Below are positions 1 to 64,000 of a DNA stretch of 64,000 nucleotides, in pieces. The DNA is from an uncultured Candidatus Saccharibacteria bacterium. Lineage in GTDB: Bacteria; Patescibacteriota; Saccharimonadia; Saccharimonadales; Saccharimonadaceae. The first letter of the stretch is position 1, and every line of letters starts with the position of its first letter. The DNA lies in contig CAUSBR010000001.1 in the NCBI GenBank assembly GCA_963530345.1, forward strand, positions 104,053 through 168,052, read 5' to 3'. The position numbers were made by a program, and so were the translations under genes. The notes under the pieces were generated by a model that saw only the letters and a program-made list of their open reading frames with translations, made no database searches and was not told the origin of the DNA.

Positions 1-570
1 GCGATTACCAAGGTTGATAGCGGCGAGATTGATTTCGACGGACGGCGGATTGATAAACTGAATGATGATCAGCGCAGTATATTGCGGCGCACCAGCTTTG
101 GCTTTGTCTTTCAGTTTGGACAGTTGGTGCCAGAGCTGACAGCGCTGGATAATGTGGCGCTGCCGCTACTGCTTAACGGTGTCAAGCGTAAAGAAGCCTA
201 TTACAAGGCGAAAACATGGCTGAATAAGGTTGAGCTGGCGAGTAAAGCTGACAGCATGCTTGGCGAGTTGTCGGGCGGGCAAATGCAGCGGGTGGCGATT
301 GCCCGGGCCATGGTGATTGAGCCGAAAGTACTATTTGCTGATGAGCCGACTGGCTCGCTGGACAGTCTGAATTCAGAGAGAGTTATGGAACTATTCATTA
401 AAACTGCCAAAGAGCACGGCACAACAGTCATCATGGTGACGCACGAGCCGACTATTGCTGCCTATGCTGATCGGGAAATTATTGTCCGCGACGGGCAAAT
501 TTCTGGTGTTGATACAGCGGTAAATACATCAATCAAACTCGGTAAAGCTAATGCGGGGGCTGTCAAATGA
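1..570 (+). CDS. ABC transporter ATP-binding protein, LolD/MacB family (5' truncated by the window edge)
   Basis: Frame is open from base 1 (AITKVDSGEI...); LSGGQ signature, FADEPTGSLD Walker B, VTH switch. Confidence 0.9.
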   Translation, partial: AITKVDSGEIDFDGRRIDKLNDDQRSILRRTSFGFVFQFGQLVPELTALDNVALPLLLNGVKRKEAYYKAKTWLNKVELASKADSMLGELSGGQMQRVAIARAMVIEPKVLFADEPTGSLDSLNSERVMELFIKTAKEHGTTVIMVTHEPTIAAYADREIIVRDGQISGVDTAVNTSIKLGKANAGAVK

Positions 571-2792
571 GTGTCAGTTGGATGTTATTAAAAAAATCTG
601 GCCGCCAGTCATTCGCGCGTCTGGGCTTGACTACGGCGGCGGTGGCGTTGGGAATCGTACTGGTGTGCTACTTTACGGCTGGTGTCAACGGTCTAATGGG
701 GCGTGTTAACGGATTAGCAATTAATACGGCGGCGTATCAGGCAGCCCGCGGTGTAGCCGAACAAAAACCGATTGCTGGTGTCGAGCCGCTGAAAGTTGGC
801 GGTACCCGGCGCGGTGATGCGTCGAAGTGGCGCGGTCAATATATCCAGTCTTATTCAATGTATGGTACGGCTAAATCACCGCAGTTTGCCAAACTGAAAA
901 CTCCGCGTCCTGGCGAATATTATTTGTCAAAAGCGTTGGCTGATGCGGTTGCTGAATACCCAGAGGATAATATCTTGGCGCGTTTTGGTAAAAATACCAA
1001 ATACCTCGGCGTAATTCCTAGCGACTATGTCGCCAGTCCGGATGCGCTGATGATAGTGCGTGGTGCTAGCGCTGAGGAAGTGGCCGAGAGCGATGCTTTT
1101 ACCAAATCTCAGGGGCAGCCATCATACTTTGCTGATGTTTATCGGACGGACGCTAACGGATTAAAATCGGATGCTAAAATAGACCCAGTTGCTGTCATTG
1201 TATTTGGCGTCGGCGGGACGATTCTGCTGTTTCCGATTGTCATTTTCGTGTCAGTAGCAACGCAGCTGGGCGCTGCGCAACGCGAGAAACGCTATGCTGC
1301 TTTGCGGCTGATCGGCGCGACTAAGCGGCAGGTGGGACGGGTGTTGATGCTGGAGTCGCTGTTGGCGTCGGTGGTTGGCGTGATCATCGGGCTGGGTGCG
1401 TTTTGGTTGCTGCAAGCGCCGCTGCAGGATTTCAAGATGGACGGCATGCGGTTTAATCCTAGTGATCTGGCGTTAACTGGCACGCAATACGCGCTGATTA
1501 TCGGTTTGACGCTGGGGCTAACGATGTTTGTCAACTGGCGGCGGATGCGTCGGGCGCAGATTTCGCCGCTGGGCGTGTCGCGTTCGGTTGAAAAGGTCAA
1601 GAAACTGCGCGCGTGGCGGGCGCTGGTGCCAGCACTTGGTATCGCGTTCTTTGCGTGGCTGTCGTCGAAGCCGGGACGGGATTGGCTGGATGCCAACAAA
1701 GAATCGGCTATACCGATGCTGTTATTGACTACGGCACTGCTACTGGTGATGTTTGGGCTGATTTTGGCTGGCGGCTGGCTGACCAATAAGCTGTCGCTGC
1801 TGGCAGCGCGCTGGGCTAATAACGGCTCAATGCTGATTGCTGGTAAGCGTACGGCGGTACATTCGCGAACGGTTTTTCGCAGTGTTAGCGGCGTGGTGCT
1901 GGCGCTGTTTGCGGGCAGCTTTTACTTGACGGCGACCAGTGGCATTGAAGGCTTAAATGCTCAGGCTGTCAAAGATAACGGTTTTTCACAATTAAAGCGC
2001 GGCACGGCAATTGTCATTGGCCGGTCGCTGCCAGGTGATATGGCGGAGCAGCTGCAGCAAAAATCTTACATCACGTCGGTGGCGACGATCTATCCGCGCG
2101 AGGACGGCGATGCAATTCGTTGTCAGGATTTGGCGAAGTATACAGAGCATACTTGTCTGAATAACGCCCGGCCCGACCAATTTGCGCTGCTTAATTTTGA
2201 TAAGCCGGTGGTCAAAAATGTATCGCTGATTAACGATAAGGTTGATACGAACGGCGTCAAAGAATATTTGGTGACATTGAAGTCAGACAATGATATCGAG
2301 AAATTGCGTACCTTAGTGACGGCGAAAGCCAATCAGTACGATTTGACGTATGCCGTGAGCGGCACTGACTCTAAAAAGCCGCATATCAATCCAACGATTC
2401 GCGAGTTTGCTGACTTGGCCTATGTCGGTATCGGCGTAACGCTTTTCGTGGCGGTGGCAAGCTTGATCGTCTCGACGATTGGCGGGCTGATGGAACGCCG
2501 CCGTTCGCTGTATACGCTGCGGCTGAGCGGTATGCGCCTTGCTCAATTGAAGCGCTTGGTGATGGTTGAGTCGGTGGCACCGCTGCTCACCACCTCAATT
2601 CTGTCATGCGGTTTTGGCGTGTGGACGGGTGCAGTATTTACCAGCACATTCTCGACGACGCTGAAGCCGGTGTTGACGCCAACTTACTTCGCCATCGTTG
2701 GTATCGGTCTGGTGACAGCCATCATCGGTATTTACTTGATCCTGCCGATGGTCGACAAGTTAACGCGGGCAGAGGCTAACCAGACCGAGTAG
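567..2792 (+). CDS. FtsX-like ABC permease with two FtsX domains
   Basis: Multiple TM segments; R..RYAALRLIGAT and ERRRSLYTLRLSG FtsX motifs; overlaps the ATPase stop. Confidence 0.85.
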   Translation: MSVSWMLLKKSGRQSFARLGLTTAAVALGIVLVCYFTAGVNGLMGRVNGLAINTAAYQAARGVAEQKPIAGVEPLKVGGTRRGDASKWRGQYIQSYSMYGTAKSPQFAKLKTPRPGEYYLSKALADAVAEYPEDNILARFGKNTKYLGVIPSDYVASPDALMIVRGASAEEVAESDAFTKSQGQPSYFADVYRTDANGLKSDAKIDPVAVIVFGVGGTILLFPIVIFVSVATQLGAAQREKRYAALRLIGATKRQVGRVLMLESLLASVVGVIIGLGAFWLLQAPLQDFKMDGMRFNPSDLALTGTQYALIIGLTLGLTMFVNWRRMRRAQISPLGVSRSVEKVKKLRAWRALVPALGIAFFAWLSSKPGRDWLDANKESAIPMLLLTTALLLVMFGLILAGGWLTNKLSLLAARWANNGSMLIAGKRTAVHSRTVFRSVSGVVLALFAGSFYLTATSGIEGLNAQAVKDNGFSQLKRGTAIVIGRSLPGDMAEQLQQKSYITSVATIYPREDGDAIRCQDLAKYTEHTCLNNARPDQFALLNFDKPVVKNVSLINDKVDTNGVKEYLVTLKSDNDIEKLRTLVTAKANQYDLTYAVSGTDSKKPHINPTIREFADLAYVGIGVTLFVAVASLIVSTIGGLMERRRSLYTLRLSGMRLAQLKRLVMVESVAPLLTTSILSCGFGVWTGAVFTSTFSTTLKPVLTPTYFAIVGIGLVTAIIGIYLILPMVDKLTRAEANQTE

Positions 2793-2824
2793 TGTGTTTG
2801 TATCGGCCCGAGGATAATCTATCG

Positions 2825-2858
2825 AAAAGCGTTCCAGTTGGCGACTGGGACGCTTTTT
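2825..2858 (+). terminator. Rho-independent terminator
   Basis: AAAAGCGTTCCAGT-loop-ACTGGGACGCTTTTT hairpin with a T tail after the permease. Confidence 0.8.
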
Positions 2859-2916
2859 CTTATAAAATTCGATAAAACTCTTACGCTTTTAGTTTGATGC
2901 GCGTATACTATAAGTT

Positions 2917-3711
2917 ATGAAGAGGGCAAAAGCACTGCGAAAAATGGCGACTTGCCTGTTTGTAGCGGCCTTTTTAGCGATGATTAGCTGGATGCTGTAT
3001 GATATACTGCAGCGCGACAGCAGCATCTCCAACGACACCGACGTGCTGGTCATGGGTACAAACGCGACATTTAAACCTTTTGAGTATAAAGATGGCGGCC
3101 AGGTGGTTGGCTTTGATGTCGAATTGGCGCAAGCTATTGCCAAAGACATGGGCAAAGAGCTAAAAATCGAGGATATGTCGTTTGATGGCTTGTTGCCGGC
3201 GCTTGAGAGCGGGCAAATCGATATGGCGGTGGCCGGTATGTCGGTGACTTCGGAGCGTGAGAAAAACGCGCTGTTTTCGGATCCTTACTACCAGGCGTCG
3301 CAGCGAATAATTGTACCCAAAAATAGCAAGATAGCCAATAAGTATCAATTAGAACACAAAAAAATTGCTGTGCAGCTCGGTACGACGGGCGACCAGGCAG
3401 CTTCTAAAATTAAGGGAGCGCAAGTCGTGCAATTCCCGGCAGCGCCGAATGCTTTGCAAGAATTAGCGGCTGGCAAAGTTGACGCAGCGGTGATTGATGA
3501 TGCGCCGGCTAAGCAGTACGTCTCTGGGTTTCCTTCGCTCAAAATTATCAACACGCCGCTGAGTAGTGAAAGCTACGCGATCGCTTTCAAAAAAGGCAAT
3601 ACCGAACTGGCCGAGCATGCCAACAAAACGATTGCCAATATGAAAGCCGACGGTCGTTACCAAGCGTTGTTGCAGAAATACTTTGGCACGGCGAAGGAGC
3701 AGGCACCATGA
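2917..3711 (+). CDS. Basic/polar amino-acid ABC transporter substrate-binding protein (SBP family 3), membrane anchored
   Basis: GTNATFKPFEY, GFDVELA, FDGLLPALESGQIDM motifs; N-terminal TM. Confidence 0.9.
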   Translation: MKRAKALRKMATCLFVAAFLAMISWMLYDILQRDSSISNDTDVLVMGTNATFKPFEYKDGGQVVGFDVELAQAIAKDMGKELKIEDMSFDGLLPALESGQIDMAVAGMSVTSEREKNALFSDPYYQASQRIIVPKNSKIANKYQLEHKKIAVQLGTTGDQAASKIKGAQVVQFPAAPNALQELAAGKVDAAVIDDAPAKQYVSGFPSLKIINTPLSSESYAIAFKKGNTELAEHANKTIANMKADGRYQALLQKYFGTAKEQAP

Positions 3712-4430
3712 ATTTTGGCGAAGTGATTTTTGGTGACGGGCGCTGGGTTTATCTATGGCACGGACTAGAAATAACATTGGTTTTGACAGTATTATCGGTG
3801 GCATTAGGTGTAATCATCGGCATAATTATCGCGTTGATGCGGGTGTCAAAAATCCGTCCGTTTAGTTGGCTAGGGCGCTTTCCGCAGCTGAAGCGTTTGG
3901 CTAGGTGGAATCCGGTAGCTGGTCTTGGACGTTTGTACGTTGAAATCATTCGTGGTACACCACTGTTGGTGCAGCTGCTTATTATGTATTATGTAGTATT
4001 TGGATCGTATCGTTTCATGCCGAAGATTTTCGTGGCGGCAATCGCCTTTGGTATCAATAGTGGCGCTTATGTGGCGGAAATCATTCGCGGCGGCATAGAG
4101 AGTATTGATAATGGACAGCTAGAAGCAGCGCGTTCGCTAGGTTTGAGCTATCCGCAGGCGATGCGCTATGTGATTTTGCCGCAAGCGATGAAAAATTCGC
4201 TGCCAGCGTTGATTAGCGAGTGCATTGCTATGCTTAAGGAAACGTCGGTAGTCGGCTGGATTGGCTTGGGTGATATTATGCGTGGCGCTGACGATATCCG
4301 CTCGTTGACAGCGACAGCATTCCAGTCGTTGTTTGCGGCGGCGGTTATGTATTTAGCGTTGACGGTTATCTTTACGAAAGTGATGCGGCGTTTCGAGAAG
4401 GGAGTGCAAGCTGATGATCAGGACGCGTAA
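3708..4430 (+). CDS. Amino-acid ABC transporter permease (HisM/GlnP family)
   Basis: [16 protein letters not shown] and EAARSLG (EAA loop). Confidence 0.92.
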
Positions 4431-5136
4431 CTTGCGCAAATATTTTGGATCCAACCACGTGCTGCGCGGGATTGATTTGACGATCGAGGACGGTGAAGTA
4501 TTAGTGATTGTCGGGTCGAGTGGCTCCGGTAAATCGACGCTGCTAAGATGTTTGAATTTACTTGAAAAACCCACTTATGGATCGGTTTTTGTTGATGACG
4601 TTGACATCACTCAACCGCACGTTAATATTAATAAAATCCGCCAGCGTATCGGTATGGTGTTTCAGCAATTTAATCTATTCCCTAATATGACAGTACTAGA
4701 TAATATCAAATTAGCGCCTAAGAAACTACGCAAAGTATCGGATCGTAAAGCGAATCGGCGAGCCAAAGAGCTGCTTGAGCAGGTTGGTTTAGCTAACAAA
4801 GCCAACGAATATCCTCAGCATCTGTCGGGCGGCCAGCGGCAGCGAGTGGCTATCGCTCGAGCGCTCGCTATGGAGCCAGAAGTTATGTTGTTTGATGAGC
4901 CGACTAGCGCGCTTGACCCGGAAATGATTGGCGAGGTACTTGACGTGATGCGCGATTTGGCTAAGCAGGGCATGACCATGGTGATCGTCACGCATGAAAT
5001 GAGCTTTGCCCGTGAAGTTGGCACACGGATGATTTTCCTTGACAAAGGCGACATCATTGAAGACGGTCCGCCTAAACAAGTAATGGATCATCCAAAGACT
5101 GAGCGAGCGCGCCAGTTCTTTGATGCTGATAAATAG
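4414..5136 (+). CDS. Amino-acid ABC transporter ATP-binding protein (GlnQ family)
   Basis: [37 protein letters not shown]. Confidence 0.93.
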
Positions 5137-5305
5137 CATAAGGTTAACAATACATGCTAAAATAAAATAACTATGGCTAGCCTTTCTTTGCGCTGGCATA
5201 CCGTGCATTGTGGCTGGTTTGATGTGTTTTGCTAAGAGTGAGATGTAATTGTTTAAGCTTTGAGTCGATAATTTCCTCTGATATAGTCATTAATCAGAGG
5301 AGAGA

Positions 5306-5746
5306 GTGGTTAGTAAGCGAGAAAAATCAGATAAGGATAGTCAGGCGCCGCCGGTTAAAAAGCGTACTAGTGTTAAATCTGCATCAAAGAATCGTGAAAA
5401 ATTACATGATGATTTGGCAAATAAGAAGTCTGGCGGCAAGCTAGATCCTGGTCTGTATTGTTTCACGGCCATCGCTCAGTTTCATGGTATTCCTGCTGAC
5501 CCAGAGCAGATTGCTCGCGCCTTAGCGATTGATCCGCGTGTAGGTATGAGTGAAGCGGATATGCTATGGGCGGCGCGTTCGCTCAAATTGAAGGCGCGGG
5601 CGTCTACGGTTAATTTTAAGCAATTAGCGAAGTTGCCATTGCCGCTGATCGTTGGTATGAAGGATGAAAAGTTTGCGGTGTTGGCGCAAATTGTTGCGGT
5701 GGCTTTTATGCTCCATGATCGTATTATAGTGCAGGTATGTCTGTAA
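5306..5746 (+). pseudogene. Truncated type I secretion ABC transporter (HlyB-like): only the N-terminal C39-like domain remains
   Basis: LYCF..IAQFHGIPADPEQI...AARSLKLKA...LAKLPLPLI matches the HlyB C39-like domain; ends before any TM or ATPase domain. Confidence 0.7.
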
Positions 5747-5807
5747 TAACTCGTTGTATTGCGCTCATTCTTAAGATAAAATGATAAGCAATAGGGGGCT
5801 GTACTGT

Positions 5808-6632
5808 ATGGCGAAGAGTAAAAGCAAAAGAGCGAGCAAGTCGCGCGTAAATAATAAAAAAGCCTGGCAGGTTATTTTAATTATTCTGTCGTCAATAGTC
5901 GTAGTAATGACGGCAGTGTACATTGTAGGCGGAATTATAGTAGATAGAGAAATTAATAAACGTTCGGTTAGTGATAAGACAGAGCAAGCCAATATTGCTA
6001 ATTATCTAAAAAACAAATACAACCAAGATTTTGAGGTGGAAAAACCCAGCTGCAACGGCGGTGGCCTTGGGGTCTCTTGTGTATGGTCTACTGATGCTTA
6101 TCCTAAATCAGATAAAAGTATAAAGATACATATTTCTCGGGTGGATAACCAGACGAAGTACAGCGACGACTATGTAGTAAGAACTTGGCAAAAAGAACAA
6201 ACTGCCAAAATTCAGCCCAAAGTCAGAGAAATATTTAAAGACATGCCCGTTGACGTCAAAGTTAGATTAGGCGTAATAGATCCAGACGTAGAACGCACCT
6301 TCACTCTGAAAAAGCCAACTTTTGAGGAGGTATTTTTGGCTGAAAATAAAGTTGGGCAGCGTGGCAATTTAGCTTATGGATTATATTTTAAATATAATGG
6401 CGATATTAAGGAGGCTAATCGGTTTGCGAACAGTATTTACGAAATGACAGATTATATAAAAAATATGGGCGTTAGTCTTAAAGATATATCTGTGAACATA
6501 TATCTATCAAAAGGAGGTAAGCTTGTTTCAAAAGGATATTGTAATAGTAATAAACTAGCATCAATTGATGAACTAAAAAGTTGTATTGATGCAACAAAAA
6601 ATACGCCCGTGGAGGAGGGTGATAGATGGTAA
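5808..6632 (+). CDS. Membrane-anchored hypothetical protein, candidate immunity protein
   Basis: Basic N-terminus plus TM, YLKNKYNQDFEV motif, AT-rich, overlaps the lipase start; ATG 5808 preferred over 5781. Confidence 0.6.
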   Translation: MAKSKSKRASKSRVNNKKAWQVILIILSSIVVVMTAVYIVGGIIVDREINKRSVSDKTEQANIANYLKNKYNQDFEVEKPSCNGGGLGVSCVWSTDAYPKSDKSIKIHISRVDNQTKYSDDYVVRTWQKEQTAKIQPKVREIFKDMPVDVKVRLGVIDPDVERTFTLKKPTFEEVFLAENKVGQRGNLAYGLYFKYNGDIKEANRFANSIYEMTDYIKNMGVSLKDISVNIYLSKGGKLVSKGYCNSNKLASIDELKSCIDATKNTPVEEGDRW

Positions 6633-7735
6633 GAACGATTGATTACTTAAATTTGTCAGCATTAGCTTATGTTGACTTCAAAAAATCTGATGCCGGATTA
6701 ACTCTGGATGAGATTGTTAAAGACGAGCAAAAGAATAAACCGCGCAAAAGTTTTAACCTATCAGATCATCAGCTCTCCGCTCTCCGAGACTCTTCTAACC
6801 CCCTCCGCTCCTTTGTGCTTCTTTCGCAATCTCCACTTACATATACTCGCACAGTTAAAGATCGTAATGGTGTTAGAACTATTACGGTAGAAAATGAGTT
6901 TTCTTGCATTGCTCTACAGAACCCAGAAACCAAAGAAATTATATTCGCTTTTCGTGGTACTAACAATTTTGGAGATTGGGACACTGATGGGCTTATTGGC
7001 TCTAGAGTATTTCCAGCAGACTGGATGGGGCAATTTGCTGCTGCTAGAAAGTTTGTTTTTCAAACTCTCAATCAATATGGCCCTATTTGTTATAACGATC
7101 AGAAGGCGATGTTTAAGGCTATTGGTCAAGGTAGTAATGTTAGCTTCACTGGGCACTCTCTCGGCGGTGCGTTGGCTCAATATATGACATATAAGACCGC
7201 CAAATTGGACAAAGGTGACGCTGGTATAAAGTCTGTAACTTTTGATGCTGTTGGTATTGGCGATAATGTTGGCGTATCATCTATAGATGCTGGCAAGTAC
7301 AACTCTACAGATCATGTCAATTCTCTTGACTGGGTCGGTACATATGGATTGCAACTCGGTAAAACTGTTACTCATATAGACAACTCCGAAGTAGATTATC
7401 TATCGGATGCGTCTGGATTAGCAGATGAAGTGCATCTTGGTTATGACTCGCTAGATATTATATTTGAGCGTACTGGCAGTAACCTCCGCCTCCGCATGCC
7501 AGGCTCGCTTGACGCTATTACGGTTAGTTCGTGGTATGGCAGCGATAATTACAAAATTGAGACTTTCAAGTCGGCTAACGGCAGTGTTATCACGCATACT
7601 CAGGTCGATAGTCTCATTCAAGCTATGTCTTCTTTCCAAAAAGACACTGGTATGACTTGGGAGCAAGCTGTAATAAATCAGCCAACGCAGGTGCAGTCTA
7701 TCATCCAGCAATATTGGACAGCGCCGACTACTTGA
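6626..7735 (+). CDS. Lipase class 3/DUF2974-type hydrolase domain fused to an RTX-type C-terminal secretion region
   Basis: FAFRGT and FTGHSLGGALA lipase motifs; C-terminal ITVSSWYGSDNYKIETF...VDSLIQAMSSF typical of RTX C-termini. Confidence 0.75.
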   Translation: MVRTIDYLNLSALAYVDFKKSDAGLTLDEIVKDEQKNKPRKSFNLSDHQLSALRDSSNPLRSFVLLSQSPLTYTRTVKDRNGVRTITVENEFSCIALQNPETKEIIFAFRGTNNFGDWDTDGLIGSRVFPADWMGQFAAARKFVFQTLNQYGPICYNDQKAMFKAIGQGSNVSFTGHSLGGALAQYMTYKTAKLDKGDAGIKSVTFDAVGIGDNVGVSSIDAGKYNSTDHVNSLDWVGTYGLQLGKTVTHIDNSEVDYLSDASGLADEVHLGYDSLDIIFERTGSNLRLRMPGSLDAITVSSWYGSDNYKIETFKSANGSVITHTQVDSLIQAMSSFQKDTGMTWEQAVINQPTQVQSIIQQYWTAPTT

Positions 7736-7752
7736 TTTAGCCGAGAAAAGGC

Positions 7753-7780
7753 TTGCATAAGCGTCATAAATCTATATAAT
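7753..7780 (+). promoter_or_regulatory. Sigma70-type promoter of the arc operon
   Basis: TTGCAT-16 nt-TATAAT, with GGAG just upstream of the GTG start. Confidence 0.6.
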
Positions 7781-7829
7781 GAAAACTATATAAGTAAATA
7801 AACAATAAATCATTTAGATCATAGCGGAG

Positions 7830-10205
7830 GTGGGCGTGAATCAAAAACCATTGCAAATCAATTCTGAAATCGGTGTACTAAAGACCGTACTGTTGCACCG
7901 GCCGGGCGAGGAGCTAGAGAATCTTACCCCTGATTATCTCAAGGACTTATTGTTCGACGATATTCCGCACCTGAAGGTGGCGCAAGAAGAGCATGATGAA
8001 TTTGCCAACGTTCTGCGCGACCATGGCGTCGAAGTGCTGTATTTGGACGAATTGGTAACAGAGGCATTAAACAGTGATAATCTGAAAGCAGAATTTGTCG
8101 ACGAAATGCTAGCAGCTTCCAAACAAGATTCGCGGCGAGTCACGCAAAGTTTGCGCGATTACCTATTATCGATGCCGACCAACAAGATGGTGCGCAAAAT
8201 TATGGCTGGCGTGCGCAAGGACGAGATTTCGCTGCCGCCAGAGCATCACCAGCAGCTGCACGATATGGTTGAGCAAGACCATTATCCATTTTACCTAGAT
8301 CCAATGCCGAATTTGTACTTTACACGCGATCCAGCCGCGACTATTGGCAACGGCTTGACGATTAACAAGATGCACTGGCCAGCTCGCCGCCGCGAGTCGC
8401 TGTTCATGCGCTATATCATCGACCATCATCCGCGATTTGCTGGCCACGATATTCCAGTTTGGTATAATCGCGACGAGAAGTTCTCGATGGAGGGCGGCGA
8501 CGAGCTGGTGTTGAGCAGCGAAGCTATGGCGATCGGTATCAGCGAGCGCACTACCGCCGAGGCAATCGAGAAAATGGCAACTGAGTTGTTTGCTGATTCT
8601 AACTTCAAGAAAATTATCGCTCTCGAGATTCCGAAAAGCCACGCGTTTATGCACCTAGACACGGTCTTCACTATGATAGATTACGATAAGTTCACGATCC
8701 ACCCGGAGATTCGCGACTTTGAAGGCAAGATGAATCTGTTTATCCTCGAAAAAGTTGAAGGGCAAGCTTATCCGAAGATCACCAAGCAGCATGATCTTGA
8801 AAAAGCGTTGTGCGAAGCGCTGCATTTGCCAAAGATTAACCTGATTGAATGCGGCGGCGGCGATGAGATTGCGGCAGCTCGCGAGCAGTGGAATGACGGT
8901 TCGAATACTTTGGCGATTGCGCCGGGCGTGGTGGTGACTTACGATCGTAACTATGTCACCAATGCTAAATTGCGCGAAGCTGGCGTCGAGGTCATCGAGG
9001 TTAGCGGTTCAGAACTCGGCCGCGGCCGCGGCGGCCCGCGCTGTATGAGTATGCCGCTGGTGCGCGAAGATCTGGACAACGAGCAGGTTACTGATAGAGT
9101 TACTTCGGCGGAGCGTTCGCTGGCAGCCACCTTGGCGGTACCAATGATTCAAGAGGAGCACGTCCGCAAAGTGGTGCCAGTAACTACAGATTCGACTACT
9201 ACAACGGCAGCTAAGCTGCCAACCAGTCTGAAGGGTCGCTCTTTCTTGACCTTGAAAGACTTTTCACCGAGCGATATTCGGCTGATGCTTGATACAGCAC
9301 ACGATCTCAAACAGCAAAAGAAAGCGGGCAAAGCACACCGTATTCACGAGGGCAAACAAGTGGCTTTGCTCTTTGAAAAGACATCGACGCGAACTCGCTG
9401 CGCCTTTACGGTAGCTGCTAATGATTTGGGTGTGGCACCAGAATTTCTCGGTAAAGACGATATTCAGCTAGGTAAAAAAGAGTCAGTCGAAGATACCGCT
9501 AAGGTGCTGGGCCGCATGTTTGACGGTATTGAATTCCGCGGCTTTAAGCATTCCAACGTCGAAGCGTTAGCGAAATATGCTGGCGTGCCAGTCTGGAATG
9601 GTTTGACGGATACTTTCCACCCGACACAGATTTTGGCAGACTTTATGACTATTGAGGAGCATGTCGGCAAGCTCAACGGTGCTAAGCTGGTCTTCGTTGG
9701 CGACGGACGCAATAATATGGCAAATAGCTTGCTGATTGGTGCGGCCAAGATGGGCGTCGATTTCCGAATCCTAGCACCACGACAGCTGCATCCGTCGGGC
9801 GATCTAGTTAGCCTAGCACGTTCAATTGCTATGGAAACTGGCGCGAAGATTACCATCACTGATAACCGTGCCGAAGCGCTAGAAGGGGCTGACGCTATTT
9901 ACACTGATGTCTGGGTATCAATGGGCGAGGAAGACAAGTTCGCTGAGCGAATTGCCCTGCTCAAGCCGTACCAGGTCAATGCGCAAATGCTAGCCGAGAC
10001 GCATAACCCGAACGTCAAATTCTTGCATTGTTTGCCATCATTCCATGACCTTAATACCGAGACTGGCCAGAAGATTCACGATCAATTCGGTCTTGACTCG
10101 ATGGAGGTCACTGACGAGGTCTTTAGCGGCGAGCACAGCGTTGTCTTTGATGAGGCTGAAAACCGCATGCACACTATCAAGGCTGTGATGGCATTGACGC
10201 TATAA
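7830..10205 (+). CDS. arcA-arcB: Arginine deiminase-ornithine carbamoyltransferase fusion (ArcA-ArcB)
   Basis: ADI motifs ([32 protein letters not shown]), a ~51-aa linker, then OTC motifs (STRTR, HPTQ, HCLP, AENRMH) in one ORF. Confidence 0.95.
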
Positions 10206-10232
10206 ATCCGAGTTGAAGGAGGCTCGAACAAA

Positions 10233-11714
10233 ATGGCAATCAAACAATTAGCAAGAAAAAAGGACGGGTTAGGACTCTGGTCGCTGACTGGCTTAGTGGT
10301 CGGCAGTATGATCGGTGCAGGTATCTTTAACCTTGTTCAAGGTACGGCTGAGGCGGCTGGTCCGCTGGCGACGATTATTGCGTGGCTGATTACGGGCGTT
10401 GGAATGATATTCCTGATTCTCAGTTTCCGCAACCTGACTATCAAAAAGCCGAAACTTAATGCTGGCGTGTATAGCTACGCTGAGGCTGGCTTTGGCAAGT
10501 ATGTTGGCTTTAATTCGGCGTGGGGTTACTGGATTTCTGCTTGGATTGGTAATATTGCTTATGCAGTAGCCGTTTTCTCGGCGCTTGGTTATTTCTTTCC
10601 AGACTTGTTTGGTAAAGGCCAAAACTGGGCGTCAGTGGTTGGTATGTCGGTACTGCTGTGGAGCGTTCATTTATTAATCCTTAAAGGTGTCAAAACGGCA
10701 AGCTTCATTAATGCTTTGGTGACGGCGGCGAAATTAATCCCGCTTGCGATCTTTTTGCTAGCGATATTCTTGTCGTTCAAGGTTGGCTTGTTTAACCAAG
10801 ACCTTTGGGGCTTAGCCGGCAACAACTTTGATATGGGCGCTGTGATTGAGCAGGTCAAGAATATGATGCTGGTTACCGTCTGGGTGTTTATCGGTATCGA
10901 GGGTGCAGTTGTATTTTCAGGTCACGCCAAGAAGCGTAGCGATATCATCAAGGCAACGTTGATCGGTTTTGCTGGCGTGCTTTCGATTTATGTGCTGATG
11001 ACGGTGCTGGCTTTTGGTGTAGCGACTCAGAAAGATCTGGCTGCACTAGATAGTCCGGCGATGTCGATGCTGTTGGAACGCTTGGTTGGACCGTGGGGCG
11101 CTTGGCTGGTTAATATCGGCTTGATGATCGCAGTTTTGGGTGGTTGGCTAGCTTGGACGATGTTTGCTGCCGAACTACCGTATCAGGCAGCTAAGAATAA
11201 GACTTTCCCGTCGATATTCGCCAAAGAAAATAAAGTTGGCGCGCCAGTAGTGTCGCTGTTGGTTACTAACATCCTGGTACAGATATTCCTGCTGACAATC
11301 CCTGGAACTGAAGGCTCAGCCTATAATATTGGTATTTCGATTGCTACTTCGGCTATTTTGATCCCATATGCCCTGACGGCGTTTTATCAATTGAAGGTTT
11401 CGTTGCAGGAGAAAAAAACCGTTAAGCACCGCGCTTTTAATATCTTTGTGGGTGCGATGGCTAGTGTTTATGCGGTATGGCTAGTGTATGCGGCCGGTAT
11501 GCAATATCTGCTTATAACAGTGTTCTTGTATGCACCAGGCATGTTGGTCTACGTCTTGATGCAGATCAAGAATCGCAAGAAGATCTTCACGCTATATGAA
11601 CTGCTTTTGGCGGTTGTCGTGATTGCGTTATTTGCTTACGCAGTACAACAGCTGCTGGCTGGTGCGCTGGACGATACGTTAGGTATTAAAATCGCTGATT
11701 TAATCGGTCAATGA
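10233..11714 (+). CDS. arcD: Arginine/ornithine antiporter (APC family)
   Basis: GSMIGAGIF and WVFIGIEGA motifs, many TM helices, arc operon context. Confidence 0.9.
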   Translation: MAIKQLARKKDGLGLWSLTGLVVGSMIGAGIFNLVQGTAEAAGPLATIIAWLITGVGMIFLILSFRNLTIKKPKLNAGVYSYAEAGFGKYVGFNSAWGYWISAWIGNIAYAVAVFSALGYFFPDLFGKGQNWASVVGMSVLLWSVHLLILKGVKTASFINALVTAAKLIPLAIFLLAIFLSFKVGLFNQDLWGLAGNNFDMGAVIEQVKNMMLVTVWVFIGIEGAVVFSGHAKKRSDIIKATLIGFAGVLSIYVLMTVLAFGVATQKDLAALDSPAMSMLLERLVGPWGAWLVNIGLMIAVLGGWLAWTMFAAELPYQAAKNKTFPSIFAKENKVGAPVVSLLVTNILVQIFLLTIPGTEGSAYNIGISIATSAILIPYALTAFYQLKVSLQEKKTVKHRAFNIFVGAMASVYAVWLVYAAGMQYLLITVFLYAPGMLVYVLMQIKNRKKIFTLYELLLAVVVIALFAYAVQQLLAGALDDTLGIKIADLIGQ

Positions 11715-11723
11715 TAATAAATG

Positions 11724-11758
11724 AAACGGGCGCGCCTGAAATACAGCGCGCCCGTTTT
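11724..11758 (+). terminator. Intra-operon GC-rich hairpin (terminator or attenuator-like)
   Basis: AAACGGGCGCG...CGCGCCCGTTT, a perfect 11-bp stem ending in TTTT, between arcD and the DDAH gene. Confidence 0.7.
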
Positions 11759-11777
11759 GCCAAATGAAGGAGAAAAG

Positions 11778-12551
11778 ATGTTTAAGTATGCCATTGTTCG
11801 CCGTCCGTCACATAGTTTGATTGATGGTATCAGCCAAACGCCAGAAATGGGCAAGCCAGACTATGATTTAGCATTGCAGCAGCATGATCGCTATGTCGAG
11901 ATTTTGCGCGAATGCGGTTTGGAAGTGACGGTTCTAGAGGCCAACGAAGATTATCCAGACAGTGTGTTTATCGAGGATAACGCGTTGTGTACGCCACACG
12001 GCGTGGCAATTTTGTCGCGTCCTGGTGCTGAGAGTCGTCGTGGCGAAGCTAGTCTGCCAGATTTGCGCGAAGCATTGGCGCGCTACTATGACGACATTGA
12101 ACAAGTTGTCGAGCCAGGCACAACTGATCCAGGCGATATTATGATGGTGGGCGATCACTATTACATCGGGTTGAGCGGCCGTACCAATCAAGCGGCAGCC
12201 GACCAAATCACGGCAATTCTCGAGAAGCATGGTATGACCGCCGAGACAGTGCCAGTGACAGGTATTCTACACCTGAAAGACGATGTGGTCTACTTAGATA
12301 ATAACAACTTGATCGTCGCTAAAGCTTACGAAAATCATCCAGCTTTTGCTAACTTTAATAAGCTGGTCGTTGATGACGATGAATACTATGCAGTGAATAG
12401 TTTGTGGATAAACGGCAAGGTGATCGTGCCAGAAGGCTTCCCGAAAACTGAGCAAAAGATTCGCGATTGCGGTTACGAAGTGATTCTGATCAATACTAGC
12501 GAGTTTGAGAAAATTACCGGCAGCCTAACTTGCATGTCGTTGAGGTTTTAA
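11778..12551 (+). CDS. Dimethylarginine dimethylaminohydrolase (DDAH, amidinotransferase superfamily)
   Basis: PDSVFIED, RPGAESRRGE, GDIMMVGDHYYIGLSGRTN, LHLK and C-terminal TCMSLRF resemble Pseudomonas DDAH; AAGGAG RBS before ATG 11778. Confidence 0.85.
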   Translation: MFKYAIVRRPSHSLIDGISQTPEMGKPDYDLALQQHDRYVEILRECGLEVTVLEANEDYPDSVFIEDNALCTPHGVAILSRPGAESRRGEASLPDLREALARYYDDIEQVVEPGTTDPGDIMMVGDHYYIGLSGRTNQAAADQITAILEKHGMTAETVPVTGILHLKDDVVYLDNNNLIVAKAYENHPAFANFNKLVVDDDEYYAVNSLWINGKVIVPEGFPKTEQKIRDCGYEVILINTSEFEKITGSLTCMSLRF

Positions 12552-12555
12552 CAAC

Positions 12556-13500
12556 ATGCCGGGTAAGATTGTAGTTGCACTTGGCGGCAATGCTTTGCAA
12601 AAGCAAGGCGAGGCTTCGGCTCACGCCCAACAAGACGTCGCCGACGAGACAGCTCGTCAGCTAGTGCCGTTGATTTTGGCTGGCTATCAGCTGGTAATCG
12701 TTCACGGCAACGGACCGCAAGTTGGTAATATTGTTTTGCACGAAGAAGCAATTAACACGCCAGAAGTACCGACTTTCCCGCTTGATACGTGCGTAGCGAT
12801 GAGCCAAGGGGCGATCGGTTTTTGGTTGCAGCAAGCGTTGATTGACGAATTCTCGCGCCGACAAATGAAAAGCGTCGCTTCGACAGTTGTTACGCAAGTA
12901 GTGGTTAACGCTAACGATCCGGCTTTTAGCAATCCTACGAAGCCAATTGGCGTATTTTATCAGACGGAGACAGAAGCTCGGCAGGCTGCTAACGGTCGTA
13001 ACTTCACATTCAAAGAAGACGCTGGGCGCGGTTGGCGGCGCGTGGTACCGTCGCCGAAGCCGCAGCGGATTGTCGAAGAATATACGGTCAAAGCGATGAT
13101 TGATGCTGGCGTGACGGTTATCACGGGTGGCGGTGGCGGCGTGCCGGTTGTTGAAACTGTCAGTGATGGCTTAGAGGGGGTCGAGGCAGTAATTGATAAG
13201 GATTTCACAGCGGCAGTGGTGGCTGATGCGATTGATGCTGAGGCACTGGTGATACTGACGGCAGTTGATGGCGCGATGGTTGATTATGGTAAACCGACCG
13301 CGCGCACAATTGGACGCACTAATCTCCAAGAGATGCAGCGCTACATTGACGAAAATCAGTTCGCGCCGGGTAGTATGCTGCCCAAAGTGCAAGCGGCCTT
13401 GAAATTTGTCGAAAAGCCAGGTCGCCGAGCGATTATCGCTAGCCTGGGTAGCGCCGAACAAGCCTTGGCCGGGCAGGTTGGCACTATTATCGAGAGCTAG
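12556..13500 (+). CDS. arcC: Carbamate kinase
   Basis: VALGGNAL, HGNGPQVG, GWRRVVPSP, GVEAVIDKD, GSMLPKV. Confidence 0.96.
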   Translation: MPGKIVVALGGNALQKQGEASAHAQQDVADETARQLVPLILAGYQLVIVHGNGPQVGNIVLHEEAINTPEVPTFPLDTCVAMSQGAIGFWLQQALIDEFSRRQMKSVASTVVTQVVVNANDPAFSNPTKPIGVFYQTETEARQAANGRNFTFKEDAGRGWRRVVPSPKPQRIVEEYTVKAMIDAGVTVITGGGGGVPVVETVSDGLEGVEAVIDKDFTAAVVADAIDAEALVILTAVDGAMVDYGKPTARTIGRTNLQEMQRYIDENQFAPGSMLPKVQAALKFVEKPGRRAIIASLGSAEQALAGQVGTIIES

Positions 13501-13520
13501 CTAATCTCTATAAGTACAGC

Positions 13521-13553
13521 AAAATAGCGCGAGTTTTAGCTCGGGCTATTTTT
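13521..13553 (+). terminator. Terminator after arcC
   Basis: AAAATAGCGCGAG-loop-CTCGGGCTATTTTT hairpin. Confidence 0.75.
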
Positions 13554-13570
13554 ATATTTTGATAATGCGG

Positions 13571-13631
13571 TTGACGTTTTTCGCTAACTTTCTTATACTT
13601 GGGTCTAGCACTCTGCGGTCAAGAGTGCTAA
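13571..13631 (+). promoter_or_regulatory. groESL promoter with CIRCE (HrcA operator)
   Basis: TTGACG-17-TATACT, then CTAGCACTC-N9-GAGTGCTAA at 13605-13631. Confidence 0.92.
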
Positions 13632-13658
13632 AATAGATTAGAAAAGGAGGATATAATC

Positions 13659-13925
13659 ATGAGTTCACCAATCAAGCCAATGACGCATTATGTCGTGGCT
13701 GTTAAAGAGAAGAAGTCGGAAAAAACAGCTAGCGGCATTTTTTTGCCAGAATCAGCGCAGGAAAAATCAGAAGCTGCTAAAGTAGTAGCTGTTGGCTCGG
13801 CAGTCAAAGATGTGGCTGACGGCGCACGGGTTGTCTACAAAAACTACGCAGCGACGACTATCAAGCTCGACAAGGAAGAATATTTAATTATCAAAGACGA
13901 GGATATCCTCGCTACAATTGAATAG
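13659..13925 (+). CDS. groES: Co-chaperonin GroES
   Basis: KTASGIFLP and EEYLIIKDEDILA; directly upstream of groEL. Confidence 0.95.
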   Translation: MSSPIKPMTHYVVAVKEKKSEKTASGIFLPESAQEKSEAAKVVAVGSAVKDVADGARVVYKNYAATTIKLDKEEYLIIKDEDILATIE

Positions 13926-13934
13926 GAGAAAAAT

Positions 13935-15575
13935 ATGGCAAAAAAAGTTTTTTACGATGAAGATGCGCGTGCTCGCGTATTGGCTGGCGCAAAAATTTTG
14001 TATAACGCTGTGAAAACAACGATGGGGCCAAAAGGCCGCAACGTAGTTATCGGCAAAAGTTACGGCGGCCCGAGCGTGACGCACGATGGCGTGACGGTTG
14101 CGAAAAGTATTGATATCGACGAAGCTGATGACGAGACGCTTGGCTTCAAAGTTGGCGCCGAACTTATCAAACAGGCTGCTAACAAGATGAATGATGTAGC
14201 TGGCGACGGCACTACGACAGTGACGGTTTTAACTTATCATATTTTAAACGAAGCTAATAAGCTAATTGCAGCTGGCCATAATCCGATGTTACTACGCAAA
14301 GGGCTAGAGCGTGCTGCTAGCGAGATTATCAAAGAGCTCGGTAAACTCGCCGACGATATCCGCGGTGACAAAAAACGGATCGCCGAAGTAGCGACAATCT
14401 CCGCAGGCGATGAGGCGATTGGCAAACTGATTGCTGACGTCATGGAAAAGATTGGCCCGAATGGCGTGGTGACCGTCGAAGAAGGCCGCGGCTTAGAGCT
14501 CGAGAGCGAAGTAGTCGAAGGTTTCACGGTACAACGCGGCTTCGTTAGCCCGTACATGGTGACCGATGCTAAGCGCATGGAAGCAGTTTACGACAAACCA
14601 GCAATTGTGGTGACTGATAAGAAAGTCTCTTCGGCGCAAGAATTTGTACCGTTGCTCGAAATGATCGCTCAAAATGGTAAGAAAGACTTGGTACTGATCG
14701 CCGACGATGTTGATGGCGAAGCGCTGAGCTTGTTGGTGTTAAACCGGCTTAAAGGTGCTTTCAATACCTTGGCTATCAAAGCTCCGAGCGACAAAGATGT
14801 GCTATATGACATCGCAGCGTTGGTTGGCGCCAAAGTTATCACCGAAGACACTGGCATGACATTTGATAATGTCGGTAGCGACGTAATTGGCTCGGCTCGC
14901 AAAGTGATCGCCACCAAGGATCTGACAACTATTGTCGAGGGTGAAGGGTCAAAGGCGGCGGTTAGCGCTCGCGTCGATCAAATCGAACTGGAAGTTGATA
15001 ATGCCACTAGCGACTATACCAAGAAAAACTTACAGAAACGTCATGCAGCTTTGACTGGCGAAGTGGCGGTAATCAAAGTTGGCGGTGCAACCGAGACTGA
15101 AATTGAAGAAAAGAAATATCGTGTCGACGACGCTGTGGCCGCTGTCAAAGCAGCGCTAGCCGAAGGTATTGTGCCAGGCGGCGGTGTAACGCTAGTGAAC
15201 CTAGCCTGTGGTTATAAGCATTCTAATAGCAAAGATGCTTCGGTATTAGCAGGCGAAGATTTGTTGATTCATGCACTTGAGCAGCCATTCCGAATCTTGC
15301 TGAGCAACTCTGGTCTAAATGCTGACGAGTGGCTGCCGCAGGTCAAAAAAGCCAAAGCTGGCCAAGGCATCAACGTCAACCACCCGAATGAATTGCTTGA
15401 TCTAAAGTCGGCAGGTGTAGTTGACCCAGTACGCGTTACCAAGGAGGCCTTGCAGAATGCTGCCTCAATTGCTGGTACGGCGATGACGATGGGCGCATTG
15501 GTTGTTGATCTGCCAGAGAAAGAAACGCCAGGTGCTGCTATGCCAAATATGGGCGGCGGCATGGGCATGTACTAA
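13935..15575 (+). CDS. groEL: Chaperonin GroEL
   Basis: TMGPKGRNV, GDGTTT, VGGATETE, GIVPGGG and GGM tail. Confidence 0.98.
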   Translation: MAKKVFYDEDARARVLAGAKILYNAVKTTMGPKGRNVVIGKSYGGPSVTHDGVTVAKSIDIDEADDETLGFKVGAELIKQAANKMNDVAGDGTTTVTVLTYHILNEANKLIAAGHNPMLLRKGLERAASEIIKELGKLADDIRGDKKRIAEVATISAGDEAIGKLIADVMEKIGPNGVVTVEEGRGLELESEVVEGFTVQRGFVSPYMVTDAKRMEAVYDKPAIVVTDKKVSSAQEFVPLLEMIAQNGKKDLVLIADDVDGEALSLLVLNRLKGAFNTLAIKAPSDKDVLYDIAALVGAKVITEDTGMTFDNVGSDVIGSARKVIATKDLTTIVEGEGSKAAVSARVDQIELEVDNATSDYTKKNLQKRHAALTGEVAVIKVGGATETEIEEKKYRVDDAVAAVKAALAEGIVPGGGVTLVNLACGYKHSNSKDASVLAGEDLLIHALEQPFRILLSNSGLNADEWLPQVKKAKAGQGINVNHPNELLDLKSAGVVDPVRVTKEALQNAASIAGTAMTMGALVVDLPEKETPGAAMPNMGGGMGMY

Positions 15576-15604
15576 ACCTATTCATTGTAAGCTAGACAGC
15601 ATGG

Positions 15605-15632
15605 AGCCCACCGTTATGCGGTGGGCTTTCTT
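15605..15632 (+). terminator. Terminator after groEL
   Basis: AGCCCACCG-TTATG-CGGTGGGCT followed by TTCTT. Confidence 0.8.
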
Positions 15633-15639
15633 GGCAGAC

Positions 15640-15706
15640 TTGACAAAGAGTAATTTATAACCTAAAATATTATACAGTGTAAATTTACCGATTATACACG
15701 GTTAAT
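15640..15706 (+). promoter_or_regulatory. Promoter plus tandem operator-like repeats for the ABC exporter
   Basis: TTGACA-17-TAAAAT; ATTATACAGTGTAAAT (15669) and ATTATACACGGTTAAT (15691). Confidence 0.6.
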
Positions 15707-15734
15707 CTCTAGAATTGTGGCAGTAAGGGGGCCT

Positions 15735-17498
15735 GTGAAGCATATTTTACGAATTTTTAGCGGCTACTGGCTGATGTTCATCATCTTGGTTGGCTTTACC
15801 TACGCCATGGTGATGGCGAATTTGTGGCTGCCTGATAAGATGTCGGAAATTGTTAACAATGGCATCATCAAGCAAGATATGCCGGCGATTTGGCATAACG
15901 GATTAGCGATGATTTTGGTGACGGCGGCGGGCGGATTGTGTTCGATTATTATCGGATTTTTAGCCTCCCGGATTGCCACTGGTATGGCGCAAAAATTACG
16001 AATGGAACTATTCGAGCGAGTCGAAAGTTTCGCGCTGGCGGATTTCAATAAGTTTTCGACTGCCTCGCTGATCACTCGCTCGACCAATGATATTCAGCAA
16101 ATTCAAATGACGTCAATTCTGCTGCTGCGTCTGGCATTGATGGCACCAATCATGGCAATTGGCGGTCTGCAAAAAGCCATTCACAACGCGCCAAATTTGA
16201 GCTGGATCATCGCGCTGGCAGTGTCGGTGTTACTGGTCGTCATTGCCGTGCTGTTCGTCATTGCCGTGCCTCGGTTTAAGAAATTACAAACACTGGTGGA
16301 CAAACTCAATTTGGTGACGCGTGAAAATCTGGTCGGTTTGAAAGTCATCCGCGCCTTTCACAACGAAAAAATTGAGCAGAAAAAATTCCAACAAGCCAAC
16401 ACTGAGCTAAACAAAATGAATTTATTTGTCAATCGGCTGATGATGCTACTTGACCCGATCATGACGCTGGTGATGAACTTTTCCAGCGTGGCGATTGTCT
16501 GGTTCGGTGCGCATTTGATCAGCAGCGGCAATCTGCAAATTGGTAATATGATGGCGTTTTTGGAATACGCCATGCAGGTGATCATTTCGTTTCTGCTGCT
16601 GTCGATGGTGTTTATCATGGTGCCGCGAGCGGCCGTGTCGGTGAAGCGGGTGGGCGAGGTGTTGGACACGCTGCCGTCAATCGTTGATCCGCCGTCGCCG
16701 CAGCAATTGCCACATGACGCTACAGGTAAAATTGAATTCAAAGACGTTACTTTTACTTATCCAGACGCTGACTTGCCGGTGCTCTCTAACATCAATTTCA
16801 CGGCCGAACCAGGGCAAACCACAGCGTTCATCGGCAGCACTGGGTCTGGTAAATCGACGTTGATCAATTTGATCCCGCGTTTTTACGATGTGTCGGCGGG
16901 GCAGATCTTGCTGGACGGCGTGGATGTTCGCCAGCTCAAGCTGGAAGATTTGTATGATCAAATCGGCTACGTGCCGCAAAAAGGCGTGTTGTTTAGCGGG
17001 ACGATTGCCAGTAATATCAAGTACGGAAATGCCAAAGCCAGCCAAAAATTGGTCGAAAAATCTGCTAAAATCGCGCAAGCCGCCGAGTTCATTAACGAGC
17101 TGAAAAACGGCTACAAAAACGAAATCGCCCAGGGCGGCAGCAATGTCTCTGGCGGTCAACGGCAGCGTTTGTCGATTGCGCGGGCGATTGCTGTGGAGCC
17201 GAATGTCTACATTTTTGACGATTCGTTCTCGGCGCTGGATTTCAAGACTGATGCCAAATTACGTTTGGCGCTTGCCAAAGAAACCAAGCATAAAACTGTG
17301 CTCATCGTCGGTCAGCGCATCAATACCATCATGAACGCTGACAAAATTATTGTGCTGGACGAGGGCAAGATTGTTGGTCAAGGTACGCACCAGGAATTGA
17401 TGAAAAATTGCCAAGTTTACCAAGAAATCGCTGCCTCGCAGCTTTCGGAAGATGACCTGCAGAAAATGTCGGCGACGACCGCGAAAGGAGCGGCGTAA
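15735..17498 (+). CDS. Heterodimeric ABC multidrug exporter subunit A (TM287/EfrA-like)
   Basis: TM domain plus NBD; GSTGSGKS, SGGQRQR, degenerate Walker B FDDSFSALD; start could be GTG 15717 or 15735. Confidence 0.9.
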   Translation: MKHILRIFSGYWLMFIILVGFTYAMVMANLWLPDKMSEIVNNGIIKQDMPAIWHNGLAMILVTAAGGLCSIIIGFLASRIATGMAQKLRMELFERVESFALADFNKFSTASLITRSTNDIQQIQMTSILLLRLALMAPIMAIGGLQKAIHNAPNLSWIIALAVSVLLVVIAVLFVIAVPRFKKLQTLVDKLNLVTRENLVGLKVIRAFHNEKIEQKKFQQANTELNKMNLFVNRLMMLLDPIMTLVMNFSSVAIVWFGAHLISSGNLQIGNMMAFLEYAMQVIISFLLLSMVFIMVPRAAVSVKRVGEVLDTLPSIVDPPSPQQLPHDATGKIEFKDVTFTYPDADLPVLSNINFTAEPGQTTAFIGSTGSGKSTLINLIPRFYDVSAGQILLDGVDVRQLKLEDLYDQIGYVPQKGVLFSGTIASNIKYGNAKASQKLVEKSAKIAQAAEFINELKNGYKNEIAQGGSNVSGGQRQRLSIARAIAVEPNVYIFDDSFSALDFKTDAKLRLALAKETKHKTVLIVGQRINTIMNADKIIVLDEGKIVGQGTHQELMKNCQVYQEIAASQLSEDDLQKMSATTAKGAA

Positions 17499-19495
17499 TG
17501 GCTCAACAAAGCATGAAAAAACGCCAGCCAGTGAAGATGGGCGGTCCAATGGGCGGCGGTATGGGCGCCGGCGAAAAAGCCAAAGATTTCAAAGGCACGG
17601 CCAAGAAATTAGCCAAATATCTGGCGGAGTTCCGCTGGCAAATGCTCATGGTGGCGATTTTCGCGGTCGGTAGTACAACGTTTGCGATTGTCAGTCCGAA
17701 AATTTTGGGCGGCGCCACCAACCAAATCGTCGAAGATTATGTCAGCATGAAGGCATATGAAACCATCACTAGCAGACTGCCGAAGGGTGCTTCGCTGCCA
17801 GCTGGCACGACTGGTGCTGATGTCCTGAAACGCTTGCCGAACAAGTCGGAAATCGAGCGCCAAATTCCATCTAATCAGCTCGAGACGATTAAGAAGCTGA
17901 ATCTCAGTCGGCGTCCAGAATTTCACTTTGAGGCTATTTGGCAGGTAGTCAGCTTGCTAATCGGTCTATACATACTCAGTGCCATTTTCCGCTACATTCA
18001 AACTTGGCTGATGACCCAAGTGACGCAGACAGTCACTTTCAGAATGCGCCGGCAATTGTCCGAAAAAATCAACCGCCTGCCGCTGAGTTATTTTGACAAG
18101 CAAACTTACGGCGAGGTGCTCAGCCGCGTCACCAACGATGTCGATACCATTAGCCAGACGCTCAACCAAAGCCTGTCGCAAATTGTCTCCTCGACGGTGA
18201 TGGTCCTGGGGATTTTGGTGATGATGTTTTCCATCAGCTGGCAAATGTCGCTGGTGGCGCTGCTGGTGCTGCCGTTGGCTGGCGGCGTAATCACGCTGAT
18301 CGCCAAAAGTTCGCAAAAGCAGTTCCTTCGCCAACAGACGCAGCTGGGTGAACTAAACGGCCACATCGAAGAAATGTATGGCGGCCATCAAGTGATGCGG
18401 GTGTTCAACGGCCAGAAAAAGTCGCTGGCTAAGTTTTCGCGGGTGAACGATCAGTTGCAGGAAAGCGCCTGGAAAGCTCAGTTCTTGTCGGGGTTGATTT
18501 ATCCGATCATGAATTTCATCGGCAACATTGGCTATGTCGTGATGGCGATTTTGGGCGGTTGGCTGGCGATTAACGGCCGGCTGAAAATTGGTGACATCCA
18601 AGCCTTCATTCAATACATTGACCAATTCAATCAGCCGCTGGTGCAGGTCGCCAACATCGCCAATGTGTTGCAATCGACCGCCGCTGCCGCCGAGCGCGTG
18701 TTTGAATTTTTGGACGAGCCAGAAGAACAGGCGGAAGGCAAGGATTTGGTGAAATTGGCGCACGTCAAGGGCGAGGTTGAATTTGACAACGTGGTCTTTG
18801 GCTATCAGCCAGACCAAACCATCATCAAAGGTTTGTCGGCGCACATCAAACCGGGTCAGCGCGTGGCGATTGTCGGTCCGACAGGCGCCGGCAAAACCAC
18901 CTTGGTTAATTTGTTGATGCGATTTTACGAAATTAACAGCGGCGCGATTAAAGTTGACGGCGTGGATATTCGCCAGATGAAGCGCAGCGATGTACGGCAA
19001 ATGTTTGGTATGGTGTTGCAGGACACCTGGCTGTTTAACGGCACGATTCGGCAAAATTTGCTGTACGGCAATCCAACAGCCAGTGAAGAAGAGATGGTTG
19101 CCACCGCCAAGGAAGCGCATGTTGATCACTTCGTGCGGTCGCTACCGGGCGGCTACGATATGGTGCTGGGCGAGGAAGCAACGAATATTTCACAAGGCGA
19201 GAAACAGCTGCTGACGATCGCCCGAGCTATGCTGGCGCGCACGCCGATGTTGATTTTGGACGAAGCCACCAGCTCGGTCGACACCCGCACCGAAGTGCTC
19301 ATTCAAAAAGCCATGGACAAGTTAATGCAAGGCAAAACTAGCTTTGTCATCGCCCATCGGCTGAGTACCATCCGCGACGCGGACTTGATCTTGGTCGTCC
19401 GCGACGGCAACATCATCGAGCAAGGCAAACATGACGAACTGCTGAAGCAGAATGGCTTTTACGCTGAGTTGTATAATAGCCAGTTTGCTGAGTGA
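17498..19495 (+). CDS. Heterodimeric ABC multidrug exporter subunit B (TM288/EfrB-like)
   Basis: GPTGAGKT, degenerate ISQGEKQ signature, LDEATSSVD, IAHRLSTI. Confidence 0.9.
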   Translation: MAQQSMKKRQPVKMGGPMGGGMGAGEKAKDFKGTAKKLAKYLAEFRWQMLMVAIFAVGSTTFAIVSPKILGGATNQIVEDYVSMKAYETITSRLPKGASLPAGTTGADVLKRLPNKSEIERQIPSNQLETIKKLNLSRRPEFHFEAIWQVVSLLIGLYILSAIFRYIQTWLMTQVTQTVTFRMRRQLSEKINRLPLSYFDKQTYGEVLSRVTNDVDTISQTLNQSLSQIVSSTVMVLGILVMMFSISWQMSLVALLVLPLAGGVITLIAKSSQKQFLRQQTQLGELNGHIEEMYGGHQVMRVFNGQKKSLAKFSRVNDQLQESAWKAQFLSGLIYPIMNFIGNIGYVVMAILGGWLAINGRLKIGDIQAFIQYIDQFNQPLVQVANIANVLQSTAAAAERVFEFLDEPEEQAEGKDLVKLAHVKGEVEFDNVVFGYQPDQTIIKGLSAHIKPGQRVAIVGPTGAGKTTLVNLLMRFYEINSGAIKVDGVDIRQMKRSDVRQMFGMVLQDTWLFNGTIRQNLLYGNPTASEEEMVATAKEAHVDHFVRSLPGGYDMVLGEEATNISQGEKQLLTIARAMLARTPMLILDEATSSVDTRTEVLIQKAMDKLMQGKTSFVIAHRLSTIRDADLILVVRDGNIIEQGKHDELLKQNGFYAELYNSQFAE

Positions 19496-19608
19496 TTGGT
19501 TATATAAATAACAATAAGAAAGAGCAGGTTGAGATATAGAAATTTAGTGTACTACTTCTCTATAGAGTCTTCAGTATTCAAAGTAGTTAGGACTCAAGCA
19601 GTTTATAA

Positions 19609-22600
19609 TTAACGCACTTCATATCTTACATCCTCAATAATTTCTCCGTTATCATCTAAATAGCAGATACCCTGAACCTCTAAGCGCTGCTTCGCATAAT
19701 TGCCATTATTGTGATAAAGTTTTTCACCCAGCACTGACCATATAATAGTTAAACTTTTTCTCTCGAGTTCTTCTATAAATGTATTCTTGTTTACTAATAA
19801 AGAATCTGAACTTAAGCATTCATCCAGATCGGGATTAAACATGCATATGTTTTTGTCTTTTGATTTATATACTCCTACGTTATTGGTATCTTGTATGCTT
19901 AATAACTTTCTTATGACTAAATTTGGACTATAAATTCTGATGCCTGTATTTCTAAGAGCTCGGTCTTCTTCAAAGCTACTGCCAGAATATTGAATAACAG
20001 GTTGTATAACTTTGAAGGGTGCTTGTTCGTCGGGAGTTATCCATCCATCGCTTGGCTCATAGATTGCTATAGTATCTTGATATGCAGAACTATTAGGGAA
20101 CTCTGAAAGAAATACCGAACGGCTATGGTCAGTGGGCTGTGGCAGTGTATCATTATAGAACCTTTTGCCTTTACTCCATCTCATAATTGTTTGTAAGTCT
20201 TTTTTATAAACAACATATCCTTGGGTGCGGATCCATAGTTCGCGATATCTTCTGTCGTCTTCATCTTCTGGGCTTTCTCTCTCACTCTTCCAAATCGCCC
20301 AGCTCAAGAGTGTAATAAAAGTCTTGTTGCTATGTTTGCTTTCTATTATAGTTTTTGGTCTTGGTATGTCTTCGGATGAAAATTGCCAGTTTTCTGTTCT
20401 CCATGCACTGTATGAAGGTTTCCACCAGATATCCTTTTCGTCGTCATTTTTGTTCGTGAATTTTTCCAATAGTAATGGATCGACGGTAGGGTCTAAATCT
20501 CTTGCGGATGTTTGGTAGGCACTTTTGAAAGTTGCAGGAGTATCGTCCAGCCAACGATCCTGAACATAGTAATAATTGGATCCTATCATTGCCAAGAATT
20601 CGTACAAGGCTATCCATTGGTATTTTTTACCTATACGCTCAACACTACTATTTTGGAGGCGATCAAAACTACCACGATCTCTATCATATTCTTCATGAAG
20701 CTCTGGACTCCATCCAAGCTTTATAACTCTGTCCATTATCCATCTACGCGCTATATTAATATCATAATCTTCGAAAGCTTTAGTAAAAGTTTTTTCACCG
20801 ACGACATAAAGCTTATATTTTTTATACTCACGTTTCTTAGAAGATGATAGCGATTTTTCAAAGTCATTTAATGCCCGTGACACCTCGTCATCTGATATTT
20901 TTTGCTTGATAGCAGTAGATTTAATGAGATTAAAACTGAGCCGATTACTTAATTTCTTGGAGTCATATTCTTCTAACAGCTTCTTCTGTTTTTTAGAAAG
21001 TGATTTCATGAATCTGTTGAAGTCTTTTCTAGAGGTGTTGGGGCTTAACAAATTTTTGGACAGGGGAATGTTCGTAAACTCACTTAAATAAAAATTTACC
21101 GTGTAGTTGCCAAAATCCGCTAAGGCAGCTCCACCTTCGCCATACATGAGTGATCTCCATATCAAGCAGTAATTGTTATTATCATATTCTCTTCTAAGAC
21201 TATCTATGTCTGGTATATCATTTGGAAACTTATAGTATGTGAATGGAGGCTTAATTTTATTAAGGTCTACGTGAATATTATTCTTGTATTTTCGAATATA
21301 TAGTTCAATTAGTCCTTTCGCATAGTCATCCAATAATGCGTCTGGTCTGCGACTTTTGTTTAGGAAGTGGTTTTTATAAATCCATAAAACTAATGACTGA
21401 AATCCAGCCTTATCATGTGGATTTAACGAAACAACGCCATATGTTGCGGCAAATAACCTCTCGACTATATAGGGATCGTCAACATTAATAAATATCTCTA
21501 GTAATTTTACTAGGACGTCTTGGTGATACCTAAATAGCTGGATTAATGCTCTTGTTGATCGATCGCGTAGGTTATTTTCCGTTGATGATAGAGTCCAGGC
21601 TAGGGCTATGCCGGTCAGCAGTATCGCCTTTTGGTCGCTGATGTCCCTTGGTAGCCTACTAATGCTCCAAGATTGGATCCTTGATATGGCATTACCTTGT
21701 TCGCTGGTAGCGTTAAGTATGTATTGCTGAAACCACGAATCTCTTTCTGCTAAATTAGTTCCACTCAAGATTTCATGAAGCCTCATTGCATTTAGCGGGT
21801 GATTGGGAACCACGGAGACGTCAAATAAGCAATCCATTACTTCATATAGGTCGTATATCGAATCATTCATATATGTACTTATATACTTTCTAATCTGAGA
21901 TTCATCGATATAGGAAGCCTTGCCTGTTTTCTTGTCAAAACCATCAAGTTCAACATTGCGCCATTTTATACTATTAAGGAACGCAGTCTTTATTCTATAA
22001 TCATCTCTGTATTTCTCTGGAATTACCCACACAAACTCAGCCTTATCTTTCTTACACCGTTCCGGTATTTCTATTGATAGCGCCTCTAATAATCCAGTGT
22101 TGTATATATTTTCATCCAAAAACTTTCCGTCTGCAAAAAATCTCTGAGCGCTTACTTCAGAGTTAATTTTATTCTCAGTGAGCAGGGAACGTACGATTAA
22201 GTGATCGCTAAAACGGTTGTAGGTAAATTTATATTTGTATTCAATTCTTTTGCTATTTTTTCCGTATCTTGGATACTTTAATAACAGACCATATTTTTCC
22301 ATCAATTTTAAGAGTTCTGATGCGTGACTAGATACTTTAGGGTCAGCCTTAATGATTTTTAATATATTATAGCGTGATATGACTGAGGTTCTGTTTTGCC
22401 CCATCCATTTACCAACTTCCTTTATCACATGTTTCCATAAATATTCTTTGCCTATTTTTATATTTAATTCTTTTGCTATCTTTTTTGACTGGACTTTTAC
22501 ATATTGCTCAAAGACATGTGTGGCACCCTTACCCTTAAATGTCTTATTTGTTTCACCTTCATAGGCTTCACAAAATATCATTAAAAACAACGGATTCCTG

Positions 22601-23607
22601 AATTCTGGATTAATAATTGGGATTTCTGGCATTTTCATCTTATAATGTTTGAAAAATGTAGATATGGCGTCCCACTCCATTTCTGAAAATCCAAAATGCT
22701 CTACTGTGCTATATTTTCTTCTGTTTGGTATTATTTTTTCATAACCATTGCGAACACTAATAACTAAAGACAGCCCCTTAATGTTAAAAAGTTCTGAGAG
22801 CTGTGACCATTTTATAGCATCCGCCTCGTTGATGGCGTCTATAATCAAACAAACTCTCTCGGGTGAGGAATTAGCTAGAGACCTCAAGTCCTTTAGAAAA
22901 CCTGCGCTAGTTGTGTAACCCATTAATTTCGCCATACACACTACGGGGTTTGTGTCTTCTATGCTTGCAAGCTCATCTGATAGAAAAATTAAGGTAGGTT
23001 TTCCAGAGTTAATTCGACTGTTGGCATAGTCGCAAAGTAAGTGGGTTTTTCCAATGCCAGCTTCGCCTTTTAGAATCATCCGTGGCGTAGAGAATAGATC
23101 TACTTTGACTCCATCATTGATAAAATCCAGCAAGCTCCTCAGTGCCACATAAAGTGACCATATAGGACCTGTATCAATGCTAGTTTTTGCCCACTCTTCC
23201 TTCTCTTGACGCTCTTTATCTTGGAGATCTCTGAAAAACCAATAAAGATCATTAGATAATTTTATGGCGATTTTTAGCTTATTAGTTAATATACTCCATG
23301 ATATATTTTCGTTCTTTGATTTAGTTTTTAAGCTTAGTAATTTATCAATAACTGATTTTACATTTTTGTGTAGCTGTTTTAATTCTTCCGTTTTGTCTGG
23401 GTGATCAGTTCTAAAAAATAATAATTCTTTTTTCGCCTTATAAGTTAACTTAAATAGCTCAGCGAGGTACTCAGGTTCTCGATTTAGGGCTTGAAGGTTT
23501 CTTTTTATATTCTTGATTTCTAAATTAATATCACGATTGTATCGTAAACCAGCGCTGTTGTTGGCTCGTTTTAATCTTTCTTTTTGTGCTTGATTATCTA
23601 GTTTCAT
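19609..23607 (-). CDS. STAND NTPase, Avs (AVAST)-like anti-phage sensor with no recognisable N-terminal effector
   Basis: Walker A GEAGIGKTHLL, Walker B LIIDAINE, NPLFL and ERIGKKYQWIA motifs; 1332 aa; visibly AT-rich compared with its flanks. Confidence 0.75.
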   Translation of the reverse strand: MKLDNQAQKERLKRANNSAGLRYNRDINLEIKNIKRNLQALNREPEYLAELFKLTYKAKKELLFFRTDHPDKTEELKQLHKNVKSVIDKLLSLKTKSKNENISWSILTNKLKIAIKLSNDLYWFFRDLQDKERQEKEEWAKTSIDTGPIWSLYVALRSLLDFINDGVKVDLFSTPRMILKGEAGIGKTHLLCDYANSRINSGKPTLIFLSDELASIEDTNPVVCMAKLMGYTTSAGFLKDLRSLANSSPERVCLIIDAINEADAIKWSQLSELFNIKGLSLVISVRNGYEKIIPNRRKYSTVEHFGFSEMEWDAISTFFKHYKMKMPEIPIINPEFRNPLFLMIFCEAYEGETNKTFKGKGATHVFEQYVKVQSKKIAKELNIKIGKEYLWKHVIKEVGKWMGQNRTSVISRYNILKIIKADPKVSSHASELLKLMEKYGLLLKYPRYGKNSKRIEYKYKFTYNRFSDHLIVRSLLTENKINSEVSAQRFFADGKFLDENIYNTGLLEALSIEIPERCKKDKAEFVWVIPEKYRDDYRIKTAFLNSIKWRNVELDGFDKKTGKASYIDESQIRKYISTYMNDSIYDLYEVMDCLFDVSVVPNHPLNAMRLHEILSGTNLAERDSWFQQYILNATSEQGNAISRIQSWSISRLPRDISDQKAILLTGIALAWTLSSTENNLRDRSTRALIQLFRYHQDVLVKLLEIFINVDDPYIVERLFAATYGVVSLNPHDKAGFQSLVLWIYKNHFLNKSRRPDALLDDYAKGLIELYIRKYKNNIHVDLNKIKPPFTYYKFPNDIPDIDSLRREYDNNNYCLIWRSLMYGEGGAALADFGNYTVNFYLSEFTNIPLSKNLLSPNTSRKDFNRFMKSLSKKQKKLLEEYDSKKLSNRLSFNLIKSTAIKQKISDDEVSRALNDFEKSLSSSKKREYKKYKLYVVGEKTFTKAFEDYDINIARRWIMDRVIKLGWSPELHEEYDRDRGSFDRLQNSSVERIGKKYQWIALYEFLAMIGSNYYYVQDRWLDDTPATFKSAYQTSARDLDPTVDPLLLEKFTNKNDDEKDIWWKPSYSAWRTENWQFSSEDIPRPKTIIESKHSNKTFITLLSWAIWKSERESPEDEDDRRYRELWIRTQGYVVYKKDLQTIMRWSKGKRFYNDTLPQPTDHSRSVFLSEFPNSSAYQDTIAIYEPSDGWITPDEQAPFKVIQPVIQYSGSSFEEDRALRNTGIRIYSPNLVIRKLLSIQDTNNVGVYKSKDKNICMFNPDLDECLSSDSLLVNKNTFIEELERKSLTIIWSVLGEKLYHNNGNYAKQRLEVQGICYLDDNGEIIEDVRYEVR

Positions 23608-23725
23608 AGTTTAGTATTGCTACTTGATGATTTACGGGTAAGACCTATCTTAATTATAAGACAATAATTTGTCTATAGATTTTTATATACTTAGTCGTGA
23701 TACGTTTGCTCCTAGAACAATTAAA

Positions 23726-24190
23726 TCACGAGCCCCGCCGCAAAATATCCAAAACCCCAAACTTCCCGGTCAACACGGCTTGGTCAATAATGTGCGGTGT
23801 GAGGGCGGCGATGAGCTCTTTTGGTTTAGTGTCGCTTGGTAAATCCAGCGTCGTGTCGAGCGCGTACACGTAAAATTGATAGCGGTGCGTACCAAACGGC
23901 GGCTGCGGCCCGCCCCAGCCAGGCCGGCCCCAGCTGGTAACACCTTCGACAGCGCCCGCGGGTAGCGATTCGCCAGTTATTTCAGTAGTTTCGGCCGGCA
24001 AACTCCAAACCATCCAATGGTAAAATCCATCGCGCCCAGGCGCGTCAGGGTCGTGGCAGACAACTACCAGACTTTTGGCGTCTATCGGCACATCGCTGAT
24101 CTCGAGCGGCGGGCGTTGATTACCGCCGAACTTGGAGTAAATTTTTGGTATTTTAGCGTTTTCGGTGAACGCAGGGCTAGATATCTTCAT
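23726..24190 (-). CDS. YbhB/YbcL (PEBP/Raf kinase inhibitor-like) protein
   Basis: HDPDAP, FYHW, GPQPPFGTHRYQFYVYALD. Confidence 0.92.
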   Translation of the reverse strand: MKISSPAFTENAKIPKIYSKFGGNQRPPLEISDVPIDAKSLVVVCHDPDAPGRDGFYHWMVWSLPAETTEITGESLPAGAVEGVTSWGRPGWGGPQPPFGTHRYQFYVYALDTTLDLPSDTKPKELIAALTPHIIDQAVLTGKFGVLDILRRGS

Positions 24191-24356
24191 AATTTAATTC
24201 TACCATGCCAGTGTCGTCAGGTGTGAGCCGCGGTAAAATACGAAACCTTAAACACAGTAGCTTGCCGAAGCAAAACAGTTTTCGATCAGTTTTATCGATA
24301 GCTGGCTTACCGAACAACCTCTGGAGAGCCACTGGTCTATATGCTAAAATAAACAT

Positions 24357-24509
24357 GTGAGATATGCTTTTGTTTTCGTGAGTATAGTGGCTATTTGGCT
24401 GGCTATGCTGCTGTTGGTAAATACGAGCATTGATCCGTTATTTTTGTATATTTGCGTGTTAGTTTTGACGCTGGTGTTGTATTTCATTGGGTTTCGGAGG
24501 GCTAGGTAA
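24357..24509 (+). CDS. Unannotated 50-aa two-TM microprotein (MRYAFVFVSIVAIWLAMLLLVNTSIDPLFLYICVLVLTLVLYFIGFRRAR)
   Basis: GTG lies 6 nt after TGcTAAAAT; its TAA abuts the next GTG; two hydrophobic stretches; similar to 25958..26146. Confidence 0.75.
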   Translation: MRYAFVFVSIVAIWLAMLLLVNTSIDPLFLYICVLVLTLVLYFIGFRRAR

Positions 24510-25961
24510 GTGCGCTTGTTATTTGTGGTTCGGGCGTTGTTTCGGGTGTGGCGTGCTTGGCGCAGCGATCAAATATGGCTTAAAGTTTTATCAGACGAGT
24601 GTCAAAATTTAGGCGGCGTGTATGTCAAGTTTTTACAGCATTTGGCGTCGACTGAACTAATGGCTCAGGTGTATGCTAACTCTGGATATCGGCTGGATGC
24701 TTTTGATGATGTGGCGGTTGAGCCAATTGACGTTGCCGAGGTTTTGCGGCAAGAGCTGGGAGTCAAGGCTAGTCAAATAGTTGTCGAGGGAAACCAGCCG
24801 TTCGCTACGGGTTCATTCGCCCAGGTTTATCGCTGCCGCGTAGCTGACCGTCCAGGTAGCCGGTATATCATCAAGGTCCTTCGCCCCAGCGTGGTGCGCT
24901 ATCTGAATTTTGACTTTGTGGCGCTGCGTTTTTGCTGTTGGGCGGGGCAGTTTATGCTAAAGAACGATATTTTTCCGTTGGTTGAGATTGCTGATGAGTT
25001 TATCAAAACCACCAAGCGTGAAACCGATTATCAGCGCGAGTTAATTACAGCTCAGGCAATTCGTGAATATTTTACTAAACGCACCGACAGAGTTGTGGTG
25101 CCAGAGACGCTGGCTGATTATTCAACGCCGCGGATATTGGTTCAGGACTATATAGACGGCTTGCCGCTAACCAAAGTGGTGGAACAAGCGCAGGCGGGGC
25201 GCGACACCTACCAGTTTGTCAAAGACCAACTTGGCTCTGACATGCAGCAGCAATTAGTGACGGTCGGCAGTGAGTTTTTAATCGCAATTTTACAAGCAGA
25301 TATCATTATGGCCGATCCGCATCCAGGTAATATTTATTTGCTGAGAGACAATAAAGTTGCGTTGATCGACTTTGGTTTGGCGATGGCAGCACCGCGGCAT
25401 CGCGCCTCGTTTTATCATATGATCGTGCAGTATCGAGCGCTGTATGAAGATCGAGCTGACATGGGTTTATTGGCACTGGCGATGTTGGCGTTTTATGATC
25501 ATACGCTGTATCAAGCGCTGGATGTGATCGCCAAAGATCGCAGCTTGACACGCACTATTTATGAATATGCGAACACGCTGCTTCAATCGACAACCAGCAC
25601 GTTTGCTGCCAATCGGCAAATAACCCAATTATTCCTCAATGAAATTAACGCTGGTAATCGTTTTGCTGTCAGGTTAGATAGCGTTGATATCATGTTGCAG
25701 CGCGGTTTGTATCATTATCTAGCAGCAGCGAGGTTGGCGTGCGGCGATGAATATCGAAAGACACATTATTGGCGGATTGTCCACGACGCCCTGGAATTGG
25801 CCGAGGTTCACGCTAATATCTATGGAATCAGCGAGGCGGTGCGTTCGTCGCCGATGAGTATTGAGCTGGCGCAAGAAATAGTGATGGACTGGATGAGCAA
25901 GGTTGCGGAGCGTGACAGAGCCGCCTACGCCATGTTGTTACAAAAAGGAGAATTATCATGA
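24510..25961 (+). CDS. ABC1/UbiB/AarF-family atypical protein kinase
   Basis: LGGVYVKFLQ (KxGQ-like), ATGSFAQVY, IIKVLRP, ADPHPGN, LIDFG. Confidence 0.88.
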   Translation: MRLLFVVRALFRVWRAWRSDQIWLKVLSDECQNLGGVYVKFLQHLASTELMAQVYANSGYRLDAFDDVAVEPIDVAEVLRQELGVKASQIVVEGNQPFATGSFAQVYRCRVADRPGSRYIIKVLRPSVVRYLNFDFVALRFCCWAGQFMLKNDIFPLVEIADEFIKTTKRETDYQRELITAQAIREYFTKRTDRVVVPETLADYSTPRILVQDYIDGLPLTKVVEQAQAGRDTYQFVKDQLGSDMQQQLVTVGSEFLIAILQADIIMADPHPGNIYLLRDNKVALIDFGLAMAAPRHRASFYHMIVQYRALYEDRADMGLLALAMLAFYDHTLYQALDVIAKDRSLTRTIYEYANTLLQSTTSTFAANRQITQLFLNEINAGNRFAVRLDSVDIMLQRGLYHYLAAARLACGDEYRKTHYWRIVHDALELAEVHANIYGISEAVRSSPMSIELAQEIVMDWMSKVAERDRAAYAMLLQKGELS

Positions 25962-26146
25962 AGCAATTACAACAATGGGTGATGCAAGTTCGCTATCCGT
26001 ATGCCGCGGGAATCATCGCCGTGATGTGGATTGGCACGGCGTTTTTCGCTTACCTGAAACCCGACGTCCCGCTTGAATTTTTGGTTGGAAGCCTCGCTGT
26101 TAGTACCATCATCATTGCTATTACCGGGCTGTCGGAGGCTCGCTGA
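25958..26146 (+). CDS. 62-aa two-TM microprotein
   Basis: AAGGAG RBS, ATGA overlap with the kinase stop, two hydrophobic helices. Confidence 0.75.
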   Translation: MKQLQQWVMQVRYPYAAGIIAVMWIGTAFFAYLKPDVPLEFLVGSLAVSTIIIAITGLSEAR

Positions 26147-26213
26147 ATTTTACAGTGAAATAAGCAATTTTTATACGCCTTACTAATGTACATCATTTAC
26201 AATAAGAATCCGC

Positions 26214-26933
26214 ATGAGATCTAAAACCGCTGCTCAAAAAATACTAGAATTTTACGACAGTCTGAAAAATATTGACATAAATTTGCCGGAAAAATATCGC
26301 CTAATCAATCCGTTTACTAACGACGATTGGCAGCGAATAGCACAAATAACGCATCGGTTTTATCGTCAGTACTATCATGATAATAAGCGGCGGTTTATGA
26401 TTTTGGGCAGCTCGCCAGCGCGCCGCGGGACAGCACTTACTGGCGTGCCGTTTGAAGACGTTAATCATTTACAAAAAGACACCGGGATTTCTATAGATGC
26501 TTTTGGAGCGAACAAACGCTCGTCAAGTTTCTTATATGAAGTAATGGAAGAATACGGTGGGCGCCAGAATTTTTATAAACAATTTTACATGAGTTTTGTG
26601 TGTCCGCTAGGTATTGAAAAGATAAATTTGAAAGGTAATTGGGCAAATTGTAACTACTATGAAAATGCAGCTCTAAAAAAATGTTTACATCCTTTTATCG
26701 TAGATTCGCTGAGGCGCCAGATTGATTTTAATATTGATACATCCGTTTGCTTTTGCATCGGCAGTGGTGAGAATTTTAAGTTTTTGACCAATATAAATAA
26801 TAAGCATCGTTTCTTTGATACTATCGTGCCGCTGGAGCATCCGCGGTTTATTATGCAGTATAATGCGGATCGCAAAGAAGAGTTTATGCAAAAGTATGTA
26901 AATATTTTCAGACAATACGGTATGGGGAAATAA
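26214..26933 (+). CDS. Uracil-DNA glycosylase superfamily protein (SMUG2/DUF4918-like)
   Basis: ILGSSPARRGTALTGVPF, NCNYYE, PLEHPRFIMQY; AT-rich. Confidence 0.8.
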   Translation: MRSKTAAQKILEFYDSLKNIDINLPEKYRLINPFTNDDWQRIAQITHRFYRQYYHDNKRRFMILGSSPARRGTALTGVPFEDVNHLQKDTGISIDAFGANKRSSSFLYEVMEEYGGRQNFYKQFYMSFVCPLGIEKINLKGNWANCNYYENAALKKCLHPFIVDSLRRQIDFNIDTSVCFCIGSGENFKFLTNINNKHRFFDTIVPLEHPRFIMQYNADRKEEFMQKYVNIFRQYGMGK

Positions 26934-26975
26934 TAGCGAACGACATTAATCCAATAATTGCGATATAATTTAATA

Positions 26976-27596
26976 ATGATCACCGATCAACTCCTCGCCA
27001 AATACCCCATCATCTCCGACCAAGTTGACGCCAAAGAACTCGGCGTCTTGCTGCGGGAGCTGGAAAAGGTACTGCAAGGCGGTGCGGCGGGAAACATCGT
27101 CGAGTTTGGCTGTTACGTCGGCACGACTAGTTTGTTTATTCGGCGGCTGCTGGACGCCTATGATTTCACGGGCGAGTTTCACATTTATGATTCGTTTATG
27201 GGCTTGCCAGAAAAAACCCAAGCAGACGTTAGCGCTGCGGGCGAGCAGTTCAAGGCTGGTGAACTCTTGGCGCCACGTAAAACCTTCATCCAGAATTTCA
27301 AAAAGGCTGGCTTAAAACTACCAACTATTCACAAGGGCTGGTTTGCTGATTTCACCCCTGACGACGTACCGGAAAGTATCATCTTTGCGTTTTTTGACGG
27401 CGATTTTTATGAGTCAATTGCCGATTCATTCCGCGTGTGCGGCGACAAATTTCAGAAAACGGCGACTATCATCGTTGATGACTATGCCAATGAAGCTTTG
27501 CCAGGCGCCGCGCGAGCGGTTGATAAGTGGCTGGCGAATGATCGTCAATATACGTCGAGAACGGAGTCTAGTCTGGCAATTATTCACATCCTTTAG
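26976..27596 (+). CDS. TylF/MycF-family SAM-dependent O-methyltransferase
   Basis: IVEFGCYVG, YDSFMGLP, HKGWF, FFDGDFYES, VDDY; ATG lies 6 nt after TATAAT. Confidence 0.85.
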   Translation: MITDQLLAKYPIISDQVDAKELGVLLRELEKVLQGGAAGNIVEFGCYVGTTSLFIRRLLDAYDFTGEFHIYDSFMGLPEKTQADVSAAGEQFKAGELLAPRKTFIQNFKKAGLKLPTIHKGWFADFTPDDVPESIIFAFFDGDFYESIADSFRVCGDKFQKTATIIVDDYANEALPGAARAVDKWLANDRQYTSRTESSLAIIHIL

Positions 27597-27616
27597 TACT
27601 GTTTTCTTAAAGAAGC

Positions 27617-27660
27617 TTGACTTTTTATAGTACCTTGTATAACATAGTACTATGTATAAT
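27617..27660 (+). promoter_or_regulatory. Promoter with a candidate PadR operator
   Basis: Tandem 17-mers ATAGTACCTTGTATAAC/ATAGTACTATGTATAAT containing the perfect palindrome ACATAGTACTATGT (27642-27655). Confidence 0.65.
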
Positions 27661-27680
27661 GAAAATACAAGGAGTATAGC

Positions 27681-28979
27681 ATGAGAAGAATTGATATCAT
27701 CAAGCGGGCGGGGCGGAATCTTCACCAGTCAAAAGGCCGGACGGTTTTAACGTCGTTGGCGATTTCCGTCGGGGCGTTTACGATTAGTCTGGCATTGATG
27801 GCTGGCGAGGGTGGCCGGTTATACACCAATAGTATGGTTGATGCGGCTGGCGATAAAAAAGTGATTATGGTCAATAAAAAAATCGAGTCAGAGAAGAAAG
27901 AAGAACTGCCAGAGTACAATACGTCGGAAGAGACTGGCGAAGAACAGCTGGATAAACAAAAGGTAGCGCGTCGTAGCAAGTATTCAATGAGCGATGCTGA
28001 TATTACTAAACTTCGAAAAATTTCGCATGTACAAACGGTTACTCCGGCGTATTCAACTGCCGGCGTGGCGTATGCTCAGAGTTCGGGCAATGGTAAGAAA
28101 TTTGCCTTGGAAATAGCGGTAAAGGCTGATAAAACTCGGGCGGAATTAGCGGCTGGCAAGCTGGATGATTTTATGCCAAAGCCAGGCGAGATTATTATTC
28201 CGAATGCTTATGTACAGCAGTTGGGCTTCAAAGATGCGCAGTCGGCAATTGGCCAGACGATTACCTTGGGTGTGCGCAGTGCAGCACAAGGCAGCGAAGT
28301 TGCCAAAGAGATGGCGCTAAAAATCGCGGCGGTTGACAAAGCGTCGGATACGATTTTATATTATCAACCGATGCTGCGAATCTCGACCGCCGACGCTAAG
28401 GAAATCTACGAATTTAGCCACGACAAAAGCCAGCCGAACGAGTATTCGACGGCGCTAGTGTCGGTTGATGATGAGAAAAATATCGATGCAGTGAAGGACG
28501 AAATTAGCAAAGACTACAGCGCCTATTCGATTCAGGATGTGCGCAAAACACTGCTCACCATGGTCAATGCGGCGCAAGCGGCGCTGGCGGGATTTGGCGG
28601 CTTGGCGTTGCTTGCGAGCGTGTTTGGGATTATCAACACCATGTACATTTCGGTGCTGGAGCGAACCAGCCAAATTGGGTTGATGAAGGCACTGGGAATG
28701 AGCGGCCGCGATATTGGTAAATTGTTCCGCTACGAGGCAGCGTGGGTTGGTTTGTTAGGCGGCTTGATTGGCGTTGGACTGGCAAGTTTGGTGACGCTGC
28801 TGAATCCAGTGATTGCCAGCGCGCTGAAGTTAAGCGCAGGGACGAATTTGCTGGTGATTAATCCGCTGCACATTGGTTTGCTGGTGATTGGTCTGGTGGC
28901 GATGGCGGTAATTTCTGGCTGGCTGCCGAGCCGCAAAGCAACAAAATTAGACCCGATTGAGGCGTTAAGGACGGAATAG
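27681..28979 (+). CDS. MacB/FtsX-family ABC permease
   Basis: MYISVLERTSQIGLMKALG and LDPIEALRTE. Confidence 0.9.
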   Translation: MRRIDIIKRAGRNLHQSKGRTVLTSLAISVGAFTISLALMAGEGGRLYTNSMVDAAGDKKVIMVNKKIESEKKEELPEYNTSEETGEEQLDKQKVARRSKYSMSDADITKLRKISHVQTVTPAYSTAGVAYAQSSGNGKKFALEIAVKADKTRAELAAGKLDDFMPKPGEIIIPNAYVQQLGFKDAQSAIGQTITLGVRSAAQGSEVAKEMALKIAAVDKASDTILYYQPMLRISTADAKEIYEFSHDKSQPNEYSTALVSVDDEKNIDAVKDEISKDYSAYSIQDVRKTLLTMVNAAQAALAGFGGLALLASVFGIINTMYISVLERTSQIGLMKALGMSGRDIGKLFRYEAAWVGLLGGLIGVGLASLVTLLNPVIASALKLSAGTNLLVINPLHIGLLVIGLVAMAVISGWLPSRKATKLDPIEALRTE

Positions 28980-28989
28980 GAGAAATATC

Positions 28990-29688
28990 ATGATTGAACT
29001 AAAAAATGTAACGAAGATTTACGGCAAAAAGAAAAATCAATTTACGGCGCTGAAAAACGTCAGCTTGAATATCCCGACGGGCGCGAGCGTGGCTATCCTC
29101 GGCAAATCCGGTTCTGGAAAATCGACGCTGATGCACGCGATTTCCGGGCTAGATCGGCCACAGAACGGCCAGGTGATCATCGACGGGCAAGATATATTGC
29201 AGCTGAAGCCAAAGCGCGTCGACGAGTTTCGCGCCAAGAAAATCGGCTTCATCTTCCAGAGTTTTTTTGTCCAAGGCAATGAGAGCGTGGTTGACAACGT
29301 CAGCTTGCCGCTGGAAATTGCCCGGCTGCCGCGCAAAAAGCGGGCACACAAGATCAATGCGGCGCTTAAAGCGGTGGATTTGTACGATAAGCGAAAAAAC
29401 CGCGCTAAGGACTTGTCGGGCGGGCAGAAGCAGCGCTTGGCGATTGCCCGGGCGATTGTCGGCGATCCACAAATCATCTTTGCCGACGAGCCGACAGGCA
29501 ACTTGGACAGCGAAACTGGCACCAAAGTGGAAGAATTGCTATTTGGCTATAATAAGCAAAAGGGTGTAACATTGATTGTAGTGACACACGATGCCGACCT
29601 AGCGAAAAAATGCGATTATCAGATTATAATCAAAGATGGGCGGGTCGAGAAATCGACCGTGCCAGAGGAGAAAAAGCATGGACGTTAG
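28990..29688 (+). CDS. ABC ATP-binding protein (LolD family)
   Basis: [27 protein letters not shown]. Confidence 0.92.
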   Translation: MIELKNVTKIYGKKKNQFTALKNVSLNIPTGASVAILGKSGSGKSTLMHAISGLDRPQNGQVIIDGQDILQLKPKRVDEFRAKKIGFIFQSFFVQGNESVVDNVSLPLEIARLPRKKRAHKINAALKAVDLYDKRKNRAKDLSGGQKQRLAIARAIVGDPQIIFADEPTGNLDSETGTKVEELLFGYNKQKGVTLIVVTHDADLAKKCDYQIIIKDGRVEKSTVPEEKKHGR

Positions 29689-30025
29689 TGCTTACGCCGA
29701 AAGCTTGGCGATTCAGCTGCGCAAAGGATTTTTGGTCTACTGTGTGCTGCTGGTTTGTGCCAAACAACCGCAATATACCGGCGACATTGTGAAGCAATTG
29801 AGCGAGTCGGAGCTGATGGTGGTTGAAGGAACGATTTACCCGCTACTCAGCCGCTTGCAAAAATACGGCTATTTGCAGCACGAATGGCAGGAAAGCGAGC
29901 AAGGTCCACCGCGCAAATATTATTTGCTAACTGACAATGGCAAGCAATTGGTGGACGAATTGAAAGATCGGATAAAACTGTTAAATAATTCGCTGAAAAA
30001 TATCGAGAAAGGAGCAAAGCGATGA
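29678..30025 (+). CDS. PadR-family transcriptional regulator
   Basis: QLRKG, EGTIYPLLSRL, GPPRKYY; GAGGAG RBS before ATG 29678. Confidence 0.92.
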   Translation: MDVSAYAESLAIQLRKGFLVYCVLLVCAKQPQYTGDIVKQLSESELMVVEGTIYPLLSRLQKYGYLQHEWQESEQGPPRKYYLLTDNGKQLVDELKDRIKLLNNSLKNIEKGAKR

Positions 30026-31326
30026 AAGAAATAACCAGAATCCATTTGGCGAAAACGCCGTTTAGCGCGGAGATTGATGCCAAAAAATCATTGGAGAAAT
30101 ATCTTAATTTAATTCAGAAAAACATGCATGCCGAGCCGGAAGCCATGCAAGAAATTGAAGCGCGAATGGTGGAGCTTTTGGCGGAGCGCGGCGTGGCAAA
30201 GGACGGCGTGATTGGCAACGATGATGTTCTGGCAATTCAGAAACAGATGGGCGAGCCGCGCGATTTTTCGGACGGTAGCGACAATGCGGAGACAGATGTT
30301 GACGTAGATGACGAGGTATTGGGCAATTCGTCTAAGCAGCTAATGCGCGATACTGAACATGGTTTGATCGGCGGCGTGTGTGCTGGCGTAGCAGCTTATT
30401 TTGGCGTTAATCCGTTGTGGATACGCTTGATCGCTATCTTTTCGCCGTTTATAACGTTTGGCACGGCGGTGCTGATTTACATCGTCATGTGGTTGTCGAT
30501 TCCTGAAGCGCGGACGGCTTCGGACAAGCTGCGGATGCGCGGTGAGCCGGTGACGCTGGATGCGCTCAAACGCTTGTCAGTTGACGATAGTACTAAAAAG
30601 CAAGCAGCAAGCACCGCCACCAAGATTTTCCGCTTTTTGCTGGGAATTATATTGGCGATGATAGCGTTTGGACTGCTGGTGGCGCTGCTGGTCGGCGGCG
30701 TGTTTGGCTTTGGCGCAGTGGCAGCGTTGAACGGATTTACCGCGCAAAGCTGGGCGTGGGGATTGCTATGCTGCTTGGTTTTGGGCGGCGCAGTTTTGTT
30801 CACTTTGACGTTGCTGGCTACTTGGAGCGTCTTCACCTGGAAGCTGAAGCGTCCGGCGATTATAGCGATGTTGGGTCTGTTGATGGCTGGCGCGGTTTGT
30901 TTGTCGGGCGTGGCAATTTTCAGCGCTAATACTTATTCGAATCTAACTTACGATTACGAGAAAACTCTAAAAGTTAAAACTGTTGACGCCTCGGAGGTTG
31001 CTGCCGGCGCTAAAAGTATAGTAGTTGATGGCAACGGTGAATATGTTGCGATGGAATACGGCGGCTATGCCGAAAAGACTCGGTTGGAAGTAAAATATCA
31101 CGACACGCAATATTCCAAAGTACCGGAAGTAAAATTGCGTCGCGACGGCGACAAACTCGTGGTTAATGTAAAAAGCCAGATAGACGAGACGTGCAGTCAT
31201 CGCGGTTTCACGGAGTCTATGCGCTGTCGCTACATGTACGGTCCGGTTTCTGTTAGGGTTTACGGCCCGGTGGATTTGCTGGCGCCTGGCCGCGGCCGCG
31301 ATAATACGTTTAATTATAACGATTAA
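30022..31326 (+). CDS. PspC domain-containing membrane protein
   Basis: LIGGVCAGVAAYFGV...YIVMWLSIPEA PspC motif; PadR-PspC pairing. Confidence 0.85.
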   Translation: MKEITRIHLAKTPFSAEIDAKKSLEKYLNLIQKNMHAEPEAMQEIEARMVELLAERGVAKDGVIGNDDVLAIQKQMGEPRDFSDGSDNAETDVDVDDEVLGNSSKQLMRDTEHGLIGGVCAGVAAYFGVNPLWIRLIAIFSPFITFGTAVLIYIVMWLSIPEARTASDKLRMRGEPVTLDALKRLSVDDSTKKQAASTATKIFRFLLGIILAMIAFGLLVALLVGGVFGFGAVAALNGFTAQSWAWGLLCCLVLGGAVLFTLTLLATWSVFTWKLKRPAIIAMLGLLMAGAVCLSGVAIFSANTYSNLTYDYEKTLKVKTVDASEVAAGAKSIVVDGNGEYVAMEYGGYAEKTRLEVKYHDTQYSKVPEVKLRRDGDKLVVNVKSQIDETCSHRGFTESMRCRYMYGPVSVRVYGPVDLLAPGRGRDNTFNYND

Positions 31327-31329
31327 AAC

Positions 31330-31362
31330 TTTAAGCAACTTTTCATGACGCGCCTATACAGT
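31330..31362 (+). promoter_or_regulatory. CiaR-box-like direct repeat plus -10
   Basis: TTTAAG-N5-TTTCAT, 10 nt, TACAGT, 7 nt, ATG. Confidence 0.55.
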
Positions 31363-31369
31363 AGCGCTC

Positions 31370-34087
31370 ATGAAAGCAGCTACAATTACTCAACCCTTGG
31401 CGTCGGCGGCTCCGGCAGTCGACGACCAAATTTTGCGACCGCTCAATCCGCGGACATTGACGGTCGATATCGTATTGCCAGTTCTTAACGAAGCTCATGT
31501 GCTTGAGCAGTCGGTTACCAAACTGCATAGATATCTTGCCAGCAATCTGCCGTATAAATGGCGTATAATTATTGCCGATAATGGTAGCACCGATGGTACA
31601 GCGGCGATTGCTCGCCGGCTAGCTGAGAGACATCCAGAGATCCGCTTGCTACAATTGCCAGAAAAAGGCCGCGGCCGGGCTCTTAAACAGGCTTGGGTGA
31701 GTAGCAAGGCGGACATTCTAGCCTATATGGATATTGATTTGTCGACGAATCTTGACAGTTTTAAACCGATGATTACGTCGCTGATTACTGGAGACGCTGG
31801 ATTAGCGACTGGTTCTCGTTTGATGAAAGAATCGCGGACAAGGCGCGGTTTTAAACGCGAGATTATCTCGCGCTGTTATAATCGAATCATCAGGACTACT
31901 ATGAAGACTAATTTTGTCGATGCGCAGTGCGGCTTCAAAGCAATTCGCCGCGACCTAGCGCAAAAGTTATTGCCGCATATTAAAGACAAAGCTTGGTTTT
32001 TTGATACTGAATTGCTGGTTAAAGCGGAATACGAAGGCTACAAAATTCATGAAGAACCGGTCGAGTGGGTAGAAGACGCTGATTCGCGAGTGCGTATTGT
32101 TGAAACGGCGGCAGACGACATCAAGGGCCTATCGCGTGTTCGCAAAGAGTATGGTAAATCAAGTTTTGGCGAAATGGCAGCCTTTGGCGGTTTACTGCTT
32201 TTTATGTCTATATTTTATCTATGGAACTTGACAATCAACGGTATGGCAAATAGCTACTATGCGGCGGCAGCGCAAGCTGCTAGTACTAGTTGGCTAGCTT
32301 GGTTGTTTGGCAGTCTGGATGCTGCCAATTTTGTTAGCGTTGATAAGCCGCCGATTAGCATGATGATTATGGGGTTGTTTGGTAGATTATTTGGCTTCTC
32401 ATCTTGGAGTATGCTGTTACCGCATGCACTAGCGGGAATCGCGACGGTGGTGCTAGTTTATCTGGTGGTTAGACGCTGGTATGGTGCTCGTGCCGGATTG
32501 ATTACCGGGGCGGTAATGGCGTTGACACCAGCTGCTGCGCTAATGTTTCGTTTTAACAATCCAGATAGTTTCTTGACGCTATTTTTGACGGCCAGTGCTT
32601 ATAGTTTTTTGCGGGCTTTCGAAGGAAATAAGCCAGTGTTGTGGTTGAGTCTGGCTGGCTTATTTACGGGGTTTGCTTTTAATACTAAAATGTTACAAGG
32701 TTTGCTTTTGTTGCCGATAATGACAATCATTTACATTAGCTTTGCACGCCCAAAATTCACTACCAGAATGTGGCATCTCGGCGTGGCCGGCATAGTGACA
32801 ATCGTATCGACGTTTTGGTGGAGTATTTTGGTGTGGCTAACGCCAGCGGTAAGCAGACCTTGGGTTGGCAGCACGAGCGACAATAGCATATGGAGTTTGA
32901 TATTTGGTTATAACGGTTTTGGAAGACTGTTGGGTGATGGTGGCGGCCCTGGAGGCCGGCCAGACGGTATGATGCAAATGGGTGCGCAGGCTGCTAGTCA
33001 AACCGCTTCGCCAACAGCGCAACTAATGATGCCGCCGATTGGTATGATGGGCGGCAGTTTTGGTGCGGGCGGTCATGGCAACGGTCCTGGCGGTGTTGGC
33101 TTTGGCGGCGAGACTGGCGTGCTGCGTATATTTAATGAGAGCTTTGGGCCGAATATTGCTTGGCTAATTCCGGTAGCCTTGATTAGCGCTGGGTTAGTAA
33201 TCTGGTTGTTGCGCCGAGCACCGCGACACAATAAGGAGCGCATCGGTGTGTTATTATGGCTGGGTTGGCTGCTGATGCATATAGTAATTTTCAGCATGAC
33301 CAGTGGCACTATTCATCCATATTACGTTGTAACTATGGCGCCGGCAGTAGCAGCGCTGGTCGGTATCGGGGCGCCATACATATGGCAAGCTTACACGCGT
33401 CGCACCAAAGTAGCCTGGATACTGCCGCTGAGTATCGCGCTAACGACAATTCTTAGCATTATTATGCTCGGCTATAGCAACTATTGGCCTTGGCTGATGT
33501 GGCTAGTGATGATTGCCGGTGGTGTAGCAACTATTTTGACGCTGCTGCTGTTACCGCAGACGAAACGGCTTAAACAAATTATTCTTGGCTTAGCAATTAC
33601 TGCTGGTATGGCGGCACCGATTGTCTTTAGTGTTAGCACGGTAGCTACAGCGCATAGCGGCAGTATTCCAACGGCTGGTCCAGGCGCTTCAGCGATGAGC
33701 AATACAAATAATGAGTCGGCGCGAGCTGAATCGACGCTCGTCTCGTTTTTGCTAGAAAACCGTCATGGCACGACATGGCTGGCGGCAGTTAATAGTGCTA
33801 ACGAATCGGCACCGATTCAATTATCAAGCGGTCAGCCAGTTATGGCCATCGGCGGCTTCAATGGTAGTGACTCGACGTTGACGCTATCACAATTCAAACA
33901 GCTCGTCCATCAGGGCAAAATCCGCTACTATGTATTAAATAGTATACATGAGAAATCTGGCGGTCCCAGCGGCATAAGTGGACCAGGTGGTAACTCCGAA
34001 ATCTTATCATGGGTGAAAAGTGCTGGTAGTAAAGTCGATTACGGCGGTACGCAATATACAGTTTATGATCTTGCGGCGGTTGCTTAA
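31370..34087 (+). CDS. Fusion of a GT2 polyprenyl-phosphate glycosyltransferase and an ArnT/PMT-family GT-C (YkcC-YkcB-like)
   Basis: VLPVLNE, IADNGSTD, YMDIDLST and DAQCGFK, then NSYYAAA, VDKPP, FRFNNPD and many TM helices. Confidence 0.88.
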   Translation: MKAATITQPLASAAPAVDDQILRPLNPRTLTVDIVLPVLNEAHVLEQSVTKLHRYLASNLPYKWRIIIADNGSTDGTAAIARRLAERHPEIRLLQLPEKGRGRALKQAWVSSKADILAYMDIDLSTNLDSFKPMITSLITGDAGLATGSRLMKESRTRRGFKREIISRCYNRIIRTTMKTNFVDAQCGFKAIRRDLAQKLLPHIKDKAWFFDTELLVKAEYEGYKIHEEPVEWVEDADSRVRIVETAADDIKGLSRVRKEYGKSSFGEMAAFGGLLLFMSIFYLWNLTINGMANSYYAAAAQAASTSWLAWLFGSLDAANFVSVDKPPISMMIMGLFGRLFGFSSWSMLLPHALAGIATVVLVYLVVRRWYGARAGLITGAVMALTPAAALMFRFNNPDSFLTLFLTASAYSFLRAFEGNKPVLWLSLAGLFTGFAFNTKMLQGLLLLPIMTIIYISFARPKFTTRMWHLGVAGIVTIVSTFWWSILVWLTPAVSRPWVGSTSDNSIWSLIFGYNGFGRLLGDGGGPGGRPDGMMQMGAQAASQTASPTAQLMMPPIGMMGGSFGAGGHGNGPGGVGFGGETGVLRIFNESFGPNIAWLIPVALISAGLVIWLLRRAPRHNKERIGVLLWLGWLLMHIVIFSMTSGTIHPYYVVTMAPAVAALVGIGAPYIWQAYTRRTKVAWILPLSIALTTILSIIMLGYSNYWPWLMWLVMIAGGVATILTLLLLPQTKRLKQIILGLAITAGMAAPIVFSVSTVATAHSGSIPTAGPGASAMSNTNNESARAESTLVSFLLENRHGTTWLAAVNSANESAPIQLSSGQPVMAIGGFNGSDSTLTLSQFKQLVHQGKIRYYVLNSIHEKSGGPSGISGPGGNSEILSWVKSAGSKVDYGGTQYTVYDLAAVA

Positions 34088-34115
34088 GAATACTTTAAGC
34101 TTAACCGCGCATACT
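34083..34115 (+). promoter_or_regulatory. CiaR-box-like direct repeat plus -10
   Basis: CTTAAG-N5-TTTAAG, 10 nt, CATACT. Confidence 0.7.
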
Positions 34116-34145
34116 GTCATTACAAACCTAAGCAAAGGAGTGAAT

Positions 34146-34403
34146 ATGACCAAGAATTTGAATTTGACAACTGATGAAGCGCTTGTTTTGCAGCAGATTA
34201 GCGAGAGTGGTGAGGAAGACCTGACGGGACTAACCGAAAGCTTGCAAATGAGCCGTCCGAAATTGATGACACAGCTGAGTCGCCTCAAAAACAAAGGTTT
34301 AATCAAAATTAAAACGACCGCTGGCGATTGGTGGATTTCGATGAGCCGCCGCGGCAAGCAGACGACTCACTACTTGTGGCCAGAAATGTCCTTAAATTAC
34401 TAA
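34146..34403 (+). CDS. Small winged-helix (MarR-like) protein
   Basis: AAGGAG RBS; LQMSRPKLMTQLSRLKNKGLI HTH-wing pattern. Confidence 0.65.
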   Translation: MTKNLNLTTDEALVLQQISESGEEDLTGLTESLQMSRPKLMTQLSRLKNKGLIKIKTTAGDWWISMSRRGKQTTHYLWPEMSLNY

Positions 34404-34436
34404 ACCATTAGACAAAAGAAAGGTTATAATAAAATT

Positions 34437-35126
34437 ATGAAGATTTTGGTTGTTGACGACGAGAAACGAATTGCCAAGTCGATCAAGCAAGGGCTCGAAA
34501 TGGACGGCTACGCGGTTGATATCGAGCATGATGGCGAGGATGGCTACAATGCAGCGCGGGCTGATGATTATGATCTCATCATTCTCGACGTGATGATGCC
34601 GATCATGAATGGCTTTGAAGTCGCCAAAAAGCTGCGCGCTGACGATAATAAAACGCCAATCTTGATGTTGACAGCCAAAGATCAGAATAAAGATATTGTG
34701 AAAGGCTTGGATAGCGGCGCTGATGACTATTTACCGAAGCCGTTTAGCTTCGAGGTTCTCGGCGCTCGCGTTCGGGCATTGCTGAGGCGGCCGCAGGATG
34801 TACTTGATAACATTTTGACAGTGCGCGATCTTGAACTTGATATCGCTAACCACACTGCTAAACGGGCTGGTAAAGATATCAAGCTATCTAACAAAGAATT
34901 TGCCATTCTTGAATATTTGCTGCGCAACAAGAATCAAATTCTCAGCAAGCAAAACATCATGACGCACGTTTGGGACTTTGATGCTGATATTTTGCCGAAT
35001 AATGTTGAAGTTTTTATTAACTATTTACGCAACAAAATTGATAAGCCTTTTCCAGACGCTGATCCGATTATCCAAACGGTACGAGGGTTTGGATATATCG
35101 TTAAGGACGAGATTAGAAAAGCATGA
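34437..35126 (+). CDS. OmpR/PhoB-family response regulator
   Basis: ILVVDDE, LDVMMP, GADDYLPKPF, IQTVRGFGY. Confidence 0.95.
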   Translation: MKILVVDDEKRIAKSIKQGLEMDGYAVDIEHDGEDGYNAARADDYDLIILDVMMPIMNGFEVAKKLRADDNKTPILMLTAKDQNKDIVKGLDSGADDYLPKPFSFEVLGARVRALLRRPQDVLDNILTVRDLELDIANHTAKRAGKDIKLSNKEFAILEYLLRNKNQILSKQNIMTHVWDFDADILPNNVEVFINYLRNKIDKPFPDADPIIQTVRGFGYIVKDEIRKA

Positions 35127-36136
35127 AAAATGTTGGTCAACGTGCCGTTGTTCGCTTAGCGGGGACCTATTTGGCGATCATCATGTCTATGTCGATCGCC
35201 TTTAGTTTGATAATTTATGGACTATCAAGCCAAGAATTTCATCGCCGGCCGCCGAATGATCAGCAGGCAACTTCTACGATTCGTTCCGCCGAGCCGGGTA
35301 CGGTTATTTCAATTCACAGCTATCTTGATACGCGTGAAGATGAAGCGATGGCGGCGATTCGCCTAAACTTGCTGCTGGCAAATTTGACGGTGTTTTTAAT
35401 AGGTGGACTAATCAGCTATCTGCTAGCTCAGCATACGCTGCAGCCAATCGAGGATAACATGGCGGCGCAATCGCGTTTTGTCAGCGATGCTAGCCACGAA
35501 TTACGCACGCCGTTGACCGCACTACTGGCAGCTAATGAGGTGGCATCAATGAATCCGAAATTGACTCTCAAACAGGCTAAGCAAGTTATCGCCGACAATG
35601 TTGATGATGTTAAACGTTTACAAAAATTAACCAACTCAATGTTAGGGTTGCTCAAAGAAGACAAGCTGGAAATTCAGAAAGGCAAGGTCGGTTTGCAATC
35701 GGTGATTGCTCGGGCGATGAACCTAGTAGTAAATCAGGCGCTGGCAAAAGATATTGCTATCGATGATAAAACTAAAAATTTTTTGCTGCTTGGCGATCGA
35801 CAAAGTTTAGAACAGCTTTTCACGATTTTGCTAGACAATGCTATTAAATATAGTAACAAAGGCGGTACCATTATTATTTCTAGCAGCAAAAAGGGTAAGC
35901 ACGTCAGCGTTGCTGTAGCGGACGCTGGTATTGGCATGAGCGACGAAGTAAAGTCGCAGATTTTTACGCGATTTTATAGAGCTGAAGAGTCGCGTACTAC
36001 TGCTGGATACGGCTTAGGCTTGTCAATTGCCGAGCGGATTATTAAGGCGCATGGCGGACGAATTAACGTCGATAGCGAACAGAATGTTGGTTCGACTTTT
36101 ACGGTCATTCTTCCTGCATACAACAAGAAAAAATAG
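35123..36136 (+). CDS. Sensor histidine kinase
   Basis: Two TM segments, DASHELRTPL, LLDNAIKY, DAGIG, GYGLGLSI. Confidence 0.95.
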   Translation: MKNVGQRAVVRLAGTYLAIIMSMSIAFSLIIYGLSSQEFHRRPPNDQQATSTIRSAEPGTVISIHSYLDTREDEAMAAIRLNLLLANLTVFLIGGLISYLLAQHTLQPIEDNMAAQSRFVSDASHELRTPLTALLAANEVASMNPKLTLKQAKQVIADNVDDVKRLQKLTNSMLGLLKEDKLEIQKGKVGLQSVIARAMNLVVNQALAKDIAIDDKTKNFLLLGDRQSLEQLFTILLDNAIKYSNKGGTIIISSSKKGKHVSVAVADAGIGMSDEVKSQIFTRFYRAEESRTTAGYGLGLSIAERIIKAHGGRINVDSEQNVGSTFTVILPAYNKKK

Positions 36137-36138
36137 TT

Positions 36139-36171
36139 TTTAAGGCGTCTTTAATAGCTCCTAGTTATATT
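36139..36171 (+). promoter_or_regulatory. CiaR-box-like direct repeat plus -10
   Basis: TTTAAG-N5-TTTAAT, 10 nt, TATATT. Confidence 0.65.
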
Positions 36172-36206
36172 TTAATCAATATTAATTAACAAAAGGAGAT
36201 GAATAA

Positions 36207-36551
36207 ATGTCAACTAAAATTGAAGATGGTTTTGAAATGCCTTCTGGTGGTACGCCGTCAATACGGCCAGTAGCGCAATGCTCGTCTATGACGCCAACTA
36301 TGATTTTGGCCGTCATAGCAATTGTGTTGTTCGCTGGCGGGTTAGGCTTTGCTGGCGGCATGCAGATCAATAAATCGCCGCAGAGTGATGCAGTGAGCGG
36401 TGTGCCTAGCGGGCCAGTGCAACAACAAACTAATCCTAGTACGAATAATACCGCCACGCCGCAAGGAATGTCTAGCTCATCAAACAAGAATCAACAAGCA
36501 GGTCCACAAACTAACGCAGGTACACCAAATACCAATATGAATAACAGCTAG
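36207..36551 (+). CDS. Small single-TM protein with a low-complexity Q/N/S tail
   Basis: AAGGAG RBS, one TM segment (LFAGGLGFAGG), disordered C-terminus. Confidence 0.65.
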   Translation: MSTKIEDGFEMPSGGTPSIRPVAQCSSMTPTMILAVIAIVLFAGGLGFAGGMQINKSPQSDAVSGVPSGPVQQQTNPSTNNTATPQGMSSSSNKNQQAGPQTNAGTPNTNMNNS

Positions 36552-37297
36552 TAGCTGATTCCAGCAGATTTCATTGCTGGCTGGATAACAAACTTTTCAA
36601 AATCATCAGCATTAGCCCAAACATAACTAGCATTAGTATCGGTGTTTGTGCCGCTAACTAGCTTACCGTTAAGGACTTTTTGGCTGCCGACATCTTTGCC
36701 GTTAATGTACATAGCCGGCGTGCCGCCAACGCTGTCCTTTTTGCCGAGCGCCATGTCGTAATCAATTTTTTTACGGATATTTGGATTTTCGAGATCAGCC
36801 TTGAATTTTTCTACATTCAAGCCTTTGATGTCGGAGGCTAACTTCACAAAGTTTTCGGTACGAGTTGACCCAGATAACTCTACCCAGCTAGCTCGATTTT
36901 CGAAAAGCGAGTTGTGCATTTCCCAGTACTTACCTTGTAGTCCAGCTGATTCGGCAGCAGCCGCCGCGGCCAGCGCGTTCGGGTGCGCGCTAGTTAGCGG
37001 ATAATTGCGGAAAATAAACCCGATCTTGTCTTTGTACTTTTCAATGACTTTTTTGGTGACCGGGTAAGATGAATTGCAGCCTGGACATTGAAAATCGGCA
37101 TATTCAACTAATAGTACTTTGCTGTTAGCGTTACCATAAACATGTTCGCTAATATCGCCGCTTTCGCTTGATGCTGGCTGCGCCTTCGTAGTATCGACAC
37201 TTGAAACATCAATTTGATTGCGCTGCTGTAAAAAGATTAAGCCGCCAATCAATCCTACGCACATCGCCGCAAAAATAATCCATGCCTTTTTGGTCAT
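36548..37297 (-). CDS. DsbA-family thioredoxin-fold oxidoreductase
   Basis: EYADFQCPGC and GTPAMYING; N-terminal TM. Confidence 0.9.
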   Translation of the reverse strand: MTKKAWIIFAAMCVGLIGGLIFLQQRNQIDVSSVDTTKAQPASSESGDISEHVYGNANSKVLLVEYADFQCPGCNSSYPVTKKVIEKYKDKIGFIFRNYPLTSAHPNALAAAAAAESAGLQGKYWEMHNSLFENRASWVELSGSTRTENFVKLASDIKGLNVEKFKADLENPNIRKKIDYDMALGKKDSVGGTPAMYINGKDVGSQKVLNGKLVSGTNTDTNASYVWANADDFEKFVIQPAMKSAGISY

Positions 37298-37376
37298 ATT
37301 TCCTCCGCTTATTACTAGAGGCTATTATACTGCTTATGAGCTCGCCAATCAAGCGGGCTTGCGGTACAATATGTGT

Positions 37377-38396
37377 ATGCGGTTATTCTTAGCGATTTTG
37401 TTTGTGATGATTACTTTAGCGTTGATAGCGGTGACGTCAATTTCGCCGCGCCGAACAAAGCTATCAATGTACGAGTTAGAACGCCGCCGTCGTAAGGGCG
37501 ACACCGCAGCGGCTGACGAATTACGGCGAATACTACTGCTTGATGATATTGTATCGCTGCGTAAGGCAACCGAAGCTCTACTACTGGTTCTGGCGGTATT
37601 ATCGGCAGTATCGGCGTTTGGTTTTTTTATCGGCATAGCTATTAGCGTGATGACGTCTTTAGTCTATAGTAGAATTGCTCATGTTGACTGGTTGGTGCAG
37701 ATGGTTGATGGATATTACCGGCGGATAGAGCCGAGATTGCTGACTTTCGTCGAGCGGCATCCGCGCTTGGGGCAAGTTTTGCGCAGTGTTAATGTGCAGA
37801 ATGAGCCGAATATTCTTAGCTCGCGGGAAGAACTTGAGCATTTGATACGCGAATCATCGGGAATATTGTCGCTTGAAGAGAAAAAACTAATCAATAATGC
37901 CCTGCATTTTCATGAAAAAACCGTCGAAGAGGTAATGACGCCGCGCGGCGTAATGAATACAGTAGCTAAGGAAGATGTGATTGGGCCGTTGCTGCTTGAT
38001 GAACTGCATAAGACTGGCCATAGCCGCTTCCCGGTGACTGACGGTGATATTGACCATATTGTTGGCATTCTGCATATTCGTAGCTTACTGACGCTCGATA
38101 ACGGTAAGAAAACTAGCCGTGTTGAAACGGCGATGGACAAGAAGATTTACTTTATCAACCAAAACCAGAAGCTGGAGCGCGCTTTGTCGGCCTTTATCAA
38201 GACGCGGCATCATATGTTTATTGTTGTTAATGATTATCGCGAGACAGCGGGCATTCTAACGCTCGAGGATGCACTAGAGGCGTTGCTCGGCCGTAAAATC
38301 CTAGATGAATTTGATGTAGTTGACGATTTGCGCGTGCTAGCAGCGCGTAATCCGAACAAAAATAATAAGAGTCCATCGGCTACTGACGTCAAATAA
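37377..38396 (+). CDS. CNNM/CorC-like membrane protein with a CBS pair
   Basis: TM region, VEEVMTPR, GHSRFPV, GILTLEDALE. Confidence 0.8.
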   Translation: MRLFLAILFVMITLALIAVTSISPRRTKLSMYELERRRRKGDTAAADELRRILLLDDIVSLRKATEALLLVLAVLSAVSAFGFFIGIAISVMTSLVYSRIAHVDWLVQMVDGYYRRIEPRLLTFVERHPRLGQVLRSVNVQNEPNILSSREELEHLIRESSGILSLEEKKLINNALHFHEKTVEEVMTPRGVMNTVAKEDVIGPLLLDELHKTGHSRFPVTDGDIDHIVGILHIRSLLTLDNGKKTSRVETAMDKKIYFINQNQKLERALSAFIKTRHHMFIVVNDYRETAGILTLEDALEALLGRKILDEFDVVDDLRVLAARNPNKNNKSPSATDVK

Positions 38397-38406
38397 GTTA
38401 GTAATT

Positions 38407-38446
38407 TTAGCACTCTTGCACTTCGAGTGCTAACGCGCTATACTAT
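38407..38446 (+). promoter_or_regulatory. CIRCE overlapping the dnaJ promoter
   Basis: Perfect TTAGCACTC-N9-GAGTGCTAA (38407-38433); -35 TTGCAC lies in its spacer, 17 nt before TATACT. Confidence 0.93.
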
Positions 38447-38452
38447 AGCAAT

Positions 38453-39568
38453 ATGGCAAAGCGCGACTATTATGAAGTACTAGGTATCAGCAAAAACGCC
38501 TCTGAAGACGAAGTCAAGAAAGCTTTTCGTAAGCTGGCTGTTAAATATCACCCCGACAAAGAAGGCGGCAGTGAAGAGAAATTCAAAGAGATTAACGAAG
38601 CTTACGAAGTTCTCAAAGACAAGCAAAAACGCCAACGTTACGACCAGTTCGGTCATGCTGGCGTAGGCGGTTCTGGCGGCGGTGCTGGTTACAGTGGTAA
38701 TCCTTTTGAAGGTTTTGGCGGTTTCGGCCAAGGTCAAAATATTAATTTCGATTTTGGCGAAGGCTTAGGCGATATTTTCAGTCAGTTTTTTGGTGGGCCG
38801 TCCGGGCAATCGCGCCGCAATAGCCGGCCGCGCGGGCGCGACGTTGAAACGCGTGTTACTTTGACTTTCGAAGAAGCAGTATTTGGTAAAGATGTCGAGA
38901 TTGCGTTAATGATTAACGATGAATGCGAGCATTGCCACGGTACGACCGTCGAGCCGGGTTTCGAGATGAAAACTTGTCCAGATTGCCAAGGGGCTGGCCA
39001 GCGTGTCCGCACAATGAACACGATGTTTGGCCCGATCCAACAAGCGGTAGTTTGTGAAACCTGTAAAGGCCGCGGTAAAATACCCGAGAAAGAATGCACA
39101 GTTTGTCATGGCTCTGGTGTGCAGCGCCGCGAGCAGAAAATCACTGTCAAAATTCCAGCAGGTATTGATGACGGTTCGACGATTCGTTTGCGCGAGCGCG
39201 GTGAAGCGATTGCCGACGGCGACCGTGGTGATTTATACATCAATATTCGCGTTAAAGCGCATAAGAAGTTTACCCGCGAGGGCGATTTGATTCTTAGCCA
39301 AGAACATATCGGTATGGTTGGTGCGGCACTCGGTACTGAAATTGACGTTGAGACAGTCGACGGCATAATTACCATGAAGGTACCGGCCGGTACGCAGTCG
39401 GGTACTGATTTTAAATTGTCTGGCCATGGTGTCCCGTACCCGCGCAGCGAACGGCGCGGCGCCCATATCGTTAGCATTATTGTTGACACGCCGACTAAAC
39501 TATCCAAAAAGCAGCGTGAACTGTTAGAGCAATTCGAAGCCTCTAAAAAACGCGGTATTTTCTCGTGA
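38453..39568 (+). CDS. dnaJ: Chaperone DnaJ
   Basis: J domain with HPD, G/F region, four CxxCxGxG-type repeats. Confidence 0.97.
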
Positions 39569-39621
39569 GACACGGGCTTTTAACTTGTCATCGTACATAG
39601 ACGACATGATAAAATAAAAGC

Positions 39622-40110
39622 ATGACTTTTACTATCGTTCTAGCAATAGTCTTTGGCGTGTTGTTTTTGTTGGCATATATGACGCGCCGGCGATTCGGCG
39701 TATTGACGCTAGCGCTAGCAGCTGGTTCAATCTTGGCTGATTTGTGGAGTAGCGAGGCAACGCCATACGTTGCTAATTTTGGCATCGTTATCATCCGTCC
39801 GCCGTTAGTAGATGTGGTGGCGGTTATATTAACTCTAGCGCCTTCACTGATATTACTATTCAGCGGGCCGGCGGCTAGTAACAAATTTCAGCGAATTGGC
39901 GGGTCAGTGATATTTGCAGTGTTAGCTGTGGTATTAATGTTTGAGCCGCTAGAAAATGCGCTAGTGGTTGATGAGTTCGGCAAGCAAATCGTCAGCCGTA
40001 TTAATGCGTCTTATGCTATTATCGTGACGGTGTGCCTGGTGCTGTCGATAATTGATGTGTTGCAAACTCATGTGCGGCGCAACGAATCAAAAAAGAAGAG
40101 TAAAGAATAA
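39622..40110 (+). CDS. Hypothetical multi-TM membrane protein
   Basis: About five hydrophobic helices; -10 element 6 nt upstream. Confidence 0.65.
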   Translation: MTFTIVLAIVFGVLFLLAYMTRRRFGVLTLALAAGSILADLWSSEATPYVANFGIVIIRPPLVDVVAVILTLAPSLILLFSGPAASNKFQRIGGSVIFAVLAVVLMFEPLENALVVDEFGKQIVSRINASYAIIVTVCLVLSIIDVLQTHVRRNESKKKSKE

Positions 40111-40127
40111 AGACAGCTAAAAAATAA

Positions 40128-40152
40128 AAGACCTTCACGCTGAGGAGGTCTT
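40128..40152. terminator. Bidirectional terminator between the membrane gene and the tRNA
   Basis: AAGACCTTC...GAGGTCTT inverted repeat with A-rich and T-rich flanks. Confidence 0.6.
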
Positions 40153-40165
40153 CTGGCTTTTAAAA

Positions 40166-40242
40166 TGGAGGGCCCAGTGAGGCTTGAACTCACGACACCC
40201 TGCTTAAAAGGCAGGTGCTCTAACCAGCTGAGCTATGGGCCC
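40166..40242 (-). tRNA. tRNA-Lys (anticodon TTT)
   Basis: Reverse complement GGGCCCATAGCTCAGCTGGTTAGAGCA-CCTGC-CTTTTAA-GCAGG...GTTCAAG...GGGCCCTCCA folds as a cloverleaf with encoded CCA. Confidence 0.97.
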
Positions 40243-40301
40243 GAGTGAATCTTACTATACAGTTTGCGGCGAGTCGTGTCAAGCTATGCTACTATCGAAA
40301 T

Positions 40302-41741
40302 ATGAGATGGTTGGGCGAGCGGCTTCATCCAATGTGGCATATTGCCGCTTTATGCTACGGGCTAGTTAGCGGCGTGGTATTGGCGCAATGGTGGAGTGGG
40401 GCTAGCTGGTGGCTAATTATTGTGTCCATTCCGCTGATTAGTTTAGCTTTTTGGCAGCGGCGGCGGATTTTGTTAATTTTAACGCTAGGCGCGGGGCTGT
40501 TGATCGGACTGGTTCGCGGCTCTAGCGATCAAGCGCAGTTACAGTTATATAAACCGTTGTATGGCCAGTCAGTGCGATTAACTGGAATAGTGCGGGATGA
40601 CGCAGATAACGTAGCTGGTAGCACGAGACTGCAAATAACTTATATCAAAATGGGCGAGACGTCTTTGCCTGGCCAAATTTGGTTGTCGCTGCGCGGTAAT
40701 CCAGCAATTAAACGCGGTGATGAACTTGCTTTGCGCGGTGTATTGAAGCCGGGTTTTGGCAATTTCGCGGCAGTATTAGCAAGGGCGAAGCTTGACAGTG
40801 TCAAGCGAACATCTGGCGGCGATCCAGCACTAGGGTTGCGCGATACTTTTGCTGATGGCGTACATAAAGCGATTGGTGACCCAGCGGCTAGTTTAGGCAT
40901 TGGCTTTTTATTGGGTAAGAAAAGTATGCTGCCAGATGATCTACTGGAGGCTTTGAAGATTGCTGGTCTGACCCATATCATTGTAGCGAGCGGTTACAAT
41001 TTAACGATTCTGGTACGTTTGGCGCGGCGGCTATTCGCAAAAATATCAAAATATCTAGCGACGTTGGTTAGCTATAGCTTGGTGCTGGGTTTTATCGCCA
41101 TGACTGGCGCCAGCCCGAGCATGGTGCGCGCTGGGCTTGTTACTGGATTAAGCTTGCTAGCATGGTATGTCGGCCGAAAGTTTCATCCAGTTGTTTTGCT
41201 GGGGCTAGTATCGGCAATAACGGTATTGTGCAATCCGAGTTATGCTTGGGGCGACATGGGTTGGATGCTAAGTTTTGCGGCGTTTGCCGGCGTAATTATT
41301 GTGGCGCCAGTGTTGACGGCTTATTTCTTCTCGACTGATAAAGTCCCAGCTATCATTCAAATTCTGTTAGAAACATTAGCGGCACAGCTGGTAACTGCGC
41401 CGATTATCATGGCAGCTTTTGGGCAGTTGAGTGTAATTTCGTTGTTGGCGAATATCCTGGTTGGTCCGTTTATACCGTTGGCGATGTTGCTAACATCAAT
41501 AGGTGGCGTTAGCGGATTGATCGTTCCAACGATAGCGCACATCATTGGCTGGCCAGCGCAGATGATGCTTGATGCGATGATTGTAGTAGTGAATTGGTGT
41601 GCCGAGCAATCTTGGGCTGCAGTTGAGCTGCAAATACCGTGGTGGATAGCGGTGCTATGGTACGGTTTGATAATTGCGGCAGTGTGGTTCATGAAATGGT
41701 GTAGCGGCTATCGACTGCGCGACGCTTCGATAGTGACATAA
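40302..41741 (+). CDS. comEC: ComEC/Rec2 competence protein without the C-terminal MBL domain
   Basis: GLTHIIVASGYNL, SPSMVRA, GWMLSFAA, and a preceding OB-like region. Confidence 0.9.
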   Translation: MRWLGERLHPMWHIAALCYGLVSGVVLAQWWSGASWWLIIVSIPLISLAFWQRRRILLILTLGAGLLIGLVRGSSDQAQLQLYKPLYGQSVRLTGIVRDDADNVAGSTRLQITYIKMGETSLPGQIWLSLRGNPAIKRGDELALRGVLKPGFGNFAAVLARAKLDSVKRTSGGDPALGLRDTFADGVHKAIGDPAASLGIGFLLGKKSMLPDDLLEALKIAGLTHIIVASGYNLTILVRLARRLFAKISKYLATLVSYSLVLGFIAMTGASPSMVRAGLVTGLSLLAWYVGRKFHPVVLLGLVSAITVLCNPSYAWGDMGWMLSFAAFAGVIIVAPVLTAYFFSTDKVPAIIQILLETLAAQLVTAPIIMAAFGQLSVISLLANILVGPFIPLAMLLTSIGGVSGLIVPTIAHIIGWPAQMMLDAMIVVVNWCAEQSWAAVELQIPWWIAVLWYGLIIAAVWFMKWCSGYRLRDASIVT

Positions 41742-41800
41742 CAGGGCTCATTTGCTATTATATAAGTAAGCATTTATCAATAAACTAACGAGGAGTAGTC

Positions 41801-42526
41801 ATGTCAGGACATAGTAAGTGGGCGACAACACATCGTCAAAAAGCTGTTGTTGATGCTAAACGCGGTGCGATTTTCACTAAAATTGGCAACCAGATCGCTA
41901 TCGCAGCGCGGGCTGGCACTGACCCTACAATGAACTCTAGCCTAGCAATGGCTATCGAAAAAGCTAAGGCGGCAAATATGCCAGCTGCCAATATTCAGCG
42001 GGCGATCGACCGGGTTGCCGACAAAAATTCAGCGGCGCTAGAAGAAATTACTTACGAAGGTTATGGTCCTGGCGGCGTAGGGATTATCATTGAAACAGCC
42101 ACTGATAACCGTAATCGAACTTTGCCAGAGGTGAAATTGGCTTTAACTAAAAACGGCGGTTCAATGGCTGATGCTGGCAGCGTGATGTTTCAATTTGACC
42201 GCAAAGGGGTTATTCGGGTGGCAGCAAGCGGCGAAGAAGCATTGTTGCAAGTACTTGACGCTGGCGCCGAAGATGCCGTTGAGGCTGATGGTAAACTAAT
42301 TGTCTATACTGGCATGAAAGATTTAGCGAGCGTTCGTAAGGCGTTGCTCGATGCAGGTATGACCATCGAGGAAGCCGAGTTGCAATACATTGCCAAAAAT
42401 GACGTGCCTATCAGCGATGCTGAAACCGCTCGCAAAGTAATAAAAATTATTGACGCGCTCGACGATCTTGATGATGTGGTAAACGTTTATACGAATGCCG
42501 ATATTACTGCTGATATTAACGATTAG
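41801..42526 (+). CDS. yebC: YebC/PmpR family protein
   Basis: MSGHSKW, YEGYGPGG, TDNRNRT, LDDVVNVY. Confidence 0.96.
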   Translation: MSGHSKWATTHRQKAVVDAKRGAIFTKIGNQIAIAARAGTDPTMNSSLAMAIEKAKAANMPAANIQRAIDRVADKNSAALEEITYEGYGPGGVGIIIETATDNRNRTLPEVKLALTKNGGSMADAGSVMFQFDRKGVIRVAASGEEALLQVLDAGAEDAVEADGKLIVYTGMKDLASVRKALLDAGMTIEEAELQYIAKNDVPISDAETARKVIKIIDALDDLDDVVNVYTNADITADIND

Positions 42527-42594
42527 TTGACTTTTAAGCTTGCCTTCATGTAGATTATAAGTATACATGGTATTTATAATTGCTAGGAGGCCTG

Positions 42595-44436
42595 ATGCGA
42601 TGTCTAAAACTCGTCATTTTGATAGCAACTATAACTCTTCAGCCAGTATTTTCAGGGTTGGCAGCGGCAGATGCTGTATCGACGGCGGCTGTTTCGCCGG
42701 ATAACACGCTAAGCATTGCAAGCGAAAATAATAGCGAGAATTTACCAACCACTAAACAAGAGGAAAAACTCGGTAAGTTTAACGAGCCGCTAATTAATAA
42801 AGAAAACTCTAATTCACTGCCAGCTGCGAACGATGGGAAGGCACTCCCGCAGCAGGCTGCTGAAAACAAAACCACTGCCAAGCCTGCTGAAATCCCGCCG
42901 TCGGTCCCGTCAAACCCTACTAATACCAACGAAACTGTAGATAAAATAACAACATTGCCGTCACCAGTGTCAGCAGAAAATGATGTTGTAGTCTCGGCGT
43001 TTAAAACTGATCCAAAATACGGCTACACGGCGATAGAACTTTACAATACTAGTGATGAATTCTTCGATTTAGGACAGATGTCGCTAGAACTACGTTACGC
43101 AACAGCGGAAGCTGATTTTGTTTGTAATGCTAAATTGCGAGATTATCTACGGCCGAAAAGTTATTTAACGCTGTACAACCCGAACTTATCGCCTACGGAT
43201 GATACATTGCTTTTAGCGGGCTGTCCAACTCCAAATAGTGATGCTTTGTATGACAAAGAGATAAATGTTTATCAAGCTGGCCAGCTGGTTGAGGCGGTTC
43301 GAATTAACAACACCGATCTCGGCAAATATCAAAATGATATTTGGGAGCGTAAAGGCTGGAGTGCGTCTTATCGAACTGGCATCTTTAAAACTGATTTTCG
43401 TAAACGAGCGACTGGCAATATGATATCAAGTGATTTGTACCGTTTGCCGCCTACACCAACTTTACAGATTCTAGAAATTTTACCGAATCCAGCAGATTGT
43501 GCTACGGCCGACCCGGACCTTGCCTGTCATAGCTACGTCAAGGTTAAAAATGTTGGTCAAAGCCCAATAGACTTATCGCTATACCGCTTGCGTAGCGGTA
43601 ACCAAGCGGTATCAGATTCTACTAATAATCTTTCGAAGTTATCGGGCACGGTTTTGCCGGGTAAAATCTTTGTTATATCGGGGAAGACGCTGCATCTTGA
43701 CAAGGCATCTGGAACAGTGTGGCTGCAAGATACCAATGGGCTAACTACCTATAACAATGACGTGATGCCGTATGAGAAAGCTGATAGTGCTAGCAACAAA
43801 GGACGATCTTGGGCGTATGATGCTAAAACTGCGGCTTGGCGCTGGGCGACGCCGAGTCCAGGTAGCGAGGGTAATGATTTTGCGCCTAAACTTAATTATG
43901 GTAAGGGTAGCCTGAAAGCGTTGTCGACTAAACCAAAAATAAAAATATTGAAACCATGCCGCGATGACCAATATCGCAGTGAAGAGACTGGCCGCTGCCG
44001 CAATATTGTTCAGAACAAGAAAAAAACCGTTGTCTTGAAACCTTGCAAAGAAGGCCAATATCGCAGCGAGGAAACCGGACGTTGTCGTTCAATTGCCAAG
44101 GCGGCTGCAGCGGTTCTGAAACCGTGTAAAGAGGGTCAATTCCGCAACCCAGAAACTGGCCGCTGCAAGAAGATTGCTTCTGTTGACGATTTACCCAAAC
44201 CGTGCAAAGCAGGCTGGGAGCGCAATCCTTCAACTGGCCGCTGCCGCAAAATCAAGAAAGCTAATAATACATTAGCGGCTTATCCAGTGCAGCCAGTAAC
44301 AGTTCAGCAAACTAATCCAGCGGTGTGGTGGACAATTGGCGGACTGGCCTTGGCGGGTGTTAGTTATGGTGTCTGGGAATGGCGCACTGAAATTAAGCGC
44401 GGCTTGAGAAAAGCTATTCGATTTGGCAGGAAGTGA
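42595..44436 (+). CDS. Surface protein with lamin-tail-like domains, four Cys-pair repeats and a C-terminal TM anchor
   Basis: Signal peptide; IELYNTSD and LEILPNP...VKVKNVGQSPIDLSLY lamin-tail-like motifs; KPC..G..R...TGRC x4; TM followed by YGVWEWR. Confidence 0.7.
   Translation: MRCLKLVILIATITLQPVFSGLAAADAVSTAAVSPDNTLSIASENNSENLPTTKQEEKLGKFNEPLINKENSNSLPAANDGKALPQQAAENKTTAKPAEIPPSVPSNPTNTNETVDKITTLPSPVSAENDVVVSAFKTDPKYGYTAIELYNTSDEFFDLGQMSLELRYATAEADFVCNAKLRDYLRPKSYLTLYNPNLSPTDDTLLLAGCPTPNSDALYDKEINVYQAGQLVEAVRINNTDLGKYQNDIWERKGWSASYRTGIFKTDFRKRATGNMISSDLYRLPPTPTLQILEILPNPADCATADPDLACHSYVKVKNVGQSPIDLSLYRLRSGNQAVSDSTNNLSKLSGTVLPGKIFVISGKTLHLDKASGTVWLQDTNGLTTYNNDVMPYEKADSASNKGRSWAYDAKTAAWRWATPSPGSEGNDFAPKLNYGKGSLKALSTKPKIKILKPCRDDQYRSEETGRCRNIVQNKKKTVVLKPCKEGQYRSEETGRCRSIAKAAAAVLKPCKEGQFRNPETGRCKKIASVDDLPKPCKAGWERNPSTGRCRKIKKANNTLAAYPVQPVTVQQTNPAVWWTIGGLALAGVSYGVWEWRTEIKRGLRKAIRFGRK
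43951..44250 (+). repeat. Four intragenic KPCx2Gx2Rx3TGRC repeats
   Basis: KPCRDDQYRSEETGRCR, KPCKEGQYRSEETGRCR, KPCKEGQFRNPETGRCK, KPCKAGWERNPSTGRCR. Confidence 0.9.
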
Positions 44437-44447
44437 TTTATACCAGC

Positions 44448-44927
44448 ATGCGAATCATCGGAATTGACCCTGGTACAGGTATTCTCGGATTTGGCGTAAT
44501 TGATGTCAACGGCGGTAGAATGAGGCTGGTTACGGCTGGAGTGATCACTACGCCAGCACACACGCCATTACCAGATCGCCTTGAAGAGATCTACTCGGGT
44601 TTAACCGATATTATTAAAGAGACGCAGCCGGATGTTATGTCGGTTGAAAAACTGTTTTTTACCAAGAATATTACGACAGCAATCAGTGTCGCCGAGGCGC
44701 GCGGCGTAGCACTATTGACAGGCCGCCAAGCGAAATTGCCAATTCACGAATATACGCCGAATGAAATCAAAAAATCAATCACTGGTTATGGTGCCGCCAA
44801 AAAGCCGCAAATTCAAGAAATGGTGCGTATTCAGCTAGGGTTGCAAGAGGTGCCGAAGCCTGATGATTGCGCTGACGCATTGGCGGCAGCTTTAACGCAT
44901 GCTTTTATGAGTCGTATTGAAGCGTAA
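44448..44927 (+). CDS. ruvC: Holliday junction resolvase RuvC
   Basis: MRIIGIDPG, VEKLFF, PDDCADALA. Confidence 0.95.
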   Translation: MRIIGIDPGTGILGFGVIDVNGGRMRLVTAGVITTPAHTPLPDRLEEIYSGLTDIIKETQPDVMSVEKLFFTKNITTAISVAEARGVALLTGRQAKLPIHEYTPNEIKKSITGYGAAKKPQIQEMVRIQLGLQEVPKPDDCADALAAALTHAFMSRIEA

Positions 44928-44943
44928 GGTGATATAATGGTAA

Positions 44944-47469
44944 GTGATGCAGATACAAAAGCAACCGCCGCGTTTATCGCGCTACGCTAACATAGGTCGT
45001 AAGAAATCTCCAGTTCGTAAAGTTCATCGCCAGCCGACGGGTAAGTTCGGCAAACTGGTCGCTTGGTGGCAAGGATTGTCGCGCAAGCAGAAGGTTGCCG
45101 TTGTTGGCGGTCCTATTCTAGCGATCATGATTATCATACCGGTGGTAACATACATCATGCTGGCTAATGATATCCGCGACGTTGAACGTTTGATGAACCG
45201 TAATAATACTGGAATTGTTCTAAAAGACAGAAATGGTAAGACTTTTTATAGCATTGGTCGGGCCGAGAAACGTAATATCGTGAAACTCGACCAGATATCT
45301 GATCATATGAAGAATGCTTTGTTGGCGAGCGAGGACAAGGATTTTTATAAACATGGCGGATTTAATCTTTTTAGTATCGCTAGGGCGGCAGTGACGCGGC
45401 ATGGCGGCGGCTCGACCATTACTCAGCAATTGGTTAAGAATACCTTGCTAAGCGACGAGCATAGTTTGATGCGTAAATATCAAGAGTTCTTCATGTCGAT
45501 TGCTGTCGAGCAAAACTATTCTAAAGACGAGATTCTCGACATGTATCTCAATTCAGTATATTTTGGTGAAAACGCTTTTGGTATAGAGGATGCGGCTAAG
45601 ACTTATTTTAATAAAACACCAAAAGAACTAACTCTGGCAGAAAGCGCTATGCTGGTTGGCGTATTGCCGGCACCGAGCAGCTACTCGCCGATTAGCGGCA
45701 GTGCTGAATATGCTAAAGAACGGCAAAAAACAGTGCTCAGTCGAATGGTAAAAGAAGGCTACGTCACCGAAGCGCAAAAAACAGAGGCTTTAGCCCAGCA
45801 ATTGGCCTATGCACCGCCGTCAACGCAGAATGATAGCGTGGCGCCGCATTTTGCTGAAATGGTGGTGGCTGAGCTCAGCGATAAATATAGCTCTAAAAAA
45901 GGCGGCTACGAAAAAGATGGTTACGAAAAAGTTATGCGTTCTGGCTATCAAGTCACAACGACGCTAGATATTGATATGCAGAATACCCTCAAAGACAACA
46001 TTAACAAGCAAATGAGGCATATTAACCGAATGGGCGGCTCTAATGCCAGCGGAGTTGTCGTTGATCCAACGACTGGTGAAATTCGAGCTTTGGTTGGTAG
46101 TGCTGATTATAATAATGAAAAATGGGGCAAGGTTAACATGGTAACGACTAGGCGCCAGCCAGGTTCTAGCTTCAAGCCAATTTATTACGCGGCAGCATTG
46201 GCAGACGGCGTAATTACGCCAGCGACTATTTTGCAAGATAAAGTTAAGGATTTCGGCGGCGGCTATGTGCCGCGCGATGCCGATAAAAATGAAGCTAGCC
46301 GCGGCGGTAGTGCTACGGTACGTCAAGCGCTTAACTGGTCGCTTAATATCCCGAGCGTTGAGGTTATGCAAAAATACGGCATTTCTCGTTCAGTAACAGC
46401 TGCTAACAGTATGGGCATTTCCTCTATTAAGAAAGGCGATCACGGCTTATCGTTGGCGCTTGGTTCAGCCGAGGCATCTTTGCAGGATATGGTGCATGCT
46501 TATACTGCTTTCGCTAATGGCGGCAAGCAATATGATATTACTAAAATTACTCAGATTGACGATAAATACGCTAAAACAATCTACAAACACGAGGGCAAGT
46601 CTAAGCAAGTTATTAGCGCTCAGGGGGCTTACCTAATCTCAGATATTCTTAGCGACAGGACAACTCGCGCACGCATCTTTGGTTCGTCAATTACGGTTAA
46701 CGGCAATCATACTGTTGCTGTTAAAACTGGTACTACCAACGACAACCGCGATGCTTGGACGATTGGCTATAATCCGCAATACGTTGTTGGTGTTTGGGTT
46801 GGCAATAATGATAACTCTGCTATGATTAGCGGTGGTAGCGACATGGCTGGGCCGATTTGGAAGAGTACGATGACGTCGCTATTGTCAGGCAAGCCAGATG
46901 TTAAATTCACTCTGCCGAGCGGTATCGTTCAGCGCGCTGTCTGTAAGGACAAGGGCGGCTTGGCGGCGAAAGCCGGTGCTAATACTTATAATGAATACTT
47001 TATGAGCGGCGCTCTGCCGACTGAATCGTGTAATTCCGAGCCAACTAAAGTATCTGTTTGCAACCTCTCTACCGGCAAGGTTGAAACTATCGACGATGAC
47101 AAGTTTGATTCGACGAAATATTCAAAAGATACTGCTAATTGTAAGGCGCCGACGATTACCGTTTGTAACCTCTCTACCGGCAAGGTCGAAACTATCGACG
47201 AAGCTAGCTTTAACTCGACAAAATACTCGAAAGACACTGCTAACTGTAAAAGCACAAATGCTAAAGTGGCAGCTTGTGATCTCAAGACAGGCTCAGTGGT
47301 TATGGTCGATAAAAGTAAAATCGACGGCGTGAACTATAGTAAAGATACTAGCAATTGTGCGGCTGCTGGCGGAAACGATAATAGTGGCGGCAGCTCGGGC
47401 GATTCTGGCGGTAGCAATAATGGCGGCAATAATAGTAATAATCCTGGCGGTAACACCACGTCGCCATAG
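44944..47469 (+). CDS. Class A penicillin-binding protein (PBP1A) with C-terminal Cys-bracketed repeats
   Basis: EDKDFYKH, GGSTITQQLVKN and YLN transglycosylase motifs; SSFK, SLN and KTG transpeptidase motifs. Confidence 0.93.
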   Translation: MMQIQKQPPRLSRYANIGRKKSPVRKVHRQPTGKFGKLVAWWQGLSRKQKVAVVGGPILAIMIIIPVVTYIMLANDIRDVERLMNRNNTGIVLKDRNGKTFYSIGRAEKRNIVKLDQISDHMKNALLASEDKDFYKHGGFNLFSIARAAVTRHGGGSTITQQLVKNTLLSDEHSLMRKYQEFFMSIAVEQNYSKDEILDMYLNSVYFGENAFGIEDAAKTYFNKTPKELTLAESAMLVGVLPAPSSYSPISGSAEYAKERQKTVLSRMVKEGYVTEAQKTEALAQQLAYAPPSTQNDSVAPHFAEMVVAELSDKYSSKKGGYEKDGYEKVMRSGYQVTTTLDIDMQNTLKDNINKQMRHINRMGGSNASGVVVDPTTGEIRALVGSADYNNEKWGKVNMVTTRRQPGSSFKPIYYAAALADGVITPATILQDKVKDFGGGYVPRDADKNEASRGGSATVRQALNWSLNIPSVEVMQKYGISRSVTAANSMGISSIKKGDHGLSLALGSAEASLQDMVHAYTAFANGGKQYDITKITQIDDKYAKTIYKHEGKSKQVISAQGAYLISDILSDRTTRARIFGSSITVNGNHTVAVKTGTTNDNRDAWTIGYNPQYVVGVWVGNNDNSAMISGGSDMAGPIWKSTMTSLLSGKPDVKFTLPSGIVQRAVCKDKGGLAAKAGANTYNEYFMSGALPTESCNSEPTKVSVCNLSTGKVETIDDDKFDSTKYSKDTANCKAPTITVCNLSTGKVETIDEASFNSTKYSKDTANCKSTNAKVAACDLKTGSVVMVDKSKIDGVNYSKDTSNCAAAGGNDNSGGSSGDSGGSNNGGNNSNNPGGNTTSP
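47056..47358 (+). repeat. Three ~35-aa Cys-bracketed repeats in the PBP tail
   Basis: VCNLSTGKVETID...YSKDTANC at a 105-nt period (47056, 47161) and a divergent third copy at 47272. Confidence 0.9.
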
Positions 47470-47475
47470 CTGATT

Positions 47476-48054
47476 ATGATAGCTCATCTTTCTGGTGTAA
47501 TCGCTGAAAAGTTTGGCGCGGGCAGCGTCGTGATTGACGTTCACGGCGTCGGTTACGAAGTTAGCGTGTCGGCTGGTGATTTTGAGGCGGTGGTGCTGAA
47601 TCAAGACGTCAAGTTTTATACCTACCACCATGTGCGCGAGCAGGCGGAAGAACTATTCGGTTTTTCTAGTTTGGCGGCAAAAAAGCTGTTTGAAATGCTG
47701 ATTACTGTTCAGGGTGTCGGTCCGAAGGCGGCGCTAGCGATTCTCAGCCTGGGCGACGCGGAACAGGTGCGCAACGCTATTGCCAACGCTGACAGTGCTT
47801 TTGTGCAAAAAGCTGCTGGTATTGGCAAAAAAACTGCCGAGCGGGTGGTGGTTGATCTGAGCGATAAGGTCGGCTTGCCGACGCATTACGGTCGAGCGGA
47901 CACCCCGGTCCAGACTAAATTGAATACTTCTGACGAAGCTTTAGAAGCGCTGATGGCGCTGGGCTACACTTTGGCTGATGCCACTAAGGCTCTGGAAAAT
48001 GTTGATACTAATCTACCGACGGCGCAGCGGGTGACGATGGCGTTGAAAAGCTGA
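47476..48054 (+). CDS. ruvA: Holliday junction branch migration protein RuvA
   Basis: VHGVGYEV, VQGVGPKAAL, GIGKKTAER, EALMALGY. Confidence 0.96.
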   Translation: MIAHLSGVIAEKFGAGSVVIDVHGVGYEVSVSAGDFEAVVLNQDVKFYTYHHVREQAEELFGFSSLAAKKLFEMLITVQGVGPKAALAILSLGDAEQVRNAIANADSAFVQKAAGIGKKTAERVVVDLSDKVGLPTHYGRADTPVQTKLNTSDEALEALMALGYTLADATKALENVDTNLPTAQRVTMALKS

Positions 48055-48108
48055 TAGACAATGAAGGTATTCGTAAACATTTTGCTTGTGCGATATAATT
48101 AGATAGTC

Positions 48109-49909
48109 ATGGAAGATACAAAATTCTCTCTTAATCAAACGCCAATTAGTACTATTCTGGCCTGGGTAGAAAGCGGTGCAATTGCCATTCCGGAGATCCA
48201 GCGGCCGTTTGTATGGACGAGCACTCAGGTGCGAGATTTGATGGATTCACTATATCAGGGATACCCGGTTGGATATATCATCACCTGGCAAAATCCAGAC
48301 GTAAAACTCAAAGACGGCTCAACTTCGCAGGGCAAGCGAATTTTGATTGACGGACAGCAGCGAATTACGGCATTGAGAGCGGCAATCAGCGGTCTGAATG
48401 TTGTTGATAAGAAATACAAGAAGCGCCGGATTGCTATATCGTTTAATCCTCTAACCGAGGAGTTTCGCACACGTACTAGCTCGACTGAACGAGGCAAGGA
48501 ATGGATTAGTGATATTGCCGAGGTGATGGTCAACGGTTATGATACGCTGACGTTTGTCGACGAATATGTTGCCAGAAACCCAGGAACAACCCGCCAAGAG
48601 ATTAACTCGCGACTGAATCGCCTTATTCAGATCAAAAATAAACAAATTGGCGAAATTCAGCTTAGTCCGTCGCTGGATATAAATATAGTCAATGAAATAT
48701 TTGTGCGGATTAATGCCAGCGGCGTCAATCTCAGTAATGCCGATTTTGCCATGAGCAAGATTGCTGTGTACGAAAAGGACCCGGGCGATGAAATGGGTAT
48801 GAGGTTGCGCAAATTTATTGATTATTTTGCGCATCTATCGGCTGCTCCGGATCAATTCAAAGACATAGCGCAGAATGATACTGAATTCGCTAAAACAGAT
48901 TATTTTGCAAAGATTGCTTGGCTCAAAAATGAGACAGACGATTTGTATGATCCAACATACAATGACATTATCCGAGTTGTTGGATTGACACAGTTTGCCC
49001 GAGGCAAGCTTGGCGATGTGGTGTCGCTACTTTCGGGGCGTAATTTTGAAACGCGGCAAGACGAAAAAGAGATTGCCGACCTGTCATTCCAAAAACTAGA
49101 AAAAGGTCTGTACCAATTTACCAATGAAAACAAATTCAAACAATTTGTACAGAATATTTTGCGCGGCAGCGGCTATGATGAACCAAATATGCTGATTGCG
49201 CGCAATGCGGTTAATTATGCGTACGCGATGTATTTGCGGCTGTTAGACATCGGCGAAAACCATGCTGACGCCAATTCGCTGGTGCGGCGGTTGTTAGCAA
49301 TTTCGCTGATGACGGGTCGGCATTCTGGCGGTTTTGAAACGCAATTTGAACAAGATATCAAACGAATCCAATCTGCTGGTGATATGGCAAAATTTATTGC
49401 AACGCTTGAAGAGCAAGAATTATCAGATGTTTTTTGGAATTCAACTCTGGTGGACGAATTCGATAAGCCGACGACCAATAATCCGTTTTGGCACATGTTT
49501 ATCGCGGCACAGAATAAACTGTTGAAGCAGAGTTTTTTTATCAAAGAACAACATTGCGCGCGATTTAGCAACCGACGATATCCATCATATTTTTCCGAAG
49601 AATTATTTAGTTAAACACGGGTATGATAAATCAAAATATAATCGGATTGCTAATTTTGTGCATCTTCGTAATGATATAAATATCTCAGTTAGCGATTTAG
49701 CGCCGCGCGAATATTTAGGCGATATACTATCCGGAGGGAATAATCACCATAGCGATATCGTTAACGAAGCCGAGATGATAAACAACTTTGAAGACAACGC
49801 TATCCCAAAAATATTATTGCAAGCCGAGGTCGATGATTATGATGAATTCTTGCGGCAGCGGCAAGTGCTAATGGCAGAGATGGTAAGAGAGTACTACAAG
49901 ACTTTGTGA
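48109..49909 (+). pseudogene. DUF262 (GmrSD-like type IV restriction) gene with a +1 frameshift at a T7 tract
   Basis: IPEIQRPFVW, LIDGQQR, IFVRINASG; removing one T at 49533-49539 gives SFLSKNNIARDLATDDIHHIFPKNY...IANF, which continues into ORF 49658..49909. Confidence 0.85.
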
Positions 49910-50005
49910 CGGCACTGAGCTACGTCTTGGAGATTGTCGGAAAATAGAAGAGTGGATGCTAATCTACCGACAACGCAGCGGGCAACTGAGGCGCTGAAAA
50001 TATAG
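49907..50005 (+). repeat. Degenerate duplicate of the ruvA 3' end (47951-48054)
   Basis: gatgctaatctaccgacaacgcagcggg versus gatactaatctaccgacggcgcagcggg; encodes VDANLPTTQRATEALKI* versus VDTNLPTAQRVTMALKS*. Confidence 0.85.
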
Positions 50006-50134
50006 GCTATATAATTGTGATTATACAACCTAGGTTGCAGCAGTACGTCTGTATATTGACTAAATATAAAAAATAAGTTATAATAAATAAGTTGTGAATA
50101 TAGATACATCAGCTAAACTCCTGGATGGTCTTCG

Positions 50135-50995
50135 TTGGAAAATTATGACGCTCCCGGCGGTTCGGTGATGACGTCTTCCGAAGTGTCCCATTCAAAGGAA
50201 TTGGAGCAGTATGTCTCACATAAGCATCTTGTAACATTATTTTATGACAAAGAACGAGCAGATTCTCTTGCTGCTTTTTCAGTTGATCTACTGGCCAAAT
50301 ACCCCGACTATCCATACCACCAGGCAGCTCATGGTGTGGATGTGATGCGTTCACTCCGGTTGCTATTGACAGATATTATTCCAGCTGACAGTTTAAGTTT
50401 ATATCAAAAGGACTTGCTGTTGCAGGCAGCTGCAGCACACGATGCTGGGCTTGCGGTTGGTCCACCTCCATATGGATATCCCACTAAAGAACATTATGCT
50501 GTCTCATTCCTTGGCGAGCAATATGAACCTAATTCAGCTGAGTATGAGTTCATGGAAAGGGCAATTCTCGGGACGATCATTGGTCCAAAAGAGAGGGTTT
50601 GTCGTGATAGTATTGAGGCTAAATTGTTGCATCATGCTGATCTTGGCTATATCTGGGGAGCGAACAATCAGGACTTTTTGAATTACGCTACGAGATTTAG
50701 GGTCGAAGGATGTAGTAATATGTCATGGCAGGAGTTTCAGGAATTAGAGTCTCTGTTCTTGTCTAATTATCAGGATTATCTGGAAAATGACATGAGGGCA
50801 TGTGGTGTTGCGGAGGAAGTGATTAAGTGGATGTTGAGTCGAGTTGAAGACAATAAAAAGTTCATTACTAGCGGGGAGTTGGGCGAACCTAGCCAAGAAG
50901 TGTTTAATAATTGGCCAACTGCTTGTGCTGATCGGTTGTCAATTCCTGGGAATGTTGGCAAAATTGCCCCTGTTGGTAATAGTGTATCTTTCTGA
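50135..50995 (+). CDS. HD-superfamily phosphohydrolase resembling class I cyclic-nucleotide phosphodiesterase
   Basis: PYHQAAHGVDV, AAAAHDAG, LLHHADLG; start codon uncertain. Confidence 0.7.
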   Translation: MENYDAPGGSVMTSSEVSHSKELEQYVSHKHLVTLFYDKERADSLAAFSVDLLAKYPDYPYHQAAHGVDVMRSLRLLLTDIIPADSLSLYQKDLLLQAAAAHDAGLAVGPPPYGYPTKEHYAVSFLGEQYEPNSAEYEFMERAILGTIIGPKERVCRDSIEAKLLHHADLGYIWGANNQDFLNYATRFRVEGCSNMSWQEFQELESLFLSNYQDYLENDMRACGVAEEVIKWMLSRVEDNKKFITSGELGEPSQEVFNNWPTACADRLSIPGNVGKIAPVGNSVSF

Positions 50996-51011
50996 ATGGT
51001 ATAATTAGTTC

Positions 51012-52022
51012 ATGGCAATTGAGAGAATAGTCGATACTAGCTCGCACAGTGATGATACCGAGGAGCAGCGAATTGAAGTCAGTCTGCGTCCGCAGAGTTT
51101 TGGCGAATACATTGGGCAGGAGCGATTGAAGAAGAATTTGAAATTGGCGATTGCCGCTGCCAAACAGCGTAGCGAGCCGCTTGATCATGTGCTGCTGTAC
51201 GGCCCGCCGGGGCTTGGCAAGACGACCATGGCGACGGTGATCGCTAACGAGATGGGCACGAATTTGCGCATTACCAGCGGCCCGGCCATTGAAAAGGCGG
51301 GTGATTTGGCGTCAATTTTGACCAATTTGGCAGACGGCGATATTTTGTTCATTGATGAAATTCATCGGCTAGGCCGGGCGGTGGAAGAGATTTTATATTC
51401 GGCGATGGAAGATTTCAAGCTGGACATTGTCATCGGCAAGGGTCCGGCGGCTCGGTCGATCCGGCTGGATCTGCCGCGGTTTACGGTGATTGGCGCGACG
51501 ACGCGGACGGGCAGTCTGGCAGCACCGCTGCGCGATCGATTCGGGCATATTTACCGCTTGGAATTTTACGAGCCAGAGGATATCGCGAAAATTGTAACGC
51601 GGAGTGCAGCCATTTTGGAGTCGTCGATTCGGCGCGAAGCGGCGGATTTACTATCGACGCGGGCTCGCCTGACGCCGCGCATCGCCAACCGCCTGCTCAA
51701 GCGCGTGCGCGACTATGCCGACGTCAATGGTGATGGCATAATTGATGTAAAAACAACAACAAGCGCCTTGGAAATGCTAGAAATAGATGAGCTGGGGTTA
51801 GACCCAGCCGACCGTAATTTGCTGCAATCAATCCTGGAAAATTATGGCGATAATCCGGTGGGACTGACGACCATTGCCGCCCTGACTGGCGATGAAGCGA
51901 CGACAATTGAGGATTTTTATGAGCCGTATTTACTGCAAATTGGCTTCATTGAGCGCACGCCGCGCGGCCGCCGGGTGACGATTAAGGCGAAGCGGCATCT
52001 CGGCAATGCAGGGAATTTATAG
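51012..52022 (+). CDS. ruvB: Holliday junction DNA helicase RuvB
   Basis: [37 protein letters not shown]. Confidence 0.98.
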
Positions 52023-52054
52023 TATACTACAAGTAGTATAAACGAGGAGGTATC

Positions 52055-52828
52055 ATGGACGATGACGATAGCCGCAGACCAGTCGCTTACGACGCTGAAG
52101 GAAGTCCGTTGTACACAGCTTCGCAGCAGCAAGAGCAGGCTACTGGTACAGAATCGGCTGTGCAAACCAACCCAGTATCAGTCACCGACTCTGGCAAGCA
52201 GGTTGTGCATGTAGCGCGCTCAACCGAGCCGATTCCGGTTCATATTTCCGAAGAGACCCGCCGCAAGCACGAGGAATCATGTCGCCTCTACCCGTGGCTT
52301 AATCTCAGCGAGCATGAATATGTCATTCAAATGATTCCGCGACACAGCATTGGTATTTGGGGGCCGACATTTGCGATGATTCTTGCAATTATTTTGGTGT
52401 CAGTTTTCATGTTTTGCTACCCTGATATTGCTAAGCCGATTGGCTTGGCACAATCAATGTATCCGCAGGTTATTTTGATTTGCTTGATGGTGATTATTTT
52501 ATTCGGTATCGGTTTGTATATAGCGATTTGGGTATATATGCAAAATCGCTTTTTCTTGACCAACGAAAGTGTTATTCAAGAAATTCAAATAAGCTTGTTT
52601 TCAAAACGCGAACAAACAGTTAGCCTGATGAATATCGAGGACTCTAGCTACTCGCAAAAAGGTATTCTACAAACTTTATTTAATTACGGCTCGATTCGGT
52701 TAAGTACCGAGGGCGACGAAACAACCTATCGCTTTAGCTATGTTGCTGATCCAAAAAACCAAGTAGCGGTTCTTAATAATGCCGTTGAGGCATTCAAGAA
52801 TGGCCGCCCAGTCACGAATGATGACTAG
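52055..52828 (+). CDS. Membrane protein with a bacterial PH domain
   Basis: Two TM segments, then FFLTNESVI...SLMNIED...FNYGSIRLSTEG. Confidence 0.7.
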   Translation: MDDDDSRRPVAYDAEGSPLYTASQQQEQATGTESAVQTNPVSVTDSGKQVVHVARSTEPIPVHISEETRRKHEESCRLYPWLNLSEHEYVIQMIPRHSIGIWGPTFAMILAIILVSVFMFCYPDIAKPIGLAQSMYPQVILICLMVIILFGIGLYIAIWVYMQNRFFLTNESVIQEIQISLFSKREQTVSLMNIEDSSYSQKGILQTLFNYGSIRLSTEGDETTYRFSYVADPKNQVAVLNNAVEAFKNGRPVTNDD

Positions 52829-52832
52829 CTGA

Positions 52833-53231
52833 TTATTTCTTGTGATCGCGATTAGTCTTGGTGTAAGTATCTTCACGTTCCATTGAACTACGTAGCGTGT
52901 AGCCAGTGCATCGATTTTCGTTATTGCAACCTGTTGATTCGTAGACGTAGTTGCTGCCGCTGCTGCCAAGTTTTTTGCCTTTCGGATCAGTGAAAAGAGC
53001 AGGGTCGACGGTGCGCAACGTTTTGCTGTCAATCGAAGCCGGATAATAGCCGTTTTTAGCGTAGAGATACTCTTCCAATCCGTAATACATCGCGTTGATG
53101 GCAACCTTACGCTGATTATCGCGAGCAGTGGCATCGATAGTTGCTTTTTCATTAAAAAATAGCCAGCTGCCAACTCCAAGTAAAACTATCACCAGTAAAA
53201 GTTCAATAACTGTGAAGCCGTTTTGTCTCAT
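52833..53231 (-). CDS. Type IV pilin-like protein
   Basis: MRQNG/FTVIELLLV prepilin motif, ARDNQRK, C-terminal Cys pair. Confidence 0.88.
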   Translation of the reverse strand: MRQNGFTVIELLLVIVLLGVGSWLFFNEKATIDATARDNQRKVAINAMYYGLEEYLYAKNGYYPASIDSKTLRTVDPALFTDPKGKKLGSSGSNYVYESTGCNNENRCTGYTLRSSMEREDTYTKTNRDHKK

Positions 53232-53298
53232 ATTTACCATTATACCAAAAACTGCGTCGCTCATGTATAATTAAAGATATCAGCAAGAAAGGGGAGAT

Positions 53299-54336
53299 AT
53301 GGCGAAGAAAAGCGAACCAAAAACATCTGCAGATAAGCCAGCGGCTGACGACGGCAAGTTAAAGGCGTTGGGTTTGGCGATGGAGCAGATTACCAAGCAG
53401 TTTGGCGACGGCTCAATCATGAAGCTAGGAGAAGCTAAAAAAGTTGATGTCGAGCTATTGCCAAGTGGTAGTCTGAGCTTAGATTTGGCGCTGGGCGGCG
53501 GTTATCCAAAAGGTCGAATTATCGAGATTTATGGTCCAGAGTCGAGCGGTAAGACAACCTTGACACTGCATGCTATCGCCGAAATGCAAAAACAAGGCGG
53601 GACGGCAGCCTTTATTGATGCTGAGCATGCACTTGATCCGGCATATGCTAAACGGCTTGGCGTTGACACTGATAATTTGCTAGTATCGCAGCCCGACAAC
53701 GGCGAGCAAGCGCTGGAAATTGTCGAAACACTTGTGCGCTCAAATGCCGTTGACCTAATAGTAGTTGATTCGGTAGCAGCGTTGGTGCCGCAAGCTGAAA
53801 TCGACGGTGACATGGGTGATTCACACATGGGTTTGCAAGCACGATTAATGAGCCAAGCACTACGCAAATTAACCGGTATTATTAACAAATCAAAGGCTAC
53901 AGTAATCTTTATTAATCAAATCCGCATGAAAATCGGTGTGATGTTCGGTAACCCCGAGACGACTACTGGCGGTAATGCGCTTAAGTTTTACGCATCGGTG
54001 CGAGCAGACATTCGTCGAATTGGGCAAATCAAGGACGGTGATGAAATTCGCGGCAATCGCACGCGCGTCAAAATCGTCAAGAATAAGATTGCGCCGCCAT
54101 TCCGCACGGCTGAGTTCGATATCATGTATAACGAAGGTATCAGCAAAACGGGTGATGTTGTCGATCTGGGCGTTCAGTACGGAATCTTGAGCAAATCTGG
54201 AGCATTTTATAAGTATAATGATGCCACAATCGGCCAAGGTCGTGAAGCTACTAAAAAATACTTAAAAGAAAATCCAGAAGTCCTGGCTGAGATTGATGCT
54301 AAAGTTCGCGAAAAGGTAAAAGAAGCGGAGATGTAG
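53299..54336 (+). CDS. recA: Recombinase RecA
   Basis: [38 protein letters not shown]. Confidence 0.99.
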
Positions 54337-54338
54337 AA

Positions 54339-54692
54339 ATGGTAGATAGTGAAATGCGAGCACTGCTCGACTCGTATCATCGTGCGGTAATGATTGCTGA
54401 TGCACTGTTTCAAAATGGCATACTTAGGCAGAAAATCTCACTAAATTTCCTAAATGAGGATGAAAAAACTACTGAAACATATAACGCAATTGGCTGTCTC
54501 ATAGCGGAAGTAGATAGGAGCGTCGATTTAGATAGTATCGAGGGGGGCGTTCGGTCTGTTATCTGTGATTTCTATTTTAATGACTTGAAGCAGCGTGGTT
54601 CGGAATGGGTCGGTGCTAAGTTTGAGCAAGAGTTTCGTGCACAACGTGAGCTGGCAGAACAACAACTTAAAGCACTACATGAAGATTACTGA
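54339..54692 (+). CDS. Hypothetical protein between recA and recX
   Basis: 117-aa ORF starting 2 nt after the recA stop and overlapping the recX start. Confidence 0.55.
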   Translation: MVDSEMRALLDSYHRAVMIADALFQNGILRQKISLNFLNEDEKTTETYNAIGCLIAEVDRSVDLDSIEGGVRSVICDFYFNDLKQRGSEWVGAKFEQEFRAQRELAEQQLKALHEDY

Positions 54693-55332
54693 TATCTCTC
54701 TCCAATCTCGCGATAAAAACCGTGCCAATGTGTATATTGATGGCAAATATAATCTTAGCCTGGATATTTCGCAGGTTGTTGATCTTGGAATTAAGGCTGG
54801 CCAGGTTTTATCGAAAGAGGAGTTAGCTAGCCTCAAGCAGGAAAGCGAATTCGGCAAGTTATACGCCCGTACTCTTGAATATGTATTGATGCGGCCGCGT
54901 AGTAGCAGTGAAGTGCGTGATTATCTTTATCGTAAAACATTGGCTCGTAAATATAAAAATAGAAAAACTGGTAAGTTAGCGGAAAAGCCAGGTGTCGCTA
55001 AAACCGTGGCAGAGCGTGTTTTTGCGACGTTGCAAGCGCGCGGTTATATTGACGATCAGAAATTTGCTAACTGGTGGGTTGAAAATCGACATCAGGTTAA
55101 AGGCGTATCTATGCGAAAACTGCGTAGCGAATTGGCGGCAAAAGGTATAGCGCAGACAATCATTGATTCGGTAATCACGGATTCGTCGCGTAACGATCTC
55201 GGCGAGCTGGCTAAAGTTATTGCTAAAAAACGCCGGCGTTACTCTGATGAGCAAAAGTTCATGCAATATCTAGCGCGCCAGGGATTTAGCTTTGATGATA
55301 TCAAAACTGCTTTGCGCCTAGAAGATTGCTAA
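54679..55332 (+). CDS. recX: Regulatory protein RecX
   Basis: MKITDI..Q..DKNRANVYIDG, RPRSSSEV, GYIDDQKFA, YLARQGF. Confidence 0.88.
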   Translation: MKITDISLQSRDKNRANVYIDGKYNLSLDISQVVDLGIKAGQVLSKEELASLKQESEFGKLYARTLEYVLMRPRSSSEVRDYLYRKTLARKYKNRKTGKLAEKPGVAKTVAERVFATLQARGYIDDQKFANWWVENRHQVKGVSMRKLRSELAAKGIAQTIIDSVITDSSRNDLGELAKVIAKKRRRYSDEQKFMQYLARQGFSFDDIKTALRLEDC

Positions 55333-55907
55333 TCAGTATCTGAATTCTGTCGAGCCTGCTTTGGTTTGCGGAACGGATTGATATAGCTACCGACTACTTC
55401 ATGGAGTTCTGGCTCGGGGGCTTTAGCTTGGGAATGAACGACAATTGAATCGTTATTGATCTCGATAATCTGGCTGCGATGTACCAAAATCTCAGTATCA
55501 TTGAAACTACGCAGTAGCGGCCGCTTGACCGACAGCTGCATAATGAGAAACTGCGTGGTATCTATTGTGAAGTCGATGACTTTACCAAGTTTATGGCGTT
55601 TTTCATCAAGTACTAGTTTGCCGATGATATCAAACTTTAGCTGGTAGACGTCGTTGACGCGCACAACGTCGGTCGGAGCTATGAATTGGTCGATGTCGTC
55701 GACAATGAAGCCCATATTGCTCAGTTCGCGGACATCGCTAAGCAACATCAGTGCGGGGTGTTGCTGAACTAGCGGTCCTGACACTTCGAAGGCGATAATT
55801 TGCAGATTGGCGGGATTAATGATTGCGCGGGTTGTGCGCGCTACCTTGCCGCCAGTTTGGATGCTGAATATTTCTGCATTGAGTACCGCTGAACCGAGCA
55901 AAATCAT
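55329..55907 (-). CDS. Tandem PRC-barrel domain protein
   Basis: IFSIQTGGKV and LVLDEKRHKLGKVIDF patterns. Confidence 0.65.
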   Translation of the reverse strand: MILLGSAVLNAEIFSIQTGGKVARTTRAIINPANLQIIAFEVSGPLVQQHPALMLLSDVRELSNMGFIVDDIDQFIAPTDVVRVNDVYQLKFDIIGKLVLDEKRHKLGKVIDFTIDTTQFLIMQLSVKRPLLRSFNDTEILVHRSQIIEINNDSIVVHSQAKAPEPELHEVVGSYINPFRKPKQARQNSDTD

Positions 55908-55910
55908 AGA

Positions 55911-56186
55911 CTAAAACGGGTTTGTCCTATCGTTGGCTGGCGGCGGCGTGCTCGGTGCGTTGCCAGCTGATTTTAGCTTGCGGATGCGTTTGATGGTAGT
56001 ATCATCAAAACTAGCGGAGGTGCTAGCTTGCGGTTCTTCTGCTGGCGTAGTGAGTGTTTGGTAGAGCAGGATGGTAGCAATTGACAATCCGCCGGCAGCT
56101 AACATGAAAAACAATAAAAAGTGATACCGGCCAAAGAATTTAGCTGTCTTTGCGCCAAGAATGCGAAATGCGTCTGAGACTTCCAT
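55911..56186 (-). CDS. Small membrane protein of the pil operon (PilP position)
   Basis: Single TM, C-terminal RTNPF, coupled to pilO. Confidence 0.6.
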   Translation of the reverse strand: MEVSDAFRILGAKTAKFFGRYHFLLFFMLAAGGLSIATILLYQTLTTPAEEPQASTSASFDDTTIKRIRKLKSAGNAPSTPPPANDRTNPF

Positions 56187-56794
56187 TATTTTGTATATAC
56201 CTCCAGAGTTAGTGCGCTAACTGTGATGCCGTTGTTGTCATCTTTGGCTAAGGCTAGGTTAGAAATTTGCATCCGGAAAAGCCCTTGTTCTAAAGAGCGC
56301 AAGAAAATGTATGCTTGCTCGTAAGATACCGGATTACTTAAGTTAACGGTAGCGGTAACCGATTTGAAGCCGTCTGGCGCTGGTTTTTTAGTGTTTTTAG
56401 CAGTGCTAGACGACGATGAGCTTGATGAGCTGCTGGATTTACTTTCATTTGCTGAAAAATCGATTGAAGCGATTTTAATACCAGCGCTATTTGCGTGATT
56501 TTCGATGTCGCTGACAATTTGATCTTGATAATGATATTTCTTGCTGGTCGAAACGATTTGTTCGGCGCGCTTTACGTCGCTTTTGCTGTTGTCTAGTTTC
56601 GATTTGAGGCTTGAAAGGGCTTGTAATTCGTTGCTAGAGGCCTGCGCTTCGGTATTGAGTTTGCGGGTTTCCTCTGCATATTTAACAATCTCTTGGTGTC
56701 CGAAGACGAAACTGCCTGCGCCCGCTGCCGCAATAACTAGTAGGCTCACGATAAGCAAAATGCGGAATGTAGTTGGTTTTAGAACGAATTTCAT
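56186..56794 (-). CDS. pilO: PilO-like protein
   Basis: TM, coiled coil and ferredoxin-like region (FLRSLEQ); operon order. Confidence 0.65.
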   Translation of the reverse strand: MKFVLKPTTFRILLIVSLLVIAAAGAGSFVFGHQEIVKYAEETRKLNTEAQASSNELQALSSLKSKLDNSKSDVKRAEQIVSTSKKYHYQDQIVSDIENHANSAGIKIASIDFSANESKSSSSSSSSSSSTAKNTKKPAPDGFKSVTATVNLSNPVSYEQAYIFLRSLEQGLFRMQISNLALAKDDNNGITVSALTLEVYTK

Positions 56795-57357
56795 GGCAGT
56801 ACCTTCTTTGAATAGATTACAGTGTAATTTGCCTGAAATGTATTGTCGCCAATTTCGTGCGTAGCGTTTGATAGGCTAACACTGTCAAAAACTTTAACTT
56901 TATTGATAGACGTCTCTTGCAAGCTATTTTTGACTTCAATGGCTTGCGCGTACGAACTGACGTGGGTTTGAATTTGCACAGAAGCAGTTCCAAAAGTCGT
57001 CGGGTCGATTGATATGCCAGTGAGCGAGGCGCCGTTTGGCAACCTCTTGGCAATCGCATTTAGAATATCAGTATATGGCGCTTGAGTGTCAAGAATGTAT
57101 TTTGCTACCCGCAGGTTAGAACGATACTTTTCGGCATCGCTCTTGACCGAGCTGAAGGCTGAAGATTTACTTTGATTGTCATTTATGGTTTCTCTACTGG
57201 CAGACTGGTTGAATACTAGCATAAAATACGAGCTGATTAGTTCAACTACGATAATCACAACAACTATCAGCGACATGACAACATAACGCATCAAAATTGA
57301 GTTAGCCCGGGCGGCCTTAATTTGCTTGCGTTCTTCGGGTGAAAGTAGGTTGATCAT
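56791..57357 (-). CDS. pilN: PilN-like protein
   Basis: N-terminal INLL motif, TM, directly after pilM. Confidence 0.8.
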   Translation of the reverse strand: MINLLSPEERKQIKAARANSILMRYVVMSLIVVVIIVVELISSYFMLVFNQSASRETINDNQSKSSAFSSVKSDAEKYRSNLRVAKYILDTQAPYTDILNAIAKRLPNGASLTGISIDPTTFGTASVQIQTHVSSYAQAIEVKNSLQETSINKVKVFDSVSLSNATHEIGDNTFQANYTVIYSKKVLP

Positions 57358-58412
57358 TTTTTTACCTCCGATGGCCGTACGCTAGCCAGACCAGCGACGG
57401 TGATATAACGCGGACGAAACTGGCGGTGCGGTTTCTCAAGCGACCCGAAATCAAGATCTTGCCACGGGCTAGCGACGCGGGCCGGTAAAATGAAAGCGTT
57501 AGTAAAGTATTCGCCGATACCTGGCATGTTTGCACCGCCGCCAACGATAAGAATTTGCTCGATTTTTTTATCCTCCGAAATACGTTCGCTGTAGTAACGG
57601 ATGACCTTTTTGGCTTCTCCGACGATACGACCGAGGCTTGGTTTGAGGGCGGCTTCAATTTTGTCATGATCATCGCTTTGCCCGAGGCCGTTGAGGACTT
57701 TATACTGGTGAGCTTTTTCTAGCGACACTTGCATTTTACTAGCGATATCTAGAGTGAAGTTATTGCCGCCGACATTAGCCGAACCGGTAATGAGAATCGC
57801 TGAATCTTCCAGGACGGCAATATCGGTACTGGTGGCGCCGACGTCGATAACTAGCGTGGTACGATTGCCTTCCTCGGTTTTGGTCAGGATGCGGGCGACC
57901 GCATTCATGCTCGGTTCAACGGCAACTGGACGCAGATCGACTTCCTTGGCAACTTGCGTAACTGTATCAACCAGCGCGCGCGGTGCGGCCGAGACAACAA
58001 CCATCAGGGTCTCTTTGGTGCGCTTAATAATTTCGTAGTCAGTATATAACGAGTCTGACGGTACTGGTATATAGCGTTCGACTTCTAGCTGAGCAGCGCT
58101 GGCAATATGCTTTTCTTCGCTCGCTGGTAGAGTAAAGGTGCGCGAATAAGTGCGGCTCGTCGGCAAGCCAATTACTACGTGGTTAGAAGGCAGAGAGCCG
58201 ATAATGCGATCTCGAAACATATTGGCTATGTGCTCGCGCAGATACTCGTGGTCGTCGGTGTCGAGCGCTTCCTGTGTCTTAACCGGATCAAGATCGACTG
58301 AGCCGTAGCCGCGAACGTCAGCGTGTTTCTGGTTGATGGCCATGACTTTAACACCAGTATAATTGATGTCGAGCCCGATGATCGGTTTGTCTTTGAAAAA
58401 TAGTTTTACCAT
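57354..58412 (-). CDS. pilM: Type IV pilus assembly protein PilM
   Basis: IGLDI, IDVGATST, VGGGANMPG actin-like motifs. Confidence 0.9.
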   Translation of the reverse strand: MVKLFFKDKPIIGLDINYTGVKVMAINQKHADVRGYGSVDLDPVKTQEALDTDDHEYLREHIANMFRDRIIGSLPSNHVVIGLPTSRTYSRTFTLPASEEKHIASAAQLEVERYIPVPSDSLYTDYEIIKRTKETLMVVVSAAPRALVDTVTQVAKEVDLRPVAVEPSMNAVARILTKTEEGNRTTLVIDVGATSTDIAVLEDSAILITGSANVGGNNFTLDIASKMQVSLEKAHQYKVLNGLGQSDDHDKIEAALKPSLGRIVGEAKKVIRYYSERISEDKKIEQILIVGGGANMPGIGEYFTNAFILPARVASPWQDLDFGSLEKPHRQFRPRYITVAGLASVRPSEVKK

Positions 58413-58447
58413 GGATGCCCTTTTCTATATACAGTATAGCATAAGTT

Positions 58448-59674
58448 TTATTGTTTAATACTCGTTGATAAGCCGGCAATTGGCATCATAACGCTAGCGG
58501 CAATTAGCCCCACCATGCCGCCCATCAGTACGATCATTACCGGTTCAATAATTGAGCCGATGCTGTCGATGGCGACGTCAACTTCTTCTTCGTAAAAGTC
58601 GGCTACTTTGACTAGCACGACGTCGGTTTGGCCAGTTTCTTCGCCGACAGCTAGCATCTGCGAGACGATTGGCGGGAATAATCCAGTTTTTTCGATGATT
58701 GTTGATAAGTTTTTGCCGTTTTCGACTTCCTTGGCAGCTTTCAGCAGAGCTTCCTCGTAAACAACATTGCCGACTGAATGCGAAGTGACTTCAAGCGATT
58801 CTAGAACAGCCGCGCCAGACCCCATGAGCGCCGAAAACGTACGAGCAAAGCGGGCGACAGCTACTTTCTGAATAATGCTACTAATAGCTGGTATCTTGAG
58901 GACAAAACGGTGAAAAGTGTGTTTGCCAGCTGTAGTATTCAGCCAGCGCCGCAAGAAGTAAACGATAGCGATTAGTACTGGTATCAGCAAGTATCCTTTA
59001 GTCGTCAAAAAACCGCTAATTGATAGCATTACTTGAGTCAAAGCTGGTAGTTCGGCATCCTCGCCACCAAACCCTTTAATCATTTCGCCGATTTGCGGGA
59101 TGACAAACACCATTAAAACCAGGAAAGCAACAATTGTGATAACCAGCAAAACTAGCGGGTAAGTCATCGCTCCTTTAATTTTTTTGCGGATGCCAGCGCT
59201 TTTTTCTTGCTGAATAGCTAGGCGCCTAAGGATATCGTCAAGGATACCGCCAGCTTCGCCAGCGCGCACCATATTGACATAAACATCGTTAAAAGTAGCT
59301 GGATGTTTGCCCAGGGCATCGGCTAGCTGCATACCAGATTGAACGTCTTTAATGATGTCGCCAAGGACTGCCTTGAGGGCTGGACTATCAGTGTGATCAT
59401 GTTGCGAAGAAAGTGCTCGCAGCAACGGCACGCCAGCACTAACCATGGCGCTCATCTGGCGGGTGAACATCACGATGTCGTCGGTTTTAACTTTTTTCTT
59501 ACCGCCGCCAAAACTAATACTGGCTAGTCCTTTCTTTTCAAGCGAGTCAATACTGAGCGGTGACAAGCCTTGCTTGGTTAGAGCAGATAAAGCTCCAGGT
59601 CGATCGCTAGCCTCGATGTTGCCTTGGATGACATCGCCAGACTTATTAGTTGCGACATAAGAGAAAGATGCCAT
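58448..59674 (-). CDS. pilC: Type IV pilus platform protein PilC (GspF family)
   Basis: FTRQMSAMVSAGVP, AGEAGG, AMTYP, VGEETG, IIEP. Confidence 0.94.
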   Translation of the reverse strand: MASFSYVATNKSGDVIQGNIEASDRPGALSALTKQGLSPLSIDSLEKKGLASISFGGGKKKVKTDDIVMFTRQMSAMVSAGVPLLRALSSQHDHTDSPALKAVLGDIIKDVQSGMQLADALGKHPATFNDVYVNMVRAGEAGGILDDILRRLAIQQEKSAGIRKKIKGAMTYPLVLLVITIVAFLVLMVFVIPQIGEMIKGFGGEDAELPALTQVMLSISGFLTTKGYLLIPVLIAIVYFLRRWLNTTAGKHTFHRFVLKIPAISSIIQKVAVARFARTFSALMGSGAAVLESLEVTSHSVGNVVYEEALLKAAKEVENGKNLSTIIEKTGLFPPIVSQMLAVGEETGQTDVVLVKVADFYEEEVDVAIDSIGSIIEPVMIVLMGGMVGLIAASVMMPIAGLSTSIKQ

Positions 59675-61458
59675 TAGGATTCCCTCGTAACACGCAGCAC
59701 CTCGTCGAGCGTAGTGTTACCGCGTAATGTTTTAACTAATCCATCAGATTGCATTGTAATCATTCCCTCCTTGATTGCTTGATCTTGAATCTGGTTGCTA
59801 GTGGCGTCGGAAGTTATCATTTTTTGAATTTCGCGCGACATGCCCAACACTTCGTAAATACCGACGCGTCCCTTGAAGCCGACGTGTCCGCACTCGTCGC
59901 AGCCGCCTGGGTGCGCTCGCCAGAGGGTGCGAATAGTAGTTTCGTCGGTGCCAGCTGGTGTGTCGCCGCCGACTTTTTGCTCGATGGCTTGTAATTCTAG
60001 ATCATGAATATGTGCAAACGTTTGGTCTGGACGCAGATTGAACAGCGAGACTATTTCGTTGATTTCGTCTGGCGTCGGTACGTATTGTTCGCGGCAGTTC
60101 ATGCACAGCCGCCGTACCAAGCGCTGCCCAACGACTGCTTTGACGGTCGAAGCAATCAAAAACGGCTCAATCCCCATGTCCAGCAAGCGCGGCAAACAAG
60201 TAGCGGCGTTATTAGTGTGCAGCGTCGAAAATACCAAGTGCCCGGTCAGTGCTGCCTGTACGCCTAGGTTGGCTGTCTCGCCGTCGCGGATCTCGCCGAC
60301 CATGATGATGTTCGGATCTTGGCGCAGCAGTGCTCGCAGCCCCGAGGCGAAAGTCATGCCAGCTTTGGCGTTGGTTTGGGTTTGGTTGACGCCGGGGATT
60401 TTGTATTCGACTGGATCCTCAATAGTCGAGATATTAACTTCCGGCGTGTTTAGCATAGATAGCACTGAAAATAAGGAAGTAGACTTGCCGCTACCAGTTG
60501 GTCCGGTTACTAGAATCATGCCGTTTGGTTCGGCAATAGCGTTATTTATGATGGCTAGCGATCTGCCCCAATAACCAAGTTGTTGCAACGTGATTGCTTG
60601 GTTGGACTCGTCGAGAATTCGCATGACGACTTTCTCGCCGTCGGTAATTGGCAGGGTGCTAACGCGCAAAGCGTATTGTTTGCCAGCGACTTTAATTTTG
60701 AAGCGACCATCTTGCGGCACACGACGCTCATCAATCTTGAGGTTGGACAGAATCTTAATACGGCTGACCAGTGCATTTAGCACGTTGCGCGGTAATTGAT
60801 TGACTTCTTTGAGAACGCCGTCGATGCGGTAGCGTACTTGCACGAAATTCTCACGCGGCTCGATGTGAATATCTGAGGCTTGCGAGCGGATAGCATATTC
60901 TAGCAGCAAATTAACGGTTTGGGCGATTGGCGAATCCTCGGCAACATCAGCTTCGGAGACTTTCTGATCCGAGCCGTCATCTTCGCGCTGCACGTCAATG
61001 ACTTCGTTGAGCTCTTGATTGACATCACCGCGATAATTTTCTAAACATTGCAAGATATTAGAATGCGGTGCGATATAAATTTTAGTATTGCTGCCGATTT
61101 CTTTCTCGATAAAATTAGTAGCCAGCACATCATCTGGATCGTCCATCGCCAAATGCATGGTACCGTCTTCGTCGATTTGAAAAATCACTGCATTGTATTG
61201 GCGGGCGATACGCTCTGGGATGCGGTTCAGTACCTCGCTCGGAATATTACGTGGATCGACCTCAATGTAAGGTATATCGGCGTACTGTGCAAAAAGCTTT
61301 GTCAAGTCGGTCTCAGACACAAGCTTTGAATCTAACACAATATCTTGCAGTGGTCGCGAAGAACGCTCCGCCTCTTCGATCAGCGGTTTGAGAGTTTCTT
61401 CGGTCGCAATATTATTACGCGTCAGAATCTTGACCAGAGTATTATTTAGGATCCTCAT
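59674..61458 (-). CDS. pilB: Type IV pilus assembly ATPase PilB (GspE family)
   Basis: ASDIHIEP, GPTGSGKST, TIEDPVE, LRQDP, TGHLVFSTLHTN, tetracysteine motif. Confidence 0.96.
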   Translation of the reverse strand: MRILNNTLVKILTRNNIATEETLKPLIEEAERSSRPLQDIVLDSKLVSETDLTKLFAQYADIPYIEVDPRNIPSEVLNRIPERIARQYNAVIFQIDEDGTMHLAMDDPDDVLATNFIEKEIGSNTKIYIAPHSNILQCLENYRGDVNQELNEVIDVQREDDGSDQKVSEADVAEDSPIAQTVNLLLEYAIRSQASDIHIEPRENFVQVRYRIDGVLKEVNQLPRNVLNALVSRIKILSNLKIDERRVPQDGRFKIKVAGKQYALRVSTLPITDGEKVVMRILDESNQAITLQQLGYWGRSLAIINNAIAEPNGMILVTGPTGSGKSTSLFSVLSMLNTPEVNISTIEDPVEYKIPGVNQTQTNAKAGMTFASGLRALLRQDPNIIMVGEIRDGETANLGVQAALTGHLVFSTLHTNNAATCLPRLLDMGIEPFLIASTVKAVVGQRLVRRLCMNCREQYVPTPDEINEIVSLFNLRPDQTFAHIHDLELQAIEQKVGGDTPAGTDETTIRTLWRAHPGGCDECGHVGFKGRVGIYEVLGMSREIQKMITSDATSNQIQDQAIKEGMITMQSDGLVKTLRGNTTLDEVLRVTRES

Positions 61459-61554
61459 AATTCTTATGCTAATTGTAGCGCATTTTATTTAGAAAAGCTA
61501 TCAATGCAGCGCAGATTGGTAAAGGATGGTCAAATCGAGTATAATAACAGAGAT

Positions 61555-63330
61555 ATGAAGCGAACTTTTAATATACAGGCGGCGCAACTTGCCGGCGAAA
61601 AAATTTCAGTTAGCGGCTGGGTGCACTCGCGCCGCGATCATGGCGGGCTAATTTTTGTTGATTTACGCGATCACACCGGTTTGTTGCAGCTAGTTTTTAA
61701 TTCTGATAATCCGGAAGCATTTTCGCTTGCTGATGAGTTGCGCGATGAATTTGTCATTCGCGCCGAAGGCATGGTGCGCGAACGCGCGGCTGGACTAAAG
61801 AATGATAAAATTCCGACTGGCGCAGTTGAATTGGTGGTCGAGAGGCTGACGTTACTTAATCGCGCCGAGACCTTGCCAATCCAGCCCTTTGCCGAGGAAA
61901 ACCAAGCGGGCGAGGACTTGCGTTTTAAGTATCGTTACCTCGACCTGCGTCGCCCGAAGATGCAACAGATGCTGAAAAAACGTGCTGAAATGTACCGACG
62001 GATGCATCAGTATATGGACGACCACGATTTTATCGAGATCCAGACGCCGATTTTGGCTAATTCCAGCCCTGAGGGTGCGCGCGATTTCCTGATCCCTAGT
62101 CGTCTACAAGAGGGTAAGTTTTACGCTCTACCGCAAGCGCCGCAACAGTTCAAGCAGCTGCTGATGGTTGGCGGTGTACCGCGATATTACCAGTTGGCGG
62201 CGTGTTTTCGCGATGAAGATCCGCGGGCCGATCGACTGTACGGTGAGTTTTATCAGCTGGATCTGGAGATGAGCTTCGTTGAAGACGGCGAGGAAGTTCG
62301 CCGTGAGGTCGAACCGTTGATGCGACAGCTCGCGACCGATTTTGCGGGCAAGGAATTACTGGATTTGAGCGGTCTCGCGGTCGGTGACGGCAGTCCAATT
62401 CCGCGCATTTCCTACCGCGACGCCATGGAGACCTATGGCTCGGATAAGCCAGATTTGCGCTTTGGCATGGAGCTGATTGAGTTGACCGATGTATTCGCCA
62501 ACACTGAATTTGGCGTGTTCAAAAACGCTGAGTGCATCAAGGCGATTTGCGTCAAGAATGGCGCCAGCCTCAGTCGTAAGCAAATCGACCAATTCACCGA
62601 CATTGCTAAAAGTGAGGGGGCGGGCGGTTTAGCTTACATCACTTACCAAGATGGCGAGGCAAAATCACCAATTGCCAAGTTCTTGAGCGAAATAGAACTA
62701 GCTTCAATCCAACAAAAAACTGGCGCAGTTGATGGCGACGCAGTCTTCTTTGGCGCCGACACTCGCCTAGTCGTCAACGCCGTGCTTGGTCGTCTGCGAA
62801 ACGAATTTGCCGCTCACTTCAACCTGAAAAAATCGGATGAGGTAGCCTTGGCTTGGATTATCGATTTTCCGTTCTATGAATGGGACGACCACGGCAAGAA
62901 GCTTGATTTTGGACACAACCCATTCGGTATGCCAAAGGGCGGTCTGCAAGCGCTGGAGTCAGTTACTACTGACACTGACAAGCTCGCTATCGTTGCCGAT
63001 CAATTCGACATGGTGATGAACGGCTACGAAATTTGCTCCGGCGGCGTGCGAAACCACAACCCGGCGGTGCTATACAAAGTGTTTGACCTACTTGGCTTTA
63101 GCGAAAGCTACGTCGAGGAAAAGTTTGGCGCCATGCTAAACGCCTTCAAATACGGCGCGCCGCCGCACGCTGGCTGTGCCTTTGGTGTCGACCGCATCCT
63201 CATGGAGCTCATTGACGAAACAAATGTTCGCGAGACTTTAGCTTTTCCAAAGAACGGCTCGGGCGTTGACATGATGATGGATTCGCCGTCAAAGGTTGAT
63301 CCAGCGCAGCTAAAGGAATTGGGATTATGA
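61555..63330 (+). CDS. aspS: Aspartate-tRNA ligase, probably non-discriminating
   Basis: RRDHGGLIFVDLRD, PEGARDF, ALPQAPQQFKQ, FRDED, YGAPPHAG. Confidence 0.97.
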   Translation: MKRTFNIQAAQLAGEKISVSGWVHSRRDHGGLIFVDLRDHTGLLQLVFNSDNPEAFSLADELRDEFVIRAEGMVRERAAGLKNDKIPTGAVELVVERLTLLNRAETLPIQPFAEENQAGEDLRFKYRYLDLRRPKMQQMLKKRAEMYRRMHQYMDDHDFIEIQTPILANSSPEGARDFLIPSRLQEGKFYALPQAPQQFKQLLMVGGVPRYYQLAACFRDEDPRADRLYGEFYQLDLEMSFVEDGEEVRREVEPLMRQLATDFAGKELLDLSGLAVGDGSPIPRISYRDAMETYGSDKPDLRFGMELIELTDVFANTEFGVFKNAECIKAICVKNGASLSRKQIDQFTDIAKSEGAGGLAYITYQDGEAKSPIAKFLSEIELASIQQKTGAVDGDAVFFGADTRLVVNAVLGRLRNEFAAHFNLKKSDEVALAWIIDFPFYEWDDHGKKLDFGHNPFGMPKGGLQALESVTTDTDKLAIVADQFDMVMNGYEICSGGVRNHNPAVLYKVFDLLGFSESYVEEKFGAMLNAFKYGAPPHAGCAFGVDRILMELIDETNVRETLAFPKNGSGVDMMMDSPSKVDPAQLKELGL

Positions 63331-63755
63331 TCGCAATGTATGATCGACACGAAGTTAGCGTAAAAGTGGCGTTGTATAGCAGCGACGGCAAGCGTGTGCT
63401 ACTGATGTATTATCCGCACGATGATGGCTTTGGCTTGCCGGGCGGGCATATTGATGCCGGCGAAACGCCTGACGTGGCACTAGAGCGAGAGCTGCGCGAG
63501 GAGCTGGGCATCACAATTGATGCGACACCGGCTGATTTCTATATGCGCTATCCGCGAGGTAGTGCCGTCAAAGATCATAAAATTATTCTTGGCTACACGG
63601 CCATGGTTGACGGCAACATTGAAATACCGGACCGAGCGTGTGATGGCGGCGAGGAGCGCCCGATTTGGCTCGATCGAGCGGAAATTGAAACTACTGATAA
63701 GCTCGCGCCAGGCTATCGGGATTTTGTGCTGAAATGGTGGCCGCAAGAAGCGTAA
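63327..63755 (+). CDS. NUDIX hydrolase
   Basis: Nudix box GGHIDAGETPDVALERELREELG. Confidence 0.9.
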   Translation: MIAMYDRHEVSVKVALYSSDGKRVLLMYYPHDDGFGLPGGHIDAGETPDVALERELREELGITIDATPADFYMRYPRGSAVKDHKIILGYTAMVDGNIEIPDRACDGGEERPIWLDRAEIETTDKLAPGYRDFVLKWWPQEA

Positions 63756-63779
63756 TATTTTAGGAGGTACAAGTAGGCT

Positions 63780-64000
63780 ATGAAATCAATTCCCAAACGA
63801 ACACTAAAATTCATTGACTCATGGCTAACACTGCGCAGTCAATGGGCGCGCTGGCCGGGATTTACGGTAGCTATAGCCAAAGACGGCGAAGTGGTTTTTC
63901 ATAAAGCCTACGGTCTGGCAAATATAGAAAATAACGAAAAATTAACAACTGGACACCTTTTTCACGTTGCTTCACAATCGAAAACATTTACTGCCACGGC
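63780..64000 (+). CDS. Serine hydrolase, beta-lactamase/AmpC family (runs off the window end; not in the ORF track)
   Basis: AGGAGG upstream; translates to ...WPGFTVAIAKDGEVVFHKAYG...LFHVASQSKTFTA with an SxxK motif. Confidence 0.85.
   Translation, partial: MKSIPKRTLKFIDSWLTLRSQWARWPGFTVAIAKDGEVVFHKAYGLANIENNEKLTTGHLFHVASQSKTFTAT

What the first reader, a model, noticed from the sequence alone, without database searches (positions are those of the whole stretch)
7830..13500. Extended arginine deiminase operon with a DDAH: possible ATP generation from methylarginines
Seen: the gene order is arcA-arcB fusion, arcD, a DDAH-like gene, arcC. Established: DDAH converts ADMA/L-NMMA to citrulline plus methylamines, and citrulline is the OTC substrate that yields carbamoyl phosphate and then ATP through carbamate kinase. 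Arginine deiminase systems are reported in mammal-associated Saccharibacteria, but DDAH is not a canonical member of the pathway. Inference: this reduced epibiont has a second entry into the pathway, using host-derived methylated arginines for energy or clearing them as inhibitors of ADI or ArcD.
Basis: partly seen in the sequence, partly recalled or inferred. Interest (0 to 1): 0.85.

Follow-up and report, generated by a model that had tools for sequence, protein, structure and literature searches.

The report
Arginine-energy operon with variant methylarginine hydrolase
A tiny bacterial parasite's arginine-to-ATP operon carries an extra enzyme, a remodelled relative of the methylarginine hydrolase DDAH, which probably lets it recycle chemically modified arginine through the same energy pathway, though exactly which modified arginine is still open.

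Summary
Confirmed: arcA-arcB fusion, arcD, ddah-like gene, arcC. All 64 Saccharibacteria loci fetched with this gene have that order, and the gene is under strong purifying selection (median pN/pS 0.015). The protein has the DDAH fold (TM 0.96 to 1h70), catalytic triad, substrate anchors and the His-x-Lys mark that separates DDAH from ADI. But it is a variant: D168 and T247 replace Ser/Thr and Asp (seen in 1 and 0 of 150 family representatives), and 247 is a pocket position. Three other genomes of the family keep a canonical and a variant copy in the same arc operon, suggesting different substrates; the window's lineage keeps only the variant. Some Bacilli have ddah-arcD-arcB-arcC without an adjacent arcA, independent support for DDAH feeding OTC and carbamate kinase. 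Not new: the fusion (Southlakia) and the DDAH-to-ATP idea (Mycoplasma hominis, where ADMA gave no growth). Verdict: an accessory citrulline-forming entry for N-substituted arginines, with a small ATP yield; ADMA as its substrate is unproven. New variant of a known kind, interest 0.55.

The parts
7753..7780 (+). Weak promoter-like site upstream of arcA (TTGCAT, 16 nt, TATAAT)
   Evidence: Read directly; not reported by the consensus scan because the -35 match is only 3 of 6; untested
7830..10205 (+). ArcA-ArcB fusion: arginine deiminase (about residues 5-415), linker of about 45 aa, ornithine carbamoyltransferase (about 466-791); likely start GTG 7836
   Evidence: ADI and OTC motifs located; in-frame fusion in 26 of 64 related loci
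10233..11714 (+). ArcD, APC-family arginine/ornithine antiporter
   Evidence: TIGR00905 over, TIGR03810 just under cut-off; groups with ArcD of ddah-free Saccharibacteria arc operons L116 and L118 (support 93, FastTree)
11724..11757 (+). G+C-rich stem-loop between arcD and ddah; more likely an mRNA stabiliser, processing site or leaky terminator than a full stop
   Evidence: z -5.4; z -2.9 to -5.5 in four relatives with different sequences; the intergenic region folds at -19.9 to -32.6 kcal/mol in all 64 loci and lacks a U-tract in the larger clade
11778..12551 (+). DDAH-like amidinohydrolase, 257 aa, variant clade (motifs HLKDD and KITGSLTC)
12556..13500 (+). ArcC, carbamate kinase; starts 4 bases after the ddah stop
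13521..13553 (+). Terminator-like hairpin with T tail closing the operon before groES
   Evidence: stem 13530-13543 plus tail; weak on its own (z -1.8 for 13498-13600)

Best explanation
This is an arginine deiminase operon with an accessory second entry. ArcD swaps internal ornithine for external arginine and, inferred, also lets in N-omega-substituted arginines that ADI cannot use. The DDAH-like enzyme attacks the guanidino carbon with Cys252 (His165, Asp117), releases the amine and leaves L-citrulline; OTC and carbamate kinase then give ornithine, which refuels the antiporter, and one ATP. The window's enzyme belongs to a variant clade with a remodelled leaving-group pocket, so its preferred substituent probably differs from that of canonical DDAH. 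A methylarginine remains the likeliest single class (L-NMMA or ADMA), but another N-substituted arginine is possible. The gain is clearance of an otherwise dead-end antiporter substrate plus a small extra ATP and alkali yield. Shown: gene order, conservation, fold, residues, selection, paralog pairs. Inferred: co-transcription, transport, substrate, product, flux and benefit.
For: Order conserved in 64 of 64 Saccharibacteria loci. In the genus 52 of 79 genomes carry the gene and 61 of 79 carry arcA, and all 52 are among the 61; in a family sample 12 of 301 carry ddah and all 12 are among the 69 with arcA. No stop or gap in 64 copies, median pN/pS 0.015 over 24 close pairs. Fold TM 0.96 and 48% identity to P. 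aeruginosa DDAH 1h70. D61, F64, E66, D67, R87, R135, H165, K167, N207 and C252 are invariant in 64 of 64; the Lys at His+2 is the residue said to admit the dimethylamino group where ADI has Asp (PMC11659421 section 9). Shifted pocket: position 168 is S/T in 137 of 150 representatives and D in 1; position 247 is D in 122 and T in none of the 144 with residues at all four sites. The position five residues before the nucleophile lies in the substrate pocket and is Asp in both DDAHs; human Asp269 clamps the substituted guanidine NH and Leu271 lines the leaving-group pocket (PMC10958460 passages), and these align to T247 and S249. G545, G634 and G668 keep a canonical-motif and a variant copy in one arc operon. 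ddah-arcD-arcB-arcC with no arcA in the locus occurs in Vagococcus (L258, L259) and Enterococcus (L272), and the L188/L258 genome has no arcA over the cut-off.
Against: No activity, transport or transcript data. The protein scores under the NCBIfam DDAH cut-off, although canonical-motif relatives do too (348 and 405 bits). The loss of Asp at 247 comes with a new Asp at 169 in all 11 aligned clade members and could be compensatory, leaving ordinary specificity. Most arcA-bearing genomes of the family sample lack the gene (57 of 69), and close sisters run arcAB-arcE-arcC without it, so it is dispensable. Outside Saccharibacteria most ddah genes are not next to arcB/arcC (carbamate kinase in 3 of 78 loci; OTC plus kinase in 5 of 80, one of them a Saccharibacterium; the two sets share some contigs). 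The L259 and L272 genomes have arcA elsewhere. The closest non-Saccharibacteria relative (Pseudoclavibacter albus, 81%) has the gene alone. ADMA is about 200-fold scarcer than arginine in plasma and did not support M. hominis growth. A hairpin lies just upstream of the gene.
Confidence: 0.55

Rival explanations
1. It is an ordinary dimethylargininase (ADMA and L-NMMA, as in P. aeruginosa); the changed residues only compensate each other, and ATP from host methylarginines is the selected benefit.
For: All catalytic and anchoring residues and the His+2 Lys are kept; an Asp is lost at 247 while Asp appears at 168/169, a pattern that can be a reciprocal swap; Asp at the triad position 117 is common (99 of 150) and Ser at 249 is not rare (15 of 150); the window's lineage does without a canonical copy.
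Against: Canonical and variant copies are kept together in three arc operons, which is hard to explain if they do the same job; D168 and T247 are almost absent from the family; ADMA is scarce and gave no growth in M. hominis.
Confidence: 0.22
2. The variant acts on an unsubstituted or non-standard arginine analogue (plain L-arginine, D-arginine, canavanine, homoarginine): a second, small deiminase that backs up or protects ADI.
For: New carboxylates next to the catalytic His recall the Asp that ADI uses there; in G574 an ornithine-racemase-like gene occupies the variant's slot, and such racemases lie near ddah in 7 distinct loci, hinting at stereoisomers.
Against: His+2 stays Lys, the DDAH mark; the alpha-amino and carboxylate anchors are unchanged, which argues for the L-form and the same chain length; an intact ADI is already in the operon.
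Confidence: 0.1
3. The enzyme removes an inhibitor but its product does not enter OTC (for example SDMA giving N-methylcitrulline, or amidino transfer), so it protects the pathway without adding ATP.
For: Pocket changes could admit a substrate that canonical DDAH refuses; DDAH is not listed among SDMA's routes of elimination in humans (PMC7764698 table passage); the gene stands alone in P. albus.
Against: Tight coupling to arcC and repeated joining of ddah to arcB/arcC modules fit a citrulline product better; no direct evidence for SDMA binding.
Confidence: 0.08
4. The gene is a passenger in the operon with an unrelated role.
For: Dispensable in sister lineages; hairpin upstream.
Against: Never found without arcA in the genus (0 of 52) or the family sample (0 of 12); same slot in operons with a different transporter and only 58-64% ADI identity.
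Confidence: 0.05

Closest known systems
Arginine deiminase system of Nanosynbacter lyticus TM7x (arcA-arcB-arcE-arcC) and Southlakia epibionticum (ArcA-ArcB fusion, antiporter, ArcC)
   Same: Same three enzymes and gene order; the fusion is described for Southlakia (PMC10633639 passages); ATP from arginine shown in TM7x (PMC8764695, PMC12815258 passages)
   Different: APC-type ArcD instead of ArcE, and a DDAH-like gene between antiporter and arcC; no mention of DDAH in those main texts or in the two supplements held
Pseudomonas aeruginosa DDAH (PDB 1h70; NCBIfam NF045658)
   Same: 48% identity, TM 0.96, same triad positions, substrate anchors and His-x-Lys
   Different: E114 to D, T165 to D, G166 to D, D244 to T, G246 to S, S248 to T (P. 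aeruginosa numbers counted from the alignment); embedded in an arc operon
Mycoplasma hominis DDAH MHO_2540 with the ADI pathway
   Same: Reduced-genome, arginine-fermenting organism; the same 'secondary citrulline-producing pathway' was proposed (PMC2751442 passages)
   Different: By locus tag the gene is far from arcA/B/C (MHO_2540 against MHO_0630-0690); the growth test on 0.5 mM ADMA was negative; here the gene is inside the operon
Agmatine deiminase pathway (recalled)
   Same: Logic of a different guanidino hydrolase plus antiporter feeding a carbamoyltransferase and carbamate kinase
   Different: No agmatine deiminase family hit for this protein; the transferase scores as OTC, not putrescine carbamoyltransferase (268 bits, cut-off 500)

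Membership tests
Dimethylargininase (DDAH, EC 3.5.3.18) | Five-fold alpha/beta propeller without extra domains, closest to DDAH | tested here: met
   Model pLDDT 91.8; best match 1h70, TM 0.96, rmsd 1.2
Dimethylargininase (DDAH, EC 3.5.3.18) | Cys-His-Asp/Glu catalytic triad | tested here: met
   C252, H165, D117 align with the mutated sites of 1h70 (C249S) and 3bpb (H162G); invariant in 64 of 64
Dimethylargininase (DDAH, EC 3.5.3.18) | Anchors for alpha-amino, carboxylate and guanidino groups (Asp, Glu-Asp, two Arg) | tested here: met
   D61, E66, D67, R87, R135
Dimethylargininase (DDAH, EC 3.5.3.18) | Lys at His+2 (Asp in ADI), said to admit the dimethylamino group | tested here: met
   K167; role from PMC11659421 section 9
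Dimethylargininase (DDAH, EC 3.5.3.18) | Asp five residues before the nucleophile and Ser/Thr at His+3 | tested here: not met
   T247 and D168; family has D in 122 and S/T in 137 of 150 representatives; pocket role
Dimethylargininase (DDAH, EC 3.5.3.18) | Score over the curated NF045658 cut-off | tested here: inconclusive
   331 against 450, but canonical-motif relatives also fall short (348, 405), so the cut-off does not discriminate
Dimethylargininase (DDAH, EC 3.5.3.18) | Hydrolyses ADMA or L-NMMA to citrulline | not testable with these tools
   Needs an enzyme assay
Arginine deiminase (for 11778-12551) | About 410 aa with helical domain, His-x-Asp, score over TIGR01078 | tested here: not met
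   257 aa, His-x-Lys, 28 bits against 489
Arginine dihydrolase ArgZ / citrulline hydrolase CtlX | Profile match over cut-off | tested here: not met
   NF052232 30 bits (450), NF046062 22 bits (334); ArgZ ranks below all DDAH structures
Arginine deiminase system (operon) | ADI, OTC and carbamate kinase clustered | tested here: met
   All three over their cut-offs, motifs present
Arginine deiminase system (operon) | Arginine/ornithine antiporter | tested here: met
   TIGR00905 over, TIGR03810 574 against 591; nearest non-ddah relatives lie in arc operons
Arginine deiminase system (operon) | Co-transcription and ATP formation | not testable with these tools
   No run on record as RNA

The most novel reading that the evidence does not exclude
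Host-associated Saccharibacteria and some Bacilli run a 'modified-arginine deiminase' energy pathway: DDAH paralogs with different pockets (and sometimes a racemase) funnel several arginine derivatives into OTC and carbamate kinase, and the variant clade here is a new enzyme specificity that hydrolyses a derivative canonical DDAH cannot use (for example SDMA, N-hydroxyarginine or a glycated arginine).
Probability: 0.3. Interest if true: 0.8.

Novelty: new variant of a known kind. Interest (0 to 1): 0.55.

Why it matters
If true, a 0.9-Mb epibiont whose relatives depend on arginine fermentation has widened that pathway to modified arginines, some of which inhibit host nitric-oxide synthase. The paralog pairs give a direct, cheap test of what bacterial DDAH-family enzymes are for and of how one pocket sets specificity among guanidino hydrolases. 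The arcA-free ddah-arcD-arcB-arcC modules make the old, unresolved M. hominis question (can methylarginine yield ATP?) testable in cultured Bacilli.

Tried and rejected
Expression: no RNA holder listed; three contig-only runs laid cover the operon but may be DNA, so they say nothing on co-transcription. Idea that arcD and ddah arrived together as a cassette replacing arcE: weakened, because ArcD groups with the ddah-free Saccharibacteria operons L116 and L118, although the wider clade also holds ddah-linked Bacilli transporters. Convergence of the variant pocket with a second variant group (HLKDF/KIDGS; L227, L235, L279, L373): the trees separate them but a single clade was not rejected (p-AU 0.19), so not claimed. 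Transfer from Saccharibacteria to Pseudoclavibacter albus: it nests in the clade (100/99) and its gene has lower GC3 than its neighbour (0.78 against 0.89), but the alternative was not rejected (p-AU 0.09). Sister relation of variant and canonical Saccharibacteria copies: unsupported (43/9). The tree was the quick one; the careful search had not finished. The L045 row used a wrong offset and was dropped; redid the selection test. Full terminator before ddah: rejected as the main reading, since it would cut off arcC, most relatives lack the U-tract, and similar hairpins lie before ddah or arcC in the two-paralog operons. Promoter scan: 10 sites against 6.9 expected, uninformative. Earlier findings of the scan: nothing. 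No paper in the library gave roles for P. aeruginosa T165 or G246.
Full report
OBSERVATION. The four ORFs are present as described. Profiles name them ADI fused to OTC, an APC-type arginine/ornithine antiporter, a DDAH-like protein and carbamate kinase; the three core enzymes pass their curated cut-offs, the antiporter misses TIGR03810 narrowly (574 against 591) and the DDAH-like protein scores 331 against 450 on NF045658. ADI and OTC motifs are in place. The window's genome (0.89 Mb) holds one copy of each gene. Named relatives are Candidatus Saccharibacteria.

CONSERVATION. Of 68 loci fetched with the DDAH-like protein, 64 are Saccharibacteria and all 64 read arcA-arcB-arcD-ddah-arcC; 26 have the fusion and 38 separate genes, so the fusion and the extra gene are independent traits. 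In the genus, 52 of 79 genomes carry the gene and 61 carry arcA; the 52 are all among the 61. Of the nine with arcA only, five run fused arcAB-arcE-arcC (G018, G021, G035, G445, G473; four of them upstream of groES like the window), two are cut by contig ends (G454, G464), one has a lone arcA (G020) and one (G442) was not inspected. An even draw over the order found the gene in 1 of 401 genomes, the window's own, with only one other genome of the genus drawn. A family draw found it in 12 of 301, all among the 69 with arcA; six of the 12 are genus members already seen. Two other Saccharibacteria have arcA-arcB-arcD-arcC without it (L116, L118), and the window's ArcD groups with theirs. None of the 64 copies has a stop or gap, and median pN/pS over 24 close pairs is 0.015. 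These genomes are kin, so the counts are not independent.

TRANSCRIPT LOGIC. arcC starts 4 bases after the ddah stop, so the two almost certainly share a message (inference). The 63 bases between arcD and ddah hold a hairpin (z -3.9 and -5.4) that is kept as a structure with different sequences in relatives. The larger clade has no U-tract after it, and similar hairpins stand before ddah or arcC in other operons, so I read it as a stabiliser or leaky terminator that tunes the downstream genes. No RNA data were available.

THE ENZYME. It is 48% identical to P. aeruginosa DDAH and its model (pLDDT 91.8) matches 1h70 with TM 0.96. It keeps the triad (C252, H165, D117), the anchors D61, E66, D67, R87, R135 and the His+2 Lys that separates DDAH from ADI (PMC11659421 section 9). 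It differs at D168, D169, T247 and S249, invariant in all 64 copies despite synonymous change. Among 150 family representatives at 50% identity, position 168 is S/T in 137 and D in 1, and position 247 is D in 122 and T in none of the 144 with residues at all four sites; among the 120 best protein hits, 100 are canonical and 20 belong to the variant clade. Position 247 lies in the substrate pocket and is Asp in both solved DDAHs; its human equivalent clamps the substituted guanidine NH, and the equivalent of 249 lines the leaving-group pocket (PMC10958460 passages; alignment to bovine DDAH1). The variants form one well-supported clade (100/100, 15 of 37 rows).

PARALOG PAIRS. Six genomes of the family sample outside the set above also carry ddah after an arcE transporter inside the arc operon: G545, G634 and G668 have a canonical-motif copy and a variant copy; G499 and G532 have the canonical copy only; G574 has the canonical copy followed by an ornithine-racemase-like gene. 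The two types are about 55% identical. Keeping both in 0.6-0.7 Mb genomes is the best evidence that they do different jobs, and the window's lineage has only the variant. A second variant group sits beside canonical copies in Aerococcus kribbianus and in a metagenome contig; whether it arose separately was not settled.

OUTSIDE SACCHARIBACTERIA. DDAH genes often neighbour an ArcD-like permease (20 of 78 loci; 46 of 80; the sets overlap in part and the second was drawn around a Vagococcus protein). Links to arcB/arcC are rarer but real: ddah-arcD-arcB-arcC without arcA in the locus in two Vagococcus genomes and one Enterococcus, ddah-arcD-arcB in two more Bacilli, and ddah-ddah-arcA-arcB-racemase-arcD-arcC in Aerococcus. 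One of the Vagococcus genomes shows no arcA over the cut-off; the other four genomes checked have arcA elsewhere. A module of DDAH, antiporter, OTC and kinase makes sense only if the DDAH product is citrulline and ATP is wanted (inference from established pathway chemistry).

MECHANISM. Established chemistry: DDAH turns ADMA or L-NMMA into citrulline and an amine through a Cys adduct; OTC and carbamate kinase give ornithine and one ATP. I infer that ArcD admits N-substituted arginines, that ADI cannot use them, and that this enzyme returns them to the pathway, restoring the ornithine spent on import. The energy share is probably small: plasma holds about 100 uM arginine and 0.5 uM ADMA (PMC7764698); concentrations in the organism's own habitat were not found. 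The substrate is open: a methylarginine is likeliest, but the pocket and the paralog pairs argue against simply copying the P. aeruginosa profile.

PRIOR WORK. The Saccharibacteria ADS is known as a four-gene operon (PMC8764695, PMC12815258, PMC11659515; passages), the fusion is described in Southlakia (PMC10633639; passages), and DDAH as a second citrulline source for ATP was proposed for M. hominis, with no growth on 0.5 mM ADMA under canavanine (PMC2751442; passages). M. tuberculosis Rv2323c, annotated as DDAH, is needed for growth on plain arginine (PMC4569260; title and one passage), a warning that the label does not fix the substrate. PMC10294761, PMC6273216 and PMC10256801 were seen as passages only and added nothing decisive. 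I found no description of ddah inside a Saccharibacteria arc operon, of the variant clade or of the arcA-free modules in ten searches of an open-access library (listings and abstract starts) and two supplements; subscription papers are mostly missing from that library.

VERDICT. Real and conserved; works like DDAH feeding the deiminase pathway, but is not filed as a bona fide dimethylargininase because one pocket feature fails and activity is untested. New variant of a known kind; interest 0.55.

Noticed in passing
window 2917-5136: Polar amino-acid ABC transporter (binding protein, permease, ATPase); it lies directly upstream of arcA in several relatives (for example L025, L030-L034, L036, L045), and similar binding proteins neighbour ddah in 5 of 78 and 14 of 80 other loci. 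Could be a second uptake route for arginine or its derivatives.
   Followed up: partly
window 5306-7735: Low-GC variable insert between the ABC transporter and arcA: a C39-domain fragment, an unknown protein and a class-3 lipase with a haemolysin-type calcium-binding-related domain; absent, duplicated or broken in relatives.
   Followed up: no
window 19609-23607 (- strand): NACHT protein of 1332 aa matching the Avs2 anti-phage family (E 2.6e-250), in low-GC DNA.
   Followed up: no
L079:8001-8774: The actinobacterium Pseudoclavibacter albus carries a stand-alone variant gene 81% identical to the window's, nested among Saccharibacteria copies and only partly adapted in GC3; possible transfer between an epibiont lineage and a host-type lineage, direction not settled.
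   Followed up: partly
L118:3736-8443: A Saccharibacteria genome whose record title names Lac Pavin (a lake; recalled) has a complete arcA-arcB-arcD-arcC operon, 74% identical in ADI, against the view that the pathway is confined to mammal-associated lineages.
   Followed up: no
L437:5606-6718, L273, L277, L279, L283, L365, L373: Ornithine-racemase-like genes (NF040742, 365-382 bits for the three scored, under the 480 cut-off) recur beside ddah genes in 7 distinct loci; none in the window's genome.
   Followed up: partly
L094:6548-7507, L095:4593-5468: Genus members G014 and G002, with no arcA match, carry a different guanidino hydrolase, best matching the mycobacterial DDAH-like and ArgZ profiles (for L094).
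   Followed up: no
L092:1297-5779: G020 has a divergent lone arcA next to an M20 peptidase and argininosuccinate synthase, with no arcB or arcC in the 15 kb fetched.
   Followed up: no
L188:5215-5862, L190, L260, L270, L273, L277, L283: A divergently transcribed regulator precedes ddah in many Bacilli; GntR-like by eye (label recalled, no profile search), a candidate methylarginine sensor.
   Followed up: no

Follow-up and report, generated by a model that had tools for sequence, protein, structure and literature searches.

A three-gene module made up of a UbiB/ABC1 atypical kinase-ATPase, K, and two microproteins, A and B, that bracket it was found in the window, the whole stretch of 64,000 nucleotides of Candidatus Saccharibacteria DNA analysed here, which comes from a genome of 895 kb that is 92% complete. 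The module recurs in several CPR classes and is kept in many Patescibacteria. A and B represent a new, unnamed family of paralogous microproteins, and the kinase that accompanies them is new within the UbiB family. Tentatively, as a reading that could well prove wrong, we propose by analogy that A and B assemble into a hetero-oligomer in the membrane, which replaces a lost transmembrane hairpin of the kinase and positions K as an ATPase handling membrane lipids. A search of the literature returned no paper on a UbiB module of Saccharibacteria, Patescibacteria or CPR, nor on a bacterial operon that pairs UbiB with small membrane proteins; subscription journals and bioRxiv supplements lay outside its scope.

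The three genes lie on the forward strand. An extended −10 promoter-like site, TG-c-TAAAAT, was read from the sequence at positions 24342..24350. It is followed by A (24357..24509; 50 aa, GTG start, two hydrophobic segments and basic ends), K (24510..25961; 483 aa, assigned through PF03109 and a structural model, with no transmembrane hairpin) and B (25958..26146; 62 aa, paralogous to A and extended at its N terminus), the assignments of A and B relying on pN/pS and on alignments of 69 and 67 rows, respectively. The GTG start codon of K comes directly after the TAA of A, while the stop codon of K and the start codon of B form an ATGA overlap, with AGGAG upstream of B. The three ORFs, both junctions and the extended −10 site are thus present just as the preliminary description of this DNA had them. 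A YbhB/YbcL (PEBP) family gene is divergent from the operon (23726-24190, reverse strand), and a uracil-DNA-glycosylase (UDG)-superfamily gene of low GC content (38%) is located at 26214-26933 on the forward strand. A gene for an Avs2-like anti-phage NTPase (1332 aa, 36% GC, 803 bits versus a cut-off of 1000) occupies positions 19609-23607 of the reverse strand. A 905-aa ORF elsewhere in the window (31370-34087, forward strand) looks by eye like a GT2-like glycosyltransferase joined to a multi-helix membrane glycosyltransferase.

In the genus to which the window belongs, the promoter, A, K, B and the UDG-superfamily gene make up an accessory block (24208..26963) located between the YbhB/YbcL and TylF-like genes; it occurs, or is missing, as a whole. 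At the empty sites of congeners G999 and G997 position 24207 is joined to 26964, and a contig joint in run X1 connects 24207 to 26974. Counting the rows listed, we find the module at the DNA level in 25 of 105 congeners. The YbhB/YbcL 'kinase inhibitor' gene was considered as a partner of the module and rejected, since it persists in congeners without the block, where it adjoins the TylF-like gene, and was not found beside distant loci. The UDG- and TylF-like genes were also dismissed as partners because they are not conserved neighbours; the former is missing in several relatives.

Sampling of 401 genomes of the order (Saccharimonadales) gave kinase matches in 113, and in none of the 22 other genomes of the window's own family that the sample contains (G731 is counted in the order-wide tallies, and G719, G686 and G721 in the oxidase tally given below; all four are flagged as unpublished, and nothing else reported here depends on them). 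We examined 74 loci with 78 kinase ORFs, a selection from the order matches to which three hits from the phylum were added; L086 and L113, being duplicates, were left out of the counts. A is directly upstream of 70 of these ORFs, B is directly downstream of 68, and both are found at 65, as would be expected of the conserved three-gene module proposed in the preliminary description. The exceptions are a contig end, two tandem operons, three cases of B being displaced or on another contig, and five second copies of the kinase. Both tandem operons (L108 and L112) have the arrangement A-K1-K2-B, with two diverged kinases between a single A and a single B. Exactly one A and one B were present in each of five genomes checked, four of which carry two or three kinase matches. 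Outside the order, the module was detected in G042/G134, in G325 and its class (six of 162 genomes matched, one of them spuriously; G805, with two TGA codons and no kinase, was left out of this count) and in metagenome contigs. A metagenome scan with the microprotein, blind to the kinase, returned 24 loci, several of them from near-identical strains. A hairpin-less UbiB kinase is present at every one of the 18 loci with enough upstream DNA, and a homologue of A at every one of the 15 where the sequence extends to the kinase start. Related hairpin-less kinases carry database names such as Vogelbacteria, Roizmanbacteria and Parcubacteria, and flanks were examined for the Vogelbacteria type. The microprotein pair is also found beside kinases with canonical KxGQ/ASAS motifs.

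No conserved fourth gene was found beside A-K-B, nor was a conserved lipid-pathway neighbour; the commonest neighbour is a convergent ymdB gene (36 of 66 loci). At L140, L141, L143, L151, L158 and L161 the K-B junction is a hot spot into which nucleotidyltransferase-HEPN, HicA and PIN genes have been inserted, with A and B retained. Upstream of the module in L108, L112, L077, L111 and L118 there is a membrane gene of ~223 aa with no Pfam hit at E 0.05; its identification as a polyprenol kinase, which was based on likeness by eye, was therefore rejected. In two related genomes (L034:96-710 and L035:623-1288), and at none of the other loci, genes with a DedA/VTT domain lie beside the module.

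The 50-aa ORF of A, missed by the gene track and taken for a real gene in the preliminary description, proved to be conserved. Among 21 distinct alleles, 31 synonymous and three non-synonymous variants were counted, giving a pN/pS of 0.03, the values for B and K being 0.065 and 0.15; the alleles come from close kin, so the p-values are overstated. Of 32 close loci, 31 have A and 30 have B; contig ends account for the missing cases. On this sequence evidence A is a real coding gene. Selection is tighter on both microproteins than on K.

A −10 hexamer is located 4-10 nt before the start of A at 39 of 70 orthologous loci, which makes it likely that the mRNA of A is leaderless and may explain why A was overlooked by gene callers. 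The corresponding numbers are 6 of 67 loci for B and one of 70 for K, and an SD-like site was found for A at 5 of 70 and for B at 50 of 67 loci. The promoter scan as a whole yielded 13 sites versus 7.6 ± 3.1 expected by chance, i.e., little above expectation. An ATG-TGA element overlapping the start of A is not conserved, its ATG being replaced by CTG in L010, L011, L014, L015 and L024. Two runs labelled RNA yielded only pieces of 186-256 nt over K and K/B, which say nothing about starts or co-transcription.

In a metagenome lineage, 14 of 176 loci (L139, L140, L143, L145-L148, L151 and L153-L158) contain a conserved non-coding hairpin ~280 bp upstream of A (L140:690-925, for example) with an invariant loop, CACTCACATWAAGACATTT; the hairpin is not found at the window. 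Compensatory changes are seen in 19 of 48 predicted pairs across nine aligned loci. Most loci have, ahead of the hairpin, a promoter-like site followed by a short unit that a GC hairpin terminates; there, an 8-bp stretch complements the CACTCACATWAAGACATTT loop, a weak feature that 5-43 of 200 shuffles reach as well. The hairpin matched no Rfam family at the gathering score and no tRNA or tmRNA, and was absent from viral contigs. We regard it as a candidate structured leader or small-RNA pair.

The A family is characterized by the motif M[KR]Y-x10-W ... [IF]GF-x-K, in which Y3, W14 and F46 are invariant (69-row alignment), and the B family by KYPYxAxxI..W.G ... GF (67-row alignment). Common to both are [KR]Y-x10-W in helix 1 and GF with basic residues past helix 2. 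The likeness of A and B, first noticed by eye, is weak in pairwise comparison (27%, E 0.002) and much clearer at the level of profiles. Three profiles were used: A1, built from 69 A sequences; A2, from 67 B sequences; and A3, from 58 rows of the broader B family, including both G325 microproteins and no locus-derived Saccharimonadales A sequence. A1 matched A2 with a probability of 86 (E 4.8e-6, 52 columns) and A3 with a probability of 96.9 (E 1.4e-10), and neither score was reached by any of 60 shuffles preserving the two-helix layout. Judged by these profiles, A and B are paralogues. When A3 was run over 401 Patescibacteria genomes, 16 matches were obtained in eight genomes, two in each, and every one of them falls on the A or the B position next to the kinase; in the window's own genome A and B alone score at E ≤ 0.1 in the microprotein profile search. 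The one-A-one-B pattern would fit a heterodimer, and the basic ends and acidic loop suggest that both proteins are hairpins of N-in/C-in topology.

No family in Pfam, NCBIfam or PADLOC matches A or B above cut-off. PsaJ gave a weak match to 45 of 67 B rows (best E 0.0014), and Atlas leads for the microproteins were all <0.9. PsaJ, DUF6903 and papillomavirus E5 were rejected as identities of the microproteins, the matches being at the level of hydrophobicity only. In a library of 1.84 billion representatives B is a stand-alone protein in 68 of 69 matches, the remaining long match being a low-complexity repeat. A microprotein fused to another protein was found neither in these 69 matches nor, in a weaker search, among longer proteins.

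K matches PF03109 above the curated cut-off (119 versus 22.9 bits, E 2.5e-34) and scores below the UbiB equivalog cut-offs (113 versus 487.55 bits for TIGR01982, 83.6 versus 667 bits for NF003404). The AF2 model of K (pLDDT 93) has COQ8A as its best fold match (Z 23.4, rmsd 4.3, 336 aligned residues, K residues 22-439) and shows a COQ8-like fold with an N-terminal KxGQ domain. Residues K122, E171, D269, N274 and D287-F288-G289 are invariant in 144 rows. Two motifs are altered. The KxGQ of the UbiB family is KFLQ in K, with L42 replacing the Gly, and the Gly is present in none of 128 clade rows (Leu in 123, Ile in two, Met in two and Val in one), the Lys and Gln being invariant. The A-rich loop AAAS is ATGS in K, its Gly being G101, and A-x-G-S in the clade, with Gly at the third position in 128 of 128 rows. 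All 16 rows from other CPR retain both the KxGQ Gly and the A-rich-loop Ala. In the alignment with 4PED the clade Gly occupies the position of COQ8A A339, and the same offset puts the DFG Asp at D507, matching the available part of 10.1101/149823; the portion of PMC8956952 available labels a mutant of the first Ala as the A339G equivalent, which conflicts with the 4PED-based numbering used here.

As described in the available text of 10.1101/149823, A339G increases baseline ATPase activity and cis-autophosphorylation of COQ8A, mutants of the KxGQ domain lose CoQ function while their activity shifts towards autophosphorylation, and it is proposed that the KxGQ Gln keeps the water for hydrolysis in place. 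In ABC1K6, Ala-to-Gly changes lower kinase activity (PMC8956952, available in part), so the direction of the effect in K cannot be assumed.

The model predicts that residues 440-483 of K form two extra C-terminal helices, whose W461 is conserved in 99% of the 128 rows of the clade; the amphipathic helix 1-18 is basic (+5). None of 120 K homologues showed a C-terminal transmembrane segment when the hydropathy of the last 85 aa was scanned, and K is predicted to be cytoplasmic. Neither the missing hairpin nor the altered KxGQ and A-rich motifs had been noticed in the preliminary description. Canonical Patescibacteria UbiBs (L042-L047 and L049) have the C-terminal hairpin and no flanking microprotein; two UbiB-like matches, L041 and L048, have neither hairpin nor microproteins. 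In a quick, unrooted FastTree the window's kinase clade (31 rows) was split from the rest with SH support of 100, and the other hairpin-less lineages were placed apart from the hairpin-bearing group with support of 90, on long branches.

We tentatively favor the following scheme. A and B would pair 1:1 in the membrane as a hetero-oligomer, and this complex would dock K on the cytoplasmic face, standing in for the missing hairpin. Docking may proceed through the family-specific C-terminal helices of K (W461) and its basic amphipathic N-terminal helix. By analogy with COQ8 and Cqd1/Cqd2, ATP hydrolysis by K might then extract or reposition a membrane lipid, for which a polyprenyl carrier or a lipid derived from the host would be the most plausible candidates, and the role of the module would be conditional, non-essential membrane homeostasis. 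The observations behind the scheme are coding status, paralogy, synteny, hairpin loss, intact catalytic residues and the presence of one A and one B per genome. The one-A-one-B rule, together with the complementary distribution of the pair and the hairpin, supports a physical complex. According to the accessible parts of two papers, UbiB proteins are ATPases activated by membrane and lipid (10.1101/149823), and Cqd1/Cqd2 shift CoQ between membranes (PMC8346625). The invariant Lys and Gln of KxxQ, the match of the model to COQ8A, and an own genome with a UppS-family gene and no fatty-acid synthase match also speak for the scheme. Several findings speak against this scheme. No lipid-pathway neighbour is conserved, the commonest neighbour being ymdB; a UppS-family match is missing in two of five module genomes tested; close congeners lack the block; and the KxGQ and A-rich-loop changes of the clade are of the kind that favors autophosphorylation in COQ8 (10.1101/149823, available in part). 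When compared to the UbiB C-terminal hairpin, profiles A2, A3 and A1 gave probabilities of 36% (over 20 columns), 9% and 1.5%, with a reversed control at 30%, though the A2 score was reached by none of 60 shuffles. Homology to the hairpin is thus at most tentative and the anchor role is an analogy only; nor would an anchor be obligatory, since L041 and L048 do without both.

Apparent orthologues of K and B, judged by gene length and layout, are available in Southlakia epibionticum (PMC10633639, accessible in part): SEML1_0816, a 'protein kinase UbiB' of 1452 bp with a Pfam match at 74-307, and SEML1_0815, of 189 bp with a 4-bp overlap. Both were non-essential at all passages in Tn-seq, which also counts against the proposed scheme. 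The table of that paper, as available, has no gene entry at the position of A, so one member of the microprotein family can escape annotation; UbiB is unmentioned in the main text.

A role of the module in quinone synthesis is unlikely, since the window's own genome (92% complete) contains no match to the UbiA (PF01040), UbiD (PF01977), COX1 or ketoacyl-synthase families; the preliminary description had rightly looked for another job. Among five module genomes tested, PF01977 was matched in none and PF01040 in two. The own genome has an undecaprenyl-PP-synthase (UppS)-family gene and no fatty-acid synthase match. Capture or mobilization of host quinone for the cytochrome bo3-type oxidase of Saccharibacteria could be imagined, as UbiB relatives bind and move CoQ (10.1101/149823 and PMC8346625, available in part) and a COX1-family oxidase is encoded in 192 of the 401 genomes of the order. 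We consider it very improbable, and quinone supply to the oxidase was rejected, because the oxidase is equally common in genomes with the kinase (53 of 112) and without it (139 of 289), the odds ratio being 0.97 (G432, whose match contains stops, was left out). Evidence for scavenging of lipids or isoprenoids from the host, as suggested earlier, was not found: K is predicted to be cytoplasmic, a conserved lipid-pathway neighbour and a link to quinol oxidase were not found, and the apparent orthologue of the kinase was dispensable in the one published Tn-seq (PMC10633639, as far as available).

Split membrane signalling, with A and B sensing the state of the membrane and switching on a naturally unlocked UbiB Ser/Thr protein kinase that targets itself, A/B or other proteins, is in our opinion doubtful and yet worth considering. 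The Gly at the A339 position in every clade kinase and the loss of the KxGQ Gly, neither of them seen in the 16 rows from other CPR, would agree with it, as would the report of ABC1K6 as a protein kinase (PMC8956952, available in part). The microprotein pair, however, also accompanies kinases with canonical motifs and is therefore independent of the altered site, the Lys and Gln of KxxQ are invariant, Ala-to-Gly lowered the activity of ABC1K6, and the G-to-L and A-to-G replacements could be a compensating swap of residue size. An extended version, in which Saccharimonadia possess a natural 'unlocked' COQ8 turned from lipid ATPase into a membrane-sensing Ser/Thr kinase with an A/B heterodimer receptor, and in which this signalling or lipid-capture system is particular to host-dependent CPR, seems unlikely to us. 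Two-helix proteins are frequent defence effectors, and an anti-phage or toxin-antitoxin-like cassette, the kinase being sensor or toxin and the microproteins membrane effectors or antidotes, would account for a patchy, non-essential module gained and lost as a block, for the MNT-HEPN, HicA and PIN genes inserted between K and B at some loci, and for the Avs2 gene 0.7 kb upstream in the window. It is nonetheless improbable. PADLOC returned only generic kinase-core matches for K (PD-T4-6, best E 2.5e-6, ~100 aa) and none for A or B; searches against the PD-T4-6 and MADS anti-phage kinase systems gave neither a full-length nor a partner-gene match. The stable place beside ymdB across many families looks vertical, and insertions in the apparent orthologue of B are tolerated, unlike in an antitoxin (PMC10633639, available in part).

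The clade naturally bears a substitution that was engineered into COQ8A, in cells with no detected quinone pathway and with two partners that are likely needed. The module bears on the long-standing question of whether UbiB proteins act as ATPases or as protein kinases, on UbiB roles beyond quinone synthesis, and on how CPR manage their membranes without fatty-acid synthesis. A ready comparison is offered by sister lineages whose kinases have canonical motifs and these same partners, and clean deletions should be feasible, given the non-essential apparent orthologue in a genetically tractable Saccharibacterium (PMC10633639, available in part).

Among known systems, yeast Cqd1/Cqd2 provide a model of a UbiB ATPase acting on membrane lipids beyond quinone biosynthesis (PMC8346625, available in part); unlike K, which has no quinol-oxidase link, they are mitochondrial and CoQ-linked. 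The C-terminal hairpin of canonical bacterial and archaeal UbiB resembles A and B in size, in two-helix layout and in its complementary distribution at the loci examined, but no fused form was found and the profile probabilities of homology range from 1.5 to 36%, with a reversed control at 30%. Mycobacterial MABP-1/Rv3197 and MSMEG_1954 are ABC1 ATPases like K, give its best PDB sequence match (E 7.8e-11) and share its fold (Z 17-21); K, however, reaches only 52 bits versus a cut-off of 800, and the mycobacterial proteins have a canonical A-rich loop. To our knowledge, they have no microprotein partners. With the UbiB/ABC1/COQ8 family (PF03109; E. coli UbiB, human COQ8A), K shares the PKL fold with the KxGQ domain, the catalytic residues, HxN and DFG. 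It differs in scoring far below the UbiB equivalog cut-off, in lacking a transmembrane anchor, in its KxLQ and A-x-G-S motifs, in its extra C-terminal helices, in belonging to a genome with no detected quinone pathway, and in having a dedicated pair of microproteins.
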